A DNA stretch of 58,431 nucleotides from Candidatus Daviesbacteria bacterium RIFCSPHIGHO2_12_FULL_37_16 (GTDB lineage: Bacteria > Patescibacteriota > Microgenomatia > Daviesbacterales > UBA10151): the NCBI GenBank assembly GCA_001776785.1, contig MFDF01000023.1:1-58431 (forward strand), given 5' to 3'. The notes below the pieces were generated by a model. It did not search any database, had not been told where the DNA came from, and was given only the letters and a program-made list of their open reading frames with translations. Both the position numbers and the translations under genes were made by a program. Shown here one piece after another: positions 1-58,431 of this stretch. Each line of letters starts with the position of its first letter. Positions within the stretch are counted from its first letter, which is position 1.

Positions 1-1
1 T

Positions 2-97
2 CACCAAACCCTTGATTACCAGACTCCACTAGAATATATTACTACCCATACCTTAGAAAAAGTGTCACCTATGTACTCATCCAGTACATTCATTTGA
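2..97 (+). CDS. 3' end of an ORF cut by the window edge; tail resembles the C-terminus of rve/DDE-type integrase-transposases
   Basis: Frame 2 is open from the window edge to TGA at 95-97 (...HQTLDYQTPLEYITTHTLEKVSPMYSSSTFI*). The L-x-Y-x-T-P-x-E-Y motif is typical of rve-domain protein tails. Only 31 codons are visible. Confidence 0.25.
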   Translation, partial: HQTLDYQTPLEYITTHTLEKVSPMYSSSTFI

Positions 98-147
98 CTT
101 TTATTTAGATTAGGACTATTATTACTGCTCAATTTAGTTGTTAGGAT

Positions 148-170
148 ACCCCAATTGGGGTTATTTTTTT
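148..170 (+). terminator. Rho-independent terminator-like hairpin
   Basis: Palindrome ACCCCAATTGGGGT (148-161) followed by TTATTTTTTT. Confidence 0.5.
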
Positions 171-218
171 AAATCTGGTACACTTAATTTAGGGTAAAGT
201 GATTAGGGAAGAGGGAAA

Positions 219-449
219 ATGGTACAAGACAAATTAAAACAAGACAAGATCAAAATATGGAGAGATAAACTTGAGGCTCTGGATAAGGAGTACAAGGAGA
301 CTATGCAGCAAAGAGGTGAGGCTGCTGCGATGGGTGATTTAAGAGAAAATATTGCATACCAGATGGCTACAGAGAAGGGGGAAGTATTGTCTGCAAGGAT
401 GAGTGATATCCAGAAGATGATTAGGGAGTTAGAAGATGGAAAAGCTTAG
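219..449 (+). CDS. GreA/GreB N-terminal coiled-coil domain-only protein, paralog 1 (76 aa)
   Basis: GDLRENIAYQMATEKGEVLSARMSDIQKMI aligns with the E. coli GreA tip region [30 protein letters not shown]. No C-terminal globular domain. G-rich SD upstream. Confidence 0.7.
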   Translation: MVQDKLKQDKIKIWRDKLEALDKEYKETMQQRGEAAAMGDLRENIAYQMATEKGEVLSARMSDIQKMIRELEDGKA

Positions 450-657
450 TATTTCTGACTGGAAAAAAAAATTAAAGATGCTGGAAGAAGAGGATCTGCC
501 TAAGGCTATGGCCAGGGTGGGTGAATCTGCTTCCACAGGAGACTGGAATGAAAATGCTGAGTTTGAAGATGCTGAGAGACAGCTTGAGGTTATCAGGCAA
601 AGAATTAATGATATAAGATCCCTGATTAAGAGTTTGGAAGCTAAGAAGAAAAAGTAG
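436..657 (+). CDS. GreA/GreB N-terminal coiled-coil domain-only protein, paralog 2 (73 aa)
   Basis: GDWNENAEFEDAERQLEVIRQRINDIRSLI matches the Gre coiled-coil tip. Overlaps the preceding paralog by 14 nt. Confidence 0.7.
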   Translation: MEKLSISDWKKKLKMLEEEDLPKAMARVGESASTGDWNENAEFEDAERQLEVIRQRINDIRSLIKSLEAKKKK

Positions 658-664
658 TCTAAAC

Positions 665-693
665 TTGATAAAAATGTCCAATTAGAGTATTAT
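665..693 (+). promoter_or_regulatory. Sigma70-like promoter upstream of fusA
   Basis: TTGATA (665-670), 17 nt spacer, TATTAT (688-693). Confidence 0.45.
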
Positions 694-706
694 ATCAGGA
701 TCAATT

Positions 707-727
707 TGCGCCTATGGGCGCATTTTT
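707..727 (+). promoter_or_regulatory. Promoter-proximal leader hairpin with U5 tract upstream of fusA
   Basis: TGCGCC-tatg-GGCGCA followed by TTTTT. Begins ~14 nt after the -10 box and ends 24 nt before the fusA ATG. Confidence 0.45.
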
Positions 728-751
728 CAAGATAGAAAGTAAATTTAAAAC

Positions 752-2893
752 ATGGCTGTAACTCAAAAAACAAAGAGAGATTTTCCTCTAGAGCGAATTA
801 GAAATATGGGTATTATTGCCCATATTGATGCTGGAAAAACAACAACTACTGAGAGAATTCTTTTTTATACGGGTAAAACTTATAAGATAGGAGATATTGA
901 CGAGGGTAATACTACAACAGACTGGATGGAGCAGGAAAGGGAGAGGGGTATTACTATTGTTTCTGCTGCAATAACAACTTTCTGGACCCCAAAGAGTGGT
1001 CCATTTAAAGACCAGGAGATGAGGATTAACTTAATTGATACCCCAGGACATGTAGATTTTACAGTTGAGGTGGAAAGAAGTCTTAGGGTTTTGGATGGAG
1101 GAGTGATTGTTTTAGACAGTGCTTCAGGGGTTCAGTCCCAGACTGAGACTGTTTGGAGACAGGCTGATAAATATGGAGTTCCTTTGATTGCTTTTTCAAA
1201 TAAGATGGATGTTGTGGGTGCAGACTTTTTGGGCACAATCCAGAGTGCAAGGGACAGGCTTGGGGCTAATGCACTTCCCTATAACCTGCCAATTGGGGTT
1301 GAGAATGACTTTAAAGGTGTAGTTGATCTTTTAACCCAAAAAGCTCTGATTTGGGAGGGTGATAATACAGGGGCTGCATTCCATGAAGCTGAAATCCCAG
1401 CAGACATGGCAGATTTAGTTAAAGAGTGGAGGGAGAAGCTGGTTGAGGAGATTGCAGGGACTGATGATAATTTAATGGAGAAGTTTTTAAATGGAGAAGA
1501 GTTAGGGATTGAGGAGTTAAAGGCTGTTTTAAGAAAAGCTGTAATTTCTAAAAAGATAGTTCCAGTTATGGCAGGCAGTTCTTTAAGAAACAAAGGTGTT
1601 CAGCCAATGCTTGACGCTGTTATTGAGTATTTGCCTTCACCTTTGGATATACCTCAACTTGCTGGAACTGACCCATCAACTGGAGAAGAAAAATCTTTTG
1701 ATAATACCAAAGATGCTCCCCTTGGGGCTTTAGCTTTTAAGATCCAGATTGATCCTCATGTTGGAAGATTAACTTATGTCAGGGTTTATTCTGGAACTTT
1801 AAAGAGTGGCTCATATATTTATAACTCAACTAAGGGAGTAAAAGAGAGGGTAGGAAGAGTGCTTTTGATGCATGCAAATGACAGGGAAGAGATTGATGAG
1901 GCTTATGCAGGAGAGATTATTGCAGTTGTAGGGCTTAAGGATACTGTGACAGGGGATACTCTTTGTGATGAGGATAATCCAATTGTTTTAGAATCTATAA
2001 CTTTTGCTGAACCTGTTATTTCACTGGCAATTGAGCCTAAAACTAAATCAGACCAGGAAAAGCTGGCAATAGCGCTGCAGAGGTTAGCTGAAGAAGACCC
2101 AACATTTAGGGTTAAATCAAACCCTGAAACTGGACAAACAATAATTTCAGGAATGGGGGAGTTACATTTAGAGATTATTGTGGACAGGATGAAAAGGGAA
2201 TTTAAGGTTGAGGCAAATATTGGTGAACCTCAGGTAGCATACAGGGAGACTATCACTAAAGAAGCCCATGGTGAGGGTAAATATATCAGGCAATCTGGTG
2301 GTAGGGGTAATTATGGACATGCAGTCATCAGGATTGAACCCTTACCAAGAGGACAGGGGAGAGAGTTTGTGTCTGAAATTGTGGGTGGAGCAATTCCAAG
2401 GGAATATATTCCAGCAATTGAGAAGGGTATTTATGAGAAAGAGGATACAGGGATTTTGGCAGGGTACCCTATGACTGATGTTAAAGTGAGTGTTTATGAT
2501 GGGTCTTTTCATGAGGTTGATTCAAATGAGATGGCTTTTAAAATTGCAGGTTCTTTTGCAATGACAGATGCTGCACAAAAGGCTGACATGATTTTACTTG
2601 AGCCTATTATGAAGGTTGAAGTGTCAACCCCTGATGAGTTTATGGGAGATTTGATTGGAGATTTGTCTTCTAAGAGAGCACAGATTTTAGGGAGTGAGAA
2701 AAGGGGGAATGCCACAATTATTAATGCAATGGTGCCTTTAGCTGAACTTGGGGGATATATTACAACAATAAGAAGTATGTCTCAGGGAAGAGCAACTGCA
2801 TATATTGAACCAAGCCATTATGAACCAGTGCCTCAGATGATTACCCAAAAGGTGATTAAAGAATCAGGCTTTACAGGCAGAGTTGAACACTAA
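752..2893 (+). CDS. fusA: Elongation factor G
   Basis: 713 aa. [10 protein letters not shown]-loop, DTPGHVDF and NKMD motifs, full EF-G domain order. Confidence 0.97.
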
Positions 2894-2919
2894 ATTCTTT
2901 TTGTGATATTCTTCAATTA

Positions 2920-3201
2920 ATGCGGGAAATGGGATGTTTTTATGCCCCTGATGTAGTATCTTTTAGGTTAAGACCAGGCTGTAATGAAGGTGCTTTTTTG
3001 GAAAGATTTTCAAAAAGACGGGTTGTTTTTGGTTTAGATAGAGCATTTGAGGGGGAGAGGGATGGAAGTCTCTCTATGCTTTATATTGCTCATACTACTC
3101 CCCGTGAACTCCCAAGGCTAGTTAAGAGTTTGGAACATAATCCAAATGTAGATAAGGTAGGAAGGGTTAGAGCTACACGTCCTTCTTATATTGATGCTTA
3201 A
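2920..3201 (+). CDS. Hypothetical protein (93 aa) inserted between fusA and tuf
   Basis: ORF only. No family recognised. Confidence 0.4.
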   Translation: MREMGCFYAPDVVSFRLRPGCNEGAFLERFSKRRVVFGLDRAFEGERDGSLSMLYIAHTTPRELPRLVKSLEHNPNVDKVGRVRATRPSYIDA

Positions 3202-3295
3202 CTTTATTTAATTTCCTGTTTAGATTCATACAAAGTGTTAACTTAAATTTTATCCAAAGTTTTTAAAATACATATTCCACGTTTTTTTTAAGTCT

Positions 3296-3943
3296 ATGCC
3301 TGTATTAACTAAAGAATTAGCAATAGAGGGGGTTCCAGTTAATTATGCCTGGAGGCCAACTCCCCAGGGAGATAACCAGCTTGTACTTTATAGAGGATTT
3401 TGGGAGACTGAGGATGTTTTAGAGAGGCTGTTTAAAGATAAAGAGGCAGAGGAGAAGGGAAGGGAGGTGGCAGAGGTTTTAGAGGAAGGTTGGAAAAAAA
3501 TTGAGTCAGTTTTTACAGATGGAGCATTTATAAGATCTTATGCGAGAGTTTCTTCAAATCCTGAAATTTTAAATAGAATATGGTTTATTTTAGAATCGAA
3601 TGATCCATATATATTTTTTAGGGGATCTAAACTGGCAAATCATTTACCAGAAATTGCAGCAGGAGAGAACCTGCATCTTCTTGCACCTAACTTATCAAGT
3701 GAAATAATGCTTGGTAAAAATCAGCCTTATATAAAAGTTGGTCCTGGAAGATTAAGATCATTAATTAATTTGGAGCAGAGTTTGGGAAAATTGGTGAGAG
3801 GGTTATATAATGAGGCTGGCCTTCCCAGTTTGGTAGCCCCTGTAACTGCAGTAAGGGTAAAGATTGCAGACTTAGCCATTAGAGATGGCTATGGATATAG
3901 AGATAAAGATGGTTTTGTGGTAGAAACAGAACCTTTGCGTTAG
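3296..3943 (+). CDS. Hypothetical protein (215 aa)
   Basis: Long ORF co-directional with its neighbours. No family recognised. Confidence 0.55.
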   Translation: MPVLTKELAIEGVPVNYAWRPTPQGDNQLVLYRGFWETEDVLERLFKDKEAEEKGREVAEVLEEGWKKIESVFTDGAFIRSYARVSSNPEILNRIWFILESNDPYIFFRGSKLANHLPEIAAGENLHLLAPNLSSEIMLGKNQPYIKVGPGRLRSLINLEQSLGKLVRGLYNEAGLPSLVAPVTAVRVKIADLAIRDGYGYRDKDGFVVETEPLR

Positions 3944-3988
3944 TATTTAAAGCTTGACACTCTGCCCTATTTAATAAATCATTAGAGT

Positions 3989-4498
3989 ATGTTTTCTAAA
4001 ATTTATTTTTATTTAGCTTCATCTTTACTTTTATTTTCAGTTTATTATGAACTGGTGGTTAATGGGTTTAGTTTAGATTTTTATAAGATTTTTTTAATTG
4101 TTACTAATATATTAGTAGTTTTGGGTGGATATTCTTACTTTTTTAAAAAACAGATATTTAGTACAGAGGTTTGGAAAAAAATTTGGTATGTGGTGGCTGC
4201 AAATTTAGGGTTGAGTCTGCTTTTACAGTTTATGCCAAAATTCTTAGCGGGTGAATTTTCAATTTATTATTTTAATTTATTGGCAAATCTGACAGGATTT
4301 ATTTTAGGCACAATTCTTTTTGTCCCACTTTACTTTGCTGTTTATCAGCTAAAGCAGAAAACCTCGGATGTAAATCCGAGGATGAATGCTTTAAATAACA
4401 CAGCTTTAGCTGTGAAGCTGAGAAGAAACCACGGGCGTGAGCCCATGGAGCTTCATAGATTAGCTAATTTTGAGGCTAAAAGTGAGAAAAAGAGATAA
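3989..4498 (+). CDS. Hypothetical membrane protein (169 aa); C-terminal tail encoded by hairpin repeats
   Basis: About 4 hydrophobic segments. The last ~45 codons run through hairpin repeats (CCTCGGATgtaaATCCGAGG, CCACGGGCGTGAGCCCATGG). Confidence 0.55.
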   Translation: MFSKIYFYLASSLLLFSVYYELVVNGFSLDFYKIFLIVTNILVVLGGYSYFFKKQIFSTEVWKKIWYVVAANLGLSLLLQFMPKFLAGEFSIYYFNLLANLTGFILGTILFVPLYFAVYQLKQKTSDVNPRMNALNNTALAVKLRRNHGREPMELHRLANFEAKSEKKR

Positions 4499-4511
4499 GC
4501 CAACTTCCCTC

Positions 4512-4540
4512 TTGCAAAAGAAGTCTAATTGGTGTAAGAT
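4512..4540 (+). promoter_or_regulatory. Sigma70-like promoter upstream of tuf
   Basis: TTGCAA (4512-4517), 17 nt spacer, TAAGAT (4535-4540). Confidence 0.5.
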
Positions 4541-4548
4541 TTCTCAAT

Positions 4549-4575
4549 CCAGCTTAGGAAAAGGGCTGGTTTTTT
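4549..4575 (+). promoter_or_regulatory. Promoter-proximal leader hairpin with U6 tract upstream of tuf
   Basis: CCAGCtt-aggaaaa-ggGCTGG followed by TTTTTT. Starts ~9 nt after the -10 box; the tuf ATG is at 4593. Confidence 0.5.
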
Positions 4576-4592
4576 AAGGCAAATTTAAAAAA

Positions 4593-5771
4593 ATGGCAGG
4601 AACATTTGACAGATCAAAACCACACGTAAATGTAGGAACCATGGGTCATGTTGACCATGGTAAAACTACTCTAACTGCAGCTATAACTAAAGTCCTTTCA
4701 GACAAAGGTATGGCTGAATTTAGGGCTTATGACCAAATTGACTCAGCTCCTGAGGAAAAGGCCCGTGGAATTACAATTAACATCTCCCACCAGGAATACC
4801 AGACAGAAAAAAGACATTATGCCCACATTGACATGCCTGGGCATGCTGATTACATCAAAAACATGATTACAGGTGCTGCACAAACAGATGGAGCAATTTT
4901 AGTTGTGAGCGCTCCAGATGGCCCAATGCCTCAAACAAGAGAGCACTTGCTTTTAGCAAAACAGGTTGGAGTTCCAGCCATTGTAGTTTACCTTAATAAG
5001 ACTGATATGGTTGATGATGCTGAACTTTTGGATCTGGTTGAAGAAGAAGTCAGAGATTTGCTTAAAAAATATGAATATGATCCACAGTCTCCTATAATCC
5101 GCGGTTCTGCTAAAAAAGCATTAGAAGGTGATCCAGAAGCTGTAAAATCTATTGAAGATTTAATGAATGCAGTTGATGAGTGGATTCCAACTCCTGTTAG
5201 GGAAAAGGAAAAACCATTTTTGATGGCTGTTGAGGATGTTTTCTCTATTAAAGGTAGAGGAACTGTTGTGACAGGAAGAATTGAAAGAGGAGTTGTTAAG
5301 ATTAATGAGGAAATAGAGATTGTTGGTATAAGACCAACTAAGAAATCTGTTGTAACAGGTATTGAGATGTTCCATAAGCTTCTGGATCAGGGAGAAGCTG
5401 GAGACAATGCAGGAGTACTTTTAAGAGGTATTGAAAAAGATGATGTTGAGAGAGGTCAGGTTTTAGCAAAGCCTGGATCAATTACTCCACATGCGCAGTT
5501 TGAAGCTGAAATTTATATCCTTTCCAAAGAAGAGGGTGGAAGACACACACCATTTTTTAAAGGATACAGACCACAATTTTATGTAAGGACAACTGATGTG
5601 ACTGGTGAAGTTACTCTTCCAGAAGGTGTTGAGATGGCAATGCCAGGTGACACTACAAAGATCACTGCAAAGCTTATTACTCCAGTTGCTATGGAAGAGG
5701 GATTAAGGTTTGCTATTAGAGAAGGTGGTAAAACTGTAGGTGCAGGAGTTATCACAAAAATTATAGCCTAA
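4593..5771 (+). CDS. tuf: Elongation factor Tu
   Basis: 392 aa. [17 protein letters not shown] and NKTD motifs. Confidence 0.98.
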
Positions 5772-5789
5772 GGTTTAGGTTGTTAGATA

Positions 5790-5810
5790 GGGCCGTAATG
5801 GCCCTTTTTT
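5790..5810 (+). terminator. Rho-independent terminator after tuf
   Basis: GGGCC-gtaat-GGCCC followed by TTTTTT. Confidence 0.6.
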
Positions 5811-5861
5811 AGTAATTAGGGTATAATTGCACATTGAAAGGGAGAAAGGCTGGAATTGTTG

Positions 5862-5891
5862 CATTGTTAGATGGTTAAATTGCTAACAATG
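5862..5891 (+). promoter_or_regulatory. rpsJ leader hairpin
   Basis: 9-bp stem CATTGTTAG / CTAACAATG with a 12-nt loop, downstream of TATAAT at 5822-5827 and 31 nt before the rpsJ ATG. Confidence 0.35.
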
Positions 5892-5921
5892 AAACAGTGT
5901 ATCAATTTCACAATTTAAATT

Positions 5922-6230
5922 ATGGCTAAAGGCAGAATTAGAGTCAGACTCAAAAGTTATGATTATAGAGTATTAGATACAACCTGTGAGCAGCTTTTAG
6001 ATACTGCTCTAAGGACTGGTGCCAAAATTGTAGGCCCTATCCCCCTTCCAACCAGAACTTCAAGAATTACTGTTCCCAAATCCCCTTTTACAGATAAAAA
6101 TTCCCAGGAAACTTTTGAGATTAAAACCCACAAAAGGGTTGTAGATATTATAGAACCAACAGATAAAACTATAGATTCTCTAATGCATTTAGAGCTTCCT
6201 GCAGGTGTGGATATTGAAGTCAAAATGTAA
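5922..6230 (+). CDS. rpsJ: 30S ribosomal protein S10
   Basis: 102 aa. IRVRLKSYD...LPTR...SPF.DK.S.E.FE..THKR pattern. Confidence 0.97.
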   Translation: MAKGRIRVRLKSYDYRVLDTTCEQLLDTALRTGAKIVGPIPLPTRTSRITVPKSPFTDKNSQETFEIKTHKRVVDIIEPTDKTIDSLMHLELPAGVDIEVKM

Positions 6231-6231
6231 T

Positions 6232-6258
6232 CCAAGGTGTTATCCTTGGCTCTCTTTT
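6232..6258 (+). terminator. Terminator-like hairpin directly after rpsJ
   Basis: CCAAGG-tgttat-CCTTGG followed by ctctctttt. Confidence 0.45.
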
Positions 6259-6288
6259 GTCACCCTGAACGAAGTGAATACTAGTTAA

Positions 6289-6670
6289 GTCATTACGAGG
6301 AGCAAAGCGACGTAGTAATCTTTATTCTATAATTTCTTCATAAAGATCTTTGAGTTTTGGGTTAAACTCAAGTATTATTTTTTCTTTTTTAAGTCTGGAA
6401 TAATTTTTTATCTGTTTTTCTCTTAAAATAGCATTTTCAGGATCCTGGAAAATTTCAAAGTAAACTAAATGGTGAATTTGGTATTTTTGACTAAAACCTT
6501 GGACTAAGTTTTGTTTATGTTCCCAAACTCTTCTTTTTAAGTCATTTGTTACTCCGCAATATAGAACTGTTTTGGAAAAGTTTGAGAGTATGTAAACATA
6601 ATATTGTTTATTAGGCATGACTTTATTTTAAATCAAGATTCCTACGCAAACAAAGTTTGCTCGGAATGAC
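6289..6670 (-). mobile_element. GIY-YIG gene cassette bounded by ~33-35 nt imperfect inverted repeats
   Basis: Left end GTCATTACGAGGAGCAAAGCGACGTAGTAATCT (6289-6321). Reverse complement of the right end is GTCATTCCGAGCAAACTTTGTTTGCGTAGGAATCT (6636-6670). The GIY-YIG ORF lies exactly between them. Confidence 0.5.
6322..6618 (-). CDS. GIY-YIG nuclease superfamily protein (small stand-alone type)
   Basis: 98 aa. YYVYILSN...LYCGVTNDLKRRVWEHKQ...REKQIKNYSRLKK matches the GIY-YIG catalytic core. Confidence 0.85.
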   Translation of the reverse strand: MPNKQYYVYILSNFSKTVLYCGVTNDLKRRVWEHKQNLVQGFSQKYQIHHLVYFEIFQDPENAILREKQIKNYSRLKKEKIILEFNPKLKDLYEEIIE

Positions 6671-6836
6671 ATTGTTTGTACTTCGCTGCACTTGCATTTG
6701 TGCGTGAGTGTGTGTTAAAATTCTTTTCAGTACATGCTTAAAGCTTGTTAGGTTAACAACTTGAGATTTTCAGTAGATCGCACGTCGGATTTTACATTAA
6801 AGATACGGCGATTTTAATAAAAAAAAGCGAAATACT

Positions 6837-6871
6837 GAGTGAGGATCCGGCAGCGGACCTCACTCTTTTTT
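6837..6871 (+). promoter_or_regulatory. Leader hairpin with U6 tract upstream of rplC
   Basis: GAGTGAGG (6837-6844) pairs with CCTCACTC (6858-6865), then TTTTTT. A weak candidate promoter lies upstream (TTTACA 6791-6796, 17 nt, TTAATA 6814-6819). Confidence 0.4.
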
Positions 6872-6886
6872 GTGCTTAGTAAAAAT

Positions 6887-7711
6887 ATGTTAAATACATT
6901 GCTCGGAATTAAAAAAGGAATGACTTCTACATACGATTCTCGTGGGAGAAGAGTTGGGGCAACTTTGGTTCAAATTGAGCCTAATTTTGTTACTCAAGTT
7001 AAAGTTGCTGAGGGTAAAGATGGATATAATTCAGTTCAGCTTGGAATTTCTACTAAGAAAAGTTTGAAAAAACCTCAGCTTGGACATCTCAAAAAAGCTG
7101 GTATTGAGAAGGCTACAAGATGGATGAGAGAGATTAGAACAGAAGAAGCACAGCAAGATATTACACCTGGTCAAGAAATACAAATAGGCCAGGTTTTTTT
7201 TGTGGGTGATGCTTTAAAAGTGACTGGAACTTCTAAAGGTAAGGGTTTTCAGGGTGGTGTGAGAAGACATGGATTTCATGGGGGACCAAAGACTCATGGT
7301 CAGTCTGACAGGCACAGAGCACCTGGATCTATTGGTACAGGTACTACTCCAGGCAGGGTTTTAAAGGGTAAGAAAATGGCAGGACACATGGGGTCAGAAA
7401 AGACTAGTTATAGAAATTTAGAAGTTGTATCTGTTGACAAAACAAACAACATTTTAGCTATAAAAGGTGGGGTTCCGGGACCTATTGGGGGGCTTGTGAT
7501 AATAGAAAAGTTAGGAAGAATTAAGGGTTATACTCCACCACCCGAAGAGAAAGAAGAAGAGGAAGTTGTATCTGATGTAGAACAGATGGAAGCAGGCGGA
7601 GGAACGGTAGAAGAGGAGTCGAAGGGGTCGGAAGGGACTGAGGAGTCGGAGGTAAAAGAAAAGCAAATTGTTGAAGATACAAAAAAAGAAGGAGAAGAGA
7701 ATGCCAGTTAA
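6887..7711 (+). CDS. rplC: 50S ribosomal protein L3 with an acidic C-terminal extension
   Basis: Start chosen at MLNTLLGIKKGMT (canonical L3 N-terminus); the longer ORF from 6839 runs through the leader hairpin. The tail PPPEEKEEEEVV...EGEENAS is extra. Confidence 0.93.
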   Translation: MLNTLLGIKKGMTSTYDSRGRRVGATLVQIEPNFVTQVKVAEGKDGYNSVQLGISTKKSLKKPQLGHLKKAGIEKATRWMREIRTEEAQQDITPGQEIQIGQVFFVGDALKVTGTSKGKGFQGGVRRHGFHGGPKTHGQSDRHRAPGSIGTGTTPGRVLKGKKMAGHMGSEKTSYRNLEVVSVDKTNNILAIKGGVPGPIGGLVIIEKLGRIKGYTPPPEEKEEEEVVSDVEQMEAGGGTVEEESKGSEGTEESEVKEKQIVEDTKKEGEENAS

Positions 7712-8477
7712 AAAAGAAGTAACAAATGACAAGAAACAAGAAACAAACAAGAAAAACGTCATTGCGAACGTAGTGAAGCAATCTAGTCCGGATAAAACTC
7801 AAAACAAGATTGCCACGTCGCCAAAGGCTCCTCGCAATGACAGAAAAAAAGGGGGGCTTTCTGTAGCCTTATATTCTTTGGCTGGCAAAACAGCTGGGAC
7901 TTTGGATTTGCCAAAAGAAGTTTTTGGGGCAGAGGTAAATCAGGATTTATTAAAACAAGCTTTAAGGGTTTATTCTACAAACATAAAATCCCACAGAGCT
8001 CACACAAAAACCAGGGGAGAGGTTAGGGGTTCAACCAGAAAAATCTGGAAACAAAAAGGGACTGGAAGGGCAAGACATGGAGCTATAACAGCCCCTATTT
8101 TTGTAGGCGGAGGAATTGCACTTGGACCAAGAGTCAGGAATGTAATTTTAGATTTACCTGAAAAGATGAAGAAAAAGGCATTGATTTCTGCTTTATCCCA
8201 AAAAGCTTTAGATAGCGGGGTAATTGGAGTTTCAGGATTAGATAAGGCTAGCGGTAAGACAAAAGAGATGGCAACACTGATTAAAAAGGTTGAAGCAAAG
8301 TCTGCTTTGATTGTGACAGGTGATAAAAGTGAAAATGCTAAGAGGGCTACCGGGAATTTAAAAAATACACAGCTTATTAGTGCGCAGTCTCTAAATGCTT
8401 ATGAAGTATTAAGACACCAAAGCTTACTTTTAACTAAAGAAGCAGTTGAGAAACTAAAAGAAAGGTTGGTTAGGTAG
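7701..8477 (+). CDS. rplD: 50S ribosomal protein L4 with a ~55-aa Lys-rich N-terminal extension
   Basis: AAGGAG SD 7 nt before ATG 7701, which overlaps the rplC stop. The canonical L4 core starts at SVALYSLAGKTAGTLDLPKEVFG, and no start codon lies between the repeat insert and this core. Confidence 0.9.
   Translation: MPVKKEVTNDKKQETNKKNVIANVVKQSSPDKTQNKIATSPKAPRNDRKKGGLSVALYSLAGKTAGTLDLPKEVFGAEVNQDLLKQALRVYSTNIKSHRAHTKTRGEVRGSTRKIWKQKGTGRARHGAITAPIFVGGGIALGPRVRNVILDLPEKMKKKALISALSQKALDSGVIGVSGLDKASGKTKEMATLIKKVEAKSALIVTGDKSENAKRATGNLKNTQLISAQSLNAYEVLRHQSLLLTKEAVEKLKERLVR
7758..7841 (+). repeat. 84-nt MITE-like insert with terminal inverted repeats, in frame inside rplD
   Basis: GTCATTGCGAACGTAGTGAAGCAATCT (7758-7784). 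Reverse complement of 7807-7841 is GTCATTGCGAGGAGCCTTTGGCGACGTGGCAATCT. Same repeat family as the GIY-YIG cassette ends. 84 nt = 28 codons with no stop. Confidence 0.55.
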
Positions 8478-8972
8478 ATGAATATTTTACTTAGGCCTTT
8501 AATTAATGAAAAATCTATGAATTTAGTAACCCAAAGCCAATTTAGCTTTGAAGTTGATGGTTCTGCATCTAAGAAAGTTATAGAAAAGATTGTTGAAGAT
8601 AAATTTAAGGTGGATGTGGTTTCTGTAAAAATTATTAATTTAAAACCTAAACAAAAGTTGCAGAGAAGCAGGAGAGGAAAATTTTTAAAGGGTGGAATGA
8701 AAAAAGCAATTGTAAAACTTAAAAAAGGACAAAATATTCCTTTATTTGAAACTGTAAAAGAACAGGATGCCATGCCTGCCGGCAGGCAGGTAGAGGTGAA
8801 GACTGCTGAAGGTGAAGTATTAACAACTATAAAAGAAAAGAAAAGTTTACTTAAGGGAACAAAGGTAAGGGTGGAGAAAGCTTCAGATAAAGAAAAAATA
8901 ATACAGGAAACTGAAAATAGAGCACCAACTAAAACATCTCAAAAACCTGTAAAAAAGAAAGGGGTTAGGTAA
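8478..8972 (+). CDS. rplW: 50S ribosomal protein L23 with a ~68-aa C-terminal extension
   Basis: 164 aa. The canonical L23 core ends near KKAIVKLKKGQNIPLFE; the rest is a K/E-rich tail. Confidence 0.9.
   Translation: MNILLRPLINEKSMNLVTQSQFSFEVDGSASKKVIEKIVEDKFKVDVVSVKIINLKPKQKLQRSRRGKFLKGGMKKAIVKLKKGQNIPLFETVKEQDAMPAGRQVEVKTAEGEVLTTIKEKKSLLKGTKVRVEKASDKEKIIQETENRAPTKTSQKPVKKKGVR
8773..8788. repeat. Perfect 16-nt palindrome TGCCTGCCGGCAGGCA inside the rplW tail (encodes MPAGRQ)
   Basis: Read directly from the sequence. It lies at the point where L23 homology ends. Confidence 0.6.
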
Positions 8973-8995
8973 ATAAGCTGAGCGGAAACATGAAG

Positions 8996-9028
8996 GAGAT
9001 CCTTCGTCGCTTCGCTCCTCAGGATGAC
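8996..9028 (-). repeat. GTCATCCTGAGG...GAAGGATCTC family repeat copy (rplW-rplB spacer)
   Basis: Reverse complement is GTCATCCTGAGGAGCGAAGCGACGAAGGATCTC. A related copy lies at 44099-44129. Confidence 0.5.
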
Positions 9029-9081
9029 ACTCGCTGTTTAAAATTTTACAGCTCGTGTCAAATTGGCTTAAGGATAAAAAT

Positions 9082-9906
9082 ATGACTTTAGTTTTATATA
9101 AGGAGAATACTAGGACAAGAAGATTTGCATCAAAACTAGTTAAACCTGGGAAAAATTTTGGCGCTCCAAAAAATTTAAAAGTACTTTTAAAGAAAAAAAG
9201 TGGAAGAGGAGCAGGAGGAAGGGTAAGTGTCAGACACCAGGGTGGAAGACACAAAAGATATTACAGGTTAATAGATTTCAGAAGGGATAAGTTTAATGTT
9301 GAGGGTGAAGTTGCGGCTTTTGAATATGACCCAAACAGAAATGTAAATATAGCCTTAATAAATTATGAAGATGGGGATAAAAGATATATTTTGGCTCCTG
9401 CAGGACTTAAGGTTGGAGATAAAGTTTTATCAGGAGACAAAGTTGAAGTAAAGGTTGGGAATGCACTTCCTCTAAAAAATGTAGTTATTGGAACTATTGT
9501 CCATAATGTTGAATTAACACCAGGAAGAGGCGGACAATTTGGTAGAAGTGCAGGTGCCGGGCTTGTTGTTCAGTCTAAAGAAGCAGGTTATGCTCACTTG
9601 AAAATGCCATCCGGAGAGATTAGAATGGTGTCTTTAGAGGCTAGAGCAACTATAGGTCAGCTTGGGAATGAAGATGCTAAGAATATAGTTTTGGGCAAAG
9701 CTGGCAGAAAAAGACATATGGGTATAAGACCTAGTGTGAGGGGTGTAGCAATGGATCCTGGTTCACATCCTCATGGTGGTGGAGAAGGAAGAAGTGGGGT
9801 TGGCAGGAAGAAACCTATGACTAAATATGGTAGACCAGCTGTGGGGAAGACAAGAAAGAAAAATAAGTGGACTTCTAAATATATTTTGAAAAGGAGAGGA
9901 AAGTAG
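9082..9906 (+). CDS. rplB: 50S ribosomal protein L2
   Basis: Start at MTLVLYKE with AAGGA SD. VRHQGGRHKRYYRLIDF and GSHPHGGGEGR motifs. Confidence 0.95.
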   Translation: MTLVLYKENTRTRRFASKLVKPGKNFGAPKNLKVLLKKKSGRGAGGRVSVRHQGGRHKRYYRLIDFRRDKFNVEGEVAAFEYDPNRNVNIALINYEDGDKRYILAPAGLKVGDKVLSGDKVEVKVGNALPLKNVVIGTIVHNVELTPGRGGQFGRSAGAGLVVQSKEAGYAHLKMPSGEIRMVSLEARATIGQLGNEDAKNIVLGKAGRKRHMGIRPSVRGVAMDPGSHPHGGGEGRSGVGRKKPMTKYGRPAVGKTRKKNKWTSKYILKRRGK

Positions 9907-9917
9907 AATTTAAAATT

Positions 9918-10298
9918 ATGAATGCAGAATTAAGAATTGGAATTTCACAAATAAGATATGTGATAGATCCTGTGAGTCTGGTTTGTGCAGAAAATAGCCT
10001 TGGAGGAATGTCCATTTATGGTTTTTCCCAGGATAAAAGTAATCAATCTGTCTACGCATTTTACAGATCTGTTTCAAGAGCAGAAATTAATGGTCTTAGT
10101 GATGTTGATGTCGCCTGTCTGGAGGAGATTGACGATATGGTATTTGGGGTAGCAATTGATAAACAAAAAACCTTGTACTCAAATAAACCATTTTATGTTA
10201 ATGATGAATATGGTTTGTGGCAAAAAGATGAGTGGTTAACAGCAAACCCATCCTTTAGAAGAGCCCTAGGAATACAGAGAGATGGAGGGAGAAAATAA
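9918..10298 (+). CDS. Hypothetical protein (126 aa) inserted between rplB and rpsS
   Basis: The ORF fills the gap exactly, 11 nt after the rplB stop and 3 nt before the rpsS ATG. No family recognised. Confidence 0.55.
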   Translation: MNAELRIGISQIRYVIDPVSLVCAENSLGGMSIYGFSQDKSNQSVYAFYRSVSRAEINGLSDVDVACLEEIDDMVFGVAIDKQKTLYSNKPFYVNDEYGLWQKDEWLTANPSFRRALGIQRDGGRK

Positions 10299-10301
10299 CA
10301 A

Positions 10302-10586
10302 ATGTCTAGAAGTTCATTTAAGGGTCCTTATGTGGATGCGAAGTTACTTGAGAAAGTAATGAAGCAAAAAGCTGGTGGTGCAAAAACTGCTATAAAAACC
10401 TGGGCCAGAAGAAGTGAGATTCCACCTGAATTTGTGGGACACACATTTTTAGTGCACCAGGGTAAAAACTTTATAACTGTGTATGTCTCTGAGGCCATGG
10501 TAGGGCACAAACTGGGAGAGTTTGCACCAACCAGGACATTCAGGGGACATGGAAAGGTGACTGAAAAGTCTAGCGCAAAGACATAA
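10302..10586 (+). CDS. rpsS: 30S ribosomal protein S19
   Basis: 94 aa. [11 protein letters not shown]...[10 protein letters not shown]...[16 protein letters not shown]. Confidence 0.97.
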
Positions 10587-10590
10587 GGAA

Positions 10591-10668
10591 GGTATACGGT
10601 GACGAAACCGGTATCGTGAGGAGTTTGACGTTAAACGTCACCATTAAACGATACGGGCATCGAAACCG
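10591..10668 (+). other. Structured ~98-nt rpsS-rplV spacer with mutually exclusive or pseudoknot-type pairings
   Basis: GGTGACG (10598-10604) pairs with CGTCACC (10636-10642). GTATCGT (10611-10617) pairs with ACGATAC (10648-10654). A local palindrome TGACGTT/AACGTCA (10626-10640) competes with the first pairing. Confidence 0.35.
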
Positions 10669-10684
10669 AAAACTATAAACGAAC

Positions 10685-11059
10685 ATGGAATATACAACTA
10701 TACAAAAGAATATTTCTGCTTCTCCCAGGAAACTGAGGCTGGTGGCAGATATGGTTAGAAAAATGAGCCCTTATCAGGCTTTGGATATTTTGCAGTTTAC
10801 AAACAAGTCTGCTGCAGGAGATTTAGCAAAAGCTATTAAAACAGCTGTTGGAAATGCAAAGGGTACTGAAAATCTTTTCTTTAAATCTGTTGAGATAAAT
10901 GAGGGGATGAAGATGAAAAGATATAGGGTGGGAACAGCAGGCAGAGGAAGAGGCAGGCCATATAAAAGAAGATTTGCACATATAAAAGTTGTTTTGACAG
11001 ATGAAATCCCTCAGGGAAAAGTATCAAAAGTTGAAGAAAAGAAAGAGGAGGTAAAGTAA
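10685..11059 (+). CDS. rplV: 50S ribosomal protein L22 (C-terminal KVSKVEEKKEEVK tail)
   Basis: 124 aa. SPRKLRLVADMVRKM..A...L and RGRGRPYKRRFAHIKVVL motifs. Confidence 0.95.
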   Translation: MEYTTIQKNISASPRKLRLVADMVRKMSPYQALDILQFTNKSAAGDLAKAIKTAVGNAKGTENLFFKSVEINEGMKMKRYRVGTAGRGRGRPYKRRFAHIKVVLTDEIPQGKVSKVEEKKEEVK

Positions 11060-11701
11060 ATGGGACAAAAAATACATCCTGTTGGTTTTAGGTTAGGAGT
11101 TGTTAGCCCCTGGAATTCAAGATGGTTTGCATCATCCAGAAAATATCACCAGTTTTTAGGTGAAGATATAAAAATAAGGGAAGTTTTGATGAAAAAACTA
11201 AGACCTGCCGGAATTTCAAATATCGAAATAGAAAGAGCTATTAATAAATTAAAAATTATTATTTTTGTTGCAAGACCCGGAGTTTTGATTGGCAGAGGCG
11301 GTGCAGGGTTAACTGAACTTAAAAAGTTTATAATGAAAACTTTAAAGATAAAAGAAGAGGGAAGTTTAGAAATTGTACCAATGGATGTTAAAAATCCTGA
11401 TATGAGTGCATATCTGGTTGCCCAAAATATTGCAGAACAATTAGCCAGAAGGCTTCCTGCTGCAAGGGTTATGAACCAGTCTTTAGATAGAGTCATGAAT
11501 GCAGGAGCAAAAGGGGTAAAGGTAGTAGTATCCGGAAGAATTGGCGGAGCAGAAATTGCCAGGAGAGAATCTAAATTTGCAGGATCAATTCCACTCCATA
11601 CTTTAAGGGCAGATATAGATTTTGCAGTATACCCTGCATTAACCAAATCTGGTTATGTAGGAGTAAAAGTTTGGATAAACCGGGGGGAGGCAAAGATTTA
11701 A
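11060..11701 (+). CDS. rpsC: 30S ribosomal protein S3
   Basis: 213 aa. MGQKIHPVGFRLG start and KH domain signature. Confidence 0.97.
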   Translation: MGQKIHPVGFRLGVVSPWNSRWFASSRKYHQFLGEDIKIREVLMKKLRPAGISNIEIERAINKLKIIIFVARPGVLIGRGGAGLTELKKFIMKTLKIKEEGSLEIVPMDVKNPDMSAYLVAQNIAEQLARRLPAARVMNQSLDRVMNAGAKGVKVVVSGRIGGAEIARRESKFAGSIPLHTLRADIDFAVYPALTKSGYVGVKVWINRGEAKI

Positions 11702-11704
11702 ATT

Positions 11705-12124
11705 ATGGCACTTTTAGTACCATCAAGGGTCAAGTTCCGAAAAGCTTTTAGGGGTAAAAGAGGCGGAGTTGCAACAAGAGGTAATGAAATATCTTTTGGA
11801 GCTTTTGCATTAAAAAGTGAAGATTCAGCCTGGATTAGTGCCAGACAAATTGAAGCAGCAAGAAGGGCTATGACCAGATTTACCCAAAGGGGTGGAAGGA
11901 TCTGGATCAGGATTTTTCCTGACAAACCAATTACCAAACATCCTGCTGAGGCAAGAATGGGTTCCGGAAAAGGTGATGTTGTAGGGTATGTGGCAGTAGT
12001 AAAACCCGGGACTATTTTATTTGAGATGGGTGCAGTCACAGAGGAGATTGCAAGAGAAGCTATGAGGCTTGCAGCCCACAAATTGCCAATTAAAACAAGA
12101 TTTGCAGTGAAAGGAATAAGTTGA
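11705..12124 (+). CDS. rplP: 50S ribosomal protein L16
   Basis: 139 aa. [15 protein letters not shown] and RMGSGKG motifs. Confidence 0.97.
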
Positions 12125-12126
12125 AG

Positions 12127-12393
12127 ATGAAACGTAACCAACTTAATGAAACAAAACAGTTAGATAAAACAGCCCTTTTGGAGCTTGTTAAAAAAACAAG
12201 AAATGAGATTGCAGATTTAGTACTGGATAAAAATATGAGCAAACTTAAAGATTTAAAGTCTATTTCTAAAAAGAGAAAAGATTTAGCCCAGATGTTAACC
12301 GTATTGAGGCAGAAAGAGTTGCTGGAAGTACTGGAACAGAAAGTATCAAAAGATGAAAAAGTATCAAAAGTTGAGGAAGGGGTAGCAGCATGA
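12127..12393 (+). CDS. rpmC: 50S ribosomal protein L29 (C-terminal KVSK repeat tail)
   Basis: ATG at 12127 (MKRNQLNE...). An alternative TTG at 12121 overlaps the rplP stop. Position and coiled-coil pattern fit L29. Confidence 0.88.
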   Translation: MKRNQLNETKQLDKTALLELVKKTRNEIADLVLDKNMSKLKDLKSISKKRKDLAQMLTVLRQKELLEVLEQKVSKDEKVSKVEEGVAA

Positions 12394-12800
12394 TTGGTAG
12401 AGTAGTTTCAGTAAAAATGACCCATTCGGCCTCTGTTTTAATAGAGGGTAAAAAAACCCACCATTTATATAAAAAGAGTTTTGTCTGGAGCAAAAAATAT
12501 TTAGCAGATGATCCAATTGGTGTAAAACCTGGAGATATTGTTGAGGTTATAAAAACAAAACCTATTTCTAAAAGAAAACATTGGTTGATTACAAACGTTG
12601 TGGGATCTGATTTTGTGGCAATTGCGCAGGAACATTTGAAAGAAGAAGCTGAGGAAGCAATTGAAGAGGTAATGCCAGTGGAGGAAGAAGAGTCATCAGA
12701 AGTCAGTCTTCAGTCGTCAGAAAAGACAGAGAAGATTGAAGATAAAGAAGAAGTTAAAGAAAAAAAGCCAAGAAAGAGAAAGGAGAAGTCTGAAAGCTGA
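12390..12800 (+). CDS. rpsQ: 30S ribosomal protein S17 with a ~50-aa acidic C-terminal extension
   Basis: 136 aa. The core (GRVVSVKM...KKYLADD...GDIVEVIKTKPISKRKHW) is followed by an E/S/K-rich tail. Confidence 0.93.
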   Translation: MIGRVVSVKMTHSASVLIEGKKTHHLYKKSFVWSKKYLADDPIGVKPGDIVEVIKTKPISKRKHWLITNVVGSDFVAIAQEHLKEEAEEAIEEVMPVEEEESSEVSLQSSEKTEKIEDKEEVKEKKPRKRKEKSES

Positions 12801-12824
12801 TAGCTGAGGACTGAAAGCTAATTT

Positions 12825-13193
12825 ATGGTTCAACACAGGTCGATATTAAAAGTTGCAGATAATAGCGGGGCTAAAAAGCTTCAGGTTATACAGCCTTTGG
12901 GCGGTTCCGGCAAAAGAAAAGCCAAGCTGGCAGAAATTATGGTTGGTGTTGTTAAGGGTGCAGACCCTAATGGGCAGGTTAAAGACCATGAGATTGTCAG
13001 GGTTTTATTAGTAAGACAAAAAAAGGAATACAGAAGGGCTGATGGGTCTTATATAAAGTTTGATGATAATGCAGGAGTGGTGATTGATAAGGATGGAAAT
13101 TTAAGGGCAACCAGGATTTTTGGACCAATTGCCAGGGAAGTTAGAGACGCAGGTTATACAAAAATTGCATCATTGGCGAAGGAGGTTTGGTAA
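12825..13193 (+). CDS. rplN: 50S ribosomal protein L14
   Basis: 122 aa. KVADNSGAKK...FGPIAREVR pattern. Confidence 0.97.
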   Translation: MVQHRSILKVADNSGAKKLQVIQPLGGSGKRKAKLAEIMVGVVKGADPNGQVKDHEIVRVLLVRQKKEYRRADGSYIKFDDNAGVVIDKDGNLRATRIFGPIAREVRDAGYTKIASLAKEVW

Positions 13194-13501
13194 TGCAAAA
13201 ATTGAAAAAGGGGGACAATGTGATGGTATTGGTTGGTAAAGACCGTGGAAGGTCTGGAGCAATTGAGAGGATTGATACAAAAAAGGGCAAAGCTTTAGTT
13301 TTGGGAGTAAATATTTTTAAAAGACATGTTAGAAAAACTGGACAGATGGAGGGTGGAATAATTGAGATTGCAAAGCCTGTTAATTTGTCTAATTTAGCTT
13401 TGGTTTGTCCAAACTGTAAGCGACCTACTAGGGTAGGTTTCCAGATTGAAGCAGGTAAAAAGATGAGAATATGTAAGAAATGTAGAAAGGAGATTAAATA
13501 G
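13193..13501 (+). CDS. rplX: 50S ribosomal protein L24
   Basis: ATG at 13193 overlaps the rplN stop, with a GAAGGAGG SD upstream. MQKLKKGDNVMVLVGKDRG. C-terminal CPNC...CKKC zinc-ribbon-like motif. Confidence 0.93.
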   Translation: MQKLKKGDNVMVLVGKDRGRSGAIERIDTKKGKALVLGVNIFKRHVRKTGQMEGGIIEIAKPVNLSNLALVCPNCKRPTRVGFQIEAGKKMRICKKCRKEIK

Positions 13502-13503
13502 GT

Positions 13504-13570
13504 CGCTTGCGAGATTTTCGCATAATATTGAAATCGATGTTTCAATATTGGCTACAATCTCTTAAAAAGG
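13504..13570 (+). repeat. Hairpin element B, copy 1 (rplX-rplE spacer)
   Basis: Outer stem GAGATT (13511-16) / AATCTC (13556-61). Inner stem TATTGAAA (13526-33) / TTTCAATA (13540-47). Confidence 0.6.
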
Positions 13571-13584
13571 TAACACAAAAAATT

Positions 13585-14139
13585 ATGAATAATTTAAAGA
13601 AAAAATATTTGGAAGAGGTTAGTGAAAAACTAAAAGAAGAATTTGCGGTTAAAAACCATATGGCTATACCTAGAGTTAGAAAAGTTGTTATTAATATTGG
13701 TTTGGCTGATGCAAAAGATAATGCAGGAATTTTAGAAAAGATGAGCGGGAATTTAGGTGCTTTGGCTGGACAAAAACCAGTTGTGACAAAAGCTAAGCAA
13801 TCTATTGCAGCTTTTAAGTTAACAGCAGGTCAGTCAATAGGGCTTATGGTTACTTTAAGAGGAGAGAAGATGTACAGCTTTTTAGAAAAATTATTTAATA
13901 TAGTTTTGCCAAAAGTGAGGGATTTTAGGGGAGTGTCTGATAAAAGTTTTGACAAGAGCGGGAATTATAATTTGGGTTTAAGAGAACAGATTATTTTTCC
14001 AGAAATTGATTACAAAAACATAGATAAACCAAGAGGTTTGCAGATAACAATTAATACAACTGCTAAAAATGAAGAAGAGGGAAAAAGGCTTTTAGAGCTT
14101 ATGGGGATGCCTTTCGTGAAAGGAGCAATAAATGGCTAA
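13585..14139 (+). CDS. rplE: 50S ribosomal protein L5
   Basis: Start at [12 protein letters not shown] (canonical L5 N-terminus). The TTG-initiated extension from 13507 only reads through hairpin element B1. Confidence 0.93.
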
Positions 14140-14311
14140 AGTAAGTAACATTGTGAAGAAAAAGTTTAAATTTGAGGTTCAGAAAACAAACAGGTGTATG
14201 AGGTGTGGCAGACCAAGAGGATATATGAGAAAATTTGGAATTTGCAGGATCTGTTTTAGGGAATTTGTTTATAAGGGATATTTACCAGGAGTTAAAAAAT
14301 CATCATGGTAA
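14132..14311 (+). CDS. rpsN: 30S ribosomal protein S14, short zinc-binding type (59 aa); absent from the ORF track
   Basis: [59 protein letters not shown]. CxxC...CxxC motif. The ATG overlaps the rplE stop. Confidence 0.9.
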
Positions 14312-14315
14312 ATAT

Positions 14316-14378
14316 CCCTTGCGAGAACTTCACAACTATTGAAATCGTTGTTTCAATAGAGTTACGTTCTCTAAAGGG
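14316..14378 (+). repeat. Hairpin element B, copy 2 (directly after the rpsN stop)
   Basis: CCCTT (14316-20) / AAGGG (14374-78). GAGAAC (14323-28) / GTTCTC (14366-71). TATTGAAA (14337-44) / TTTCAATA (14351-58). Confidence 0.6.
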
Positions 14379-14412
14379 CTACCTACCTGGTGTTAAAAAA
14401 TCATCATGGTAG
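14374..14412 (+). repeat. Second, synonymously recoded copy of the last 12 codons plus stop of rpsN
   Basis: AAGGGCTACCTACCTGGTGTTAAAAAATCATCATGGTAG versus 14273-14311 AAGGGATATTTACCAGGAGTTAAAAAATCATCATGGTAA. Both encode [12 protein letters not shown]. Confidence 0.6.
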
Positions 14413-14554
14413 TTGGAAGGAGAAATAAAATATAAAAAATAAAAGATAAAAATTATTGTAATTTCTCGCTTTGCTCGAAATATATATTTTTCAAAACAAA
14501 GTTTAGAAAATTCCTTAATTTTTCATTTTTAATTTTAAATTTTTAATTATTTTT

Positions 14555-14950
14555 ATGGATACAGTTGCAGATGCATTAATTAGAATAAAAAATAGTTATA
14601 TGGCTTACAAGAGCAGTGCTCTTTTGCCATACTCTAAACTTGTGAAATCTATCTGTGAAGTTTTGAAAAATGAGGGGTTTATAGAAAGTTTTGAAGAAGC
14701 TTCATTAAAAGAGGGAAGCAAAGTTAAAGTGTTGAGAGTAGCTTTGAAGTACCAGGATAGAAAACCAGTAATAAATGGGATTAAAAGAATTTCCAAGCCA
14801 GGCCTTAGAGTCTATAAAGGAAAAACAAATCTACCCTTTGTTTTGAATGGTTTGGGAATTGCAATAATTTCTACTCCAAGAGGTGTTATGACTGATAAAA
14901 GTGCTAGAAAAGATGGAGTGGGCGGGGAGGTACTAGCTTATGTCTGGTAG
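14555..14950 (+). CDS. rpsH: 30S ribosomal protein S8
   Basis: 131 aa. DTVADALIRIKN start and GGEVLAYVW end. Confidence 0.97.
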   Translation: MDTVADALIRIKNSYMAYKSSALLPYSKLVKSICEVLKNEGFIESFEEASLKEGSKVKVLRVALKYQDRKPVINGIKRISKPGLRVYKGKTNLPFVLNGLGIAIISTPRGVMTDKSARKDGVGGEVLAYVW

Positions 14951-15026
14951 AAAGGAGAAAGTTAATTTTTAATTTAAAATTTGAAATTTGAATTCAAATT
15001 AAAAATTGAAAATTTAGAATTTTAAA

Positions 15027-15581
15027 ATGAGTAGAGTTGGCAACAATCCAATTAAAATACCTAATGGTGTAGAAATTAATTTAGAGAAGGGCCATATTAA
15101 GATTTCTGGACCCAAGGGAAATTTAGAAATGGATGTACATCCACTTATAAAAGTTGAGGTTTCAGAAAATATGCTTTTGGTAAAAAGATCTAAGGATGAT
15201 AAAAATTCTAAATCTTTACATGGGCTGACAAGGGCACTTTTAAACAATATGGTTTTGGGTGTAAGTGAAGGATTTAATAAAGGGCTTGAGCTGGTGGGGG
15301 TAGGTTACAGAGCTGCAGGTGGTGGAAATACCCTCACTTTAAGTGTAGGTTATTCTCATCCTGTGCAAATTGATGCACCTGAGGGAGTGACATTTACTGT
15401 AGCTGATAATACAAAGCTTACAGTTTCTGGCATTGATAAACATTTAGTTGGACAGGTAGCTGCAAATATTAGAAAAATCAGACCACCTGAAGTTTATAAA
15501 GGAAAAGGAATTAGATACAGTGGTGAATATGTCAGAAGAAAAGCTGGTAAAGCAGGAAAGGCAGTAACAGGAGCAAAGTGA
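15027..15581 (+). CDS. rplF: 50S ribosomal protein L6
   Basis: 184 aa. MSRVGNNPIKIP...GVGYRA...YKGKGIRY. Confidence 0.97.
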   Translation: MSRVGNNPIKIPNGVEINLEKGHIKISGPKGNLEMDVHPLIKVEVSENMLLVKRSKDDKNSKSLHGLTRALLNNMVLGVSEGFNKGLELVGVGYRAAGGGNTLTLSVGYSHPVQIDAPEGVTFTVADNTKLTVSGIDKHLVGQVAANIRKIRPPEVYKGKGIRYSGEYVRRKAGKAGKAVTGAK

Positions 15582-15585
15582 TAAT

Positions 15586-15921
15586 ATGCAAAAGCCAAAA
15601 AGACTTATTTTACATAAAAGAGTTAGAAAAAATATTTCTGGTTCTGAAAAGAAACCAAGAGTTTGTGTGTTTAAATCAGGCCAGCATATTTATGCACAGG
15701 TGATTGATGATAGCAGTCATAAGACTTTAGCATCTGAGTCTGATTTAAAGATTAAAAATGGCACAAAATCTGAAAGGGCTTCTGTGGTTGGGGAGAATCT
15801 AGCTAAGAAGATAATTAGTTTAAAATTAAAGGAGTTGGTCTTTGATAGAGGAGGATTTAAGTATCATGGCAGGGTTTTAGCATTAGCAGAAGGGTTAAGA
15901 AAGGGAGGAGTAAAAATTTAA
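15586..15921 (+). CDS. rplR: 50S ribosomal protein L18
   Basis: 111 aa. PRVCVFKS.QHIYAQVIDD...FDRGG.KYHGRV.ALAEG.R..G. Confidence 0.95.
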   Translation: MQKPKRLILHKRVRKNISGSEKKPRVCVFKSGQHIYAQVIDDSSHKTLASESDLKIKNGTKSERASVVGENLAKKIISLKLKELVFDRGGFKYHGRVLALAEGLRKGGVKI

Positions 15922-16443
15922 ATGGATAGCGAGTATTACGAGAAAGTTGTACAAGTTAATAGGGTTTCTAAAAAAACAAAAGGTGGAGATAAAAGGTCTT
16001 TGTCAGTTTTAGCAGTTGTTGGTGATAAAAAGGGTAGGGTTGGAGTTGGTCTTGGAAAAGCTGCAGATGTTCAGTCTGCTGTAAGAAAAGCTACCAGCTA
16101 TGCAAAAAAACATATGCTGAGTGTGCCATTGAAGGATGGGAGGACTATTCCCCACCAGGTTGATATAAAACTTGGTGCTGCGAAGGTAATGATTAAACCT
16201 GCACCAGAAGGAACAGGTGTTATTGCAGGTGGGGCTGTAAGGGTAGTTGTAGAAGCTGCTGGGATAAGAGATATTGTGTCTAAAACTTTAGGAACAAGTA
16301 ATCAGGCTTCCAATGTTTATGCAACACTTGAGGCTTTGAAGAGATTAAAGTCAGTGAAAAGAGAGACAAATAATGAAGTATCAGAAGAGGAAAAGGTATC
16401 AAAGGTATCAAAAGTTAAGAAAGGAACAGGAAATGCAACTTAA
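15922..16443 (+). CDS. rpsE: 30S ribosomal protein S5 (C-terminal VSK-repeat tail)
   Basis: 173 aa. [11 protein letters not shown]...GVGLGKA..V..A..KA pattern. Confidence 0.96.
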
Positions 16444-16879
16444 TCAATTACCAAAATTAACAGACAGGTCTAAGAAGAGAATGGGTAGGGGTTTAGGGTC
16501 TGGTAAAGGAAAGACAGGTGGAAAAGGTTATAAAGGACAAAAAGTCAGGGGTAAAATGCCTGCCTGGTTTACAGGCAGTGGTTTACCTTTATACAGAAAA
16601 CTTCCTTATGTCAGAGGTTGGTCAAGAAGCGGGGGTAATCCAGCAGCAGCACCAAAGCCAATACTTATAAAAACTGAAGCACTTTTAAATTTGAAAGGTA
16701 AGGAGGTTAGCGTAAGCAGTCTAATAGAGAGCGGATTGATAAAAGAAAAACAGGCTAAAAAGAGGGGCGTAAAGATTTTGGGAAAAGCTGATTTAAAAAC
16801 TGCTTTGGTTGTTCATTTACCAGTAAGTAAATCTGCAAGAGAATCTATAGAAAAGGTAGGAGGTAAAATTGATAGCTGA
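16433..16879 (+). CDS. rplO: 50S ribosomal protein L15
   Basis: Start at MQLNQLPKL...[17 protein letters not shown] (canonical), overlapping the rpsE stop. No L30 gene lies between them. Confidence 0.92.
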
Positions 16880-18164
16880 GCTGCTAAAGGGGTTTACTCA
16901 AGCTTTTCATATACCTGAACTTCGCAGGAAACTTATAATAACAGCTCTAATTTTAGTAATCTTTAGAGTTGTTGCCCATATTCCTTTGGGGGGGATAAAT
17001 GCAGCCGGGTTAAGAGACCTTTTTGCAAACAATGAACTTTTAGGGCTTTTAGATATTTTTTCAGGAGGAACCTTAGCTAATTTTTCTGTTATAGCCCTTG
17101 GTTTAAATCCCTATATTAACGCATCCATTATAATGCAGCTTTTAACTGTAGTTTTTCCAAAACTTGAGGCTTTGTCCAAAGAGGGTGATTTTGGCAGGCA
17201 GAAAATTAACCAGTATACCAGGTACTTAACTGTGCCCTTGGCTGTTATCCAGGCTATTGGAATGTATACACTGTTGAGAAATCAGGGGCTGATTGAAGTT
17301 ACCACCGCAATCCAGATTTTATCGATAGTTGTGGGTATGACTGCCGGAACCATCTTTTTAATGTGGCTTGGGGAGATTTTAACAGAGTATGGAATTGGTA
17401 ATGGAATTTCACTTCTAATTTTTGCAGGAATTGTAGCCAGGGCCCCTGTGTCACTTTTCCAAACTGCTTCTGTAGTTGACCAGCAGCAAATTATAAATAT
17501 TTTAGTATTTGCAGGGTTGGCTATTGCAATGATTGCAGGAATTATTTTTGTTAATGAAGGAAGAAGACAGATTTTAGTTCAGTATGCCAGAAGATATTCA
17601 GGTGGAAGAACTTCTGCCAGTGGAGCACAAACTTATTTACCGCTGCGGGTTAACCAGGCTGGTGTTATCCCAATTATTTTTGCAGTTTCTTTAGTGCTTT
17701 TACCTTCTTTTGGAGGACAATTTTTAGCAGCATCTAATTCAGCCCAGCTGCAGCAGATTGGAAGATTTTTTGTAGAACACTTTCAGCCAACTTCTATTTT
17801 ATACAATGTAGTTTACTTTTTATTAGTGCTTGGTTTTACCTATTTTTATACTGCTGTTATTTTTAATCCTACCAAGATTGCTGATGAGATTAAGAAATAT
17901 GGAGGGTTTATCCCAGGAATCAGGCCAGGGGAGGCAACAGCAAAGTTTTTAAATTTTATACTTTTAAGAATTACTCTGGCCGGAGGAATATTTTTAGGTA
18001 TTATTGCAGTTTTGCCATCAATTGCATCCCAGGCAACAAACGTAACTACTTTGGTTGTTGGAGGAACCTCACTTTTAATTGTGGTCTCAGTTATTTTGGA
18101 TACTGCTAAGCAGTTTGAGTCAAAGCTTATAGAAAGAAACTACGATAAGTTTCTACAAAGATGA
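16869..18164 (+). CDS. secY: Preprotein translocase subunit SecY
   Basis: 431 aa, TTG start, 10 TM-type hydrophobic segments. [15 protein letters not shown] and [10 protein letters not shown] motifs. Confidence 0.96.
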
Positions 18165-18694
18165 TGAAAATATATGTTGCAGGGCTGCCTGGAAGCGGGA
18201 AGACCACACAAACTGAAAAACTAGGTAAATACTTAAATCTTCCTGTTGCCCAGATGGGAGTGATTTTAAGAAAAATTGCTGTTGAGGATGGGGAAAAAGG
18301 AGAGATGATGAAGCAGGTTATGTCCACTGGCCAGCTTTTAAGTGATGAAGAAGTTGCACAGATAATGGGTGATGAGGTGTCAGGTGAGGAGTATAAAGAT
18401 GGGTTTGTGATGGAGGGGTTTCCCAGGACAGAAAAACAAGTTGAGCTTTTTAATCCAGATTTTGACAAAGTAATTTATCTTGAAGTGTCTGAAGATGCTT
18501 TAGTAAAAAGACTTTTGGGGAGAGGTAGAATGGATGATTCTGAGGAGGCAATAAAAAAAAGAATGGAAGTTCAGAAAGCAGGATTTGAACAAGTCTTAGG
18601 ATGCTACAGGGATAAACTTGTAAAAATAGATGGAGAACAAAGTGTAGATAAAGTTTTTGAAAGTATAGTTGCACATTTAAAGGATGAAAGTTAA
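18161..18694 (+). CDS. adk: Adenylate kinase (short form without a zinc lid)
   Basis: 177 aa. [11 protein letters not shown]-loop and GFPRT motif. Position after secY. Confidence 0.9.
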
Positions 18695-19466
18695 GCCAAA
18701 AAGTCCGCACGAACTTAAATTAATGAGAAAAAGCGGATTAATTACTGCTAAAGCATTAAAAAAGACCCTTGAAGCTGTAAAGGCTGGAGTGAGTTTAATA
18801 GAACTTGATGATATTGCCAGGGAAGAGATATTAAGGCTTGGAGGCAATCCTTCATTTATGAGTGTGCCTGGGTATGAGTGGACAACCTGTCTGACTGTAA
18901 ATGATGAGGTAGTCCATGGAATCCCCAGGGATGTTATTTTAAAGGATGGAGATGTTTTGGGGATAGATTTAGGGGCTGTTTATCAGGGGTATCATACTGA
19001 TGCTGCATGGAGTATTTTAGTCAGTGAAGAGGGAAGAGTGAAGAGTGAGGAGTCAGAAAAGAAGGAGAGATTTTTAGAAGTTGGAGAAAAGGCATTATGG
19101 GATGGGATAAAACAGGCTGTGGAGGGCAATAAGATTGGGGATATTTCTGAGGCAATCCAGAGTGAAGTTGAAAGAAGGGGAGGATATAGTGTGGTGAGGT
19201 CTTTAGTGGGCCATGGGGTAGGTAAAAACCTGCATGAAGAACCTGAAGTGCCTGGATTTGGTAAGGCTGGGACAGGATTAAAACTTATGAAAAATATGAC
19301 TTTGGCTATTGAGGCAATATATACAGAGGGAAAGAGTGGAGTAGTAATGGATAGTGATGGATGGACAATCAGGAGTGAGGATGGCACTTTGGGAGGGCTT
19401 TTTGAGATGAGTATTATAGTTTTAAAGGACAAAGCTGAGGTTTTAACTGACTGGAGAGGGGTATAA
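18684..19466 (+). CDS. map: Type I methionine aminopeptidase
   Basis: 260 aa. VHGIP, D..G..Y.GYH.D and GHGVG..LHE.P motifs. Confidence 0.95.
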   Translation: MKVKPKSPHELKLMRKSGLITAKALKKTLEAVKAGVSLIELDDIAREEILRLGGNPSFMSVPGYEWTTCLTVNDEVVHGIPRDVILKDGDVLGIDLGAVYQGYHTDAAWSILVSEEGRVKSEESEKKERFLEVGEKALWDGIKQAVEGNKIGDISEAIQSEVERRGGYSVVRSLVGHGVGKNLHEEPEVPGFGKAGTGLKLMKNMTLAIEAIYTEGKSGVVMDSDGWTIRSEDGTLGGLFEMSIIVLKDKAEVLTDWRGV

Positions 19467-19523
19467 GTCTATGGGTTGTGTTTCGAGGCTAAATTTGTTA
19501 AAATTCATAAGGCCTTTTTAAGT

Positions 19524-19778
19524 ATGGATGATGGTCAATTGCCGGATTTATTAGAAGTTGAAGGAAAAGTTTTAGAGGTGCTGCCCAGCACAATGTTTAG
19601 GGTGGAAATTGACAGGTCTGCTAACTTACCTGAACTTGTAGGTAGAGTGATCTTGTGTCACATCTCAGGCAAAATGAGAAGGCATTTTATAAAACTTTTG
19701 ACAGGAGACAGGGTAAAGGCTGAGATGAGTCCAAGGTATGATTTGGATAAAGGAAGAATAACCTTTAGGATTAGGTAA
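19524..19778 (+). CDS. infA: Translation initiation factor IF-1
   Basis: Start at [28 protein letters not shown] (S1-like fold signature). Confidence 0.93.
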
Positions 19779-19784
19779 AATTAT

Positions 19785-19848
19785 AAGGACCTGATGTCTT
19801 CGCAGTATGAGATATTGTACTGCTCAGTTATCAGAACCTTGCCTTTTT
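19785..19848 (+). repeat. Hairpin element A, copy 1 (terminator-like, after infA)
   Basis: AAGGACCTGATGTCTTCGCAGTATGAGATATTGTACTGCTCAGTTATCAGAACCTTGCCTTTTT. Stems AAGG/CCTT, CTGAT/ATCAG and GCAGTA/TACTGC. About 94% identical to 43238-43302. Confidence 0.5.
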
Positions 19849-19889
19849 AAAACAAGGCAATTATTAGATAGAAAGGAAGTTTTAAAAAC

Positions 19890-20006
19890 GTGAGAGTACA
19901 AGCAAGTATTAAGACAAGATGTAAAGCATGTAAAATCGTTAAACGCGAGGGGATTTTGTATGTTATTTGTCCAAGAGATCCAAAACATAAACAACGTCAG
20001 GGATGA
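19890..20006 (+). CDS. rpmJ: 50S ribosomal protein L36 (38 aa, GTG start); absent from the ORF track
   Basis: (M)[37 protein letters not shown] has the canonical L36 zinc-ribbon pattern. Confidence 0.92.
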
Positions 20007-20014
20007 CGTTGTTT
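19989..20014 (+). other. Perfect 11-bp hairpin that includes the rpmJ stop codon
   Basis: AAACAACGTCA-ggga-TGACGTTGTTT. Its 3' arm overlaps the outer stem of hairpin element B3. Confidence 0.5.
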
Positions 20015-20072
20015 GAGGATAGCTCGTTGCTATTGAAATTGAAAGGTTCAATAGAACTACGCCATCTTAAAC
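20011..20072 (+). repeat. Hairpin element B, copy 3 (after rpmJ)
   Basis: Inner stem TATTGAA (20031-37) / TTCAATA (20047-53). Outer stem GTTTGAGG / ATCTTAAAC includes G-U pairs. Confidence 0.5.
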
Positions 20073-20093
20073 AAAGACAAGGATAAAAGATTT

Positions 20094-20312
20094 ATGAATA
20101 CAGAAAGAATAAGACAATTAAAAGGTAATGTAAGAGAAGTTGGGAGAATTGTTGGTATAACTCTCCAGCTTGCCTTAGACCCAAGAACTGATCCTGATTT
20201 TATAAGATTACAGCAAAGATGGAATACAACTAGAGTTGATGGGTTAGGTAATCCACAATCATTAGCAGCTAGAATTAAACAAACAATTAGAGGGGGGCAA
20301 GCTAATGGCTAG
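20094..20312 (+). CDS. Hypothetical basic protein (72 aa) inserted between rpmJ and rpsM
   Basis: AAGGA SD upstream. Its stop overlaps the rpsM start by 8 nt (ATGGCTAG). No family recognised. Confidence 0.5.
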
Positions 20313-20700
20313 GATTGCAGGAGTGGATTTACCAAATGAAAAAAGGGTTGATATTGGACTTACTTATATTTTTGGTATAGGCAGGGCTAATGTGGTTGGG
20401 CTTTTAGAGAAAGCAAAAGTAGATCCAGCAACTAGGGTGAAAGATCTATCAGAAGATGAGGTAAATAGATTAGCAAAAGCTATAGATGGAATTATGGTTG
20501 AAGGAGATTTACAAAGGGAAGTTGGTCAAAATATTAGAAGGCTTGAAGATATTGGAACTTATAGAGGTTTAAGACATAGAAAAGGGCTTCCTGTAAGAGG
20601 ACAAAGGACTAGATCTAATGGTAGGACCAGAAGAGGAAAGAGAAAGACAGTAGGAACAGTAAGAAAGGAAGCACCTGCAGCAGCTAAGAGTGCAGCATAA
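20305..20700 (+). CDS. rpsM: 30S ribosomal protein S13
   Basis: 131 aa. [13 protein letters not shown]...LTYIFGIG and [14 protein letters not shown]. Confidence 0.97.
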
Positions 20701-20708
20701 AAAATATC

Positions 20709-21104
20709 GTGGCAAAGAAAACAGTTATAAAAAAGAAAAAATCAGAGGCAGTAAAAAATATACCTAAAGGCAGGTTATATGTGACTGCAACTTTTAATAA
20801 TACTTTGGTTAATTTAACAGATCCGCAGGGCCAGAGTTTAGCCTGGAGTTCTTCAGGGGCATCAGGTTTTAAAGGAGCAAGGAAAGCTACACCATTTGCA
20901 GCAATAACTGCAGTTGAGAAAGTTTCTTTAAAAGCAAAAGAGGTAGGAATGAGTGCACTGGAAGTTTTTATTAAAGGGCCAGGACCCGGGCGTGATGCAG
21001 CTATCAGGGCATTAAAAAATTCAGGACTTAATGTTGTAATGATTGCAGATGTGACACCCGTTCCACACAATGGACCAAGAGCAAAGAAAAGGAGAAGAGT
21101 TTAA
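20709..21104 (+). CDS. rpsK: 30S ribosomal protein S11
   Basis: 131 aa, GTG start. FNNT.V.LTD..G......S.G..GFKG.RK.TPFAA. Confidence 0.97.
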   Translation: MAKKTVIKKKKSEAVKNIPKGRLYVTATFNNTLVNLTDPQGQSLAWSSSGASGFKGARKATPFAAITAVEKVSLKAKEVGMSALEVFIKGPGPGRDAAIRALKNSGLNVVMIADVTPVPHNGPRAKKRRRV

Positions 21105-21709
21105 TGTCTAGATATACAGGACCTAAAAGAAGATTATCAAGAAGAGAAGGAGTAGCACTTTTTCCTAAAGATGCAAAGGCTTTGGAGAGAAAAGGTGCAG
21201 TTCCTCCTGGAATGAGGGGTACCAGATCCAGAAACAGAAGAACTTCTGAGTTTGGTACACAGCTGAGGGAAAAACAGAAAGCAAAAAGGCTGTATGGATT
21301 GTCTGAAAAACAATTTAGAAATACTTTTGATGAAGCTTCAAAAAGAAAAGGCAGGACAGGGCAAACACTTCTTGAACTTTTAGAGACAAGATTAGATAAT
21401 ATAGTTTATAGGTTAGGGTTTGCTAAGTCCAGGCCTGAAGCAAGGCAGTTAGTATCACATGGCCATATTCAGGTTGACAATAAAAAGGTTGGTATTCCCT
21501 CATATAGGGTGAGTATTGACTCAACTGTTGCAATTTTACCCAAATTTGTGGATAATACACAGGTTAAAAAGAACCTTGAAGAAGGCAGGACTGTTTCGGG
21601 CTGGCTGGAGAGAAAAGCAGCTGTGGGTAAGGTTTTAAGACTTCCTGAAAGAGAAGAGATGGAAGCTATAGTGGATGAACAACTCATAGTTGAATACTAT
21701 AGTAGATAA
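21104..21709 (+). CDS. rpsD: 30S ribosomal protein S4
   Basis: 201 aa. MSRYTGPK.RLSRREG and an S4 RNA-binding domain (LDNIVYRLGFA.SR.EARQLV.HGHI.V). Confidence 0.97.
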   Translation: MSRYTGPKRRLSRREGVALFPKDAKALERKGAVPPGMRGTRSRNRRTSEFGTQLREKQKAKRLYGLSEKQFRNTFDEASKRKGRTGQTLLELLETRLDNIVYRLGFAKSRPEARQLVSHGHIQVDNKKVGIPSYRVSIDSTVAILPKFVDNTQVKKNLEEGRTVSGWLERKAAVGKVLRLPEREEMEAIVDEQLIVEYYSR

Positions 21710-21731
21710 TGGTAAAATAATATTTAAATTT

Positions 21732-22649
21732 ATGCTTAATTTTAAAGTAACAACTGAAAAAGAAGATGGCAACTTTGCTTTAGTTTCTATTGAGCCGCTT
21801 GAAGCTGGTTATGGTCATACACTTGGTAACAGCCTAAGAAGATGCCTTTTGACTTCACTTGAGGGTGCAGCTATTACTTCTGTTAAGATTTCCGGAGTTT
21901 CTCATCAATTTTCAACACTTGCGGGTGTGGTTGAAGATGTGATTGAAATAATTCTAAACTTAAAAAAAGTCAGGATTAAGGTTTTTGGTGATAAGCCTAT
22001 AAGAGTTAGAATTACTAAAAGCGGGGCAGGAGAAGTAAAAGCCTCTGATATTGATACATTAGGAGCAGGAGAAGTGGTTAATCCAAATCTTCACATTGCT
22101 ACACTTACTGATTTAAAAGCTAAACTTAATGTTGAGCTGGTTGCTGAAAAAGGTGCTGGATATATGCCTGCAGAGGAAAGAAAAACTACAGAGATTGGAG
22201 TAATTCCAGTTGATGCAATTTTTACACCAATAATGTCTGTAAACTATACAGTTGACCAAACCAGGGTTGGAAGAAGAACTGATTTTGATAAACTTAATTT
22301 AGAGATTACAACTGATGGTACAATTTCTCCTTTAGATGCTGTAAATACTGCAGCAAAAATCTTAGGTGGGTATTTTAAACAGGTTTATGAACCAACATTT
22401 GAAGAGGTTGAAGAAGCATCAGTTCTGCCTTCATATATGTCTGATGATTTGATGAAGTCTTCAATTGAAGAACTGGATTTGCCAGTTAGAATTACAAATG
22501 CACTAAAGGCAATTGAGATAGATACCATTGGCAAACTTACTACTGTTTCAACATCACAGTTAATGAAAGCTAAAAATTTGGGTGCAAAATCATTGAGTTT
22601 AATTTCAGAGAAACTGCAGGAGAGGGGGCTTGGCTTGAGTGAGGCATAG
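21732..22649 (+). CDS. rpoA: DNA-directed RNA polymerase subunit alpha
   Basis: Start at MLNFKVTTEKEDGNFALVSIEPLEAGYGHTLGNSLRR. C-terminal HhH domain (EELDLPVRITNALK...IDTIGKL). Confidence 0.95.
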   Translation: MLNFKVTTEKEDGNFALVSIEPLEAGYGHTLGNSLRRCLLTSLEGAAITSVKISGVSHQFSTLAGVVEDVIEIILNLKKVRIKVFGDKPIRVRITKSGAGEVKASDIDTLGAGEVVNPNLHIATLTDLKAKLNVELVAEKGAGYMPAEERKTTEIGVIPVDAIFTPIMSVNYTVDQTRVGRRTDFDKLNLEITTDGTISPLDAVNTAAKILGGYFKQVYEPTFEEVEEASVLPSYMSDDLMKSSIEELDLPVRITNALKAIEIDTIGKLTTVSTSQLMKAKNLGAKSLSLISEKLQERGLGLSEA

Positions 22650-23112
22650 AGTATATGGTAAACACCTGGGAAGAGATAAAAATCAACGGACTGCACTTTT
22701 TAAAAATTTAGTGCAGAGTCTAATCCTCTGGGAAAAAATAGAAACTACGCAAGCTAAAGCTAAAGCAATCAAAGGACTTGTAGATAAAATAATAAATCAG
22801 GCTAAAACTCCAGCAACAAGAAGACTTGTAAGTCAATTTTTAGTCAAAAAAGAAACCCAGGAAAAATTAATAAAAGATATAGCTCCAAGGTTAAAATCCA
22901 GAACTAGTGGCTACACCTCAGTTGTTAAATTAGGAAGAAGATTGGGAGATGGCACAATGATGGTTTCAATGAGGCTATTAACAGAAGAAAAAGTATCACA
23001 AGGGGAACGAGTATCACAAGTACCACAGGTAAGAAAAGAAGAAGAAAAACCCCGTGATACCAGTGTTACCCGTCAATCCCGTGGTACTTCCAAGAAGGAG
23101 GTATCAAAATAA
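22639..23112 (+). CDS. rplQ: 50S ribosomal protein L17 with a repeat-derived C-terminal tail
   Basis: GTG start. (M)RHRVYGKHLGRDKNQRTALFKNL. The tail EEKVSQGERVSQVPQV...RDTSVTRQSRGTSKKEVSK is extra. Confidence 0.93.
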   Translation: MRHRVYGKHLGRDKNQRTALFKNLVQSLILWEKIETTQAKAKAIKGLVDKIINQAKTPATRRLVSQFLVKKETQEKLIKDIAPRLKSRTSGYTSVVKLGRRLGDGTMMVSMRLLTEEKVSQGERVSQVPQVRKEEEKPRDTSVTRQSRGTSKKEVSK

Positions 23113-23580
23113 ATGTCTACAGCTAAAATTTCAGGAAAAAATATTCAAAGAGAATGGCATTTAATTGATGCTAAAGATAAGACTTTAGGAAGGTTAGCAG
23201 TTGAGGTGGCTAAGATTTTAAGGGGTAAAAATAAAGTAAACTTTGTGCCTTACTTGGATCAGGGGGATTATGTTGTGGTAGTAAATGCAGCAAAAGTTTC
23301 AGTTACCGGCAAAAAAGAAAATCAAAAGATGTATTACAGGCACTCAGGCTATCCGGGTGGATTAAAATCTGAAAGTTTAGGGAAACTAAGAAGCAGAAGG
23401 CCTGAAGAAATTTTAAGGCATGCAATTGTAGGAATGTTGCCAAAAGGGAGTTTAGGGAGAGGTATGATAACCAAACTTTATATTTTTGCAGGTGAAACTC
23501 ACAATATGGATAGACAGTTGGGGATAAAAAAAGAAAAAGTAGCAGAAAAAGTGGAGGAGCAAGCTGTAGCAAGCGCATAA
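23113..23580 (+). CDS. rplM: 50S ribosomal protein L13
   Basis: 155 aa. W.LIDAKDKTLGRLA..VA..LRGK.K and Y.RHSGYPGG motifs. Confidence 0.96.
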   Translation: MSTAKISGKNIQREWHLIDAKDKTLGRLAVEVAKILRGKNKVNFVPYLDQGDYVVVVNAAKVSVTGKKENQKMYYRHSGYPGGLKSESLGKLRSRRPEEILRHAIVGMLPKGSLGRGMITKLYIFAGETHNMDRQLGIKKEKVAEKVEEQAVASA

Positions 23581-23584
23581 AATT

Positions 23585-24034
23585 ATGGCGGATGAATCAA
23601 CCACTCCAATAAAGCAGAATGAGCGAAGCTCTTCTTCGAATAAAAATTATTTTCATGCAATAGGCAGAAGAAAAGAAGCAGTTGCAAGGGTCAGGCTTTT
23701 TAAAGGACAGGGGCAATTAACTGTTAATGAGATACCCATTGCTCAATATTTTAAAGGACAAATTGCACAAAAACAGTATCAAAGACCCTTTGAAATAACA
23801 AAAACATTAGGGGAGTTTACAGGAACTATAAAGATAGAAGGTGGAGGGTATGCTTCACAACTTGATGCAATTGTACATGGTATTGCAAGAGCACTGCAGC
23901 TTGCTAATAAGGAGTCATTCAGGCTTCCACTTAAAAAAGCTGGGTTTTTAACCAGAGATGCCAGGGTAAAAGAGAGAAGAAAATTTGGTTTAGCCCACAA
24001 AGCAAGGGCGAAAAAGCAGTCTCCAAAAAGATAA
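23585..24034 (+). CDS. rpsI: 30S ribosomal protein S9 with a ~20-aa N-terminal extension
   Basis: 149 aa. GRRKEAVARVRL core and ...RD.R.KERRK.G...ARAKKQSPKR end. Confidence 0.95.
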   Translation: MADESTTPIKQNERSSSSNKNYFHAIGRRKEAVARVRLFKGQGQLTVNEIPIAQYFKGQIAQKQYQRPFEITKTLGEFTGTIKIEGGGYASQLDAIVHGIARALQLANKESFRLPLKKAGFLTRDARVKERRKFGLAHKARAKKQSPKR

Positions 24035-24052
24035 TAATGTTAAAATAGATTA

Positions 24053-24853
24053 ATGGGTATACCCTGGAGGCTTCCTAAAATCCAGCTTGCTTTGCTTTTG
24101 TTCTTAGTTTATTTATCTTCTTTGGTAACTACTCCCTTATTACAGTTAATCTTCCATTTAGGATTAGTTTTAGGAAGTGTGTTTATTTTTGACTATCTTT
24201 TTTTGAAAGTCAGGAATATCCAGCCATTTTTATTGTCTGCTGCTTTAGTGAGTGGTTTAATTATTGCTTTGCTTGCAGATCCTGCTCTGCCTTTCTATAA
24301 GATTATTTTAATATGTGCACTGGCAATGTTTTCTAAGAATTTCATCAGAGTGGGGAATAGCCATATTTTTAATCCTGCAGGGTTTGGATTGTTTTTAGGA
24401 GGCATAATATTTACTTTTACAGTTTCCTGGTGGGGCGTTTCTTATCAGAGATTATTTCCTTTTAGCATTACCTCTATAATTTTATTTTTAATTTTGATTA
24501 CTCCTGGTTGGATTTCTGCGGTTAGGATGAAAAGATATAGGATAATTATTCCTTTTTTACTATTTTATAGTTTTTTCCTTCTTTTGATAACAGGGCGGTT
24601 TGATTTTGAATTACTGAGCAATACATTAATAGATCCTACAGCTTTATTTTTTGCTATAGTAATGCTGCCTGAACCTATGACAACTCCAAATAAGCCTTTT
24701 AGGCAGTTAATCTTTGGAACCTTTGTTGCTATATTGGCAGTTATAGTTTCAATGCCAATCTTTAGTGATCAGTCTTTAGGATTTAATCTAGTTTCAGATC
24801 CCCTTATTTTGGCACTTCTTTTAGGAAATCTGGTTTTTTTCAAGTTTAAATGA
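24053..24853 (+). CDS. Polytopic membrane protein, weakly RnfD/NqrB-like
   Basis: 266 aa with ~8 hydrophobic segments. HIFNPAGFGLFLGG motif. The family assignment is weak. Confidence 0.45.
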   Translation: MGIPWRLPKIQLALLLFLVYLSSLVTTPLLQLIFHLGLVLGSVFIFDYLFLKVRNIQPFLLSAALVSGLIIALLADPALPFYKIILICALAMFSKNFIRVGNSHIFNPAGFGLFLGGIIFTFTVSWWGVSYQRLFPFSITSIILFLILITPGWISAVRMKRYRIIIPFLLFYSFFLLLITGRFDFELLSNTLIDPTALFFAIVMLPEPMTTPNKPFRQLIFGTFVAILAVIVSMPIFSDQSLGFNLVSDPLILALLLGNLVFFKFK

Positions 24854-24859
24854 GTCTTT

Positions 24860-25438
24860 TCAAAGCCTCTTTTCGCGAAGCGAAAATGAACCTTGTCTCA
24901 AAACTGTAATTTTCTCACCATCTATTTTAATTAATGTGGATGGAGGAGAATCTAAAATTCCTGCATCTATATAAAAATCTACATTGTCCCCAAAATAGTT
25001 TTTTGCCTCTTTTATTGTTGATGCTGGTTTTTCTCCTTCAAAATTTGCACTTGGTGCAACTAGGGGACCCGTTTGTTTTAGAAGGTTGAGTAATTGGTTG
25101 TTATCTGGAATTCTAAATGCCAGAGTATTTGTTCCCCTGTGGAGATATTTAAAATCTTCATTCGCGCAATGTAAAATTACACTGACTGAATTGGGCCAGA
25201 TATTTTTTAAAAAATTAGAAATTTTTTCGTTTGGATAAATCTTAAATCTTTCTATATCAGCTAAAAAGGAAATAAGAATAATCATGGGTTTATTCAAAGA
25301 CCTTCTTCTTAGTTTATAAATTCTTTCTACAGTTTGTTGGTTTAAAGCTGAACCGACGATGCCGTATAAAGTGTCAGTTGGTAAGACACCTATACCGCCT
25401 TGTTTCAGAATGTCCATTACTTTATTTGAGTATTTCAT
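24860..25438 (-). CDS. tsaC: L-threonylcarbamoyladenylate synthase (YrdC/TsaC family)
   Basis: 192 aa. GVLPTDTLYGIVGSA...KLRRRSLNKPMIIL...GPLVAPSAN. Confidence 0.82.
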   Translation of the reverse strand: MKYSNKVMDILKQGGIGVLPTDTLYGIVGSALNQQTVERIYKLRRRSLNKPMIILISFLADIERFKIYPNEKISNFLKNIWPNSVSVILHCANEDFKYLHRGTNTLAFRIPDNNQLLNLLKQTGPLVAPSANFEGEKPASTIKEAKNYFGDNVDFYIDAGILDSPPSTLIKIDGEKITVLRQGSFSLREKRL

Positions 25439-25447
25439 AATGGAAGC

Positions 25448-25915
25448 TTAACTGCGGAGTAATATACTTAATCCAAGAAGAACCAGTAATACTGGCCAGA
25501 ACCTGCCGAATTCCTGAAATTGAAATATTCCAAGGTTGTTAAATAGAAATAAAAAGCCGAGTATGATTATAAATAAAGCCCACCAAAATTTTGAATCATC
25601 TTTGGTGGTTGGTCTAGAGATAGTATGGGTGAATTTTTGAGTTGTATTTTTCAAATCCTGCAGGTTTTCTTTTAAAGTATCTTTGGTAATTTCTGAGGTG
25701 TTGGTGCTAGATGGCATTACAATCCAGAGAATAAAATAAATTAAAATACCAGAACCTCCAAAAATTGTTAAAAGGACAAAGATAATTCTTATAATTGTAG
25801 GGTCAATATCAAAAAATTCACCAATTCCTCCGGCAACACCAGCAATAATTTTATTGGTTTCAGACCTGTGTAATCTTTGAGAATTCAGGTTATTGGGTTT
25901 TTCTTTAGTAGGCAT
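25448..25915 (-). CDS. PspC domain-containing membrane protein
   Basis: LHRSETNKIIAGVAGGIGEFFDIDPTIIRIIFVLL is a PspC N-terminal signature. Confidence 0.75.
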   Translation of the reverse strand: MPTKEKPNNLNSQRLHRSETNKIIAGVAGGIGEFFDIDPTIIRIIFVLLTIFGGSGILIYFILWIVMPSSTNTSEITKDTLKENLQDLKNTTQKFTHTISRPTTKDDSKFWWALFIIILGFLFLFNNLGIFQFQEFGRFWPVLLVLLGLSILLRS

Positions 25916-25933
25916 GAAGGTATTTTACATCAA

Positions 25934-26446
25934 CTAGTTTTTCTTTGCATCATAATCTTTTTTTACAAATTCATCTTTGTGTTTTATCATAAGCCAGGCA
26001 TTTTCTTTTCCGCCAATTCTGGTTTTAACAAGAGCAAAAGACCCTTTTAATTTTTTGCCCTTTAAGAAAAATTTTATTTCTCCTTTCTTAATCCCCTCTG
26101 CCATTATTTTCTCATCTTCTTTTCTATCAGGAATTTGTTCCCTTACTCCTTTGGAGATTTCTCTTTCCGGGATATACTCTCCTTCATCCCAAATCTCTAC
26201 TGGGCCTGCACCATATTTTCCCTCAGGGATTGTACCTTCAAATTTTCTAAGAGCGTTAGCTCGCAAGCTTTGCTTATATTCTAAAGAGTGGTCTGGAGTT
26301 TTCATTGCAAGTCTTTTTAGATTTGGATCTAGTGTTGGTCCTTTAGGGATTGCCCAGGATGGCATGACCCCATTGACTTCCAGCCTGAAATCAAAGTGAA
26401 GAGAAGTTGCATTGTGTTTCTGGACTACAAAAACTAATTTAGACAT
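25934..26446 (-). CDS. Stand-alone LigD-type 3'-phosphoesterase domain protein
   Basis: FVVQKHNATSLHFDFRLE..GVMPSWAIPKGPTLDP..KRLAMKTPDHSLEY matches the LigD PE domain core. Confidence 0.8.
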   Translation of the reverse strand: MSKLVFVVQKHNATSLHFDFRLEVNGVMPSWAIPKGPTLDPNLKRLAMKTPDHSLEYKQSLRANALRKFEGTIPEGKYGAGPVEIWDEGEYIPEREISKGVREQIPDRKEDEKIMAEGIKKGEIKFFLKGKKLKGSFALVKTRIGGKENAWLMIKHKDEFVKKDYDAKKN

Positions 26447-26464
26447 AAGTTATAATTCAATGAT

Positions 26465-27061
26465 ATGAGTACTAAGATTATATTATATTTTGAGAAAAGT
26501 GATCCGGTTATTTATTCTTTAATAGAAGAGTATGGGTTAATTGAGGTTGTTGCTTCAAAAACTTATTTTATAAACCTTTGCAGGTCAATAATAAATCAAC
26601 AAATTTCTAATAAAGCAGGCAGGGCAGTTTTTGAAAGATTTATTAACTTATTTCCCAATAAAATCCCTACTCCTGAAAAGTTATTAAAAATTAAGGATGA
26701 AAAACTAAGAAGTGTTGGGATGTCTAAAATAAAAGTGAGTTACTTAAAAGACCTTTCTAAAAGAATTATAAAAAAGGAATTACTTTTGGAAAAGATTGAA
26801 GTTATGGAGGATACTGAAGTTATTGAACAGTTGATTAGAGTAAAAGGAATTGGAGTTTGGACAGCAGAAATGTTTTTGATGTTTTCTTTGGGAAGAGAAG
26901 ATATTTTTTCCCATGGGGATATAGGATTAAGAAATGCAATTAAAAAACTTTACTTTTTAGAAAACCCTTCTAGGAAAGAGATTGAGAAGATTGTGGAAAA
27001 TTGGTCTCCATATAAAACATATGTTTGCAAATTACTTTGGAGAAGTTTGAATAACCAATAA
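26465..27061 (+). CDS. HhH-GPD DNA glycosylase (AlkA / 3-methyladenine glycosylase II-like)
   Basis: VKGIGVWTAEMFLMFSLGREDIFSHGDIGLRNAI is a helix-hairpin-helix plus catalytic Asp region. Confidence 0.75.
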   Translation: MSTKIILYFEKSDPVIYSLIEEYGLIEVVASKTYFINLCRSIINQQISNKAGRAVFERFINLFPNKIPTPEKLLKIKDEKLRSVGMSKIKVSYLKDLSKRIIKKELLLEKIEVMEDTEVIEQLIRVKGIGVWTAEMFLMFSLGREDIFSHGDIGLRNAIKKLYFLENPSRKEIEKIVENWSPYKTYVCKLLWRSLNNQ

Positions 27062-27694
27062 TTCAGGAATTTTTTCTAAAGCAATGCAATCTTCTAATTT
27101 AAAATTTCCAACTTTTGTTCTTTCTAACTGCTTTATATAGCCTCCTGTTTTTAGTTTTTCTCCAATATCTCTTGCGAGAGATCTTATATAAACCCCTGGG
27201 CCTGTGGTTACTTTTAATTCCAGTAGAGGATAGTCATAGTTTAAAATTTCTATATTTTTTATTTCTACTTCTCTTGGTTTTAACTTCACAGTTTTTCCTT
27301 TTCTTGCAAGTTTGTAACTTTCCTGTCCTGAAACCTTGACAGCAGAATAAACTGGTGGAGTCTGTTTTACTTTACCTATGAAACCTTCTAAAACTTTTGA
27401 TACCTCTGATACCTTTGGTACCTTTTCAACTTCCCATTTGGTTTTTTCTCCTTCTTCATCATCTGTTGTGGAATTTTGTCCAAGTTTTACATCTGCAATA
27501 TATTCTTTTTCTTTTTTTACCTCTTCTGAGATTTTTTTGGTTGAATCCCTGCCAATTGCTACAACCAAAACTCCAGAAGCTAGTGGGTCTAAAGTTCCAG
27601 CATGGCCAATTTTTTTAATCCTAGTGAGTTTTTTTATTTGAGTTAAAAGTTGATTAGAGGATGGGCCTTTGGGTTTAAAAACTGCCAGGATCAT
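27032..27694 (-). CDS. truB: tRNA pseudouridine(55) synthase
   Basis: 220 aa. KIGHAGTLDPLASGVLVVAIG catalytic motif. Carries an internal EKVPKVSEVSKV repeat insert. Confidence 0.92.
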   Translation of the reverse strand: MILAVFKPKGPSSNQLLTQIKKLTRIKKIGHAGTLDPLASGVLVVAIGRDSTKKISEEVKKEKEYIADVKLGQNSTTDDEEGEKTKWEVEKVPKVSEVSKVLEGFIGKVKQTPPVYSAVKVSGQESYKLARKGKTVKLKPREVEIKNIEILNYDYPLLELKVTTGPGVYIRSLARDIGEKLKTGGYIKQLERTKVGNFKLEDCIALEKIPELLVIQTSPK

Positions 27695-28671
27695 TTAGGT
27701 TTAACTAAGTTGATAGGGTTTCCATTTAAAAAACTTTTAATATTATCAATTGTGGTTTGCTGGATTTTTTCCTTTGCCTCTTCTGTATTATAGGCATTAT
27801 GGGGAGAAATTAAGACATTATCCATTTCTAATAGTTTGTTTAACTGAGGAAAAAATTCCTGCTTTTTTGAAACTCTCAGAGCTTTCTCATTTTCTATAAC
27901 ATCTAAGGCTGCCCCTGAAAGAATTCCTTCCTCTAATGCTTTTATCAATGCCTCAGTTTGTAAAACTTCCCCCCTGGAGGTATTTACAATTACTGTGCCT
28001 TTTTTAATTAGGTTTATATTATCCAAATTGATAAGATGGTTGGTGGATGGAAGTAGGGGAACATGAAGTGTAATTACATCTGAATTGTTTAAAAGATTTT
28101 CTAAGCTTGTGTACTCAAAACCTAAATCCTGGGCTAAATTTTGGTTAGGGTATGCATCAAAGGCAGCTATTTTCATCCCAAAGCCTTTGGCTATTTTTAT
28201 TACATGGGTGCCAATGTGTCCAGTTCCAATTACCCCTAAAGTTTTTCCTATTAAATCAAATCCTGTTAAACCTTGTGAATGAAATGTTTTTTCTTGTTTT
28301 ACTTTATTGATAGCCTGAGGAATTTTTCTGGAGAGTGCCAAAAGAAGGGCTATTGTATATTCTGCAACTGTTTCTTCACCATAAGTTGGGACATTTGAAA
28401 CTAAAACACCACTTTTTTCTGAAGCTTCTAAATCTATCTGGTCAAAGCCTGTAGATCGGGTTGTTATTAGTTTAAGATTTGGAAGAGCTTTAAGTACATC
28501 TTCATCAATTTTTGAAAGACCAAGGATTGAAATAATTTCATAATCTTTTTTTTCAGGAAGATTTTTTGAATTTATTGGAGTTTCAAAAAAATCTGCTTCA
28601 ATTTCACCCATTTTGTCCTGAAGTGACTCTTTTTCTCCAGGTCTTATATTAAAAAAAGCAATTTTTGTCAT
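27691..28671 (-). CDS. D-isomer-specific 2-hydroxyacid dehydrogenase (D-lactate dehydrogenase-like)
   Basis: 326 aa. GVIGTGHIGTHV NAD-binding motif, NTSRG and SPHNAY motifs. Confidence 0.88.
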   Translation of the reverse strand: MTKIAFFNIRPGEKESLQDKMGEIEADFFETPINSKNLPEKKDYEIISILGLSKIDEDVLKALPNLKLITTRSTGFDQIDLEASEKSGVLVSNVPTYGEETVAEYTIALLLALSRKIPQAINKVKQEKTFHSQGLTGFDLIGKTLGVIGTGHIGTHVIKIAKGFGMKIAAFDAYPNQNLAQDLGFEYTSLENLLNNSDVITLHVPLLPSTNHLINLDNINLIKKGTVIVNTSRGEVLQTEALIKALEEGILSGAALDVIENEKALRVSKKQEFFPQLNKLLEMDNVLISPHNAYNTEEAKEKIQQTTIDNIKSFLNGNPINLVKPK

Positions 28672-28672
28672 A

Positions 28673-29452
28673 CTAATTAAAGTTTAAAATCATAGGTAAA
28701 TGATCTGAAATTAAGATATTTTGAGGTACATTAAAATTATGAACTTTTATGTCTTTTGATACAAGAGTATAGTCTGCAAAACGCTGTTTGCCATAAATAT
28801 TTAAATTGCTCCTGGTTTTTCTTATTTTGTATTTTTTAATTAAGTTTACTAGTCCGGAATCTTCCAGCATTTTAATGCTTTTAGTTGAAGGCATTAAGTT
28901 AAAATCTCCAACTAAAATCTTCTTTCCATTAAAATTATTTAATACCCCCAACGTTTTTTTAGATTGTTTAATGCGGGCAGCTGTGTCAAGCTTTGTACCA
29001 GGAAAAGTAATTCCATGAAGATTGATAACCATATAATCTCTTCCATTTTTTCTGAATTTCAAAATTTGAATATTTTTTGGAAGTATAGATCGTCCTTTAT
29101 TATCTAATGTAATTTCACTCTTTTTCCTAAATACAAATAGATCTTTTGCATTTTTTTCTGTAATAATATTTTTTACAAAAATAGCTGGACCTACTTCCAA
29201 TGGAAAATTTGTTGGAGAATCAAATAAAAAATTTTCATGGGAAGGATGAAAATAACAGGTATAATTTTTCAAACAATTTTTTATATAAACTAAATTATTG
29301 TATTTGTATCCTTCTTTTGAAACTCCATCATTTTCTGAATTTATGACTTCCTGGAAACAAAAAATATCCGTGTCTTTAGACTGGTCATTAATGAAATTTA
29401 GTAGGGGAGTAAGATCATGGCCTCCCCAAATGTTTAGTGAAATAAGTTTCAT
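28673..29452 (-). CDS. Endonuclease/exonuclease/phosphatase (EEP) family protein
   Basis: 259 aa. MKLISLNIWGG...FCFQEV...GDFN...SDHLP pattern. Confidence 0.65.
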   Translation of the reverse strand: MKLISLNIWGGHDLTPLLNFINDQSKDTDIFCFQEVINSENDGVSKEGYKYNNLVYIKNCLKNYTCYFHPSHENFLFDSPTNFPLEVGPAIFVKNIITEKNAKDLFVFRKKSEITLDNKGRSILPKNIQILKFRKNGRDYMVINLHGITFPGTKLDTAARIKQSKKTLGVLNNFNGKKILVGDFNLMPSTKSIKMLEDSGLVNLIKKYKIRKTRSNLNIYGKQRFADYTLVSKDIKVHNFNVPQNILISDHLPMILNFN

Positions 29453-30837
29453 AAATTAGAATTGGTTTTCTTTAAAATTATCAGATCCTGGTTTTGGTAT
29501 TCAATTCCCCAGTATGATGAGGAAATTAACGAGTTAACCCTACTAACAATCTCCTCTGGAGTAGTTGGATAAGAAGATAGTGAAGGTTTTACTATAATGT
29601 ATCTTGAATCATAGATCTCTGGAAATAAATAAATTCTTTGCCTGTTTGCAAGGTAAGGTACAAACGGGTTTTGAGCTGAAACTGAAGCGTTGGCAGGTAT
29701 TATCTGGAGAGATTGGTATATTTGTGAATTATTTTGGATGTTGGATGGTTTTATATAAAATACTCTCCAGATTAAACTGTTTGGTGACAGGCCACTATAA
29801 AAAAGGAAAAAAATCAAAAGCAGGGCAACAGCTATTATTGGAATTCTAAATTTTGATATTGCGAAAACAGTACTTATTGCCAGAAATGGTTCCAGATTTG
29901 CATTATAGTGCCAAATAGTGGTCCAAAAATGAGTTGCAGTTGAACTAAATCTTAAATAGAGAGATGGAAAAACTGTAAACCAGCTTAAAGGGTTAAGTAT
30001 AGGAAGGTATGCGTATTGTTTATATAAATTATCAAAAGTATCTTGCTTTATTGGGGAATTGAAAAAATGGTTTAAAAAAATGCCGGGTCTTGAAAAAAAT
30101 AGAACAATTAATTCTAATGGATTTGTTAAGGGAAGTGCAGATGTTGAAATATAACCCTGTTCAGCCCCTTTCCAAAAAAAAGGCATAATCATAAATTTCA
30201 CTATCAAAAAGTAAAAAAAGGAGACGATTAGTGTAGCAATGCCTGATCTTGTTTGTTTTAAAAAAATTTTATAAATTCCTAAGCCAAAGATTAATATTGA
30301 AGTATCTTCTTTTGTCAGAAGGCTTAAGATTAAGCTTACCCAATAGATATTCCATTTCTTGAAATACCAGCCATAAAGTAAAAATGATAATGGCAAAACT
30401 GAAATTGTAGCCAAATGAAAATCAAAATTTATTGCAGAAGTAATACCTACAGAAGTTAAGTAGCTTAAAGTTATCAGTAAGCTCAAAAGACTGCTTTTTA
30501 ACTTGTCTTGAGTAATTAAATAGATTGGAATAGAGCTTAAGCTAACAAAAAGTGCCTGCAAAATTAGTAAAGTTTCAGATGATGGGAAGAATCTATATAA
30601 AGGTGCAAGAAGTACTAGAGCAATCCCAAAATGGTCTCCCAGAACTAGCATATGTTTGAGGGTGCTAAAAGGTGTTAAACCCTGACTATAGAGATAAATT
30701 GCCTGGGTGTGTATCCCCAGATCAAATGCATTACTTTGGAATGATTGGTGTTTGCTGATTGAAATGGTTGTAAATATGACAAAAAATAGAATTGCTAGTA
30801 GCAAGGGAGTAAGAAAATTATTTTTGGTTAAGTTCAC
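29449..30837 (-). CDS. DUF2079-like polytopic membrane protein (putative glycosyltransferase)
   Basis: 462 aa with many TM segments. The N-terminal loop SNAFDLGIHTQAIY resembles the DUF2079 signature. Confidence 0.6.
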   Translation of the reverse strand: MNLTKNNFLTPLLLAILFFVIFTTISISKHQSFQSNAFDLGIHTQAIYLYSQGLTPFSTLKHMLVLGDHFGIALVLLAPLYRFFPSSETLLILQALFVSLSSIPIYLITQDKLKSSLLSLLITLSYLTSVGITSAINFDFHLATISVLPLSFLLYGWYFKKWNIYWVSLILSLLTKEDTSILIFGLGIYKIFLKQTRSGIATLIVSFFYFLIVKFMIMPFFWKGAEQGYISTSALPLTNPLELIVLFFSRPGIFLNHFFNSPIKQDTFDNLYKQYAYLPILNPLSWFTVFPSLYLRFSSTATHFWTTIWHYNANLEPFLAISTVFAISKFRIPIIAVALLLIFFLFYSGLSPNSLIWRVFYIKPSNIQNNSQIYQSLQIIPANASVSAQNPFVPYLANRQRIYLFPEIYDSRYIIVKPSLSSYPTTPEEIVSRVNSLISSSYWGIEYQNQDLIILKKTNSNL

Positions 30838-30897
30838 ATTTTTCCTTGGGCAAATGGCATTATATTAAGCCGGGTGATAAAATACAAAGATTGTAAG

Positions 30898-30968
30898 CGG
30901 GGAGTGGTATAGTGGTAACACATCGCGCTGGGGGTGCGATATCGGGAGTTCGATTCTCCCCTCCCCGA
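30898..30968 (+). tRNA. tRNA-Pro (anticodon GGG), CCA not encoded
   Basis: Acceptor CGGGGAG/CTCCCCG. Anticodon stem TCGCG/TGCGA with loop CTGGGGG. T-arm GGGAG-TTCGATT-CTCCC. Discriminator A. Confidence 0.9.
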
Positions 30969-30970
30969 CA

Positions 30971-31012
30971 TTTCTTCAGCCCTGATATTTATATCAGACT
31001 TGAAGAAATTTT
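30971..31012 (+). terminator. Long palindromic terminator after tRNA-Pro
   Basis: TTTCTTCA (30971-78) / TGAAGAAA (31001-08) enclose CTGATAT / ATATCAG, followed by TTTT. Confidence 0.5.
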
Positions 31013-31080
31013 GGATGGATTGAGAATTTAACTAGATCTTTGATCTAGTTCGCCAATTTAAATGTGAAATTGGGTGTATT

Positions 31081-31096
31081 TTCTCCCCTCCCCGAC
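31081..31096 (+). repeat. Direct repeat of the tRNA-Pro 3' end (att-like)
   Basis: TTCTCCCCTCCCCGAC is identical to 30954-30969, 127 nt upstream. Confidence 0.5.
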
Positions 31097-31131
31097 TCGT
31101 CGGAATTCGCTACAAAAGTATTACTGATATC

Positions 31132-31159
31132 TTGCGAAAATAACGCGAAAGGATATAAT
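31132..31159 (+). promoter_or_regulatory. recA promoter; predicts a leaderless or near-leaderless mRNA
   Basis: TTGCGA (31132-37), 16 nt spacer, TATAAT (31154-59). The recA ATG lies 9 nt after the -10 box and has no SD. Confidence 0.45.
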
Positions 31160-31168
31160 AATTGTCAA

Positions 31169-32269
31169 ATGGCTAGGAGCGCTTCTACAAACGGTTTTGA
31201 CTCTTCTACGGATGCTAAGAAAAATGCTATTGCTACTGCAATGGCCCAAATCCAAAAACAATATGGCAGTGGGTCTATTATGCGGCTTGGTGAGAGAGCT
31301 GAAAGGATGGCAACTGAGGTTATTTCTACAGGTTCTATTGCTTTAGATTTGGCATTGGGGGTTGGCGGTTTACCTAAAGGAAGAATTATTGAGATTTATG
31401 GACCTGAGGCTTCAGGAAAAACTACAGTTTGTCTGCATGTTATTGCAGAGGCCCAAAAAAAGGGTGGAGTGGCAGCATTTATAGATGCAGAACATGCCCT
31501 TGATCCTCAGCGGGCCCAAAAAATTGGGGTTAATCTGGATGATCTTTTAATATCTCAGCCTGATACCGGTGAGCAGGGTTTAGAAATTGCTGATGCTTTA
31601 ATCAGGTCTGGCGGAATTGATGTTTTAGTAATTGATTCTGTGGCAGCATTGACTCCTAAAGCTGAGATAGAAGGAGAGATGGGTGATGCTGTAATGGGAA
31701 TGCAGGCAAGACTTATGTCTCAGGCTTTAAGAAAGTTAACTGGGGCAATCTCCAATACCAATACTATTGTTATTTTTACAAACCAGTTAAGACAAAAAAT
31801 TGGGGTGATGTTTGGGAATCCTGAAACAACAACAGGGGGACAGGCTTTAAAGTTTTATGCATCAGTTAGACTTGATGTTAGAAAAATAGAAAACATAAAA
31901 CAGGGGGATGTGGTAGTTGGAAGTAGGCATAGGGTTAAAGTTGTTAAAAATAAAATGGCTCCCCCATTTAGAATTGCAGAATTTGATATGGATGATAATG
32001 GAATTTCTCATGAAGGTGAACTTTTGGATGTGGGAATTGAACTTGGGATTTTAACAAAGTCAGGAGCATTTATAAGATGGGGTGAAAATATGTTAGGTCA
32101 GGGAAGGCCTGCAGCTTCAGCATATTTAAAAGAAAATCCAAAAGAGGCAGAGAGATTAGAAAAAGAAATAAGGGAGGTTTGGGGAAAACCAAAAGATGGA
32201 AAAGACCGTTTGGTCGTTGGTGAAGAAGAAGCTGATGAAGGTGCAGAAAAAATATCTGAAACAGATTAA
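31169..32269 (+). CDS. recA: Recombinase RecA
   Basis: Start at MARSAST...; the longer ORF from 31064 reads through the tRNA-end repeat. GPEASGKTT Walker A and the full RecA core. Confidence 0.96.
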
Positions 32270-32376
32270 TTCTTTGACAAGAATTACAGAAGAAGCTGTA
32301 TAAAGGTTGCTGATATTCATTGAACTGCTTTGTCTGAATTGACTGTCTATATTCAATTAAACTAAACTTAATTATT

Positions 32377-32640
32377 ATGGATGAAAAGTTATGGAATAAA
32401 CTAGTTAAATTGCTTGATCAACAATATGTAAGATTTAGCAGCAGAATTGATAAGTTGGAACAGAAAGTTGTTTCAAGAAATGATGATGTTTTTAATAAAA
32501 TGGATGCTGTATATAAAGAAGTGTTGGATGTGAGACAAGAACAGATAATGCACACAGGCAGCCACATGAGAATTGATGAGGATTTAGAAGAAAACAAGCG
32601 AAAGATTAAAAAATTAGAATCCAAGAGGGTTATAGTTTAA
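32377..32640 (+). CDS. Hypothetical coiled-coil protein (87 aa)
   Basis: ORF only, located between recA and recX. Confidence 0.45.
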   Translation: MDEKLWNKLVKLLDQQYVRFSSRIDKLEQKVVSRNDDVFNKMDAVYKEVLDVRQEQIMHTGSHMRIDEDLEENKRKIKKLESKRVIV

Positions 32641-32727
32641 GTAGTATAATCTTCTGGTGAAAATTACTTCGGTTGAACCTCAGAACCCTCCTTCGCTCAT
32701 AGCTTCGGAGGGCAAGGAAGAATCCAA

Positions 32728-33384
32728 ATGAAAATTACACAAGTTGATCAACAAAAGAGAAATCCCCGTCGTTTTAATGTCTATTTGGATGGGCAGTTTG
32801 GTTTTGGGGTGGATGAGGATTTAATTGTAGATAGAAGATTAATTATTGGTAAAGAGCTCTCCCCTGCTGATTTAGAAAAAATTTTATTTGAAACAGAAGT
32901 CGGGAAATTAATGGTGCGGGTTTATACACTTTTGAATATAAGGTTAAGAACAGAAAAAGAGATACGAGATTATATGAGGGCGTTATCATTTAAAAGAAAG
33001 GTTAAGGGTGATGATGAAATTTCAGAGATGGTGATAGAGAGTTTGATTGAGAAACTAAAGCAGAAAAAACTTTTAGATGATGAGGTGTTTGCCAGAGAAT
33101 GGGTTAGGTCAAGAAGAGCCAGTAAGAAAAAAGGCAATATTGCATTGAAAGCAGAGTTATTTCTAAAAGGCGTCGACCGCAGCATTATTGAAACAGTTTT
33201 AGAAGAAGAAGGAAATTCAGGAACCCAGGAGAATTTAGCTGGCCAGGCCTTAGAGAAGAAGATGAAATCATTTCAGGCACTCCCCTATTTAGAAAAAAAG
33301 AAAAAAGCTTTGGAATTTCTTATGAGAAGAGGATTTGACTACTCCATCTCAAAAGAAGTTGTTGAAAAATTCTTAGAGAAATAG
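32728..33384 (+). CDS. recX: Regulatory protein RecX
   Basis: 218 aa. Position next to recA plus RecX-type helical repeats (R...YL...GF...). Confidence 0.78.
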   Translation: MKITQVDQQKRNPRRFNVYLDGQFGFGVDEDLIVDRRLIIGKELSPADLEKILFETEVGKLMVRVYTLLNIRLRTEKEIRDYMRALSFKRKVKGDDEISEMVIESLIEKLKQKKLLDDEVFAREWVRSRRASKKKGNIALKAELFLKGVDRSIIETVLEEEGNSGTQENLAGQALEKKMKSFQALPYLEKKKKALEFLMRRGFDYSISKEVVEKFLEK

Positions 33385-33524
33385 TACAATAACTATAAGT
33401 TAGAGAACTTTGAGGAAAATAACTTGAGGTTTTTATGGAATATTTATCTTTTACCAGATTAAATTAATCCCCTATCCGCTTAGCTGCGGAATTTTCCATT
33501 CTCTAATTTAGAAAGAAAAATAGA

Positions 33525-34895
33525 TTGAAAAGATCATTTGGACCTGGATCACAAATAGAAAGTAATCCTACCCCACAAAATGCGGGTTCTGCTCCCCTAC
33601 CTCAAAAACTTACACCTTCTGAAACAGAACTTGCTAAAAGAGAGGGGATATTAGAGGAAAGAGAAAGATTAATTGAAGAGAAACTGGGTATTTTGGATAA
33701 GAAATTAGAGCAGGCTGAAAAAGTTAGAAAAGATTTAATTGAAAAGTTAGAAAAGTCTGCCAAAATGTCTCCGGAAGAGACTCAAAAGATTTTATTAGAG
33801 CAAGTTGAGAAAGATTTAGCATCAGAAATTTCAAAAAGAATTAAAGAAGCAGAAGAGGAGATTAAGTTTACTGTTGATGATAGCGCAAAACAAATTTTGG
33901 CAGATGCTATGTATCATGGTGTGACAGATGTAATTTCAGAATATACGACCTCTACTGTAACTTTACCTGATGAAGAGATGAAGGGAAGGATTATTGGGAA
34001 AGAGGGAAGAAATATAAAAGCTTTTGAACAGGCAACTGGTGTAGATGTTGTGATGGATGATGAACTTCCAAATGCTTTAATACTTTCTTCATTTGACCCA
34101 ACCAGAAGAGAGATTGCTAAAGTTTCTTTGGAGAGATTGATGGCAGATGGTAGGATTCAGCCCCAAAGAATTGAAGAGATTGTTGATAAGACAAGGGAAG
34201 ATATAGAGAAGATAATGTTTCAGGCAGGTGAGAAACTTTGTCATGATGCAGGTATTTATAATTTACCTCCAGATGTTATAGCAACACTGGGTAAATTTAA
34301 ATATAGGTTTTCTTTTGGACAAAACTTAATCCAACACTCTTTAGAGTTAGTTAAAGTTGGAGTGGAGATTGCCAGACAAATGGGGGCAGATGTAAATACT
34401 GTAAGACTTGGGTGTTTACTGCATGATATTGGTAAGGTTGTTTATGAAGGGGATGAGGGAACCCATGTAGAGAAAGGGGTAGCTTTTGCAAAACAGCATG
34501 GTATTCCCCAAAAAGTTATAGATTGTATCGCCCAGCATCACGAGGATGAGCCATTTACTTCTGTTGAGTCGATTATAGTTGCAACTTCTGATGCTATATC
34601 TGGTGGAAGACCTGGTGCCAGACATGAAAATGTTCAGGATTATTTAAAAAGACTTGAAGATATAGAAAGGATTGCCACAAGTTATGATGGAGTAGAAAAA
34701 GCTTTTGCAGTCCAGGCAGGTAGGGAAGTTAGGGTCATTGTTGTTCCAGAGAAAGTTAGTGATGATGAACTGCCAAAATTAGTGCATGATATAGGAGCTC
34801 AAATCCAAAAGGAAGTAATGGTACCTGGGGCTGTTAAAATTACAGCAGTCAGAGAAACAAGGGCAACAGAGTCGTTTCTGACTTCTGGAAGCTAG
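33525..34895 (+). CDS. rny: Ribonuclease Y (no N-terminal TM helix in the ORF)
   Basis: 456 aa, TTG start. KH domain (GRIIGKEGRNIKAFE) and HD domain (LLHDIGK...HH). Confidence 0.9.
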   Translation: MKRSFGPGSQIESNPTPQNAGSAPLPQKLTPSETELAKREGILEERERLIEEKLGILDKKLEQAEKVRKDLIEKLEKSAKMSPEETQKILLEQVEKDLASEISKRIKEAEEEIKFTVDDSAKQILADAMYHGVTDVISEYTTSTVTLPDEEMKGRIIGKEGRNIKAFEQATGVDVVMDDELPNALILSSFDPTRREIAKVSLERLMADGRIQPQRIEEIVDKTREDIEKIMFQAGEKLCHDAGIYNLPPDVIATLGKFKYRFSFGQNLIQHSLELVKVGVEIARQMGADVNTVRLGCLLHDIGKVVYEGDEGTHVEKGVAFAKQHGIPQKVIDCIAQHHEDEPFTSVESIIVATSDAISGGRPGARHENVQDYLKRLEDIERIATSYDGVEKAFAVQAGREVRVIVVPEKVSDDELPKLVHDIGAQIQKEVMVPGAVKITAVRETRATESFLTSGS

Positions 34896-34914
34896 AGCAG
34901 ACCTTGTCAAGAGG

Positions 34915-34943
34915 TTGACATTAATTTTCTCTTTGGTTATATT
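34915..34943 (+). promoter_or_regulatory. Strong sigma70-like promoter for hup
   Basis: TTGACA (34915-20), 17 nt spacer, TATATT (34938-43). Confidence 0.55.
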
Positions 34944-34966
34944 GGTAGCTACTTAATTTTAGAACT

Positions 34967-35239
34967 ATGACAAAGAACGAATTAATAGAGAAGGTTGCGA
35001 AAAAATCTCATTTAACTAAAAGGGCTGCAGCTGATGCTGTGAATGCTGTATTTGATCTTATAAGAGATAATTTAAGCAGGGGAGAGAAGACTATTATAAC
35101 CGGTTTCGGGACATTTTTAGTACGCTCCAGGGCTGCCAGAAGGGGAAGAAACCCTCAAACAGGTGAAACAATCCAAATTCCTTCTAAAAAGCTGCCAAGT
35201 TTTACTGCAGGTAAAACTATTAAGAGAATTATAAGATAG
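34967..35239 (+). CDS. hup: DNA-binding protein HU
   Basis: 90 aa. MTKNELIEKVA...GFGTF.VR.RAAR.GRNPQTGE.I.IP. Confidence 0.95.
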   Translation: MTKNELIEKVAKKSHLTKRAAADAVNAVFDLIRDNLSRGEKTIITGFGTFLVRSRAARRGRNPQTGETIQIPSKKLPSFTAGKTIKRIIR

Positions 35240-35246
35240 ACTGACT

Positions 35247-36584
35247 TTAGGCTACCCAATACTTATTGATATATAAAATTGCAAACAACCCAAGAAGCAT
35301 AGCTGAGGTTATAGTCCAAACAAAATTGAAATATTTGTTTTTTACATTTGCCAGAAGAATAAATAGAGGAAAAAGAACTATTCCAAAGCGGTGGATTGAT
35401 AAAAGAGTATTTGTTGATAGAGGTATAAGCAAAGCAAGTAAGAAAAATACTGCATATGAGAGCCTAAGTTTTACAAAAGATATGATGGCACCAATAATAA
35501 ATACCAAAGCAAAAATAAACTCTATTAATATTTGTTCAGTCTGACTGACTATAAAAAAATTATTACTTAAAAGGGAGCTAAGATAGGCAAACATTAATTC
35601 CCATGGTAGACTAATATTTCTGCCCCAATTACTTTCATAAAGAACATATGCATGGGGATATCCCTGAGTATAGTAAAGGTAATAAGAATAAATTAGAAAG
35701 GGTGCTAAGGATGTAACAGTAAGTTGTAATCCTTCTTTCATAAAAATATCACGAGATCTCTTATTTTTTAAAATCAAATATAAAGTAACTAGTAGAAAAC
35801 AAATAATACAAACTAAGAATAATAAGTAAAGCATTGTGCTTACTACTCCAACTATTTCCCAAAACTGAAATTTGATAAAGATTGAATTGAAAAAATAAAG
35901 AATAATAGTAGTGATGGTTAAAAAAGTTGTAAACCTAACAAATCTGTTAGCCCATAAATCTTTTAGATTAATTTTTATTCCTTTTTGGTAAAGATATTCT
36001 ACCCCAATAGCTACAATAACGCATATTCCAATTATCCTGGTAACAGAAGATAATCCTGCAAGAATAGATGCGAGTATGTAGTTTTTCTTACGGGCATAGT
36101 AAAAAGAAGAAAGGGTGAGTGCTAAAAATGAACTTTCTGAATAAACTGCACCTAGATAAAAACTTGTTGGAAAAGTGATTAGTAAAATTACAGCTTTTTC
36201 TGCAACATTTTTTTTATAATCTAATAAGACTAATTTGTAAAGATAATAAAGAGATATTACAGTAAATATTTGAGAAATTATAAATCCAGCCCAAAAATAA
36301 TTGGTTGTTAGTAAAGACAAAAATTTAATTAGTAGAGGATATAAAGGGAAAAAAACCACTTGAAATGGTTCGTAACCATATTGGGCAATGCTTAAAAAAT
36401 GTGCACCATCCCAGTTCGCCCATCTTTCCCAGTAAATAAGATCAGCAGAAGGAGGATTAATATTATATTGAGGTTGAGTTATATTAGGGATAATGCTTAG
36501 TCCTAAAAAGGTTACAATAAATAATCCTACTCTCCAACCAGAAAATATTAATATAACAAAATTAAGTATTTTTTTATTCGACAT
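35247..36584 (-). CDS. GT-C-type membrane glycosyltransferase (PIG-V / mannosyltransferase-like)
   Basis: 445 aa, polytopic. WANWDGAHFLSIAQYGYE loop motif. Confidence 0.62.
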   Translation of the reverse strand: MSNKKILNFVILIFSGWRVGLFIVTFLGLSIIPNITQPQYNINPPSADLIYWERWANWDGAHFLSIAQYGYEPFQVVFFPLYPLLIKFLSLLTTNYFWAGFIISQIFTVISLYYLYKLVLLDYKKNVAEKAVILLITFPTSFYLGAVYSESSFLALTLSSFYYARKKNYILASILAGLSSVTRIIGICVIVAIGVEYLYQKGIKINLKDLWANRFVRFTTFLTITTIILYFFNSIFIKFQFWEIVGVVSTMLYLLFLVCIICFLLVTLYLILKNKRSRDIFMKEGLQLTVTSLAPFLIYSYYLYYTQGYPHAYVLYESNWGRNISLPWELMFAYLSSLLSNNFFIVSQTEQILIEFIFALVFIIGAIISFVKLRLSYAVFFLLALLIPLSTNTLLSIHRFGIVLFPLFILLANVKNKYFNFVWTITSAMLLGLFAILYINKYWVA

Positions 36585-36697
36585 TTAAACAAAGTTTTAC
36601 TACATAAGACAGATTGAAACAATAGTTACTTATATTGACCACAATCAGTTTAATGATTGTGGTTGACAAAATTTAAAAGTAGTGAGTTAATAGATAT

Positions 36698-36826
36698 ATG
36701 GCAAATGGTTATGGTAAAAGACCCCTTTGGCAGTGGGTTTTAATCTATTTAATAGTTGGTGGAGTTATATATTTTGCTATCTACTATTTTTTTATAGGTG
36801 GTTCTGGTAGTTATAGTTATCCTTAG
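36698..36826 (+). CDS. Small membrane protein (42 aa); absent from the ORF track
   Basis: MANGYGKRPLWQWVLIYLIVGGVIYFAIYYFFIGGSGSYSYP*. Candidate promoter upstream: TTGACA, 18 nt, TTAATA. Confidence 0.4.
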   Translation: MANGYGKRPLWQWVLIYLIVGGVIYFAIYYFFIGGSGSYSYP

Positions 36827-36828
36827 AT

Positions 36829-38109
36829 TTATTCCCCAAAAGGATTTTTAGTCAAATTAGTTTGGAAAAAAAGCATCAGCAGGTCTTTTGGCAGTGGAAT
36901 TCCAGTTAATATTGGATAAATAAATATAAAGCTAAGTAAAAAAGTAATTAGGAAACTAAAAAAAAGAATCCTCATTTTTTTATCTTCATATAGTGGAGCA
37001 AGCTGGTAGGCGAGTATTATTGATAAGAATGGAACTGAGGGGCTGTAGTGATATAAAAACATAATCCTTGGAGATAAACTCCATGGAAGCCAAAAACCAA
37101 GATAGCTTATTAAAAGTATAAAAATACTTTTCCATATAAATGGATTTTCATGCTTAAAAAAAGATTTAAGAACAGTTTTGGTATGTTTGTAAAATATTTG
37201 CAGTAAGTCAAATAAAGTTACAATAATTGCTCCTATACCAACCCAAAAAAGAAGTGGGTTTCCAGATGCAAATATATTAGATATTTTTCCATCCTTTTGG
37301 TAATCAACAAAATACCAGACAGGTTTTAAATTTAGAGGCCAGCTCCACCAGGCAGAATAATAATCATGGGTTGCTTTTAGGTTTGTATGATACCACCACA
37401 TCTGAAGCTGCAGTCCCTTAAAAGTTTCTATGTCATGTCCTAATAAAAAGAATGGGATATAGCTTGAGATATAAATAATTGGAGGAACAAGAAGGAAATA
37501 GAAAGTCTTTAAAAAATTTCCCTGTATAAAAAGAATTGCTAACTCAATTCCAAAAAAATAAATAGCTGTCCACTTTGACGAAAGAGCCAAACCCAAAAAG
37601 ATGCTTGAAAATAAAAATTTCTTTTTAAGAAGTAAATACAGACTTACTAATACAAAAGTTATTAAATATATATCATTCATTCCGGTTCTGGATTGGACAA
37701 AATTTAATCCATCTAGAGAGTAGATAAATGAAGCTGTTAGGGCTATAAGTTCAGATTTAAAAAGAAGTTTTGAGATAAGGTAAATAAGATAGATGCTTAT
37801 TATTCCTAAAATTACCCCTGGTAATCTCCATGCCCAAGATTCTTGAGTATTAAACATAAGCATTGAGAGAGCCATAATTTCTTTAGCTAAAGGTGGGTGT
37901 GTCCATTCATATGCCACGCCAGGTGGTGGGGTTGTCCACCATTCCCAGGCTTCTTTGTGGTTTTGAGAAAATTCTTTAGCAGTAAAAGCATGGTAGACTT
38001 CATCAAAAACATAAACTGTGGGGTAGTTCAAATTATAAAACCTTGTTAATAAAGCAAAGAGTAAGATAGCTATTAGAATTTTATTTGGTCTAGTAAGTTT
38101 TTTTAGCAT
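36829..38109 (-). CDS. Dolichyl-phosphate-mannose protein mannosyltransferase-like (PMT/GT39-type) glycosyltransferase
   Basis: 426 aa. First-loop VFDEVYHAFTAKEF (the DE motif of PMT family enzymes). Polytopic. Confidence 0.78.
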   Translation of the reverse strand: MLKKLTRPNKILIAILLFALLTRFYNLNYPTVYVFDEVYHAFTAKEFSQNHKEAWEWWTTPPPGVAYEWTHPPLAKEIMALSMLMFNTQESWAWRLPGVILGIISIYLIYLISKLLFKSELIALTASFIYSLDGLNFVQSRTGMNDIYLITFVLVSLYLLLKKKFLFSSIFLGLALSSKWTAIYFFGIELAILFIQGNFLKTFYFLLVPPIIYISSYIPFFLLGHDIETFKGLQLQMWWYHTNLKATHDYYSAWWSWPLNLKPVWYFVDYQKDGKISNIFASGNPLLFWVGIGAIIVTLFDLLQIFYKHTKTVLKSFFKHENPFIWKSIFILLISYLGFWLPWSLSPRIMFLYHYSPSVPFLSIILAYQLAPLYEDKKMRILFFSFLITFLLSFIFIYPILTGIPLPKDLLMLFFQTNLTKNPFGE

Positions 38110-39307
38110 TACTTGGTTTTATAATTATAAAGCCTGCCAGGATAAACAATAAAGTAGATATAGAGGATATTATTTTAGATGAGTTGTTTAATACTTCATA
38201 AATAATTTGGTTATATAAAACCTTGGTTAGATTTAAATAGAGTTCATTGTAGTAAATATAGACATAATAAAGGTTTAGAAAGTGTACCAAGCTTAAGAGA
38301 ATTTGAAAAATAATTATTTTTGATGATTTTTGTTCAATAGCTGCAAGAATTAAAAAAATTAAGGAAGGATATAAGTATCTTTCGTGGACTCTAGTTGGCA
38401 GAAAGTAAAAACCTAAGGTTGCTAAAGCAGACATAGTAAAAAGCCCAATATTTTTTTTAAAGTAAACAAAAGATAGGACTAGCCAGTAAATTATGAGCAG
38501 GTAGATTCCCCAGTCTTTATATGTTATTAAATAACCTTGGGTGTCATTTATCCAAAATCCTACAATTCCCCAAAGATTGTAAGCAAAAAGTGAGGTATAA
38601 GAATAATCATTTATCATGTTTTGGAAAAGAGCAAATAACCCAGCTATTGGGTTGCCAGGGAAGAAAGGAAAGGAGAGAATGGTAAATAAAATTGGTGCAG
38701 GGAGGGATAATTTAAGAAAAGATGTTAGGTTAAAGTTTTTAACAAGGTATAAAAAGAAAACAGGTGTGATTGCTAGAGCTTGTGGTTTGATTAACAGAGC
38801 TATGGAAAAGAAGACAGATGAAAGGATTAGGTTTTTCTGGATTAAATAATAAATAGAAAAAACCATGAATAATGACAGCAGTCCATCTATTTGGCCCCAG
38901 ATAGCTGAATTAAAGATAAAAGCTGGATTTAAGAAAACTAAAGAAGAAAGAAAGATTGAAATTCTTTCATTAAAATGTTGCGATGACAGTCTATAGATAA
39001 AAACTCCCAATATTAGTTCTGAAAGAATTGAGGGAATTTTAAGAAGAAGATAAAAAAATGAGCTATCTAAACTGAAGAGGTTTTTTATAAATCCCAATAA
39101 ACCAAGTACATATAGATATCCTGGAGTATAGTTAGTCCATATTTGTGATGAATAAAAATTTGCAAACCCAACTTCATTGATCCTCAAAGCCCAGGCAAAC
39201 CAAGCATCTACATCTATCTTAAACCCCTCTAAATTAGCTAAAATAACCCTTAGTATTAATCCAATAAATAATAAAAAAATGATATTTAAACTTTTTATCC
39301 CATTCAT
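38090..39307 (-). CDS. GT-C-type membrane glycosyltransferase (DUF2029-like)
   Basis: 405 aa, polytopic. An acidic first loop (DVDAWFAWA) is followed by many TM segments. Confidence 0.58.
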   Translation of the reverse strand: MNGIKSLNIIFLLFIGLILRVILANLEGFKIDVDAWFAWALRINEVGFANFYSSQIWTNYTPGYLYVLGLLGFIKNLFSLDSSFFYLLLKIPSILSELILGVFIYRLSSQHFNERISIFLSSLVFLNPAFIFNSAIWGQIDGLLSLFMVFSIYYLIQKNLILSSVFFSIALLIKPQALAITPVFFLYLVKNFNLTSFLKLSLPAPILFTILSFPFFPGNPIAGLFALFQNMINDYSYTSLFAYNLWGIVGFWINDTQGYLITYKDWGIYLLIIYWLVLSFVYFKKNIGLFTMSALATLGFYFLPTRVHERYLYPSLIFLILAAIEQKSSKIIIFQILLSLVHFLNLYYVYIYYNELYLNLTKVLYNQIIYEVLNNSSKIISSISTLLFILAGFIIIKPSNAKKTY

Positions 39308-40502
39308 GCTATTTTTCTTAGTCTTGAATATTTATCTGCTTACATCACCTGGTGTAACTTACTATGATTATTTCACCAGGCTTTCAAAGAGTTTGATTAA
39401 TGGTAAATTATATGTGATAGAAAATCCATCCTGGTTAAATGAGCTGATTCCTGTTGGTGACAAATACTATGTAGCTCTTCCGCCTATGCCAGCGATAGTT
39501 ATGATGCCTTTTGTTTATATTTTTGGCCCAAACTTTTCAGAAACGTATTTTTCAATTGTCTTAGGAAGTATAAATGTTGTATTAGTATACCTTCTTTTAA
39601 AAAGATTGAACTTTTATGATGCTTCCTCAGTTTTTGTAGCTATTTTTTTTGCATTTGGGACTAATCATTGGTTTGCTGCTTCAGTTGGTTCTTCATGGTA
39701 TTTAGCCCACATTGTAGCTGTATTTCTAACTCTTCTTGCTTTAATAGAATCAGCTGGTAAAAAAAGACTTTGGCTAATTGGATTGCTTATCGGGGCGGGC
39801 TTTTGGGCAAGAACGTCAGTTTTATTTACAGTTTTATTTTTCTATATTTATTTATGGAAAGATTTATGGATATTTAAAAAAAATCCAGTTCTCTTTCTAA
39901 AAGAGTTTAAGTTAACTAATCTTTTTGAGTTTAACCTAAAAAATTTAACTAATTTTATAATTTTTAATTCAACAATTTTTTTGTTTATTTTATTTGATTC
40001 TCTATATAATTATGCTAGATTTGGTGATTTCAGTCCTTTTAGTCCCTATAGATTAATTCAAAACGTTGATACAAATACCGTAGTTAATGGGGTATATATG
40101 AGTATTATGTATATACCAAGACATATTGATGCTTTAATTTTTAGGTTACCTAAATTTAGTGAAACTTTTCCATATATGACGCCTTCTTTATATGCAACAG
40201 CAATTTGGTTTACAAGTCCTGTATTAATTTACATTTTTATAGTGAAAAGAAGTTTATTAAAATGGGCATGCTGGTTAGCAATATTGCCAACATTTTTTAT
40301 AGTAATCCAGTGGGCTGGAGTGGGTTTTTCTCAATTTGGTTATCGTTTTGCCCTAGATTTCATGCCATTTTTATTAATATTGTTAGCGTTAGGTCTAGGA
40401 CAAAAACCAAGTAAATTTGCATATTTTTTATTAACTTTAAGTATATTAGTAAATGCCTGGGGGACAATAATTTTAAATAAATATGGTATTTATATAATGT
40501 AA
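39279..40502 (+). CDS. GT-C-type membrane glycosyltransferase (ArnT/PMT_2-like)
   Basis: Start at MIFKLFIPF (39279) or MLFFLVL (39306). The latter shares the palindrome CATG with the divergent gene start at 39305-39307. Polytopic. Confidence 0.58.
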   Translation: MIFKLFIPFMLFFLVLNIYLLTSPGVTYYDYFTRLSKSLINGKLYVIENPSWLNELIPVGDKYYVALPPMPAIVMMPFVYIFGPNFSETYFSIVLGSINVVLVYLLLKRLNFYDASSVFVAIFFAFGTNHWFAASVGSSWYLAHIVAVFLTLLALIESAGKKRLWLIGLLIGAGFWARTSVLFTVLFFYIYLWKDLWIFKKNPVLFLKEFKLTNLFEFNLKNLTNFIIFNSTIFLFILFDSLYNYARFGDFSPFSPYRLIQNVDTNTVVNGVYMSIMYIPRHIDALIFRLPKFSETFPYMTPSLYATAIWFTSPVLIYIFIVKRSLLKWACWLAILPTFFIVIQWAGVGFSQFGYRFALDFMPFLLILLALGLGQKPSKFAYFLLTLSILVNAWGTIILNKYGIYIM

Positions 40503-40524
40503 AATTTATTCTTGAACCAGAATA

Positions 40525-40600
40525 CCTCGCAGCTTGCTGCGGGGATGAATGGTTCACAGAAGAACTTGCCTGAAGGGATACTCCGCAGTTTACTGCGGAG
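40525..40600. repeat. Pair of GC-rich hairpin repeats in the spacer
   Basis: CGCAGCttGCTGCG (within 40525-40544) and CTCCGCAG-ttta-CTGCGGAG (40581-40600). Confidence 0.45.
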
Positions 40601-40604
40601 TAGT

Positions 40605-41246
40605 TCATTTTTTTAAAACAAATGTTATTTCCATTCCCAAATGGGTAAAAAATTTCTTTTCAATTTTGAATTTAGCTTTTTTAATAACTTCTTCAAGTTC
40701 CGTATAATGAAATGGGTGAAGATGGGCTTCCTGCCAGATTTTACCTTTTGTATTTTCCCATACAAACCAGACGAATCTAAATAACCAATTTCCAGAATCC
40801 ATTGCTAAGATTAAAATCCCACCTTTTTTTAAAACTCTTTTTAATTCTTTTAAAGTTTTAATTGGATCTTCTACATGCTCAATAGTTTCATAAAATAAGA
40901 TAACATCAAAATAATCATTTGTAAATGGAAGGTTGTGAGCAAAAGCTGTTTTAAATGTTATATCCGGGTAAGTTTTTTTTGCATAGCTTATGGCCTTGCT
41001 GTAGACATCAATTCCAAAATATTTAGCGTTAGGAAAGGCTTGGTAGATTTTAAATAACATAAAACCGCTTGCACAACCTGCATCTAGGATTTTTGAAAAT
41101 TGGTGACCTTTAAGAATTTTTTTTGCAGAATTAATTTTTAAATGATGCCAAGCCATTTGTAAAATATTTGATTTGGTACCGGTTTGATAGTAATCAACAG
41201 GTACTTTATTCCAAATTTTATATAATTGATGATCGCGGATGTTCAT
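40605..41246 (-). CDS. Class I SAM-dependent methyltransferase
   Basis: 213 aa. ILDAGCASGFM (motif I) and FDVILFYETIEHV. Confidence 0.8.
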   Translation of the reverse strand: MNIRDHQLYKIWNKVPVDYYQTGTKSNILQMAWHHLKINSAKKILKGHQFSKILDAGCASGFMLFKIYQAFPNAKYFGIDVYSKAISYAKKTYPDITFKTAFAHNLPFTNDYFDVILFYETIEHVEDPIKTLKELKRVLKKGGILILAMDSGNWLFRFVWFVWENTKGKIWQEAHLHPFHYTELEEVIKKAKFKIEKKFFTHLGMEITFVLKK

Positions 41247-41297
41247 AAATTTAAACTAAAGTATAATCAATATTAAGTTTTAAAAAAACAACTAATT

Positions 41298-42254
41298 ATG
41301 AAAAAAGTAATAGTAATTTTGGGTCCAACTGCAGCTGGAAAAACAGACACTGCAATAGATTTAGCAAAAAAGTTTAGTGGAGAATTAATATCCTGTGATT
41401 CAAGACAGGTTTACATTGGGCTTGATATAGGAACAGGAAAACTTCCCGGGATAGAAGTAAAAGTTAAGAAAGGAAATGGATATTGGGAAATGGATGGAGT
41501 GAAAGTCTGGATGTTGGATATAGCGGATCCCAAAAAAAGATACACGGTTTTTGATTATGTTAAAGATGCAGAAAAAGTATTAGAAGATATCTTTAAGAGA
41601 GAAAAACTTCCAATTATAGTGGGGGGGACTGGGTTTTATCTAAAAGCTTTGTTAGAAGGATTAGATAATTTAAGCATTCCTTCAGATAAAAAGTTAAGGA
41701 TAAGATTAGAAAAATTATCAATTAGCAAGCTGCAGGAAGAATTAAAAAAAATTTCAGCAGCAAAGTTTGAAAAGTTGAATAATTCAGATAGAAATAATCC
41801 CAGAAGATTGATAAGAGCCATAGAGCTTTTATCTCAAAAATCAAATAAAAAAAATGTTGATGCAAAATCTAAAGATTTAGATGTATTAAAAATTGGTTTA
41901 ACTACAAGAAGGGAAATTATTGGAAAAAGGATTAAGGATAGAATTTTACACCGTTTGGACAAAGGAATGATTGAAGAAGTGGCTAACCTTCTTAAAAATG
42001 GATTGAGTATAGCTAGGCTGAAGGAATTAGGGTTAGAGTATTCAATTATTTCTGATTATGTAACAGGCGTGATTAAAAATAAAGAAGATTTAGTTAAAAT
42101 ACTAAGAATTAAAATAGGCCAGTATGCAAAAAGACAAATGACCTGGTTTAAGAAGGAAAAGGATCTTAACTGGTTTGATATAACTGAGAAAAATTATTAT
42201 GAAATGGTGGAAAAAATGGTGGCTGATTGGTACAATTTAGGGCATGCCAGCTAG
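41298..42254 (+). CDS. miaA: tRNA dimethylallyltransferase
   Basis: 318 aa. ILGPTAAGKT P-loop, SCDSRQVY and GGTGFYLKAL motifs. Confidence 0.93.
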   Translation: MKKVIVILGPTAAGKTDTAIDLAKKFSGELISCDSRQVYIGLDIGTGKLPGIEVKVKKGNGYWEMDGVKVWMLDIADPKKRYTVFDYVKDAEKVLEDIFKREKLPIIVGGTGFYLKALLEGLDNLSIPSDKKLRIRLEKLSISKLQEELKKISAAKFEKLNNSDRNNPRRLIRAIELLSQKSNKKNVDAKSKDLDVLKIGLTTRREIIGKRIKDRILHRLDKGMIEEVANLLKNGLSIARLKELGLEYSIISDYVTGVIKNKEDLVKILRIKIGQYAKRQMTWFKKEKDLNWFDITEKNYYEMVEKMVADWYNLGHAS

Positions 42255-43212
42255 ATCTTTTGATATTTCACACAAGACTATATTTTTTGTTGCTAGTTTT
42301 TTAGCTCTTCTTTGGGCGCTCTACTTAATAAAAGATGTAATAATCCTTTTGTTTATTGCAATCATTTTTATGTCTGCGCTATCTCCAATTATAGATAAAC
42401 TGGAGAGTTGGAAAATTCCAAAAGCTTTAGCAATTGCTTTTACCTATGTTGTTGTCTTTAGTTTACTCGGTTTTTTGGTTTCTATAGTAATAACGCCGTT
42501 AATTGAACAAACTTCTAATTTAGTAACTAACTTACCTCAAACCTTAAATAAGCTTTTTCCTGATGGAAGTCCAATTGATAAGTCTGTTATTCAAAGGGAA
42601 TTGGGAAATATAAGCGGAAATGCACTTGGATTTTCCCTGGCTGTTTTTAGTAATTTTTTAGCATTTATATCAGTTGCTGTTTTAACTTTCTATTTGCTTT
42701 TGCAGCGTGAGCGCTTGGATCAGCTGATTTCCCAGTTTTTCGTTGGACAGGAGGAAAGAGTTAAAAAAATTAGCAGAAGGATAGAGGATAAGCTTGGGGC
42801 ATGGCTCAGGGGACAACTGGTCTTAAGTTTTATTATAGGAAGCGTGGTTTATATAGTACTTTTTTTCCTTAATGTTCCCTATGCTATACCTTTGGCAATA
42901 CTTGCAGGGATTATGGAAGTTATTCCTGTCATTGGACCTATTATTTCTGCAATACCTGCAGTAATGATTGCATATGTTTCATCACCAATTCTGGCATTGA
43001 TTGTAGCCGGGGCATTTTTTGTAATCCAACAGCTCGAGAATCACATTATAGTCCCACAGGTTATGAAAAAAGCAGTAGGGTTAAATCCTTTGATTGTGAT
43101 ACTTGCTGTTTCAATAGGGGGGAAACTTTTAGGAGTAGCAGGTGCTTTGCTTGCAGTTCCTGTTGCAGTAGTTGTGCAAATTATTACTGAAGGGGTGTTA
43201 AAAGAAGAGTAA
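42244..43212 (+). CDS. AI-2E family transporter (PerM-like permease)
   Basis: 322 aa, ~8 TM segments. The IPVIGPIISAIPA motif is typical of the family. Confidence 0.82.
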   Translation: MPARSFDISHKTIFFVASFLALLWALYLIKDVIILLFIAIIFMSALSPIIDKLESWKIPKALAIAFTYVVVFSLLGFLVSIVITPLIEQTSNLVTNLPQTLNKLFPDGSPIDKSVIQRELGNISGNALGFSLAVFSNFLAFISVAVLTFYLLLQRERLDQLISQFFVGQEERVKKISRRIEDKLGAWLRGQLVLSFIIGSVVYIVLFFLNVPYAIPLAILAGIMEVIPVIGPIISAIPAVMIAYVSSPILALIVAGAFFVIQQLENHIIVPQVMKKAVGLNPLIVILAVSIGGKLLGVAGALLAVPVAVVVQIITEGVLKEE

Positions 43213-43237
43213 AAATTTTTGTGCCTGGGAGGATCGT

Positions 43238-43302
43238 AAGGACCTGATGCCTTCGCAGTATGTAATATTTTACTGCTCAGTTATCAGAACCTTGCCTTTT
43301 TT
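43238..43302 (+). repeat. Hairpin element A, copy 2
   Basis: AAGGACCTGATGCCTTCGCAGTATGTAATATTTTACTGCTCAGTTATCAGAACCTTGCCTTTTTT. Differs from copy 1 mainly in the terminal loop. Confidence 0.5.
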
Positions 43303-43327
43303 ACTTCGTAAAAAACGTAAACCAGAT

Positions 43328-43638
43328 TCGCCTAGGAAGAGTATAAGCCAGATTCTGTTGGGAAAGTTTTATCTGAGTCTGCTTTCCCTGCGATAATTTA
43401 TCTAATGCTCCTCATTTCAACAAATGTACGAGCAGTACTGTTGGTTCTAGGATTGCAGCGGGGAGGATTGCCCGTTTCATTCACCACATCCGCCTGCTGG
43501 CGGACTGTGACTCGTTTCTGTTGCTCTATACTTGCGGTTACCCGAGCCAGCTTACGCTGGCCACCCTACTCTGCGCTGTCTGGACTTTCCTGACCCAATG
43601 ATTTCTCAAAGGACCTAATCGCCCATCTTCCCAGGCTT
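43328..43638 (-). ncRNA. rnpB: RNase P RNA, bacterial type A, compact (~311 nt)
   Basis: On the minus strand: P4 strands AGGAAAGUCCA and ACAGAAUCUGGCUUAU, GCAACAGAAA (J11/12-like), GGUGGCCAGCGUAAGCUGGC. P1 pairs GCCUGGGAAGA (5') with UCUUCCUAGGC (3'). Confidence 0.9.
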
Positions 43639-43662
43639 TGCCACGTTTGACGTGGCTCCCAT

Positions 43663-43691
43663 ATTATACCCGAAATGGACTATTAGTTCAA
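43663..43691 (-). promoter_or_regulatory. rnpB promoter
   Basis: Minus strand TTGAAC (43691-43686), 17 nt spacer, TATAAT (43668-43663). A leader hairpin GCCACGT-caa-ACGTGGC lies just 5' of mature P1. Confidence 0.5.
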
Positions 43692-43713
43692 ATTTCATGA
43701 TAAAATTGGTTAA

Positions 43714-44100
43714 ATGAAAAATGTAAATGAGGAGCAGTTGAAAAAATTAACACCCCAGCAGTATGAGGTGGTGGTAAATAAGGGGACTGAGGAGCCGTTT
43801 ACAGGTAAGTTGCTTCGCAATAAAGAAAAAGGGAGTTATAACTGTGTGGTTTGTGGTGCTGAACTTTTTTCTTCTGAGGCAAAGTTTGACTCAGGAACCG
43901 GATGGCCAAGTTTTGATGATACCCTGAATAGGGAGCATGTGGAACTTTTAGAAGATAATTCTCATGGGATGGTAAGGACAGAGGTGGTCTGTAAAAATTG
44001 TGGGGCACACTTGGGGCATTTATTTGATGATGGCCCCACAAAAACAGGGAAGAGATTTTGTATAAACTCCTGCTCTTTAGACTTTAAAGCAAAATCTTGA
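43714..44100 (+). CDS. msrB: Peptide-methionine (R)-S-oxide reductase
   Basis: 128 aa. CVVCGAELF...GTGWPSF...CKNCGAHLGHLFDDGP. Confidence 0.95.
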   Translation: MKNVNEEQLKKLTPQQYEVVVNKGTEEPFTGKLLRNKEKGSYNCVVCGAELFSSEAKFDSGTGWPSFDDTLNREHVELLEDNSHGMVRTEVVCKNCGAHLGHLFDDGPTKTGKRFCINSCSLDFKAKS

Positions 44101-44129
44101 GATCCTTCAGACTTCGTCCTCAGGATGAC
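44099..44129 (-). repeat. GTCATCCTGAGG...GAAGGATC family repeat copy
   Basis: Reverse complement is GTCATCCTGAGGACGAAGTCTGAAGGATCTC. Confidence 0.5.
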
Positions 44130-44138
44130 AAGAAAAGT

Positions 44139-44450
44139 TTATGATTTTACTTTCTTTGTCACTTTTTTTGGAGCAGGCTTCAAGGTTTTATCCTCTTTTT
44201 GGGCTTTGCTCTGTAAATATTTTAACCCTGCAGTTGCTTCTTTTTCAGCCCTGACTGCAAGTTTAGAAACTACCTCTAAAGCCTGGACAGTTTTTTTACC
44301 CAAGTTTTTTCTTAGTTCTTTATTTGCGAGAATTGCTCCTGCAACTCCTGCTACTGCTGCAGTTAAGGCAACTCCTGTAGCACCAATTATTAGATTTTTA
44401 GTGTTATTCGAAGAAGAGCTTCGCTCATCTTTTTTTTCTTCATCTGCCAT
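44139..44450 (-). CDS. YtxH-like general stress protein (single TM plus coiled coil)
   Basis: Start at MADEEKK, with a GGGGGTG SD 6 nt upstream. LIIGATGVALTAAVAGVAGAILANKELRKNL is a YtxH-type segment. Confidence 0.55.
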   Translation of the reverse strand: MADEEKKDERSSSSNNTKNLIIGATGVALTAAVAGVAGAILANKELRKNLGKKTVQALEVVSKLAVRAEKEATAGLKYLQSKAQKEDKTLKPAPKKVTKKVKS

Positions 44451-44470
44451 AAAATTCACCCCCCAACGAG

Positions 44471-45778
44471 TTAATCTAATATATTACTTTTTTGTAAATT
44501 TTCAAGTCTTTTTAAAACCTCATCCTCTCCTACAAATTTTATAGATTCAAAAAGGGGAGGGGTGACAAGCTGTCCAGAAAATGAAACCCTTAAAAATTGA
44601 AACATATCCCCTACTCTTAAATCCTGATCTTGTGCCATTTTTCTAAAAGTTTCTTCAAAAATTTTTGCATCCCATGGTTTTTCTAAACTTGTTAAACTGC
44701 TAATGACTTTATTTAAAAGTTCTTCTTGATTTTCAATTTTTAACTTAGAAAAAACTTCTTTGTCATAATCTGGTTCTTCAAATAGAAAAAAAGTTAATGG
44801 TATAAAGTCGGATAATTTTTTAATGCGTTCTTTTATTAAGGGAACAAGCGGTGCTATTTTTTCTTTTGCTGGATGATCTACTAAAAATTCCTGAAGCCTT
44901 TTTGTTAACTGTTCATCAGGCATAAGTCTTAAGTATTCTCCATTTAGCCATTCAAGTTTTGTTTCATCAAAATATGCAGAGGCTGCATTAAAATTTTTAA
45001 AATCAAAAACCTTGATCATGTCTTCTAGTGAAAAAATTTCTTTGCCTTCTGGGTGTGACCAGCCTAAAAGTGCCAAAAAATTAATTAAAGCTTCTTTTAA
45101 AAAGCCATCTTTTTTATAATCAAGTGCAGATTTTGCACCATGTCTTTTGGAAAGTTTTGATCTATCGGATCCGACTAATACCGGGAGGTGGGCGAATTGC
45201 GGTGGTTGCCAATCCAAAGCTTTATACAGCATAAGATGTTTTGGAGTTGATGAAATAAACTCATTTCCCCTGACAACATGAGTAATCTCCATTAAATGGT
45301 CGTCTATTACATTGGCAAAGTTATAAGTCGGATACCCATCAGATTTTATAATCACAAAATCCTCCTGAGTATTATTGGGAAAACTTATGTCTTTGTCTCC
45401 AATTAAATCATGCCAGGTGGTTTGACCATCTTTTATAGTTTTAAATCTAACTGCCCCTTCGTCTTCATATGCTAAATCTTTTTCCTGTAACTGTATTGCG
45501 TATTTTTTATAGATTTCTAACCTTTCTGATTGGATATATGGTCCAAAATCTCCTTTTTTTTCTGGACCTTCATCATAGTCTAAACCAAGCCAATTGAGTG
45601 TTTCATAGATTTGCTGTTCTGATCCTGGAACTAATCTTGTCCTGTCTGTGTCCTCCAGCCTTAAAATGAACTTTCCGTTGTTTTTTTTGGCAAAAACATA
45701 ATCAAAAAGGGCCTGCCAGGCTGTTCCAATATGAGGTGAACCAGTTGGAGATGGTGCTAAACGGACCCTAACACTCAT
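44471..45778 (-). CDS. gltX: Glutamate--tRNA ligase (short, 435 aa)
   Basis: RLAPSPTGSPHIGTA (HIGH) and KLSKRHG (KMSKS). Confidence 0.93.
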   Translation of the reverse strand: MSVRVRLAPSPTGSPHIGTAWQALFDYVFAKKNNGKFILRLEDTDRTRLVPGSEQQIYETLNWLGLDYDEGPEKKGDFGPYIQSERLEIYKKYAIQLQEKDLAYEDEGAVRFKTIKDGQTTWHDLIGDKDISFPNNTQEDFVIIKSDGYPTYNFANVIDDHLMEITHVVRGNEFISSTPKHLMLYKALDWQPPQFAHLPVLVGSDRSKLSKRHGAKSALDYKKDGFLKEALINFLALLGWSHPEGKEIFSLEDMIKVFDFKNFNAASAYFDETKLEWLNGEYLRLMPDEQLTKRLQEFLVDHPAKEKIAPLVPLIKERIKKLSDFIPLTFFLFEEPDYDKEVFSKLKIENQEELLNKVISSLTSLEKPWDAKIFEETFRKMAQDQDLRVGDMFQFLRVSFSGQLVTPPLFESIKFVGEDEVLKRLENLQKSNILD

Positions 45779-45847
45779 AGAGGATATTATATGAGATTAG
45801 GTATAATAAAGGAAGGAACTTCTCGACTTCGCTCGAAGAGTAATAAT

Positions 45848-46870
45848 ATGGCATTGACTCTGACCCAGACTGCAGATTTAACAAAGAAAAGCTTAATTTT
45901 TGGGGCAATCTTTTTATTTTTGTTGATAGCAAGTTGGGTTGGGTATATGTACTATATAAATTTTGTTTATATTCCTCCTCCCCCGCCAGAGACTCCTCCT
46001 GATGTTTTTTTTGGAAAACTTCCAAAACTTAAAATAACTGAAGCATCAAATTCTGCCGGGAGTTATGCATACACTTTGGATACAGATACTGGTTCACTTC
46101 CCAGAGACATTCCAAAAATTTTTAAGGTTTATCCTATTGCTTCTTTGGGTACTGATTTATTGGCTCCGGATAGGTCAAAAGCATTAGCTAATAAATTGGG
46201 TTTTATTACAGGACCTGAAATGCAATCTTTAACACAATATCTTTTTTTAGATGAGAATGGTGGGGATATGGTAGTTAGCCTGGAAAGCGGGAATTTTAGA
46301 TTTAACCATAGAGAATCTACTGAAAGTGCAAATTTAACAATGACTAATAATTTTTCAGATCCTGAAAGATTAACTAAGGATTTTAAAGACTTCCTTTTGC
46401 CTATGGATCTTTTAAAGGAGCAGCTGCGGGATGGAAGGAGTGAAGTTTTTTATGAGAAACCCTCTATAAATGAAAGTAATTTTGCAACTATAACTTTATG
46501 GCAGGAAGATGTTGATAAAATACCTTTGGTAACTGAAAAGTTTGAGGAAGGATTGATCAAAGGGGTTATAAATAAAAGAAGTGACAACAGACAGAAGGTT
46601 TTAATATTAGATTATGTTTTTTGGCCAATAGATATTTTAAATGGACATACATATCCAATTCTTACACCTGAGGAAGCATATGATAAATTACAAACCCAGC
46701 AAGGTTTTGTAATAAAAAAACCTTTGGGATTAAAAGTATCTATAACTAAAGTTTACTTAGGCTACTTTCTTTCAAGAGAATTTCAACCATTCCTTCAGCC
46801 AGTTTTTGTATTTGAGGGAGATGAGTTTGTTGCTTTTGTTCCTGCGCTAAGAGATGAACAGGTTGAATAA
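45848..46870 (+). CDS. Hypothetical membrane-anchored protein (340 aa)
   Basis: Start at MALTLTQTADLTKKSLIFGAIFLFLLIASWVGY (N-terminal TM). The longer ORF from 45791 reads through a hairpin repeat. Confidence 0.55.
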   Translation: MALTLTQTADLTKKSLIFGAIFLFLLIASWVGYMYYINFVYIPPPPPETPPDVFFGKLPKLKITEASNSAGSYAYTLDTDTGSLPRDIPKIFKVYPIASLGTDLLAPDRSKALANKLGFITGPEMQSLTQYLFLDENGGDMVVSLESGNFRFNHRESTESANLTMTNNFSDPERLTKDFKDFLLPMDLLKEQLRDGRSEVFYEKPSINESNFATITLWQEDVDKIPLVTEKFEEGLIKGVINKRSDNRQKVLILDYVFWPIDILNGHTYPILTPEEAYDKLQTQQGFVIKKPLGLKVSITKVYLGYFLSREFQPFLQPVFVFEGDEFVAFVPALRDEQVE

Positions 46871-46871
46871 T

Positions 46872-47837
46872 TTATTCCCATTTAAAGTTTTTAAAAACCC
46901 AATCTATTAATGCTTTAGATTCTCCAAACCTATCATTAGAATTTAGAACTACAGTTAATATTTTGTGTCCATCCCTGTCAACTAAGGCAACTAAGTTTTC
47001 ACCTGCAATTTCTGTAAAACCTGTTTTAATACCGACTACACCATCAGTGCCCAAAAGTTTGTTTAGATTTTTTAGGGGGTGAGATTTTGTTTTATCAAAA
47101 GAGATGACTGAGGTTTCCTTGGTGGAGACAACTTTAGAAAGAGTTGGATGTTTTGTAAACTCAGTAGCAATTTCTGCCATATCTTCTGAGGAAGTATAGT
47201 GATATGGGTTATCAAAACCTGCAGGATTTGTAAAATTTGTATTTTTAAGGCCCAGTGAACCTGCTTTTTGGTTCATGGCGTTAACAAATTCATAGATTCC
47301 ACCAGGATAGTTTGCAGCAACAGTAAAGGCCGCATCATTTCCAGAATTTAGAAGCATCCCATAAAGCAAACTCCTGAAGGTCATATATTCTCCAGCAATA
47401 AGTCCCATATTTGATCCACCAACTAAAGCTTCGGGTGGAACTAATAAAATATCCCCGCTTTTAAAGTGTTCTGTGGCAACTAAAGCTGTCATTATTTTGG
47501 TAGTAGAAGCCATTGGTACTCTAGTCTCTGAATTTTTTTTAAAAAGAATATCACCAGTGGTTAAGTCTTTTATATAAACTGAATTTGCAGTTGTAGTTGG
47601 AGCTTTGATATTTAAATCTATTTTTTGCAGAGAACTTTGGGTAGATTCTGCCTGGACATCACCTGCTAAAAGTATGGGTTGTTTAAACACCTCATTTCTT
47701 GAATTTATTTTAGATTCTGCTAAATCTAAAGAGTTTGGCAATAGAATCATCAAACTTAGGGCTGATGAGAATACTACAAAACTTATGCCAAAAAGTTTTA
47801 GCTTCTTAGTTAGGTTTCTTGACAGGTTTAATATCAT
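46872..47837 (-). CDS. D-alanyl-D-alanine carboxypeptidase (S11 peptidase, PBP5/6-like)
   Basis: SxxK (ASTTK), SGN (NSGND) and KTG (IKTGFT) motifs. N-terminal signal anchor. Confidence 0.85.
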   Translation of the reverse strand: MILNLSRNLTKKLKLFGISFVVFSSALSLMILLPNSLDLAESKINSRNEVFKQPILLAGDVQAESTQSSLQKIDLNIKAPTTTANSVYIKDLTTGDILFKKNSETRVPMASTTKIMTALVATEHFKSGDILLVPPEALVGGSNMGLIAGEYMTFRSLLYGMLLNSGNDAAFTVAANYPGGIYEFVNAMNQKAGSLGLKNTNFTNPAGFDNPYHYTSSEDMAEIATEFTKHPTLSKVVSTKETSVISFDKTKSHPLKNLNKLLGTDGVVGIKTGFTEIAGENLVALVDRDGHKILTVVLNSNDRFGESKALIDWVFKNFKWE

Positions 47838-49155
47838 GGGCTTTTTGAGAGAGTCTTATATCTACTCTTTCCATATCTCTGGGAAAAAGACTTGCTTCTC
47901 TAATATTTAATAAATTAAGAATTTTCATAGTAAGCCTTTCTAAACCAAAAGAAAATCCACCCTCTGGGGGCATGCCATATTTAAAAGCTTGTAGATACAT
48001 TTCAAAATCCTTGGGGTCCATTCCGCGCTCTTTTATTGCTTCAACAAGTTGATTGTATTCATTTATTCTTTGTGAACCACTCAAAATTTCTAGTCCTTTG
48101 TACAATAAATCATAAGAAAGTGAAAGTTCTGGGTTTTTTGGATCTGGGAGTGTGTAAAAAGCCCGTTTTTTAGTTGGGAAGTGGGTTATTGTTACGAAAT
48201 CAGATTTATGTTTCTCTTTTGCCCAGTTGCAGATATCTATTTCATCCTGTCTGTCAAGGTCTTTTTCTGACCTGTGGTCGCGCCCAAATTCTTTAAAAAT
48301 TATTTCCTGGGCTTCCCTTAAAGTCAGCCTTGGGATTTTACCAAATGCTGTTTTTTCTGCCCCAAATTCTTCAAGCTCTTTTTGGCAATGTTCTTCAACA
48401 TATTTAACTATGTTAGTCCCTACAAGTTCTAACAGGTCCAAAAGTTCTTCAAACTGTACAAAGCCAAATTCACAATCCATTTGGGTGGCTACTGAAAGAT
48501 GATAAGTGGTGACTGATGGTTCTGCCCTGTAAGCATGGGCAATTGTTGAAACCCGCTCCATTACTGGGACTAACATCTGCTTATAGAGCTGAGGGGATTG
48601 GGTTAAGAAAGCCTGGTGTCCATAATAATCAAATTTAAATACTTCTGCCCCTCCCTCTGTTGCAGATGCTGAGATTTCAGGAACAACTATTTCTGTGCAG
48701 TCTAGTTCCTCAGTAATTTTTCTAAAGCCTTCTAAAATTTTATCCTGGACTTTAAAAATTGCTTTTACTTTTGGGTGTCTTAAGGTTAGTGATCTAAAGT
48801 CCAGGAGGGTAGGAAGCTGGAGGTCTAATTCTTTTGTCCCCATATCAAAGGGGAGTTCTGCAGCTTTTGAGAGAATTTCTATCTTTTCACCCTGCAGTTC
48901 TATAGAGCCTGTGGGGAGGTTTGAGTTTATTAATTTCTCAGGCCGTTTAGAGACCTTTCCTTCTATGGTGACAACATCCTGGTGTTTTAGGTCTCCTGCA
49001 ATTTCTCCAGTAATAACTACCTGGATAACTCCAGACCTATCTGAGACATCAAGAAAAACTATTTTTCCATGATCTCTTCTTGTTTGGACAAACCCAGAGA
49101 TAGAGACAGTTTGATCTATTTTGTTGTTGCAATATAAGATTAATGTTCTTTCCAT
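47806..49155 (-). CDS. aspS: Aspartate--tRNA ligase, archaeal/type-2-like class IIb (Asp versus Asn specificity not resolved)
   Basis: 449 aa. N-terminal OB fold, class II motifs (YRAEPS..., GGFSFGLERL). Confidence 0.85.
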   Translation of the reverse strand: MERTLILYCNNKIDQTVSISGFVQTRRDHGKIVFLDVSDRSGVIQVVITGEIAGDLKHQDVVTIEGKVSKRPEKLINSNLPTGSIELQGEKIEILSKAAELPFDMGTKELDLQLPTLLDFRSLTLRHPKVKAIFKVQDKILEGFRKITEELDCTEIVVPEISASATEGGAEVFKFDYYGHQAFLTQSPQLYKQMLVPVMERVSTIAHAYRAEPSVTTYHLSVATQMDCEFGFVQFEELLDLLELVGTNIVKYVEEHCQKELEEFGAEKTAFGKIPRLTLREAQEIIFKEFGRDHRSEKDLDRQDEIDICNWAKEKHKSDFVTITHFPTKKRAFYTLPDPKNPELSLSYDLLYKGLEILSGSQRINEYNQLVEAIKERGMDPKDFEMYLQAFKYGMPPEGGFSFGLERLTMKILNLLNIREASLFPRDMERVDIRLSQKAHDIKPVKKPN

Positions 49156-49224
49156 CTCCTGATATTACCAGTTTTGAGCCTAAGTTTACAAGGCTAAAGG
49201 TGAGTTTTTTATTAAACCCATAGT

Positions 49225-49253
49225 TTGACATACTTTGAGATAAAGAGTATAAT
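49225..49253 (+). promoter_or_regulatory. Consensus sigma70 promoter P1
   Basis: TTGACA (49225-30), 17 nt spacer, TATAAT (49248-53). Confidence 0.55.
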
Positions 49254-49269
49254 TTTTATACATTAGCTG

Positions 49270-49298
49270 TTGACAAGAAACTTTTGAGAAAATAGAAT
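49270..49298 (+). promoter_or_regulatory. Near-consensus sigma70 promoter P2
   Basis: TTGACA (49270-75), 17 nt spacer, TAGAAT (49293-98). The mini-ORF ATG lies 11 nt after the -10 box. Confidence 0.55.
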
Positions 49299-49309
49299 AT
49301 ATTAGTAGT

Positions 49310-49417
49310 ATGAGCCAAATTGATTTAAGTTTTATAATTTGTTTAGTTATTTTCTTTACCCTTCTTAGATGGGTGCTCATTATTATGGGCACAAGGAAGG
49401 GAGGTCAATTTAGCTAA
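49310..49417 (+). CDS. Leaderless 35-aa hydrophobic mini-ORF (candidate leader peptide or small membrane peptide)
   Basis: MSQIDLSFIICLVIFFTLLRWVLIIMGTRKGGQFS*. Its last codons cover the GGGAGGTC antiterminator arm. Confidence 0.4.
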   Translation: MSQIDLSFIICLVIFFTLLRWVLIIMGTRKGGQFS

Positions 49418-49468
49418 ACATAGCTAAATCTCAAAAGTTAGGAGACCTCCCGAATGGGAGGTTTTTTT
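49399..49468 (+). promoter_or_regulatory. Antiterminator/terminator switch 1
   Basis: GGGAGGTC (49399-406) is complementary to GACCTCCC (49444-51). The terminator is ACCTCCC-gaat-GGGAGGT plus T7 (49445-68). An intervening hairpin is TTTAGCTA-aaca-TAGCTAAA (49409-28). Confidence 0.55.
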
Positions 49469-50281
49469 ATACAAAAAATGGAAAGAGTTACAAGTATTTA
49501 TTTACATGAAAGAGGTGTGTTAGTAGATTTGCCTCCTCAACTTGCTCAGAATATTTTTTCTGATCCAGATCAGGGGGAGTTTTATATGGGTGAGGTAGAA
49601 AAACAGAGATTGAAAGCTATATTAAAAGACCCCATTTTAAAGAAACGGTATCCTGATTATTCAGATGGAGATAGGTATATGGATGGAGTTTCTCCCCAAT
49701 GGAGAGATAGACTTATGGGTTGGTCTCATGAGATGACGGAGGCAATCAAAGATGCTTGTTTGGATATAGGAATAGATAGATTTGGGGTTATCTTGCATGG
49801 ATCTGTTGCTAAAAACTTGGCTAAACAAAGGACTGATGCTGATCCTTCAAATATTGATTTAGCTGTAATAGGTGATATATCTGTTGATGAAGGTGAGGAA
49901 ATTAAAAATATTATAAGAGGAGCTCGGGAGAGAATAACAACTAGAATTAGAGTTGCTGAAAGTTGTCGATGTGTAGGTTTAAGGTGCGTTTGTGCATCTG
50001 AAGTTAGTCTTTCTAAGCCTTCAAATCCTATTGAGAGGGTGGGTGTGTTAGTTCAGGATATAGAAACATTAAGGAAAAACGATTATTATCAAGCAAGAAT
50101 GTTTATGTCTTCTTGTGCAAGGGTAATGTATGATCCCTTTGATTTGTGGAAAGCTTTAGAATTGGAAGCAGTTCCAAGCATGGCTAAGTTTAATATGACC
50201 CGAGCAGAACGAAAAAGAGTCATGGTTGAAGAAAACAGACAAACAGTGCCAGGAGTTTTGATACCAGTAGGGTCGTTTTAA
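49454..50281 (+). CDS. Pol-beta-superfamily nucleotidyltransferase-like protein (275 aa)
   Basis: Central HGSVAKNLAKQRTDADPSNIDLAVIGD resembles the hG[GS]-x(n)-D-h-D-h NTase motif. Start is either 49454 (AGGAG SD 9 nt upstream, ATG in the terminator loop) or 49478. Confidence 0.6.
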   Translation: MGGFFIQKMERVTSIYLHERGVLVDLPPQLAQNIFSDPDQGEFYMGEVEKQRLKAILKDPILKKRYPDYSDGDRYMDGVSPQWRDRLMGWSHEMTEAIKDACLDIGIDRFGVILHGSVAKNLAKQRTDADPSNIDLAVIGDISVDEGEEIKNIIRGARERITTRIRVAESCRCVGLRCVCASEVSLSKPSNPIERVGVLVQDIETLRKNDYYQARMFMSSCARVMYDPFDLWKALELEAVPSMAKFNMTRAERKRVMVEENRQTVPGVLIPVGSF

Positions 50282-50287
50282 AAATCT

Positions 50288-50722
50288 CTAAAGAGGGTCT
50301 TGGAATTTGAGCATTATATCTCTTCTTTTACGATCTGAGATACGCACAAGTCCGTTTAAGTTTACCTTATTATCTCCTATTATTCTGGGAATCAAATGAA
50401 TGTGAAAGTGTTCAATGTCTTGTCCGGCTGCTCTTCCTATGTTTGTTAGAATATTTAGTCCCTCTGTTTGGTAAATCTCTATGATTCTTGGTGTATATTT
50501 AAAGATATCTTGACCTAAGTTAGATGCCAATTCTGGGTCAATATCCTCAAATCTGACGTGTTTTTTAGGTACTATAAGAGGATGACCTTCTAATGAAAGG
50601 ATTAACGCAGTTGTTTCTCTATCTTTTATTATGAACTCTCTTTGATTATCCCTAAAAATCGTACAAAAAGGACAATTTGTATGATTTTCGGTTGAGGAAG
50701 CTATTTCTTCTTTGGCTAACAT
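50288..50722 (-). CDS. HIT family hydrolase
   Basis: 144 aa. Histidine triad EHFHIHLIPR. N-terminal CPFC. Confidence 0.88.
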   Translation of the reverse strand: MLAKEEIASSTENHTNCPFCTIFRDNQREFIIKDRETTALILSLEGHPLIVPKKHVRFEDIDPELASNLGQDIFKYTPRIIEIYQTEGLNILTNIGRAAGQDIEHFHIHLIPRIIGDNKVNLNGLVRISDRKRRDIMLKFQDPL

Positions 50723-50797
50723 ATTTATATGCTAATTATACAATATTATAGGATATCTAGCAAATCAAGACAATGAAGAGCCTTATACCTCTAGAAA

Positions 50798-50826
50798 TTG
50801 ACAATTGGGCTCAGAATTGTTATTAT
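50798..50826 (+). promoter_or_regulatory. Near-consensus sigma70 promoter
   Basis: TTGACA (50798-803), 17 nt spacer, TATTAT (50821-26). The mini-ORF ATG lies 9 nt after the -10 box. Confidence 0.55.
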
Positions 50827-50834
50827 TTTTGTTA

Positions 50835-50900
50835 ATGTTAAGAAATTGGAGCAAATTTTTCTTTAGTTACTTTACTTTCCAAAGGAGGGAGGGAGTTTGA
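50835..50900 (+). CDS. Leaderless 21-aa Phe-rich mini-ORF (candidate leader peptide)
   Basis: MLRNWSKFFFSYFTFQRREGV*. Five Phe including FFF. Its last codons cover the GGGAGG antiterminator arm. Confidence 0.4.
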   Translation: MLRNWSKFFFSYFTFQRREGV

Positions 50901-50959
50901 TGTCTTAGACTAATAAAGCCATAAGACTCAAATAGGCCTCCCAAAAGGGAGGTTTTTTT
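50887..50959 (+). promoter_or_regulatory. Antiterminator/terminator switch 2
   Basis: GGGAGG (50887-92) is complementary to CCTCCC (50937-42). The terminator is CCTCCC-aaaa-GGGAGG plus T7 (50937-59). An intervening hairpin is GTCTTA...TAAGAC (50902-27). Confidence 0.55.
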
Positions 50960-50988
50960 ATGCCTAAAAAGAGAGGAGGTGTTGAGTA

Positions 50989-51189
50989 GTGTCTGATAAA
51001 GAACCAAGTGGTATTGCAAAACTTGATATTGCCCAGTCTGTTGCTCGGGGAATAGTCCCAGAAGGAGTTGCTCCTAAAATTGTTGTTGATATGATAAAAC
51101 CAATTCAAGTTTCTGAAGGAAGACCATTAAGAAGAAGAATTGCAGAACTTAAAAGACCCTTTAGAGATTTGAACAAGTGGGAAAAATAA
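50989..51189 (+). CDS. Hypothetical protein (66 aa)
   Basis: GTG start preceded by GAGAGGAGGTG SD. The start overlaps the TAG stop of a 9-codon uORF (ATG 50960, MPKKRGGVE*). Confidence 0.5.
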   Translation: MSDKEPSGIAKLDIAQSVARGIVPEGVAPKIVVDMIKPIQVSEGRPLRRRIAELKRPFRDLNKWEK

Positions 51190-51192
51190 TAT

Positions 51193-51909
51193 TTAACTTG
51201 AAATTACTATCCTGATGAAGCCTTCTGCGTATTTGCATTTTGCTTTTTGGCCCATCTTTGCTGCCCGCTCTTTGACCCTTTTTATAACATCATCAAAGTT
51301 TTCAAACTGTGATTTATGGCATGAGAGGGCTTCTATTTTATCATCCATTGTGTCTGAGATATCTATAAAAAAGTCTGCATCCTGCCTGTTCATTAGTAAA
51401 ACTTCAGATACTTTATGAAGTTCTAGTCCTTCATCTAAAAGTTCTGGGAAGGATCTTATATTTCTTGAATAAGGAAAGACTGCCTCTAAAGTTGCCTGGC
51501 CTGCAACCCTGTGGTCTGGATGGTTAATGTAACCTGCCTGTTGAGAATAAAAATAGGTTGGGTCCCATGAGATGACTATATCTGGTTTAACTGACCTGAT
51601 AATTCTAACAATCTCTTTTCTTAATTCAAGTGTGTTTTGAAGTTCTCCATCTATTTCCTGAAGGAAAAAGACATATTTTGCACCCAAAATTTTAGCTGCT
51701 TTTTTTTGCTCCTGCTGGCGCATAGTGATAAGTTGTTCATTTTTTATAGATAAATCTTCTGAGCCTTTGGAGCCATCTGTAAGTATAAGATAATAAATTT
51801 CTGCACCCTCTTTAACCCATTTAGCAAAAGAGCCTGCACAGCCAAAATCTATATCATCTGCATGAGCACCAACTGCTAATATTTTTTTATTTCTAACATT
51901 AAAGTCCAT
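51193..51909 (-). CDS. PIG-L/LmbE family N-acetylglucosaminyl deacetylase
   Basis: 238 aa. VGAHADDIDFGCAG and NHPDH motifs. Confidence 0.85.
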   Translation of the reverse strand: MDFNVRNKKILAVGAHADDIDFGCAGSFAKWVKEGAEIYYLILTDGSKGSEDLSIKNEQLITMRQQEQKKAAKILGAKYVFFLQEIDGELQNTLELRKEIVRIIRSVKPDIVISWDPTYFYSQQAGYINHPDHRVAGQATLEAVFPYSRNIRSFPELLDEGLELHKVSEVLLMNRQDADFFIDISDTMDDKIEALSCHKSQFENFDDVIKRVKERAAKMGQKAKCKYAEGFIRIVISS

Positions 51910-51970
51910 ACTAACGCCTATTTTAGCTAAAAATTTGCCTAAATTAAAGCAATAAAGTAAAATTAAATAT

Positions 51971-52402
51971 ATGGAAGATCCAGAGGTAAAAATACCTGGA
52001 ACATCATTTAAGACAGGAGATGCAGGAACATTAGCTAAAGGAGTAGATAATGAACCTATGAAGATTCCAGATCCATATCAAGACACTACAGATAGAACAA
52101 AACAGGTTATAAAAGAACCTCACCCAACTATTGGTAAAGATATATCTTCAGTTGATTTAACTCCACCAAGAACTAATGTAAGTAATTTAAAAAAAGCTGG
52201 TATTTTAGCTGCATTAGCAGGGGTTGCAGGAATTCTGGGAGGTGTTTTTACTCACAGAGGAGGAAGTGAACCTGCTCCAGATAGCTCTACTAAAACAACA
52301 CCGGGAGATCAAATGATTAAAGATAGAAATACTGCCTTTGATGCAAAAGTAGGTGAGAGACCTGATCCATTGGTTTATCCTGATCAGAAAAATAATTTTT
52401 AG
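51971..52402 (+). CDS. Hypothetical single-pass membrane protein (143 aa)
   Basis: ORF with a central GILAALAGVAGILGGVF hydrophobic segment. Confidence 0.5.
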   Translation: MEDPEVKIPGTSFKTGDAGTLAKGVDNEPMKIPDPYQDTTDRTKQVIKEPHPTIGKDISSVDLTPPRTNVSNLKKAGILAALAGVAGILGGVFTHRGGSEPAPDSSTKTTPGDQMIKDRNTAFDAKVGERPDPLVYPDQKNNF

Positions 52403-53985
52403 TTGTTAAAGTGAATGTCTTTGACTTTTAACTGTAAGGTTTGGTTTCCTCTGAATTCATTTATCTCAAGGTTATAGGCAAGACTTATTAATTGATTAGT
52501 TGTTAACACTTTTTCTAAATCCCCTAATCCAAATGCTATTGCATCAATCCCATCTGCTTTGAATTTAAGATGTTTTCCATTCCCAACTGATCTAATATCT
52601 GAAACTTTCATATTATTTGTAGCAAAAATTATTTGAGGGTTTCCAAAACCAAAAGGTGCAAATTCTTCCAGAAGCTTAACTAATGATTTAGTTAATTTTT
52701 TACTCTCAACTTCTGCTTCTATCTCTAAAGTTTTTTCTACTTCAGGTAAACTTTCTAAACTTTTCTCTAATCTTAATTTAAACTCTTCAATTTTATCGCT
52801 TTGAATTGAAAATCCAGCTGCTCCAGAGTGGCCGCCAATATCTATTAAAATATCCTGACAACTAGTTCTGATAACTTCTACAATATTTATTCCATCTATA
52901 GAGCGGGCTGAACCCTTGGAAATAGTTTCTCCAATAGAAATAGCTATGGCAGGACGATAATATTGCTCACTAATTCTTCCAGCTATCAGACCAATTATTC
53001 CCTGATTCCAGGTTTCAGAATGAAGTATGTGGATTTTTGAATCTTTGACTACTTTTAACTTTGCTTCTTCAAATGCTGTCATAGTTAATTGCTGGCGGGC
53101 TAGATTAGTATCAGATAAAAGTTTTGCTAATTTTTTTGCTTTATGAGGATCTTTTGTACAAAGAAGTCTGAGGGCTTCTATAGCGTGTTCCAGTCTGCCA
53201 ATAGCGTTTATTCTGGGTCCTATGATATGGCCAACCTCATAAGATGTAATTGGATTTTCTATGCCTGCTTCTGTGAAGAGCGCTTTTAATCCCAAATTAT
53301 CTGTTTTATTTAAAACTTTTAAACCTTCAACTAAAAAAGCTCTGGCGAGATCTTTTAAGGGAATTAAATCACAGACAGTAGCTATTACTACAAACTGTAA
53401 AAGCTCATTTCTCAAATCTTTTGAAACCTTGTCTTGAATCAGACACCAGGCCACTCCCGCACCGCACATTTTTACTGAGTGAACCAAAGAATAAGCTTCA
53501 GGAAGATTTTTATCTGGTAAATGATGATCTGTAATTATAAGATCCAGACCTATTTGCTTTGCATAAAGAGCTTGTTCAAAAGCGACTATTCCATTGTCTA
53601 CTGTTATTACAACTGATGCTCCAGAATCTCTGGCAAAATCTAGACCAGTTTTAGACAGACCATAGCCCTCTTTTTCTCTATGGGGGATGTATGGTAAAAC
53701 CTTAGCTTTTAGAGATGTTAAGGCTTTATATAGGATAGCAGAGGCACTGATTCCATCCACATCATAATCTCCAAAAATAACAATTAACTCTTCATTTTTG
53801 ATGGCTTTTTCAATTCTTTCCCATGTTTTTTTGATGCCAGGAATTTCAATTTCTTTTTGAAAATTCTCAATTTTTGGATTAAAGAATTTTTCTATATCTT
53901 CTGGAGTTTTTAAACCTCTGTTTAAGAGAAGTTGAGTTTTTAGGTCATCAGACTTTTTTGGGAAAACTTTCCAGATCTTGGGCAT
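52399..53985 (-). CDS. recJ: Single-stranded-DNA-specific exonuclease RecJ
   Basis: 528 aa. DHH motifs (GDYDVDGISA, ITDHH) and DHHA1 (GGHSGAAG). Confidence 0.93.
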   Translation of the reverse strand: MPKIWKVFPKKSDDLKTQLLLNRGLKTPEDIEKFFNPKIENFQKEIEIPGIKKTWERIEKAIKNEELIVIFGDYDVDGISASAILYKALTSLKAKVLPYIPHREKEGYGLSKTGLDFARDSGASVVITVDNGIVAFEQALYAKQIGLDLIITDHHLPDKNLPEAYSLVHSVKMCGAGVAWCLIQDKVSKDLRNELLQFVVIATVCDLIPLKDLARAFLVEGLKVLNKTDNLGLKALFTEAGIENPITSYEVGHIIGPRINAIGRLEHAIEALRLLCTKDPHKAKKLAKLLSDTNLARQQLTMTAFEEAKLKVVKDSKIHILHSETWNQGIIGLIAGRISEQYYRPAIAISIGETISKGSARSIDGINIVEVIRTSCQDILIDIGGHSGAAGFSIQSDKIEEFKLRLEKSLESLPEVEKTLEIEAEVESKKLTKSLVKLLEEFAPFGFGNPQIIFATNNMKVSDIRSVGNGKHLKFKADGIDAIAFGLGDLEKVLTTNQLISLAYNLEINEFRGNQTLQLKVKDIHFNN

Positions 53986-54036
53986 ATCAGTATGCGCAAT
54001 TGTAACATAACTAAAAAAACCTTAAAATTACTGCAT

Positions 54037-55425
54037 ATGATACTTAATTTACCTAAAGAGGTTGAAGAGATTATGAAAAAATTTGTAGATAGTGATTACC
54101 AAATTTATATTGTTGGAGGAGCTGTGCGCGACCTTTTAATGGGCAGGGAAGTTAAGGATTGGGATTTTACAACTGATGCAAAACCTGAAGAGATTTTAAA
54201 AGTAATTCCAGAGGGGTTTTATAATAACAAATTTGGGACAGTTGGGATCTCTGCAAGGTCCACCTCCGAGGTGAACCAGGATGAAAACCTTGCTCACACC
54301 TCGGAGGTGAGCGGCGCTGGGTTGTATGAAATCACTACCATGAGGCATGAGGGTGATTATACAGACCACAGACATCCTGTGGATGTATCCTGGACTGACA
54401 AAATTGAAGAAGATTTAGCAAGGAGAGATTTTACAGTTAATGCTATTGCGCTTGGGAAAGAGAATAAGTTAGTGGATCCATTTGAGGGACAAAATGATTT
54501 AGAAGAAAAAATTATAAAAGCTGTTGGAGATCCAGAGAAGAGATTTAAGGAAGATGCCTTAAGGCTGATTAGGGCAATTAGATTTGCAGCCCAGTTAAAT
54601 TTTAAAATTGAAGATAAAACTTTTGCTGCAATTAAAGAAAATTCCAGTTTAATTCAAAAAATTTCCTGGGAAAGAATCAGGGATGAGTTTTTTAAAATTC
54701 TATCTTCAGAGAACCCTTATGAAGGCGTTTTAAAATTAAGGGAAGTGGGGCTTTTGCAGATAATTTTGCCTGAGCTGGAGGATTGTTTTGGGATTGTTCA
54801 GGAGGGGCCTAAACATGATAGGGTTTATGATATTGGAGAACACAGCCTTCTTTCTCTAAAATTTTGTTCTTCAAAAGATCCTTTGGTAAGATTTGCATGC
54901 TTAATTCATGACATTGGAAAAGTGGATACTGTAAAAATTGCAAAGGATGGAAATGTAACTTTTTATGGGCATGATGTAGTTGGTGGAAATTTGGCAAAAA
55001 AGGTTGGAGAAAGATTAAAACTTTCTAAAAAGGAGATTGAAAAATTATACAGACTTGTCAGGTGGCACCTTTTTTCTGTTGATGAAAACCAGACAGATTC
55101 TGCAATTAGAAGATTTATAAAAAATGTGGGGTTGGAAAATATTGATGACATGATGGATCTTAGGGTTGGTGACAGATTGGGTGGGGGAACAGAAAAAGCA
55201 GTTTCCTGGAGAATGGAGAAATATAAAGAAAGAATTAAACAGGTTTTACATAAACCCTTCTCTATTTCTGATTTAAAGGTTAATGGGACTGATGTAATGG
55301 AGATTTTAAAAATTAAGCCAGGACCAAAAGTTGGTGAAGTTTTAAATAAACTTTTTCAGGAAGTTTTAGAAGATGCTTCAAAAAATAATAGAGAGTATTT
55401 AATGGGAAGAATAAAAGTCATTTAG
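54037..55425 (+). CDS. cca: CCA-adding enzyme / tRNA nucleotidyltransferase with HD domain
   Basis: Start at MILNLPKEVEEIM. GGAVRDLLMG and RDFT.NA motifs, HD region (IHDIGK). Confidence 0.9.
   Translation: MILNLPKEVEEIMKKFVDSDYQIYIVGGAVRDLLMGREVKDWDFTTDAKPEEILKVIPEGFYNNKFGTVGISARSTSEVNQDENLAHTSEVSGAGLYEITTMRHEGDYTDHRHPVDVSWTDKIEEDLARRDFTVNAIALGKENKLVDPFEGQNDLEEKIIKAVGDPEKRFKEDALRLIRAIRFAAQLNFKIEDKTFAAIKENSSLIQKISWERIRDEFFKILSSENPYEGVLKLREVGLLQIILPELEDCFGIVQEGPKHDRVYDIGEHSLLSLKFCSSKDPLVRFACLIHDIGKVDTVKIAKDGNVTFYGHDVVGGNLAKKVGERLKLSKKEIEKLYRLVRWHLFSVDENQTDSAIRRFIKNVGLENIDDMMDLRVGDRLGGGTEKAVSWRMEKYKERIKQVLHKPFSISDLKVNGTDVMEILKIKPGPKVGEVLNKLFQEVLEDASKNNREYLMGRIKVI
54261..54309. repeat. Paired 13-nt palindromes inserted in frame in cca
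   Basis: CACCTCCGAGGTG (54261-73) and its reverse complement CACCTCGGAGGTG (54297-309). Together they encode STSEVNQDENLAHTSEV. Confidence 0.5.
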
Positions 55426-55431
55426 ACAATT

Positions 55432-58281
55432 TTATCCCCAGTTAGATAAAAGGACTGAGAAGTCTAATATACCTACTTTTCCATCCTGGTTTAGATCAGC
55501 TTGAGTATCTGAAGAATTCCATTTAGATAAAAGTATTGAAAAATCAATGACTCCTATTTTGCCATCACCATTTAAATCTCCCCTTTTACCTCCACTTACA
55601 AGTTCAAATATTTTTCCATCACCAGGTAGAAAATTAATTGATGCTCCCTGTGCATAAATCTGTCCTGTCTCCAAATCTTTAAGACTTCCACTAAGTGAGG
55701 AATTTATTGTTAAATTTTGGTTTGAGCTGCAGCTTTCCCTGTTAACTGCAACTGCATACTTTTGGGAGCCATCAGCAGAAACTAATGTAGAAATATATGG
55801 GTTATTAGGGCCAGATACGCTAAATTGGTCTGTAGAATTTCTTTTGAGCCCCAGGAGTGTACCCCTTAATGGATTTAACCTGTTTGCAAGAGTTGAGACT
55901 TCATTCATTAAATTAGTTTCATCCTTAAGCCCTGTCCAGCCCTGCTGGGATGTATAAATAAACCAGAATATTCCTGTTGCACCCTCACCAATTGCCATCC
56001 AGTTTTGAGCCCTGACTTCTGCAGCAGATGGCTTCCTTAAAGAATAAAACCCATTATCCACACCTGGATCACCCCAGTTATGGGTCTGCAAAATTACCCA
56101 AAGCGGAATGTTTGGGTCTTTGGTCCGGGTTACAGCCCTGATATATGCAACCATGTCATCATCAGAAAAACCAAACTGTCCAAAGGTGGCAGGGGTATAA
56201 CCAAACCCGCTCATGGAATAGTCACAGGCAGGATTAGCTCCTCCCATTGGATAAACATCAATGAGCATAACTTCAGGTTTTGTGGCATCAAGAATTGGTT
56301 CTGCCCTGTTTAACCCTATTAAAACAGGGGTAGAAAACCTGGTTGGGTCTCTTTCCTCAACTACCTGTTTTGCCAGGGCAATCCTGTTTTGGTCATCAGT
56401 GCCTCCTGGTTCATCATAAAGCAAATACCCCTTAACACTTGGGTGATTTTTTACTTTATCTATTAAAGGATAGATGGCGGTCCGGGCATTTTCTATAGTT
56501 GCAGCCGGAGGATTTGGGTTAACATCTGTTGTATACCAATTCCTGTGCATCTCATAATAAGGTGCAAAGAAAACATTCATAGTTAAATTATCAGATACAG
56601 ACAGCATAGCCTCATCCCTGTTTGCAGAATTATTGGTAAACATCACAGAATCAAAACCCTTACTCTTTAAGTTGTTTACCATATCAGTAAAATCTGCAGA
56701 GTTTCCTGAAGTTATATTTCCATCTTCAAATATCCCAATGGGGAAATAATCTACATTAGATATTCCACCTGAAGGTGTTTGATAAGGGATGGGAGTGACT
56801 GTTGGAGAAGGTATGGGAGTTGGGGTTTGAGTAGGTGTGGGTGTTGGTGGAGGTGTGCCATTACCAGCTGGTGGGGTTGGACAATTGGTTGAAGTATTTT
56901 GAGGACTTAAACTTCCATTTACCATGTTTCCACAGATTACATTTGGTCCTTCAACATTTCCTTCATGCTCTATAAACTGATAACCGCCAGGAGCACTATT
57001 TACCGTGTTATTTACAACTATATATTTACCTACAGTTCCCAAACGATCTCCTACTGGGCAGCCTACATTATGGGAGGTCTCTTCAATCCTCATAAATCCA
57101 TAATTACCAGAAAAGCCAGTCCCTAACACATTATCCCTCACAACATCATATGTATTAGTGTATTTTGGATATAAAGGCAAAGGCAGATATTTCTGGCTGC
57201 ATCTGGCAGTATTTCTATAGGGAATAACTGATCCGCCGATTGTATTTCTGGCAAACATCATTGATTTACCACTGTTGGCTACTACTGTATAAACAGAATC
57301 AACATTGTTTTTATAAAAAGCTATGTAGTTGGCATTCCTGGTTTCATCAGGATCAAATTGGTTATTATTATTATTCAAGTCATATGAAAAATCATCATTT
57401 GTCAGAAAAACCCCAATTCCTGCCCGGTAGTTATCATTAAAAGTAGAGTTAACAATCCCGCAGTTATGACAGCCGTCAAAATAAACTGCAAATTGTTCCC
57501 TCCCCTCAAAACGGGAGTTTAAAATCCATAAGTTACTGCAGCCTGCGTTGCATTCAATGTTTCCTCCGTGAGGGAAACAAGACGGGTCTGTATCACAGGG
57601 GGTGGTGAAATTCCTGACAGTAACACCATCAAAAACTACGTTTTTAGCAGCTGATGCATAAAACAATTCGTTGGGCTGACCCTGGCCATCAAAAATGATA
57701 TTTTTAAAATAATAGTTGCTGGCTCTTGAGGTAAAACACTCCCTTGCTCCAGGCTGGTTTTGATGGACTGCCAGGTTAAATTTTCCATAATCAAGCCAGT
57801 CATTATTTGGACCAGTTCCACAGATTACTCTGATTGTACCTCTAATAGTTGCTCCGGTTTCCCCAAGAAAATGCACATTATCTTTGGTTGCCACCAAAAG
57901 AGAGCCAAAATTATAGTTGCCGGGTTTTAAATAAAGGGTTCCACCGGTAGCAGGCAGGGCATTGTAGGCTGCTACTATATCTCCACCGTGGGCAGCCTGG
58001 ACATCAATTCTTGGGTCCGGAGAGTTAATCTGGGTATTAGAATTAGGAGAGTCAGGGTTAAAAGGATTATTTGCCCACCATTGTTCTGTAGATAAATTAT
58101 AGTCTATGGGTAAATCAGGTACCCCATCCCAGGGATTTGCAGCCTCAGATTTAGGTTTTGGATAAAGGATATTAAAAATCCCCTCCCTTAAAGGGGCATT
58201 TGAGGAAATAACCAGGAAAGTTAAAACCCCAGCTATAGCAACAAGCAAAAATAGGTGGACAATACCTTTTTGGTTTAACAT
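55432..58281 (-). CDS. Large secreted protein: signal anchor, right-handed beta-helix repeats, Pro/Thr linker, TIM-barrel glycoside-hydrolase-like domain, C-terminal dockerin
   Basis: 949 aa. N-terminal hydrophobic segment, PTPTPTQTPTPIPSPT linker, and a C-terminal pair of DLNGDGKIGVIDFSILL / DLNQDGKVGILDFSVLL calcium-binding dockerin repeats. Confidence 0.8.
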   Translation of the reverse strand: MLNQKGIVHLFLLVAIAGVLTFLVISSNAPLREGIFNILYPKPKSEAANPWDGVPDLPIDYNLSTEQWWANNPFNPDSPNSNTQINSPDPRIDVQAAHGGDIVAAYNALPATGGTLYLKPGNYNFGSLLVATKDNVHFLGETGATIRGTIRVICGTGPNNDWLDYGKFNLAVHQNQPGARECFTSRASNYYFKNIIFDGQGQPNELFYASAAKNVVFDGVTVRNFTTPCDTDPSCFPHGGNIECNAGCSNLWILNSRFEGREQFAVYFDGCHNCGIVNSTFNDNYRAGIGVFLTNDDFSYDLNNNNNQFDPDETRNANYIAFYKNNVDSVYTVVANSGKSMMFARNTIGGSVIPYRNTARCSQKYLPLPLYPKYTNTYDVVRDNVLGTGFSGNYGFMRIEETSHNVGCPVGDRLGTVGKYIVVNNTVNSAPGGYQFIEHEGNVEGPNVICGNMVNGSLSPQNTSTNCPTPPAGNGTPPPTPTPTQTPTPIPSPTVTPIPYQTPSGGISNVDYFPIGIFEDGNITSGNSADFTDMVNNLKSKGFDSVMFTNNSANRDEAMLSVSDNLTMNVFFAPYYEMHRNWYTTDVNPNPPAATIENARTAIYPLIDKVKNHPSVKGYLLYDEPGGTDDQNRIALAKQVVEERDPTRFSTPVLIGLNRAEPILDATKPEVMLIDVYPMGGANPACDYSMSGFGYTPATFGQFGFSDDDMVAYIRAVTRTKDPNIPLWVILQTHNWGDPGVDNGFYSLRKPSAAEVRAQNWMAIGEGATGIFWFIYTSQQGWTGLKDETNLMNEVSTLANRLNPLRGTLLGLKRNSTDQFSVSGPNNPYISTLVSADGSQKYAVAVNRESCSSNQNLTINSSLSGSLKDLETGQIYAQGASINFLPGDGKIFELVSGGKRGDLNGDGKIGVIDFSILLSKWNSSDTQADLNQDGKVGILDFSVLLSNWG

Positions 58282-58282
58282 T

Positions 58283-58431
58283 TTAATTCCAGTTTGACAG
58301 CAAAATAGAAAAATCCAATATATTTACTTTACCATCCTGGTTTAAATCAGCAGCAGGATCTGATGTATTCCATTTGGAAAGCAGTATAGAAAAATCAATT
58401 ACCCCAACTCTCCCATCTCCATTTAAATCTC
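58283..58431 (-). CDS. 3' end of a second dockerin-tagged protein (partial, continues past the window)
   Basis: The minus strand reads ...DLNGDGRVGVIDFSILLSKWNTSDPAADLNQDGKVNILDFSILLSNWN*. The stop codon complement lies at 58283-58285. Confidence 0.7.
   Translation of the reverse strand, partial: DLNGDGRVGVIDFSILLSKWNTSDPAADLNQDGKVNILDFSILLSNWN

Follow-up and report, generated by a model that had tools for sequence, protein, structure and literature searches.

The e14 prophage is about 15 kb long and encodes its own integrase and excision functions. In E. coli, e14 (and phage 21) inserts at icd so that the element supplies an alternative C-terminal end for the gene, while the displaced resident end lies downstream as the icdC pseudogene, with mostly synonymous differences between the two; excision of e14 rejoins icd to the downstream copy (PMC13626634). 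We studied a duplicated gene end behind rpsN (ribosomal protein S14) in 58,431 nt of contig MFDF01000023.1 from Candidatus Daviesbacteria bacterium RIFCSPHIGHO2_12_FULL_37_16 (the whole stretch is called the window below). Here, the end of the gene (copy 1, which begins with a segment that we term X) is followed by X' (8–14 nt that are the reverse complement of X), by a folded core directly 3' of X', and by a second gene end (copy 2, which begins with X*). As for e14, tRNA-targeting islands, ICEs, and CIMEs, the element is bounded by direct repeats of the end of its target gene, and the proximal copy completes the gene. Unlike e14, the insert is just 62–101 nt, contains no gene, centers on a hairpin that is conserved and covarying, and is present in many copies per genome, at a wide variety of genes. 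Also unlike the integrative elements that use gene 3' ends, no tyrosine or serine integrase recurs within 2.5 kb of 58 copies. Two relatives (L034 and L008) have empty sites, as such an element would predict, and no excision product was seen in the assembled contigs.

A second precedent comes from the mORFs of fungal mitochondria (atp6, atp9, cox2, and nad3 in Glomus and atp6 in Allomyces), where an inserted C-terminal copy is found together with the native C*-terminal copy, with low DNA identity and near-identical protein sequences; the duplication was read as horizontal transfer of the gene end along with the element (PMC3630166). Those insertions carry a homing endonuclease of the LAGLIDADG or GIY-YIG type, whereas our element has no ORF. 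Also, comparison to relatives clearly identifies the downstream copy as native in the fungi, but the same test is ambiguous for the element described here.

In integrons, the outermost helix of an attC site becomes complete only with the first bases of the following unit, and the cassettes stack in arrays, are non-autonomous, and are moved in trans. The attC sites are described as folded sites that are recognized by their structure and not their sequence (PMC2727003). Our element partly resembles attC, in being an imperfect hairpin, in having an outer stem (P1) formed by X' and X*, in the small GC/TA internal loop and the following stem (P2), and in forming an array at one locus (L022). In contrast to attC, the sequence of its apical hairpin is conserved; the consensus has no R''/R' boxes (RYYYAAC/GTTRRRY); and there is no IntI gene or attI/Pc platform among the neighbors. 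Also, its cargo is not a whole ORF but a gene terminus, and its copies are dispersed among housekeeping genes.

Short hairpin repeats are common in bacteria: MITEs, REP/BIME, Correia elements, and the RPE of Rickettsia are non-coding, 50–150 nt long, present in many copies per genome, and mostly found beside genes. They have fixed terminal inverted repeats and target duplications of 2–10 bp or none, and MITE/REP-type repeats are related to autonomous IS or RAYT elements. In our element, X' is site-specific and matches the neighboring gene, the duplications are 8–84 nt long and synonymously diverged, and we found no transposase partner. The PATE elements, which derive from IS200/IS605, have subterminal hairpins at both ends and insert 3' of a fixed tetra- or pentanucleotide without a duplication; our element has a single core, long flanking duplicates, and a junction at which only AA(G/A/C) is constant. 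In programmed bypassing (T4 gene 60 and mitochondrial byp), the ribosome resumes at a matching codon, and our X and X* do share codons for the same tRNA, yet the upstream ORF here is complete with its own stop codon, the gaps are 62–190 nt, and many loci have no copy 2. Finally, the rhs genes acquire new C-terminal tips while older tips are displaced downstream as orphan fragments, which leads to arrays (PMC2935791). The three stacked gene ends at L022 are reminiscent of this, but rhs tips are different toxins on a kilobase scale, while here the ends encode one peptide and are separated by the hairpin core. Insertions that replace gene ends are already known, but as kilobase-scale prophages, islands, or endonuclease ORFs. 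The same trick seems to be performed here by a hairpin of about 60 nt without a gene of its own, at essential conserved genes (ribosomal proteins, SmpB, and tRNAs), and across a large and poorly understood part of the bacterial tree.

The two ends of rpsN

The original prediction was that the last 12 codons and the stop codon of rpsN are repeated downstream, and repeat analysis bore this out: 14273–14310 matches 14374–14411 at a spacing of 101 nt with 33/38 identical positions. Copy 1 is AAGGGATATTTACCAGGAGTTAAAAAATCATCATGGTAA and copy 2 is AAGGGCTACCTACCTGGTGTTAAAAAATCATCATGGTAG (with stop codons), and both encode the same 12-residue peptide. The six differences had been described as five synonymous codon changes and TAA to TAG, and this is correct: from copy 1 to copy 2 they are A>C, T>C, T>C, A>T, A>T, and A>G, all of them silent. 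Six random substitutions in this pair would all be silent with a probability of 4.5e-5. This is the only such repeat in the window, and five shuffles gave no pairs of 39-mers with at least 33/39 identities. The template and variable repeats of a diversity-generating retroelement (DGR) are ruled out as the source of the pair: the differences are not adenine-specific and are all silent, and no reverse transcriptase is nearby.

The two copies are 62 nt apart, and the fold of 14260–14425 has a z-score of −5.3. The outer stem of the hairpin (CCCTT/AAGGG) does take in the first bases of copy 2, as had been proposed. This is stem P1, in which X' pairs with the start of copy 2 at 11/14 positions, which is less well than it pairs with X (Table 1). 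Copy 2 is also out of frame relative to copy 1, as predicted, because 101 = 3×33+2. The further statement that copy 2 lacks a start codon was wrong: an ATG at 14305, which overlaps the TGGTAA of rpsN, opens a 35-codon ORF (14305–14412) that runs in frame into copy 2. This ORF is specific to the rpsN locus. It is probably fortuitous, since at another locus (L032) the open frame across the core does not match that of copy 2.

The window holds three copies of the element, after rplX (B1), rpsN (B2), and rpmJ (B3). All that is left of the second copy at B1 is the short remnant AAAAAGGTA after the core. B3 has a diverged core with a different apical loop, and its copy 2 lies 7 nt upstream of the ATG of the next ORF. 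A search for further elements that are flanked by duplicated gene ends, which had been suggested, turned up a second case at rpmJ within the window itself.

Table 1. Features of the three elements in the window and of the rpsN–rpsH region
Feature	Position	Strand	Basis
B1 copy 1, last 27 codons + TAG of rplX (L24); starts with X = AAGCGACCTA at 13418–13427	13418–13501	+	sequence comparison
Element B1, rplX–rplE interval; X' TAGGTCGCTT at 13499–13508, core at 13509–13563	13499–13572	+	CM, 74.5 bits
rpsN, zinc-type ribosomal protein S14, 59 aa; functional gene, ends in copy 1	14132–14311	+	ORF; Pfam Ribosomal_S14 on identical contigs
B2 copy 1 (c1), last 12 rpsN codons + TAA	14273–14311	+	36/39 identical to gene end of element-free relative L034
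B2 X, first 14 nt of copy 1, AAGGGATATTTACC, partner of X'	14273–14286	+	inverted repeat
B2 X', GGTAAATATCCCTT, perfect reverse complement of X; overlaps rpsN stop codon	14307–14320	+	inverted repeat
B2 conserved core	14321–14373	+	CM R1, 79 bits, E = 8e-18; covariation
B2 stem P2	GAGAAC 14323–14328 with GTTCTC 14366–14371	+	covariation
B2 apical hairpin P3, loop CGTT	14336–14345 with 14350–14359	+	covariation
B2 copy 2 (c2), synonymously different rpsN end + TAG, joined to no gene body	14374–14412	+	30/39 identical to L034
AT-rich spacer before rpsH; starts with RBS-like TGGAAGGAGAAATAAA, resembling the rpsN RBS	14413–14554	+	direct repeat; 18 nt only in relative L034
B3 copy 1, last 5 codons + TGA of rpmJ (L36), AAACAACGTCAGGGATGA = KQRQG*	19989–20006	+	sequence
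Element B3; X' CGTTGTTT at 20007–20014, complement of AAACAACG at 19989–19996	20007–20068	+	CM, 32 bits, E = 1.6e-5
B3 copy 2, AAACAAAGACAAGGATAA = KQRQG*, synonymous differences only	20069–20086	+	sequence

Comparison of the rpsN–rpsH junction with relatives, as had been recommended, revealed an empty site in the close relative L034, where rpsN and rpsH are 18 nt apart (versus 243 nt in the window). Similarly, the element is absent from between rplX and rplE in the relative L008. Going by the sequence, deletion of 14273–14373 would restore an intact rpsN. However, none of the assembled contigs from this species that we examined had an empty, excised, or circular form of the rpsN site, such as the reversible insertion that was originally suggested would produce.

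A structured element of CPR genomes

The hairpin at B2 is part of an element of about 60 nt whose structure is conserved, with a core of about 55 nt and stems that are supported by covariation. We searched genomes and metagenomes for exact matches to the 22-nt apical hairpin and obtained 25 loci in genomes and 48 in metagenomes, nearly all of them from CPR (Patescibacteria), which represent about 58 distinct copies. In an alignment of 55 sequences, P2 is 91% paired; five of the six pairs have 8–19 double compensatory changes each, and the sixth has 2. For example, pair 28–51 is CG in 35 sequences, UA in 11, and AU in 9, and it is never broken. The covariation score is 0.332, as compared to 0.132 in shuffles, and none of 500 shuffles reached 0.332. 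The fold comprises P1, a 2×2 loop, P2, an internal loop, and P3, with covariation, and its terminal hairpin is conserved in sequence; the consensus is CTTGCGAG...CTCTAAAG, and P2 covaries freely.

This does not seem to be a described RNA family. With Rfam 15 at the gathering threshold, the whole window gave only RNase P and a tRNA, and at E ≤ 10, the region 13380–14600 gave only chance matches to snoRNAs and miRNAs. A keyword search of the literature found analogues but no description of this element.

Most copies lie 0–15 nt past the stop codon of a co-oriented gene, and many of these genes encode ribosomal proteins or other conserved housekeeping functions. The element is also found behind unrelated genes, next to tRNAs, and in the antisense orientation. 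In particular, L014, L020, and L017 are antisense to tRNA genes or at a gene's 5' end, again with duplicated pieces of the gene, which argues for an element that acts at the level of DNA. Two loci with nearly the same core (L016 and L053) are at different genes.

Synonymously diverged duplicates of a gene end lie on the two sides of at least 14 copies (S14, L36, L7/L12, S15, SmpB, H+-PPase, M23 peptidase, and GAPDH), and some copies adjoin duplicated pieces of tRNAs. The second gene end lies directly 3' of the core at L009, L015, L021, L022, L029, L031, L032, L039, L045, L047, L058, L082, and L053, as well as at B2 and B3 in the window. In nine pairs with identical peptides, there are no non-synonymous differences across 119 codons, although only 36% of the codons are identical. 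The highest DNA identity of any pair is 85%. These data uphold and extend to many other genes and genomes the earlier view that both copies were shaped by selection for one peptide. They also fit the idea that the insertion brings along, or re-creates, the end of the gene it targets, as the same hairpin is found with synonymously diverged gene-end duplicates elsewhere, including at rpmJ.

X' differs at every locus and matches the neighboring gene. It is complementary to the upstream X at 9 or more of 10 positions in 26 of 44 loci (the mean is 8.5, versus 6.6 for shuffled controls), and in the three smpB loci X' covaries with X (AAG/CTT versus AAA/TTT). The duplication starts exactly at X. Both X and X* begin with codons that are read by one tRNA (AAA/AAG, or AAC/AAT in L053). 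The spacing of the copies has no fixed phase (99, 101, 102, 110, 145, or 203 nt). The variable phase, together with the mismatched frame at L032, rules out that ribosomes simply read through the core, or shift frame, into copy 2.

Decay is confined to copy 2, which has a 19-nt insertion in L022, is truncated in L018, L037, and B1, and is decayed or absent at many loci. Finally, L022 is a serial array in which one gene end occurs three times, separated by two cores.

Origin of the two gene ends

We propose that B2 is one copy of a family of miniature, non-autonomous mobile cassettes of the CPR, each with a substitute gene end, X', and the core, that integrate before the homologous resident end and displace it. 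We hold this view tentatively and give it a little less than an even chance. The cassette would consist of copy 1 (from X through the stop codon, sometimes with a terminator), the guide-like X', and the folded core of about 55 nt (P2 and P3), and these parts would move as a unit. When the cassette is free or folded, X' would pair with X to seal the core with a perfect outer helix, and a recombinase that is supplied in trans may recognize this folded DNA. Integration would occur directly 5' of X* in the resident gene, with the join between the 3' end of the core, CTCT(A), and AAG. Under this model, the gene remains intact because the cassette supplies its end, and the resident end (copy 2) would be moved downstream as an untranslated relic that decays later. 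The differences would be silent because each copy evolved as the functional end of the gene in a different genome, and where a pair is too similar, recombination would remove the element. Arrays would be built by repeated events. Alternatively, the element might spread by natural transformation and homologous recombination, with the duplicated gene ends serving as homology arms.

Several comparisons bear on which of the two copies came in from outside. Relative to element-free relatives, copy 1 is more similar than the neighboring genes are: at identical amino acids, 29/37 codons are identical, versus 305/530 for the neighboring genes (p = 0.015). For rplX, the tail (the copy 1 segment) is 88% identical to L008, versus 68% for the rest of the gene, and the switch is at X; in both control comparisons with L018, the tails are 62–63% identical. 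These comparisons point, if modestly, to copy 1 as the imported copy, and copy 2 of rpsN is probably the displaced resident end. Also, copy 2 retains what follows the resident gene: in both L045 and L058, the smpB copy 2 runs directly into one and the same sequence (which we read by eye as the 3' end of ssrA), and at B3, copy 2 is close to the next start codon. Against this, copy 2 of rpsN is less similar to L034 than copy 1 is, which the cassette model can accommodate only with a donor nearer to L034. The model also gives no account of how a new X' arises once the core moves to a new gene; nearly the same core is found at two different genes in L016 and L053.

The reverse polarity, with copy 1 as the resident end, seems unlikely to us. 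X', the core, and copy 2 (and perhaps more downstream) would have been inserted just past the resident stop codon, so that copy 2 would be a foreign passenger, and X' would have been corrected later to match the resident X, for instance by template switching in a quasi-palindrome. This would explain why copy 1 of rpsN is nearer to the element-free relative, both in nucleotides (Table 1) and in identical codons (9/11 versus 4/11, p = 0.08), and given the longer rpsN–rpsH gap in the window, the insert could include the AT-rich tail. However, X' matches copy 1 perfectly and copy 2 imperfectly at nearly all loci, so the extra correction step would be needed each time. The contiguity of copy 2 with conserved resident context at the smpB junction does not fit either, and an untranslated passenger ought to degenerate over the history of the element lineage, yet many copy 2s are intact. 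Finally, a resident copy 1 should have background similarity to relatives rather than the excess reported above.

An old duplication in place is another explanation to which we give a low probability. One long target duplication would have been followed by protein-level selection on copy 2 because it is partly expressed, whether by reversible excision of DNA, by intron-like removal of RNA from X through the core, or by a ribosome hop from the Lys or Asn codon at X to the same-tRNA codon at X*. The shared tRNA at X and X* would suit this explanation, as would the ability of X' to pair with either of them, since both junctions would then be at the same spot relative to the core. Furthermore, among the three smpB loci, the gene bodies are only 67% identical, but the copy 1s group together and the copy 2s group together (at about 75%), and all of the copy 2s are intact (22 codons and a stop codon, with RRIEQELRGKE* conserved by way of synonymous changes only). 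Between element-bearing hosts, copy 1 has no excess of similarity over the gene body for the PPase, rplL, M23, rpsO, or smpB pairs (the ligase pair was misaligned and was left out). Together with the smpB clustering, this fits an old, vertically inherited structure with selection on both copies at least as well as it fits the cassette model. Similarly, the two copies have host-specific residues in common (D/D versus G/G in S15, P/P versus A/A in M23, and A/A versus G/G in L7/L12), which is not expected if one copy came from a random foreign donor. On the other hand, young in-place duplicates should be nearly identical in their DNA, and the most similar pair is at 85%; we would also expect identical 40-nt repeats that are 100 nt apart to be deleted faster than they diverge. 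The loss or decay of copy 2 at many loci implies that it is dispensable, and a mechanism that acts on RNA or in translation leaves the antisense-to-tRNA and gene-5'-end copies unexplained. The lack of a fixed phase in the spacing, and the open frame at L032 that misses the frame of copy 2, also count against an in-place duplication. As for RNA, the locus does not occur in any of three very small SOLiD metatranscriptomes.

A bolder reading is a new class of structure-guided mobile DNA, or a mobile RNA that resembles an intron, in which X' is a base-pairing guide that selects X* and fixes the junction at the base of a conserved hairpin with a catalytic or recognition role. The cassette would home to homologous genes and supply a spare end. 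We consider this improbable. A sharper version would have copy 2 as the true 3' exon and copy 1 as a backup within the element, which would be alternative gene-end usage in a bacterium.

It is more doubtful still that the core is mainly a cis-acting RNA of the host (a site that stabilizes or processes the 3' end, a terminator-like hairpin, or an operator for a ribosomal protein, such as an S8 site near rplE and rpsH), with the gene-end duplicates as by-products of its spread. The typical location just after a co-oriented stop codon, often of a ribosomal protein or housekeeping gene, would make sense for such an RNA, as would the strong and covarying fold, and B1 is located where S8 regulates the spc operon in E. 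coli. But the same junctions in the closest relatives lack the element, which is therefore no conserved operator, the hairpin is not followed by a T-run, nothing in Rfam matches it even at the permissive threshold, and there are the copies after unrelated genes, beside tRNAs, and in antisense. An RNA role would not explain the duplicates, although it could coexist with mobility.

Last, the genome is derived from a metagenome and the differences between the copies resemble strain variants, but we give almost no weight to the earlier suggestion that an assembler joined two variants, because the junction is identical across independent contigs: at least seven independent assemblies and the contigs from four public runs have the same sequence, and the same architecture recurs at other genes and in other genomes. 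Specifically, seven contigs from many samples and four assemblers or sources (NCBI, JGI, Logan, and ENA megahit k141, where k = 141 contigs span both copies) are identical over the junction, with a SNP at 14317 in L006 as the sole exception, and in each of the four runs a single contig spans 14000–14417 with 0 differences and no joints, at a depth of 7.5–30x.

If the cassette model is correct, then there is a new family of non-autonomous mobile DNA, along with an enzyme or pathway that moves it. Even the ribosomal protein operons of the streamlined CPR genomes would not be spared from invasion, and parts of them would pass from one lineage to another, with consequences for phylogenies that are built from these genes. 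The element would also be a natural system for asking how diverged direct repeats protect an insertion from deletion, and CM R1 would let annotators mask the pseudo ends of genes as well as spurious small ORFs, of which 14305–14412 is one. As copy 2 seems to have stayed protein-like over a long divergence, it can be tested whether one bacterial gene can have two alternative ends.

As for what might move the element, an all-against-all comparison of the 343 ORFs within 2.5 kb of 58 copies identified no recurrent recombinase, transposase, or reverse transcriptase; the neighbors that recur are only host genes, toxin-antitoxin pairs, and pilins. The element did not turn up in two scans of viral contigs, and we rejected an origin from a phage or plasmid. 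A 386-aa ORF beside the L022 array was considered as an integrase and ruled out, as Pfam gives only Trans_reg_C. The 71-aa gene at that array encodes a HTH_17/MerR-type protein. At L014, which is a class-2 locus, a neighboring ORF resembles a large serine recombinase, by motif only.

The repeated end of rpsN

The window comes from a Candidatus Daviesbacteria (CPR/Microgenomates) genome and is part of its spc-alpha ribosomal protein cluster. Daviesbacteria supply the nearest named homologues of L5, and the NCBI contig MFCW01000028.1 is among the identical contigs. As originally predicted, the end of rpsN (S14) is duplicated around a hairpin element, which we call B2. Copy 1 (the gene's own end) and copy 2 (3' of the element) encode the same peptide and differ by GGA/GGC, TAT/TAC, TTA/CTA, CCA/CCT, GGA/GGT, and TAA/TAG, all of which are silent. 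The probability that six random substitutions in this 39-mer would all be silent is 4.5e-5, and shuffled windows contained no comparable repeat.

An assembly artefact at this junction is ruled out by matching contigs. The exact S14 protein is present on 22 contigs, of which we read 7 (one from NCBI and two each from JGI metagenomes, Logan assemblies, and ENA megahit k141 assemblies). All 7 have the same 243-nt rpsN-rpsH interval, identical to the window except for one SNP at 14317. (This sole junction variant, C>A, is near the end of an ENA contig, L006, and lies inside X', the site-specific segment discussed below.) Also, in each of four public groundwater/soil runs, a single contig spans 14000-14417 with 0 differences, no joints, and a depth of 7.5-30.

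Copy 2 had been described as having no start codon, which is inexact: the ATG at 14305 overlaps TGGTAA and begins a 35-codon ORF that crosses the rpsN stop and the core (the element's conserved folded segment, about 55 nt) and enters copy 2 in frame. Gene callers could list it as a small protein. We regard this ORF as fortuitous because the spacing between copies 1 and 2 has no constant phase and because, at locus L032, just one frame stays open through the core and it does not match the frame of copy 2. The same observations rule out read-through or frameshift translation of copy 2 as a general mechanism.

The AT-rich spacer between copy 2 and rpsH opens with an RBS-like TGGAAGGAGAAATAAA, which now has no start codon 3' of it, and holds an imperfect inverted repeat. 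No obvious RBS precedes the rpsH ATG. The spacer may represent either an additional insertion or a promoter region.

Coordinates of features in the window
Feature	Position	Details
B1, between rplX and rplE	13418-13572	X' TAGGTCGCTT (includes the rplX stop codon) pairs perfectly with X AAGCGACCTA, 71 nt upstream; only AAAAAGGTA left of copy 2
rpsN	14132-14311	
rpsN end, copy 1	14273-14311	last 12 codons + stop
35-codon ORF	14305-14412	
B2		X' GGTAAATATCCCTT; X AAGGGATATTTACC
rpsN end, copy 2	14374-14412	101 nt 3' of copy 1; 33/38 identity
Spacer 5' of rpsH	14413-14554	142 nt
Inverted repeat in spacer	14423-14466 / 14505-14548	44 nt
rpsH ATG	14555	
65-nt repeat, first copy	19784-19848	after infA
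B3 with rpmJ (L36) end pair	19989-20086	last 5 codons + stop doubled; synonymous differences only; X' CGTTGTTT; X AAACAACG
B3, covariance model match	20006-20077	diverged third copy
72-aa ORF	20094-20312	between rpmJ and rpsM
65-nt repeat, second copy	43237-43301	
RNase P RNA gene	43328-43634	minus strand

The hairpin element and its flanking gene ends

The apical hairpin TATTGAAATCGNTGTTTCAATA was used as a search pattern, in one genome per GTDB species and then in JGI/ENA metagenome contigs. Matches at 25 genome loci and 48 metagenome loci gave 58 distinct copies, and nearly all of the hosts are Daviesbacteria, Curtissbacteria, other Microgenomates, Saccharibacteria, or unclassified Patescibacteria. 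The element is widespread, and we found it described neither in Rfam (Rfam 15 has no matching family) nor in the searchable literature. The viral contigs that were scanned held no copy. (MAGs labelled 'uncultured Gammaproteobacteria' also carry it, with L023, L025, L012, L015, L016, L021, L030, and L032 listed. L023 and L025 are identical in sequence, one locus being labelled Gammaproteobacteria and the other Microgenomates; mislabelled or mixed bins are probable.)

Beyond the search pattern, the copies have CTTGCGAG...CTCTAAAG in common. In an alignment of 55 sequences, the 6-bp core helix P2 is 91% paired and changes compensatorily (GAGAAC/GTTCTC, GAGTAC/GTACTC, GAGATC/GATCTC, GAAAAC/GTTTTC), and double changes number 8-19 in five of the six pairs and 2 in the other. 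The pair just outside the pattern is CG in 35 sequences, UA in 11, and AU in 9, and is never broken. The covariation score was 0.332; shuffles gave 0.132, and slid partners did not exceed 0.135. A covariance model derived from this alignment scored B2 at 79 bits, B1 (after rplX) at 74.5 bits, and B3 (after rpmJ) at 32 bits (E = 1.6e-5), and found additional copies in several loci.

Most copies, read on the element's + strand, lie 0-15 nt past the stop codon of a co-oriented gene. At least 14 have a second gene end (the last 5-27 codons and stop) 3' of the element, so the rpsN arrangement recurs. The duplicated ends are those of S14 (B2), L36 (B3; AAACAACGTCAGGGATGA vs AAACAAAGACAAGGATAA, both KQRQG*), L7/L12 (L022, L032), S15 (L031, L039), SmpB (L029, L045, L058), H+-PPase (L082), M23 peptidase (L009, L015), a small protein (L021), GAPDH (L053), and a large (>960-aa) unnamed protein (L047). 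(Gene names outside the window were read from translated ORFs, not from a family search.) Nine identical-peptide pairs show 0 amino-acid changes over 119 comparable codons, with the same codon in only 36%. These recurrent duplicates support the original prediction that both ends were selected for the same peptide and that the arrangement fits an insertion carrying or regenerating the end of its target gene.

Copy 2 is decayed or reduced to its first 8-13 nt at L018 (also from a Daviesbacteria, whose rpsN has the element at this site too), L037, B1, and L022, where it has a 19-nt insertion. L022 also has a small HTH_17 gene with two cores after it and its end in triplicate, each end coding KKEAVLWLLGITQKTS*. 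At B3, copy 2 ends 7 nt 5' of the next ORF's ATG. The 72-aa ORF lies where none is usual and has no Pfam match.

X' lies directly 5' of the core, ends in CTT or TTT, and is the reverse complement of X, the first bases of copy 1; the duplicated region begins exactly at X. Across 44 loci, X' was at least 9/10 complementary to the upstream X in 26 and perfectly so in 12 (mean 8.5, versus 6.6 for shuffled controls), and the two covary (e.g., AAG/CTT vs AAA/TTT). The start of copy 2, X*, pairs with X' less well than X does, and it is this X'-X* pairing that forms the outer stem noticed originally.

Origin of the two copies

The closest genomes (L5 84% and S8 82% identical to the window) lack the element. 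In L034, the rpsN-rpsH junction is an empty site (TGGTAA, 18 nt, then the rpsH ATG), and L008 has an unrelated 59-nt rplX-rplE spacer instead of B1. Thus, the elements were either gained in the window's lineage or lost in these relatives. Among amino acids identical to these element-free relatives, codons were identical at 305/530 positions (57.5%) in flanking genes, at 29/37 (78%, p = 0.015) in copy 1 of B1 and B2, and at 4/11 in copy 2 of B2. Similarly, the body of rplX is 68% identical to that of L008, versus 88% for its last 84 nt (copy 1), and the rise is sharp at X; neither control comparison with L018 showed such a rise. This codon excess and sharp switch give modest support for a horizontal exchange with the L008/L034 lineage that involved copy 1 and had its breakpoint at X. 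Also, copy 2 is contiguous with the resident downstream context, and decay is confined to copy 2. A unit of copy 1, X', and core would fit these observations and the perfect X-X' match.

We tentatively propose, with somewhat less than even confidence, that B2 is a miniature, non-autonomous cassette that replaces gene ends. X'-core-X would be its folded site, and its 3' end, CTCT(A), would join the AAG that opens the homologous resident sequence, keeping the host gene intact and stranding the resident end downstream. It may spread among related CPR lineages through an enzyme acting in trans that recognises the core in its folded form or, alternatively, by natural transformation in which the two copies of the gene end act as homology arms. 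If only insertions with already diverged copies escape deletion, this would account for silent divergence being near-saturated. The core may also have an RNA role in 3' UTRs.

Two other readings are kept alive because six observations fit the cassette less than cleanly: that the cell uses both gene ends (through reversible excision, removal at the RNA level, or a ribosome hop), and a reverse-polarity model. First, between element-bearing hosts, copy 1 is no more alike than the gene body. Second, in the smpB trio (bodies 67% identical), copy 1s group together (74-77%), as do copy 2s (70-77%), while copy 1 and copy 2 are 64-68% identical within and 59-67% between genomes; all three copy 2s are full length and keep RRIEQELRGKE* via silent changes only. 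Third, for S15, M23, and L7/L12, the two copies of one genome have host-specific residues in common. Fourth, near-identical DNA was seen in no pair, which leaves no sign of young in-place duplications. Fifth, the cores at L016 and L053 are nearly the same, yet they sit at different genes and each has a matching X' of its own. Sixth, no recombinase recurs near the copies.

Known systems and other neighbours

In logic, the closest systems are e14 and phage 21, which insert at icd and leave an icdC relic (PMC13626634); mobile ORFs of fungal mitochondria, having both an inserted C-terminal part and a native C*-terminal one, are also close (PMC3630166). But these integrase- and endonuclease-bearing systems differ from the element, which has neither enzyme. 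In form, integron attC cassettes (PMC2727003) are closest (folded site, outer helix completed by the next unit, arrays), but the element lacks attC boxes and an integron platform. Displacement of rhs C-termini (PMC2935791) is an analogue for the stacked ends. The element has no fixed inverted repeats and no short target duplication. Because the defining features of each compared system were absent, we file it as a gene-end-carrying integrative kind outside any named family.

A second class of copies (flank ..TCCGCAT...ACCGAACC; L010, L011, L014, L020, L026, L027, L028, L036, L057, L063, and L068) adjoins tRNA genes on the opposite strand, with a duplicated gene piece. L014 has an intact tRNA-Glu plus a partial copy of 61 nt that starts in the T-loop, and L020 has a 13-nt duplication of the tRNA 5' end; at L017, the piece is the 5' end of a gene. 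A 506-aa ORF whose N-terminus resembles that of a serine recombinase abuts the L014 tRNA. At L022 (about 4020-7600, reverse strand as oriented), the rplL element is followed by toxin-antitoxin pairs that, judged from sequence only, are BrnT/BrnA-like and MazE/MazF-like; beyond them are a 386-aa Trans_reg_C protein and the HTH_17 gene with the triplicated end. The same BrnT/BrnA-like pair follows the smpB element of L029. At L045 and L058, the copy 2 stop of smpB directly abuts TGGTGGAG..., a sequence conserved in both hosts that resembles the 3' end of a tmRNA or tRNA-like gene in convergent orientation.

Finally, the window holds another dispersed element, a hairpin-rich 65-nt repeat (perhaps the 'element A' of the original prediction), whose two copies are 94% identical; the second adjoins the RNase P RNA gene.

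Follow-up and report, generated by a model that had tools for sequence, protein, structure and literature searches.

The closest described counterparts of the two units analysed here (A and B, both within a window of 58,431 nucleotides, the whole stretch of DNA studied) are transcriptional attenuators with short leader peptides. The enterobacterial trpL, pheL, leuL and ilvL/ivbL leaders have the same order of segments 1 to 4 (seg1 to seg4). In both groups seg2 follows the leader stop codon closely or can be reached from it, the control codons are placed about 13-25 nt ahead of seg2, and a GC-rich terminator is followed by a run of U. The FFFSYFTF stretch of the unit B leader is reminiscent of FFFAFFFTF in pheL. 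Unlike the enterobacterial leaders, which have a start codon led by a Shine-Dalgarno (SD) sequence, units A and B start beside the promoter; they differ further in that the anti-antiterminator of unit A is weak and the downstream genes are not biosynthetic. In PMC11857589, which cites Morbach et al. 2000, the ilvBNC attenuator of Corynebacterium glutamicum is described as encoding IlvL (MTIIRLVVVTARRLP) from a transcript that starts 1 nt from the start codon and has no ribosome-binding site. As in unit A, a short leader rich in Ile, Val and Leu and competing antiterminator and terminator structures precede the structural gene. That system, which mutational tests have examined, controls the synthesis of branched-chain amino acids in Actinobacteria, whereas unit A belongs to Patescibacteria, precedes a gene for a nucleotidyltransferase-like (NTase-like) protein, and is predicted from sequence.

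Other relatives share parts of the design. Mycobacterial leaderless short ORFs encoding polycysteine sense an amino acid by ribosome pausing, with one logic at many loci (a 'ribulon'; Canestrari et al., bioRxiv 10.1101/834739), whereas the output of the units described here is an intrinsic terminator with a U7-8 run. In the ermC, cat and yxjB leaders, as proposed for our units, a short ORF selects the RNA structure and a stalled ribosome turns the gene on (PMC6851288). The NTase-like product adds to the likeness to such drug-inducible attenuators by probably sharing its fold with some resistance nucleotidyltransferases; it differs in its degenerate catalytic residues, and the codon classes of sister units track amino-acid pathways. 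In Sinorhizobium meliloti, the RNA released from trpL (rnTrpL) and its peptide (peTrpL) act in trans (PMC6614838, PMC7968998).

No literature linking Patescibacteria with leader-peptide attenuation was found in the library searched. Members of this group, the candidate phyla radiation, have tiny genomes with few recognisable regulators. To our knowledge, almost none of them can be cultivated. Ribosome-mediated transcription attenuation of the trp/ilv/leu type, probably acting through a near-leaderless leader of 35 codons, best explains what sequence and comparison show of unit A: its parts and how they are conserved, arms that covary, a retained reading frame and, in sister units, codons that match gene function. 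Because orthologous units are conserved and sister units match codons to genes, the sequences point to unit A (49270-49468) as most likely a branched-chain-amino-acid type of attenuator; unit B (50798-50959) is most likely of the Phe type (Table 1). The attenuation mechanism is classical; the novelty lies in the phylum and in the sort of gene that would be under its control.

Table 1. Coordinates of the features of units A and B and of the genes that follow them.
Feature	Position	Strand	Description
Upstream promoter-like site A	49225-49253	+	TTGACA-17-TATAAT, 12/12 match to consensus
Proximal promoter A	49270-49298	+	TTGACA-17-TAGAAT, 11/12
Leader mini-ORF A	49310-49417	+	35 codons, MSQIDLSFIICLVIFFTLLRWVLIIMGTRKGGQFS, no SD
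Hairpin P1	49359-49401	+	CCCTTCTT (49359-66) pairs with AGGAAGGG (49394-401)
Proposed control codons 22-25	49373-49384	+	GTG CTC ATT ATT = Val-Leu-Ile-Ile
Seg2, antiterminator 5' arm	49399-49406	+	GGGAGGTC, mini-ORF A codons 30-33
Small linker hairpin	49410-49427	+	TTAGCTAAACATAGCTAA, enclosed by antiterminator, holds mini-ORF A stop codon
Seg3	49444-49451 (extended form 49441-49451)	+	GACCTCCC, pairs with seg2 (antiterminator) or seg4 (terminator)
Seg4 and T7 run	49456-49468	+	GGGAGGTT (49456-63), T7 at 49462-49468; terminator with seg3, loop GAAT
NTase-like gene	49478-50281	+	267 aa, Pol-beta-fold nucleotidyltransferase-like, Levybacteria/Microgenomates family
Unit B promoter	50798-50826	+	TTGACA-17-TATTAT, 11/12, TG before -10 box
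Unit B leader mini-ORF	50835-50900	+	21 codons, MLRNWSKFFFSYFTFQRREGV, ATG 8 nt past -10 box
Unit B seg2	50886-50893	+	AGGGAGGG
Unit B seg3	50935-50942	+	GGCCTCCC
Unit B seg4	50947-50954	+	GGGAGGTT; T7 at 50953-59, whole switch 50886-50959
ORFs after unit B	50960-51189	+	9-codon ORF (ATG 50960, seg4 as SD), then 66-aa orphan ORF

Both of the tandem near-consensus promoters of the original prediction are present, and a sigma-70 scan of 12 kb places its three top matches in units A and B. Throughout the window, both exact matches to TTGACA-N17-TANAAT and one of the four matches with a single mismatch belong to these units. The 35-codon ORF lacking an SD was likewise found as described, with its ATG (49310) 11 nt past the second -10 box and its stop codon, TAA, at 49415-49417. 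The mRNA had been proposed to be leaderless, and here a distinction is needed. It would be near-leaderless but probably not strictly so, because a distance of 11 nt from -10 box to ATG implies a short 5' UTR of 4-5 nt, with the transcription start site expected at about 49304-49306 (4-6 nt ahead of the ATG). In a transcript from the upstream promoter-like site, mini-ORF A would lie about 50 nt from the 5' end, again without an SD; the attenuation model does not account for this perfect promoter match. The proposed control codons are 15-26 nt ahead of seg2 and include CTC, a rare Leu codon in the source genome (5% of Leu codons).

The arms of the switch also occur as predicted, with their three-way complementarity and an intrinsic terminator ending in T7. 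The terminator reads GACCTCCC-GAAT-GGGAGGTT followed by T7, and its hairpin alone is calculated at -16.8 kcal/mol. The competing seg2:seg3 duplex has -16.6 to -19.3 kcal/mol (p = 0.003-0.007 against shuffles), and the fold of 49305-49470 has z = -4.5 against dinucleotide shuffles. The pattern CCTCCC-N4-GGGAGG occurs exactly twice in the 58 kb, at the unit A site and at 50937-50952, where 0.08 occurrences are expected. The anatomy of unit A is confirmed as real and far beyond chance.

Comparison of the two alternative structures, as the original prediction had suggested, gave a fold for each ribosome position that the model needs. Constrained folds that place a ribosome at the stop codon yield the terminator alone, and those that place it at codon 24 yield nascent RNA with the seg2:seg3 helix. 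The terminator is favoured at equilibrium in every full-length state, so the outcome of the switch depends on kinetics. P1 lies within the mini-ORF, encloses an 8-bp hairpin (49373-49392), and may serve either for pausing or as a weak anti-antiterminator. It does not block seg2:seg3 pairing in these folds. Untranslated nascent RNA forms the antiterminator as well; because P1 also overlaps seg2 by just 3 nt, the state without translation may read through, unlike in trp superattenuation.

Under the attenuation model, transcription would begin about 5 nt ahead of ATG 49310 and a ribosome would load on the nascent 5' end. With fast decoding, it would pass seg2 and reach the stop codon, seg3 would pair with seg4, and RNA polymerase would terminate at the U7 run. 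Scarcity of charged branched-chain tRNAs would instead hold the ribosome at the Val-Leu-Ile-Ile codons and leave seg2 free to pair with seg3, so that no terminator forms and transcription enters the NTase-like gene. From the sequence we infer that the mini-ORF is translated, that ribosomes stall at the control codons, in which direction regulation runs, and what the physiological signal is.

The behaviour of untranslated RNA could also suit a device that responds generally to the state of translation or to drugs that target the ribosome, in the style of erm, cat and ABC-F leaders, in which slowed or absent leader translation frees seg2 and the NTase-like gene might encode a drug-modifying nucleotidyltransferase. 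The antiterminator of unit A forms whenever seg2 is uncovered, with the ribosome stalled or not, and the regulated genes are not biosynthetic, both of which agree with such a sensor. Against it, no conserved arrest motif is seen besides the V-L-L-I tract. We consider a drug sensor unlikely, mainly on grounds that come from the sister units and from the NTase-like protein itself (below).

Comparison with about 40 related units supports attenuation. Orthologues of the NTase-like gene occur in about 20 other Levybacteria/Microgenomates genomes (27-45% protein identity), and almost all have a unit on the same strand directly upstream, with a near-consensus sigma-70 promoter. In 20 of 23 orthologous leaders the -10 box lies 6-12 nt before the start codon, a layout that suggests a near-leaderless mRNA. 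The orthologous units have no SD, an open frame of 13-35 codons, a purine tract (seg2) at or just past the stop codon, and a terminator 5' arm (seg3) with two possible partners, seg2 and the seg4 that runs into U7. The frame from the promoter-proximal ATG is open to seg2 at 18/18 loci, whereas stops interrupt the other two frames in 35 of 36 cases. Within the frame, the conserved tract GTN-CTC-(C/A)TT-ATT is always read as Val-Leu-Leu/Ile-Ile. The region from the start to P1 is poorly conserved and variable in length, and a P1 hairpin is predicted in every leader.

Real sequence totalling 186 kb was scanned for units that combine a promoter with a near-leaderless start codon, 8-45 codons of open frame and a terminator. 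There were 31 such units, whereas 10 shuffles gave none; their start codons are ATG (29) and GTG (2), with no TTG. In 15 units seg2 begins 0-6 nt past the stop codon, and in 17 it lies 9-41 nt ahead of that codon's end, so a terminating ribosome would always cover it. Since a MAFFT alignment of the leaders misaligned the terminators, arms were evaluated by alignment-free shuffles and explicit comparison. The seg2:seg3 duplex is significant (p <= 0.05 against 300 dinucleotide shuffles) in 25 of 32 units. Pairing of seg1 with seg2 beats shuffles in just five of the 32, and we do not claim the anti-antiterminator as proven because this pairing is mostly not significant. Arm sets covary among units (GGGAGG/CCTCCC, GGCGG/CCGCC, GAGAGG/CCTCTC, GGGAGA/TCTCCC, GGAGCGG/CCGCTTCC, GAGGGG/CCCCTC and CGGAGG/CCTCCG), and a U-A pair of the unit A antiterminator (in seg2) is C-G in the closest orthologue, L007. 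Leader A has no substitutions in strain variants L003-L005 (99.4-99.9% identity), a comparison that is uninformative since at most one was expected.

The mini-ORF and the complementarity, on whose recurrence at orthologous loci the original prediction of a leader-peptide attenuator depended, are both present there with covarying arms; the frame, the position of the stop codon and the retained arm complementarity all support that central inference. The same comparison bears on whether the transcript of about 160 nt could be a free-standing small gene or small RNA acting alone, its place before the NTase-like gene being incidental or serving to insulate that gene. Unit A has its own strong promoter and strong terminator, unit B is followed just by the orphan 66-aa ORF, and a role in trans is possible for the RNA or peptide of an attenuator, as rnTrpL and peTrpL show in Sinorhizobium (PMC6614838, PMC7968998). 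Yet in about 20 genomes NTase-like orthologues keep the unit immediately before them in the same orientation, and in several of these genomes the gene ATG comes straight after the U-run of the terminator. The interval 49468-49478 leaves no room for a separate promoter of the NTase-like gene, the peptides are poorly conserved in both sequence and length (13-35 residues), and a competition among seg2, seg3 and seg4 would be purposeless in a simple small gene. It is very unlikely that the unit acts alone in this way. Under attenuation, too, the strong promoter would yield a terminated transcript of about 100-160 nt that could be stable and have its own role, as in S. meliloti trpL.

Peptide length also bears on an earlier alternative, in which an antisense RNA from the minus strand would control the 35-residue product as a type I toxin or as a small protein of the membrane. 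Its hydrophobic core of about 21 residues and basic tail would suit a membrane peptide, and a promoter-like site with 10/12 matches lies on the minus strand (49408-49379). Orthologous peptides in at least 11 genomes, however, have only 13-16 residues, too short to cross a membrane. The proposed antisense promoter is best read as TTGACC-18-AATAAT and is no better than background (45 such matches against 37.7 expected). It is not conserved either, since L007 has GGGAGGCC at this position and has lost the -35 box. We regard a toxin as extremely improbable, and the comparison with orthologues does not support this alternative.

A protein or small ligand could in principle set the switch without translation by binding the hairpin of GUNCUCCUUAUUA / GGGCGGGAG, which is conserved. 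Conservation also extends to the UUAUUA tract, though this is predicted to be unpaired, and the binder could be the NTase-like protein itself, which has the fold of a nucleic-acid enzyme and may be catalytically inactive. The fixed distance between start codon and -10 box, the frame open at 18/18 loci and the precise stop would nevertheless be needless in an untranslated RNA. The same design also stands ahead of unrelated genes with leader codons that match their functions, and at the gathering threshold Rfam returned only RNase P RNA and one tRNA in the whole window, with no match to a leader. Control by such a binder is highly improbable. A riboswitch or T-box was rejected, with no conserved aptamer and no Rfam match. 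In E-value mode, both units align to the whole length of Rfam RF01859 (Phe_leader), with AUG and terminator aligned; unit B scores 34.9 bits and unit A 31.3 bits, under the gathering score of 55, and neither is assigned to this family.

The sister units indicate what the ribosome might sense. Four genomes have ilvA behind a leader rich in Ile (MKIQKITIIDFITS, MASQGIIIGIIINS, MVINQVISSIDIIITP and MAKGIISIIGIIITSFGGALA), a leader rich in Leu, Val and Ile (MRHNSLFANILLLVIV) precedes a gene for an ilvB-like TPP enzyme, and at L043 a leader rich in Phe, Tyr and Trp (MSKQSFQTFYFWFYFT...) precedes a pheA-like (prephenate dehydratase) gene. A gene from the pathway of the amino acid that would be sensed is seen in these sister units of other genomes only; for units A and B no such match was found. 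Leu, Ile and Val together make up 60% of the stall-window residues of NTase leaders, compared with 25% in long genes; part of this richness could be a by-product, as a pyrimidine-rich strand that pairs with a purine tract encodes Leu, Phe, Ser and Pro anyway. Aminoacyl-tRNA supply and a ribosome-targeting antibiotic had both been offered as the signal. The codon class matching gene function in the sister units favours the first, and amounts to a signature of amino-acid-specific sensing, leaving the second less supported. The region upstream of a trpE-like gene (L044) looks like a T-box by eye, yet has no Rfam match.

The NTase-like product has no known link to amino-acid metabolism, which weighs against the attenuation model and agrees with the earlier statement that the regulated gene is not an amino-acid biosynthesis gene. 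Members of the Pol-beta superfamily carry a GS motif and three carboxylates (hG[GS]...[DE]h[DE]h...[DE]). The family studied here has the invariant motif GS...DPSNID, in which, with Gln201, Asn and Gln occupy two of the three usual carboxylate positions; the invariant Gln201 lies on the strand expected to carry the third carboxylate, with catalytic positions placed by eye. Weak matches to Pfam Polbeta or NTP_transf_2 were obtained for 33 of 46 family members, and a PDB sequence search with the family profile and an NCBIfam search gave no match. A structural search with the predicted fold (pLDDT 88.8) gave weak Pol-beta-fold matches; the MNT antitoxin, GlnE and ANT enzymes rank highest in PDB, all with E >= 0.01. 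The distant similarity to the aminoglycoside nucleotidyltransferases ANT(9) and ANT(4') is a structural point in favour of a drug-modifying enzyme, but these matches are very weak (E 0.07-0.2, TM about 0.3), the carboxylate replacements are invariant across the family, and no homology to resistance genes was found in profile or NCBIfam searches. The protein modelled here may be catalytically inactive.

In unit B, five Phe codons and one Tyr codon lie between 50856 and 50879 of the leader, which has an orthologue in L007 (MKTAIVKNFFYFTFRKEGAV) and resembles the aromatic-rich leader ahead of the pheA-like gene in L043. The stop codon of the 9-codon ORF that follows overlaps the GTG start (50989) of the 66-aa orphan ORF, which has a good SD. 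Homologues of the orphan were found in the same organism only, so unit B is testable only through its leader.

Taken with the sister units, the sequences suggest that one large lineage uses classical attenuation from near-leaderless mini-ORFs at many loci, and members of the NTase-like family appear to be switched on as decoding of branched-chain or aromatic codons slows. Levybacteria and other Microgenomates could have a ribosome-run amino-acid-starvation regulon in which interchangeable near-leaderless leaders stand before a common terminator/antiterminator cassette, a proposal that we advance tentatively, as possible rather than probable. If so, leaders of the Leu/Val/Ile, Ile and Phe/aromatic types would control the few biosynthetic genes that remain (ilvA, ilvB-like, pheA-like) together with small orphan proteins and an expanded, lineage-specific NTase-like family whose active sites are degenerate. 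These proteins of unknown function would then be starvation effectors of bacteria with reduced genomes, and most strong intrinsic terminators in such genomes would be regulatory and not gene-end signals. The attenuators would offer a first functional clue to this conserved family, and their leaders could be used as computable markers of the amino acid sensed at each gene and as targets in existing metatranscriptomes from the Rifle aquifer.

The units also matter for annotation, as gene callers place the start of the NTase gene inside the terminator loop. The true start is probably ATG 49478 (MERV...). ATG 49454 was rejected as the start because it falls within the terminator loop, where 'MGGFF' is simply the translation of the terminator's 3' arm. 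Homologues align from MERV/MKER on, and in L007 the loop ATG is out of frame.

All of the features described earlier for the leader before the nucleotidyltransferase-like (NTase-like) gene, here called unit A, are present. These are two tandem promoters, an ATG that lies 11 nt past the second -10 box without a Shine-Dalgarno (SD) sequence, a 35-codon ORF, and the antiterminator 5' arm (seg2), shared middle arm (seg3) and terminator 3' arm (seg4) with its T7 run. The observation is thus confirmed. A second leader, unit B, has its ATG 8 nt past the -10 box of a promoter, a 21-codon ORF (MLRNWSKFFFSYFTFQRREGV), a purine tract and a terminator of identical design.

Features of units A and B and structured RNAs in the window
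Feature	Position	Strand	Details
Unit A upstream promoter	49225-49253	+	TTGACA-17-TATAAT, 12/12
Unit A proximal promoter	49270-49298	+	TTGACA-17-TAGAAT, 11/12
Unit A mini-ORF	ATG 49310 to TAA 49415-49417	+	35 codons
Unit A hairpin P1	49359-49401	+	overlaps seg2 by 3 nt
Unit A seg2	49399-49406	+	GGGAGGTC
Unit A seg3	49444-49451	+	GACCTCCC
Unit A seg4	49456-49463	+	GGGAGGTT
Unit A T7 run	49462-49468	+	sequence
Unit B	50798-50959	+	layout as in unit A
Bacterial class A RNase P RNA	43328-43634	-	105.6 bits, gathering score 100
tRNA-Pro(GGG)	30898-30969	+	Rfam

The sequence features of unit A are not due to chance. CCTCCC-N4-GGGAGG, expected 0.08 times in the 58-kb window, is present twice (in unit A and at 50937-50952), and in a 12-kb scan for sigma-70 promoters the three top matches all lie at units A and B. 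The only two exact TTGACA-N17-TANAAT sites in the whole window belong to these units, as does one of its four one-mismatch sites. The RNA 49305-49470 has a predicted fold of -49.9 kcal/mol (z = -4.5). A blind scan asked for a promoter of 10/12 or better, a start codon 4-14 nt on, a reading frame of 8-45 codons and a terminator. It recovered 31 units (29 ATG, two GTG and no TTG starts) in 186 kb of window and related loci; ten dinucleotide shuffles yielded none. The same 186 kb (window and loci L006-L039) contain 49 strong intrinsic terminators, and a promoter of at least 10/12 precedes 38 of them by 30-230 nt; canonical terminators in these genomes seem to sit mostly in leader units, not at gene ends.

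Related leaders were collected from 33 loci encoding NTase-like relatives in species-representative genomes and metagenomes, plus one found by exact protein look-up, and 23 were tabulated after removal of duplicates. The mini-ORF and the arm complementarity are kept before the NTase-like orthologues. In 20/23 leaders a promoter matching 10-12 of 12 positions ends its -10 box 6-12 nt before the ATG (GTG in one), and the mini-ORFs span 13-35 codons. The peptides diverge, and the pyrimidine tract GTN-CTC-(C/A)TT-ATT is always read in one frame, as Val-Leu-Leu/Ile-Ile. Seg2 is defined in 18 leaders; in all of them the frame from the promoter-proximal ATG has no premature stop, and of their 36 other frames 35 contain one or more stops.

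For 32 units, the best upstream partner of seg3, which is the terminator 5' arm, was searched with 300 dinucleotide shuffles as control, and the seg2:seg3 duplex was better than the shuffles (p <= 0.05) in 25. In 15 units seg2 begins 0-6 nt past the stop of the mini-ORF; in the remaining 17, units A and B among them, it lies 9-41 nt before that stop ends. A ribosome at the stop would therefore always cover it. The three arms covary across genomes (GGGAGG/CCTCCC/GGGAGG, GGCGG/CCGCC/GGCGG, GAGAGG/CCTCTC/GAGAGG, GGGAGA/TCTCCC/GGGAGA, GGAGCGG/CCGCTTCC/GGAGCGG, GAGGGG/CCCCTC/GAGGGG and CGGAGG/CCTCCG/CGGAGG). The antiterminator pair U49405-A49445 of unit A (GGGAGGTC/GACCTCCC) is C-G in L007 (GGGAGGCC/AGCCTCCC), the locus of its closest orthologue. 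Constrained folding of the two alternative structures of unit A behaved as expected: a ribosome at the stop codon leaves the terminator as the sole structure, and one placed at codon 24 lets seg2 pair with seg3 in the nascent transcript. Untranslated nascent RNA forms the antiterminator too, because P1, a hairpin inside the mini-ORF, overlaps so little of seg2; an upstream seg1:seg2 pairing was significant in only 5/32 units in the shuffle test. The part of the predicted logic of unit A that we consider firm is that a ribosome over seg2 would cause termination and a delayed one would allow readthrough.

Sister units indicate which amino acid may be sensed. Ile-rich leaders (MKIQKITIIDFITS, MASQGIIIGIIINS, MVINQVISSIDIIITP, MAKGIISIIGIIITSFGGALA) precede ilvA in four genomes, and the ilvA protein at locus L020 exceeds the cut-off of NCBIfam NF006390 (threonine ammonia-lyase) with 603.9 bits. 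The leader MRHNSLFANILLLVIV precedes an ilvB-like TPP enzyme and MSKQSFQTFYFWFYFTDLKFGGIVLFKK a prephenate dehydratase. This match of leader codons to gene function is, at the level of sequence, the classical signature of amino-acid-specific leader-peptide attenuation. Of the 108 residues in the stall window of the NTase leaders (codons starting 10-27 nt before seg2), Leu, Ile and Val account for 65; their share in eight long genes of the window is 25%, and the conserved CTC makes up only 5% of Leu codons there. Phe-rich leaders related to unit B precede a 70-aa ORF (L007), a 165-aa protein (L022) and an NTase paralogue whose SDIDID motif is intact (L011). Because the NTase leaders resemble the ilvB-type leader and unit B the pheA-type leader, we read unit A as a probable attenuator of branched-chain type and unit B as one of Phe type, both before non-biosynthetic, lineage-specific genes. 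The conserved open frame, the covarying arms and the codon-gene match thus support the main interpretation of the original prediction, leader-peptide attenuation. Two signals had been proposed; the codon-gene match in sister units favours aminoacyl-tRNA supply, and a response of unit A to any slowing of translation, antibiotics included, is less well supported.

The proposed mechanism of unit A is of the trp, phe, leu and ilv attenuator type. As related in PMC11857589, citing Morbach et al. 2000, transcription of Corynebacterium glutamicum ilvBNC starts 1 nt from the leader start codon; on that account it is a direct precedent for a promoter-adjacent start without SD, as here. Mycobacterial leaderless polycysteine ORFs are a related precedent, although their output is translation, not termination as in these units (bioRxiv 10.1101/834739). 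Units A and B align end to end with the Rfam Phe_leader family and score 31-35 bits, short of its gathering score of 55; they would function like that family yet are not members. Full-text literature searches returned no paper linking leader-peptide attenuation to Patescibacteria, Microgenomates or the candidate phyla radiation. The interest of the units lies in the phylum, their number and the unexpected genes that they would control, the mechanism itself being of a known kind.

Assemblies from the Rifle aquifer (GCA_001777025.1 and AMFJ01011902) match the window, which contains typical candidate-phyla-radiation genes; Rfam at gathering threshold finds nothing in it besides the RNase P RNA and tRNA-Pro(GGG). 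The ORF after unit A (49478-50281) belongs to a family of ~240-residue proteins whose sources, where named, are Levybacteria, Microgenomates or Patescibacteria. Pfam Polbeta or NTP_transf_2 is weakly matched by 33/46 members, and the AlphaFold model (pLDDT 88.8) has only weak Pol-beta-fold matches (MNT antitoxin, GlnE, ANT(9), ANT(4'); all E >= 0.01). In the invariant motif GS...DPSNID, Asn (SNID) replaces the usual first catalytic Asp, and an invariant Gln lies on the strand expected to bear the third carboxylate. The protein may lack transferase activity, and its family could consist of pseudoenzymes or rely on another chemistry. The L011 paralogues retain SDIDID. Gene callers place the NTase start at an ATG in the terminator loop, giving false 'MGGFF' N-termini (region 49454-49477). 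ATG 49478 is most likely the true start, because homologues align from MERV/MKER on and 'MGGFF' in three database entries (P0001, P0018, P0020) is the terminator 3' arm ATGGGAGGTTTTTT translated.

Tandem NTase-like paralogues at L016 (1094-3100) and L017 (1165-3100) each have their own leader unit, MNYKFEFKSKNNFLKGGLFA first and then MKLVCRNFADLINA. Gene order is conserved at several loci (L009, L012 around 700-2340, and others): a trigger-factor-like gene (labelled by eye from its N-terminal sequence), a ~220-aa protein with DUF5660-carrying relatives in L040 and L045, the leader, the NTase-like gene and a convergent HIT-family gene. The window retains only the NTase and HIT genes, with AspRS divergent upstream. 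Weak minus-strand promoter-like sites (49246-49276; TTGTCA-16-AATTAT, 9/12) overlap the -35 box of a unit A promoter and could serve AspRS. Directly 3' of the unit B U-run, a 9-codon ORF, MPKKRGGVE (50960-50991), takes its SD from the terminator 3' arm, and its stop overlaps the GTG start of a 66-aa orphan ORF (TAGTG). This arrangement, which may reflect translational coupling, is not conserved in L007.

Other elements occur at the related loci. One, a conserved element with its own promoter-like site (AATCCGCCAA...CCTGCCCGC...GGCAGG(T/C)GGGGC...GAATAG), without an Rfam match at gathering threshold, lies between the leader unit and a serB-like gene at L012 (~4990-5100) or ilvA at L036 (~1258-1370). 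At L044 (1950-2230), a long structured, terminator-ended leader without a mini-ORF unit precedes a trpE-like (chorismate-binding) gene; it looks T-box-like by eye yet has no Rfam match at gathering threshold. At L006 (655-715) and L023 (~770-840), a short GC hairpin and T-run come within ~10 nt after a strong promoter-like site, with no mini-ORF; at L006 the arrangement lies just upstream of the real leader ORF. Finally, a leader unit at L027 (1673-1962; GTG start, MVRKFVICINILNS, terminator) precedes a tRNA-Val(GAC) gene by ~70 nt, and this tRNA is often found nearby at other loci too (L012, L020, L040).

Follow-up and report, generated by a model that had tools for sequence, protein, structure and literature searches.

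The locus described here raises the question of why a 21-codon ORF with a strong promoter sequence and a predicted intrinsic terminator should stand in front of a gene for a 66-aa protein. It lies in a window of 58,431 nucleotides, the whole stretch of Candidatus Daviesbacteria DNA that was analysed. An earlier note on this DNA had proposed that the unit, hereafter module 2, is an attenuator sensing either Phe-tRNA or drug-induced ribosome stalling, and that it belongs to the same family as a module further upstream. Judged from its sequence and from related leaders, module 2 is very likely a transcription attenuator of the ribosome-mediated, leader-peptide type, by which the availability of charged tRNA-Phe is sensed.

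All elements of module 2 are on the + strand. The promoter (50798–50826) consists of TTGACA (50798–803) and TATTAT (50821–826) spaced by 17 nt with an extended -10 TG at 50818–19; direct reading bore out this previously claimed element, which scored 11/12 and ranked in the top three of all promoter matches over 10 kb. The leader ORF read from the sequence (50835–50900) contains 21 codons followed by TGA (50898–900) and has the product MLRNWSKFFFSYFTFQRREGV. Its ATG at 50835 is located after the -10 box without a Shine–Dalgarno (SD) sequence, as the earlier note had described, whereas the distance from the -10 box to the A is 8 nt and not the 9 nt given there. We infer that the module 2 mRNA would be leaderless or carry a leader of 0–1 nt and that its start would be translatable. 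The claimed composition of MLRNWSKFFFSYFTFQRREGV was also found, with FFF among the 5 Phe of its 21 residues, and with GGGAGG (50887–92) placed within the last codons. The Phe codons are clustered between 50856 and 50879 as TTT TTC TTT (F8–F10), TAC (Y12), TTT (F13) and TTC (F15). The codon usage of this ORF is not gene-like (score -0.16).

Four segments that can pair alternatively were recognized in and behind the leader ORF. Segment 1 (CUUUCC, 50875–50880) is the partner of segment 2 in the MFE structure, where the 1:2 duplex of -7.8 kcal/mol would act as an anti-antiterminator or pause hairpin. Segment 2 (GGAGGGAGGGAG, 50884–50895), with the SD-like core GGGAGG in the last leader codons, folds onto segment 1 in one structure and onto segment 3 in the other. 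It is followed by a middle hairpin, whose core GTCTTA/TAAGAC at 50902–27 was lengthened by folding to about 12–13 bp (50895–50933); it includes the UGA of the leader, and the 2:3 helix is stacked on top of it. Segment 3 (AGGCCUCCC, 50934–50942) is anti-SD-like; it makes up the 5' arm if the terminator forms, and the 3' arm if the antiterminator does. Its CCTCCC (50937–42) is followed by AAAA, GGGAGG (50947–52) and T7 (50953–59), and both this array and the hairpin at 50902–27 were present where they had been reported. Segment 4 (GGGAGG plus U7, 50947–50959) completes the terminator with a 3' arm and a U-tract, and the same GGGAGG lies as a putative SD 7 nt before an AUG at 50960. The predicted intrinsic terminator, which separates the leader ORF from the gene, has a 9-bp stem (AGGCCUCCC/GGGAGGUUU) with U7 and an energy of -14.4 kcal/mol. 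In the antiterminator, GGGAGG at 50887–92 pairs with CCUCCC at 50937–42 and is stacked on the middle hairpin, which excludes the terminator. This 2:3 helix is limited to the 6 bp of the hexamer and does not continue into the flanks, a point against the proposed switch, but it is stacked on a 12-bp hairpin, and the region from segment 2 through segment 3 folded alone at -22.9 kcal/mol. The terminated fold gave -34.5 kcal/mol against -32.7 kcal/mol with the 2:3 pairing enforced.

Downstream of the terminator, direct reading gave an upstream ORF (uORF) of 9 codons (MPKKRGGVE, 50960–50989), whose TAG overlaps the GTG (50989) of the 66-aa gene as TAGTG. The SD of the latter, GAGGAGGTG, lies within the uORF (50973–50981), and there is no space for a further promoter between U7 and the gene. 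The coupling of the uORF to this gene, as claimed before, was supported by the recurrence of the arrangement across the family described below. The presumed regulated gene (50989–51189) showed gene-like codon usage, with a score of 0.40 in frame versus -0.60 and -1.04 in the other frames, and 0.295 ± 0.10 for real genes. Its product behaved as an ORFan: no family match was found in Pfam, NCBIfam or PADLOC, PHROGs gave weak matches of unknown function only, and homologue searches returned identical copies only. Two matches from an exhaustive HMMER search were repetitive eukaryotic proteins and were deemed spurious. The AlphaFold (AF2) model had three helices at low confidence (pLDDT 66). These family and homologue searches revealed no visible tie of the 66-aa ORFan to phenylalanine.

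Based on these elements and folds, we infer the start of transcription, stalling, termination and the response to phenylalanine as follows. Transcription would begin at the AUG at 50835 or 1 nt before it, and a ribosome would enter the 21-codon leader of the leaderless mRNA at once. When Phe-tRNA is plentiful, the ribosome would reach the UGA at 50898 and cover segment 2 (50887–92), thereby allowing 3:4 pairing, and RNA polymerase would halt in U7 of the terminator. In the absence of translation, the 1:2 and 3:4 helices would form, leading to termination as well. When Phe-tRNA is scarce, the ribosome would stall in the FFF..F.F cluster and mask segment 1 but not segment 2, so that 2:3 pairing stacked on the middle hairpin could block the terminator. 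Read-through would leave segment 4 single-stranded to serve as SD for the AUG at 50960; the 9-codon uORF would be translated, and the TAG/GTG overlap would couple the 66-aa gene by reinitiation. The spacing of the elements agrees with this scheme. F13 ends 13 nt before segment 2 and the stop codon lies 11 nt past the segment 2 start; given the known footprint of a ribosome on mRNA, one stalled in the cluster would mask segment 1 and spare segment 2, and one terminating at the UGA would mask segment 2. Only F8–F13 fit the stalling geometry, as a ribosome at F15 would also cover segment 2.

The module further upstream (49270–49468, + strand), identified by pattern match, covariance score and folding, is the sister module. 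It consists of a promoter, a 35-codon hydrophobic leader ORF (49310–49417), GGGAGG at 49399–404, a hairpin, and CCTCCC-GAAT-GGGAGG-U7; its 2:3 helix has 8 bp. The terminator motif CCTCCC-N4-GGGAGGTTTT had two exact + strand matches in the window, at 49446 and 50937, against an expectation of 0.07 (both strands, up to 2 mismatches), and the observed count was reached by no shuffle. When the window was scored with R1, a covariance model built without it and from other loci only, module 2 obtained 66.8 bits (E = 2e-11) and the sister module 53.5 bits (E = 8e-9). The next match (29352–29456, minus strand) reached 20 bits and was rejected, as it has no terminator. These scores support the membership of both modules in one family, and the label "paralogous" given to them holds at that level; the two leader peptides themselves are unrelated. 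The T-rich block TTTAGTTAYTTT..TT.CC, offered as further evidence of paralogy, was not significant, since 12 of 100 shuffles gave at least 2 matches, and it was rejected; pairwise alignment of the modules was uninformative outside the terminator. The sister module is upstream of a 267/275-aa nucleotidyltransferase-like ORFan. The 267-aa protein had weak Pfam nucleotidyltransferase matches (E 0.05–0.1), weak NCBIfam matches and weak PHROGs matches of unknown function only, and a PDB sequence search was empty. In P0124, a homologue of the sister gene with 41% identity, the upstream region contained a short hairpin only and no leader ORF.

Conservation could be followed through related leaders rather than at the locus itself. 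No orthologous copy of the exact module 2 locus was found: all contigs of the species are identical, with nil variation (L003 differs by an assembly gap of Ns only), and relatives at 84%, 78% and 64% identity carry other genes at this position. A contig scan for synteny through the neighbouring PIG-L gene gave just a 30%-identical Pedobacter match. A metagenome scan for the three hexamers yielded at least 120 loci, mostly low-GC. The statistics given here come from 96 low-GC loci, and since these were chosen by the hexamers and many are mutually related, the numbers overstate independence. A promoter matching at least 10/12 was present upstream in 53% of the family loci and in 6% of control windows, and in 44 loci out of 49 the distance from the -10 box to the start codon was 6–12 nt. 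Other loci with the switch do carry mini-ORFs. The leader ORFs with a strong nearby promoter have 14–36 codons, and most end just past the first GGGAGG (median 16 nt from the segment 2 start to the stop); the median gap from the end of their amino-acid run to segment 2 is 13 nt (IQR 11–16), the same distance as that of F13 in module 2. An ATG or GTG was found exactly 7 nt past the second GGGAGG (segment 4), as in module 2, in 53 of 96 loci; a short uORF starting there and ending at or overlapping the main start was seen in 29 family loci, and in 12 the main ORF itself starts at this position.

Across the family, the segment 2 hexamer occurs in each of the three reading frames (26/40/29), which indicates a constraint on the RNA and not on the peptide. 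The leader sequences vary outside the amino-acid run and the switch segments, the peptide tails differ, and the middle hairpin is variable in sequence and length. The alternative pairing was checked by tests independent of the search pattern, and both helices exceeded their controls. Outside the hexamers, the 2:3 helix gains 1.29 bp on average, versus 0.81 bp with shuffled partners (z = 6), and the 1:2 duplex has a mean of -8.0 kcal/mol versus -6.3 kcal/mol for shuffled upstream sequence (p = 2e-10) and -2.9 kcal/mol for a control from further upstream. R1 also found a Met leader without the exact hexamer in a close relative (51.7 bits). No Rfam family matched the leaders at gathering score, and no account of such a family was found in the literature open to search.

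In family members located before annotated enzymes, the amino acid of the run fits the pathway of the downstream enzyme. Runs of F/Y are present upstream of DAHP synthase (4 loci), chorismate mutase-prephenate dehydratase (PheA) and an aminotransferase; CCC upstream of cysteine-synthase-like PALP enzymes (3 loci); SSS upstream of a SerA/SerB fusion and a HAD phosphatase; TT upstream of an aspartokinase-like amino-acid kinase; and M upstream of SAM hydroxide adenosyltransferase. About half of the family leaders precede ORFans. Among the leaders resembling that of module 2, L021 has 61% identical DNA and the product MLSRNFAFFNFYFTFRKEGGI, and downstream of it lie a uORF and then a small ORFan that showed no similarity to the 66-aa protein; L115 (...WYFYFMFTFRKEGG...) is upstream of DAHP synthase. 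The F-runs are kept in L021, L115, L022 and other leaders, and the Phe codons asked after in the earlier note are retained in homologous leaders. Ten proteins behind F-type leaders (58–571 aa, mostly small ORFans) had no Pfam match above the curated cut-off. The match of the mini-ORF runs to downstream pathways elsewhere supports the claim that module 2 is a Phe-sensing leader-peptide attenuator.

The same ribosome-dependent attenuator could in principle respond to general translation stress or antibiotic stalling, like the erm, cat and ABC-F leaders, with the Phe codons being incidental in T-rich sequence. The 66-aa gene without a link to phenylalanine, the ORFans behind about half of the family leaders, and the weak Pfam resemblance (E = 0.05–0.1) of the sister gene to nucleotidyltransferases, a fold shared by some drug-modifying enzymes, would suit such a signal. 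We consider it unlikely, as a run that matches the downstream pathway for F/Y, C, S, T and M is the signature of specific aminoacyl-tRNA sensing, and the leaders closest to module 2 keep the Phe/Tyr cluster, one of them controlling DAHP synthase. Furthermore, neither gene of the window matched a resistance or defence family (Pfam, NCBIfam and PADLOC, with PDB for the 267-aa protein), and with no resistance gene downstream the drug-stalling alternative of the earlier note gained no support. The unit from promoter to terminator might instead be a gene of its own, with either a roughly 125-nt small RNA or a trans-acting 21-aa peptide as its product, the 66-aa gene being reached by leaky read-through. 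A strong promoter next to a strong terminator would give an abundant short transcript, and the trpL of Sinorhizobium provides, in the accessible portions of the reports, a documented case of an attenuator-derived RNA and leader peptide with trans functions (PMC6614838, PMC7298713). This second reading appears quite improbable for module 2 in view of the hexamer read in three frames, the differing tails, a leader variable beyond the run and the switch, and a leader codon usage that is not gene-like; the start codon at SD spacing past the terminator and the uORF coupling also tie the unit to the downstream gene. A trans role of the leader could nevertheless exist beside attenuation.

It may also be asked whether the hairpin is an ordinary intrinsic terminator accompanied by a chance mini-ORF, or part of a translation-free riboswitch or protein-binding leader. 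Terminators of the CCTCCC-N4-GGGAGG-U type do occur elsewhere, for example after PIG-L in L006, but that example is itself a Met leader before SAM_HAT. At module 2 the upstream neighbour is divergently oriented, and hence there is no + strand transcript for the hairpin to end. Chance cannot account for the regular features of the family ORFs; no Rfam family reached gathering score, and the middle hairpin, whose sequence and length both vary, leaves no conserved ligand pocket. This explanation is thus largely refuted, and we regard it as barely credible. Attenuation by a ribosome reading Phe codons is the reading retained for module 2.

On a wider scale, the chances seem about even that module 2 represents a large family, absent from Rfam, of leaderless amino-acid-specific attenuators that form a main amino-acid sensor of Microgenomates-type CPR (Daviesbacteria, Roizmanbacteria, Gottesmanbacteria). 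Its members would combine two SD-like GGGAGG and two anti-SD-like CCUCC segments, reuse the terminator 3' arm as SD, and in about half of the cases control tiny fast-evolving ORFans. The CPR/Patescibacteria make up a large part of bacterial diversity, are uncultivated and have minimal biosynthesis, and their gene regulation is almost uncharted. If the family operates as proposed, the charging of tRNAs of at least eight types (Phe/Tyr, Cys, Met, Thr, Ser, Ile/Leu/Val, Trp/Tyr and His-like) would be read by means of leaderless mini-ORFs, and the genes behind the leaders would list what the cells turn on when a given amino acid is short. That list includes tiny ORFans beyond the reach of homology annotation, such as the 66-aa gene, and these targets would imply an unrecognised amino-acid-starvation response in reduced, host-dependent bacteria. 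The design would unite transcription attenuation with the control of translation initiation in a portable unit of about 125 nt.

The attenuation mechanism itself is of a known kind. T-box leaders likewise make a cis-acting choice between terminator and antiterminator according to the tRNA charging of one amino acid, but they bind the uncharged tRNA directly and need no translation. A T-box match on contig L022 shows that T-boxes exist in similar genomes; at the module 2 locus no T-box or other Rfam match was obtained at gathering threshold or at E <= 10, save Phe_leader. For Deinococcus deserti, leader peptides with a leaderless start have been predicted (PMC4007540), and mycobacteria are reported to have short leaderless ORFs that encode polycysteine (bioRxiv 10.1101/834739). 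As far as the accessible portions of these reports go, they have a 5'-AUG at the transcription start, as proposed for module 2, and a cognate amino-acid run before biosynthesis or aminoacyl-tRNA synthetase genes; they belong to other phyla, no common sequence or switch design is reported for them, and neither the SD/anti-SD-like four-segment switch nor the SD in the terminator is described.

The arrangement of four segments, with the place of the ribosome on the leader ORF selecting 2:3 or 3:4 pairing, follows the logic of the E. coli trp attenuator (Yanofsky model). In module 2, by contrast, the 1:2 helix is tiny (6 bp), and segment 2 is set apart from segment 3 by an additional stable hairpin; the hexamers of segments 2 and 4 are identical, and an anti-SD-like sequence is present in segment 1 as well as in segment 3. 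A close likeness was found with the E. coli Phe attenuators, pheL-pheA (RF01859 Phe_leader) and pheM-pheST. In these, consecutive Phe codons occur in a short ORF, and pyrimidine-rich leader sequence pairs with a G-rich segment; the helices are a pause helix (1:2), an antiterminator (2:3) and a terminator (3:4), the last with a CCUCCC...GGGAGG-type stem and a U-tract (PMC3082878). Module 2 matched RF01859 over its full length with 34.9 bits (E = 0.0016), below the 55-bit gathering threshold, and the hexamer pattern also caught pheA leaders of the gammaproteobacterium Rheinheimera (L020, L062 and L084). Module 2 differs from the E. coli leaders in its CPR host and in having no SD before the leader ORF, which is probably leaderless. 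The terminator arm would double as SD of the uORF, and the target is a 66-aa ORFan and not pheA or pheST. Taken from the sequence, the leaderless start, the SD/anti-SD-like switch segments, the terminator arm doubling as SD and the ORFan target would be the features that make module 2 a variant of this known mechanism.

The promoter of module 2, the Phe-rich leader ahead of the 66-aa ORFan gene, consists of TTGACA (50798-803), a 17-nt spacer with TG at 50818-19 and TATTAT (50821-826) on the + strand, and this 11/12 match was among the three best in a 10-kb promoter scan. The leader starts at ATG 50835, whose A is separated from the -10 box by 8 nt, and no Shine-Dalgarno (SD) sequence was found before this codon when the sequence was read. 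The leader ORF encodes MLRNWSKFFFSYFTFQRREGV and stops at 50898-900. The core of segment 2 (GGGAGG, 50887-92) lies within the GGAGGGAGGGAG tract, and is followed by a middle hairpin that extends over 50895-50933 on folding and by a 9-bp terminator, CCTCCC-AAAA-GGGAGG-T7 (50937-59), all on the + strand. Every feature that the earlier note had listed for module 2 was found on re-reading, and the T-rich block that it described as common to both modules was by itself not significant. The pattern CCTCCC-N4-GGGAGGTTTT has exactly two + strand matches in 58 kb, one in module 2 and the other at 49446 in the sister module, as compared with 0.07 expected on both strands with up to 2 mismatches. The stems of the remaining terminator-like hairpins of the window are unrelated to these two.

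The motif search that the earlier note had proposed was run on metagenome contigs with the pattern GGGAGG-N30-60-CCTCCC-N3-6-GGGAGGTTTTT, and mini-ORFs and promoters recurred at other loci. At least 120 loci matched, and 96 of those listed were low-GC; because loci were chosen via the hexamers and are not mutually independent, all the family statistics have to be read with this in mind. The taxon names among the matches listed, each for few loci, were Roizmanbacteria, Gottesmanbacteria and 'Patescibacteria group', and the listed loci with GC near 0.48 were Rheinheimera pheA leaders. A promoter of at least 10/12 within 180 nt upstream was found in 53% of the 96 low-GC loci versus 6% of control windows. 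The start codon was located 6-12 nt past the -10 box in 44 of the 49 promoter-bearing low-GC loci, most often at 7 nt, which implies leaderless mRNAs. Low-GC leader ORFs with a strong promoter just upstream span 14-36 codons, and their stop lies at a median of 16 nt past the point where the first GGGAGG begins.

To examine the placement of module 2 in this family, 56 of its loci were used to build a covariance model, the window being left out. Module 2 scored 66.8 bits (E = 2e-11), versus 53.5 bits for the sister module, and no other match in the window exceeded 20 bits. Rfam detected only Phe_leader in both modules, below threshold (34.9 and 31.3 bits vs 55), and no Rfam family covered any of 20 tested loci. 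Among the listed loci, the nearest leaders to module 2 were L021 and L115. The L021 leader encodes MLSRNFAFFNFYFTFRKEGGI and shows 61% DNA identity to module 2 between the -35 box and the ATG after the terminator, and behind it a 7-codon uORF overlaps the start of a 74-aa ORFan; the L115 leader encodes ...WYFYFMFTFRKEGG... upstream of DAHP synthase. No similarity was found between the 66-aa and 74-aa ORFans, and these unrelated ORFans behind homologous leaders indicate that the leader is better conserved than its cargo.

The pairing of the switch strands was monitored by tests of 2:3 extension, 1:2 pairing, reading frame and run distance, which do not depend on the search pattern. The first GGGAGG occurs in all three reading frames (26/40/29), so the RNA is constrained and not the peptide. 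Outside the hexamers, the 2:3 helix gains on average 1.29 Watson-Crick pairs, versus 0.81 when partners were shuffled among loci (z = 6); the longest extensions reach 8 such pairs (10 if G·U is counted), and their sequences differ between loci. The duplex of segment 2 with the 27 nt directly upstream has a mean of -8.0 kcal/mol versus -6.3 for shuffled sequence (p = 2e-10), and the family mean with farther upstream sequence is -2.9 kcal/mol. The distance from the end of the residue run to segment 2 has a median of 13 nt (IQR 11-16) in all amino-acid classes; a ribosome stalled at the run would thus mask segment 1 but keep segment 2 accessible. For module 2, folding gave -34.5 kcal/mol for the terminated state, in which 1:2, the middle hairpin and 3:4 are formed, and -32.7 kcal/mol with 2:3 enforced. 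With segment 4 not yet transcribed, the stacking of the 6-bp GGGAGG/CCUCCC helix on the 12-bp middle hairpin gives segments 2 to 3 a folding energy of -22.9 kcal/mol. The absence of flank extension in the 2:3 helix of module 2 counts against the attenuator reading, and F15 of its leader is too near segment 2 for a productive stall site.

An ATG or GTG exactly 7 nt past the second GGGAGG was found in 53 of the 96 low-GC loci, which argues that the 3' arm of the terminator doubles as an SD; this SD would be accessible only while the terminator is unformed. The main ORF starts at this post-terminator codon in 12 loci, and in 29 a short uORF begins there and ends at or overlaps the main start, most commonly as ATGA. 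Module 2 shares this arrangement, with AUG 50960 opening a 9-codon uORF whose TAG overlaps GTG 50989 (TAGTG) of the 66-aa ORF, and the termination-reinitiation coupling suggested earlier is therefore supported by the family. Mini-uORFs of 2-9 codons also occur 0-40 nt past the U-tract (e.g. L015, L038, L041, L055, L101, L103 and L117) in the form RTGG, A-rich stretch and ATGA, their stop overlapping the main start, and look like a conserved reinitiation device.

Across the family the residue run of the leader fits the downstream gene, and such a fit is the hallmark of classical leader-peptide attenuation. Single-residue runs in the family include FFFF, CCC, MMM, TTTT, SSS and YYYY, besides W/Y/H mixtures and I/L/V stretches. 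F/Y runs precede DAHP synthase (4 loci), chorismate mutase-prephenate dehydratase and class I/II aminotransferase; CCC precedes PALP, cysteine-synthase-like genes (3 loci); SSS a SerA/SerB fusion and a HAD phosphatase; TT an amino-acid kinase; M a SAM hydroxide adenosyltransferase (SAM_HAT) and an aminotransferase; and WYY the Asp/Glu racemase family. The ...YHYH... leaders of L065 and L125 (His/Tyr-type) stand ahead of homologous ~975-aa proteins, for which look-ups gave no Pfam-like annotation. The ...NYWYYGK... leaders of L028, L054, L086 and L101 (Trp/Tyr-type) are repeatedly ahead of Asp/Glu-racemase-family genes, and a homologous racemase gene in L068 has a leader without such a run. Textbook pathways account for neither of these pairings. 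A T-box and a SAM-I/IV riboswitch (L022 6967-7251, L023 1283-1427) lie on contigs bearing family leaders, so these organisms combine leader-peptide, tRNA-binding and metabolite-binding leaders.

The codon usage of the 66-aa ORF (50989-51189, +) is clearly gene-like, with a score of 0.40 in frame versus -0.60 and -1.04 out of frame (real genes, 0.295 ± 0.10), and a strong SD precedes it. Its upstream neighbour, a HIT gene, is divergent and its downstream neighbour, a PIG-L gene, convergent; the unit thus comprises only promoter, leader, terminator, uORF and 66-aa gene, and there is no space for a second promoter between terminator and gene. Taxon names carried by PIG-L homologues assign the window to Candidatus Daviesbacteria, which belong to the CPR/Patescibacteria. 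No homologues of the protein were found beyond its own species, no family matched in Pfam, NCBIfam or PADLOC, PHROGs gave only two hits, both weak and in unknown-function families, and AlphaFold modelled three helices with low confidence. Two hits from an exhaustive search (P0125 and P0126; E = 1e-9 and 1e-8) were rejected as a repeat-driven artefact, being highly repetitive eukaryotic proteins. The homologue and family searches showed no Phe connection of this target. Relatives with PIG-L 84%, 78% and 64% identical carry other genes at this position, same-species contigs are identical to the window here, and synteny was uninformative across both. In the closest relative (L006 2310-2425, +; PIG-L 84% identical), a Met-rich leader encoding MMSMIMQTSTKEVDW with CCTCCC-GAAT-GGGAGG-U8 adjoins PIG-L upstream of a SAM_HAT gene, and the same chromosomal site thus carries a different leader-cargo pair; the covariance model picks up this leader at 51.7 bits despite its segment 2 being GGAGGT. 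The relative with PIG-L 78% identical has a 125-aa ORFan there (L009 3270-3590, - strand), preceded by ~300 nt of GC-rich, apparently structured sequence and, directly before its SD, a terminator-like hairpin (CCCTTGT...ACAAGGG-T5), an element unlike the family leaders.

In the sister module, two near-consensus + strand promoters stand in tandem (49225-49298), TTGACA-17-TATAAT at 49225-53 (12/12) and TTGACA-17-TAGAAT at 49270-98 (11/12). Only the second is close to the leader ATG 49310, which lies 11 nt past its -10 box; the first would leave a ~50-nt 5' UTR without SD. The leader (49310-49417, +) encodes MSQIDLSFIICLVIFFTLLRWVLIIMGTRKGGQFS, which looks like a transmembrane helix, and resembles the Ile/Leu/Val-rich family leaders (e.g. 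L053, L097 and L108), in which a further hairpin separates segments 1 and 2. The sister leader may sense branched-chain amino acids or encode a small membrane peptide. The 267-aa ORFan that follows (49478-50281) has weak nucleotidyltransferase signatures (Pfam E = 0.05-0.1), no match in PDB, PADLOC or NCBIfam, and homologues in one family only (41% identity), which likewise adjoins a HIT gene (L011-L013). Elsewhere in the window, a class A RNase P RNA (43328-43634, -) scored 105.6 bits, barely over the Rfam threshold of 100, and its alignment lacks much of the model, suggesting a reduced RNase P RNA.

From the observed sequence elements, two alternative folds and family regularities, we infer transcription start, stalling, termination and a Phe response at module 2, which is most likely an attenuator of the classical four-segment type that senses Phe-tRNA, has a leaderless leader ORF and adds a translational gate. 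A full-text literature search returned no leader-peptide or attenuator descriptions for candidate phyla radiation, Patescibacteria or Microgenomates, and a broader partial-term search gave nothing relevant. No earlier account appears to exist of such attenuators in this lineage, of the leaderless SD/anti-SD-mimic design, of an SD placed inside the terminator or of the many ORFan targets. For Deinococcus deserti, leaderless leader peptides have been predicted (PMC4007540), and for the polycysteine ORFs of mycobacteria they have been shown (bioRxiv 10.1101/834739). The attenuation mechanism itself is ordinary and already known, as the pheL-pheA and trp attenuators work by the same logic as module 2 (PMC3082878).
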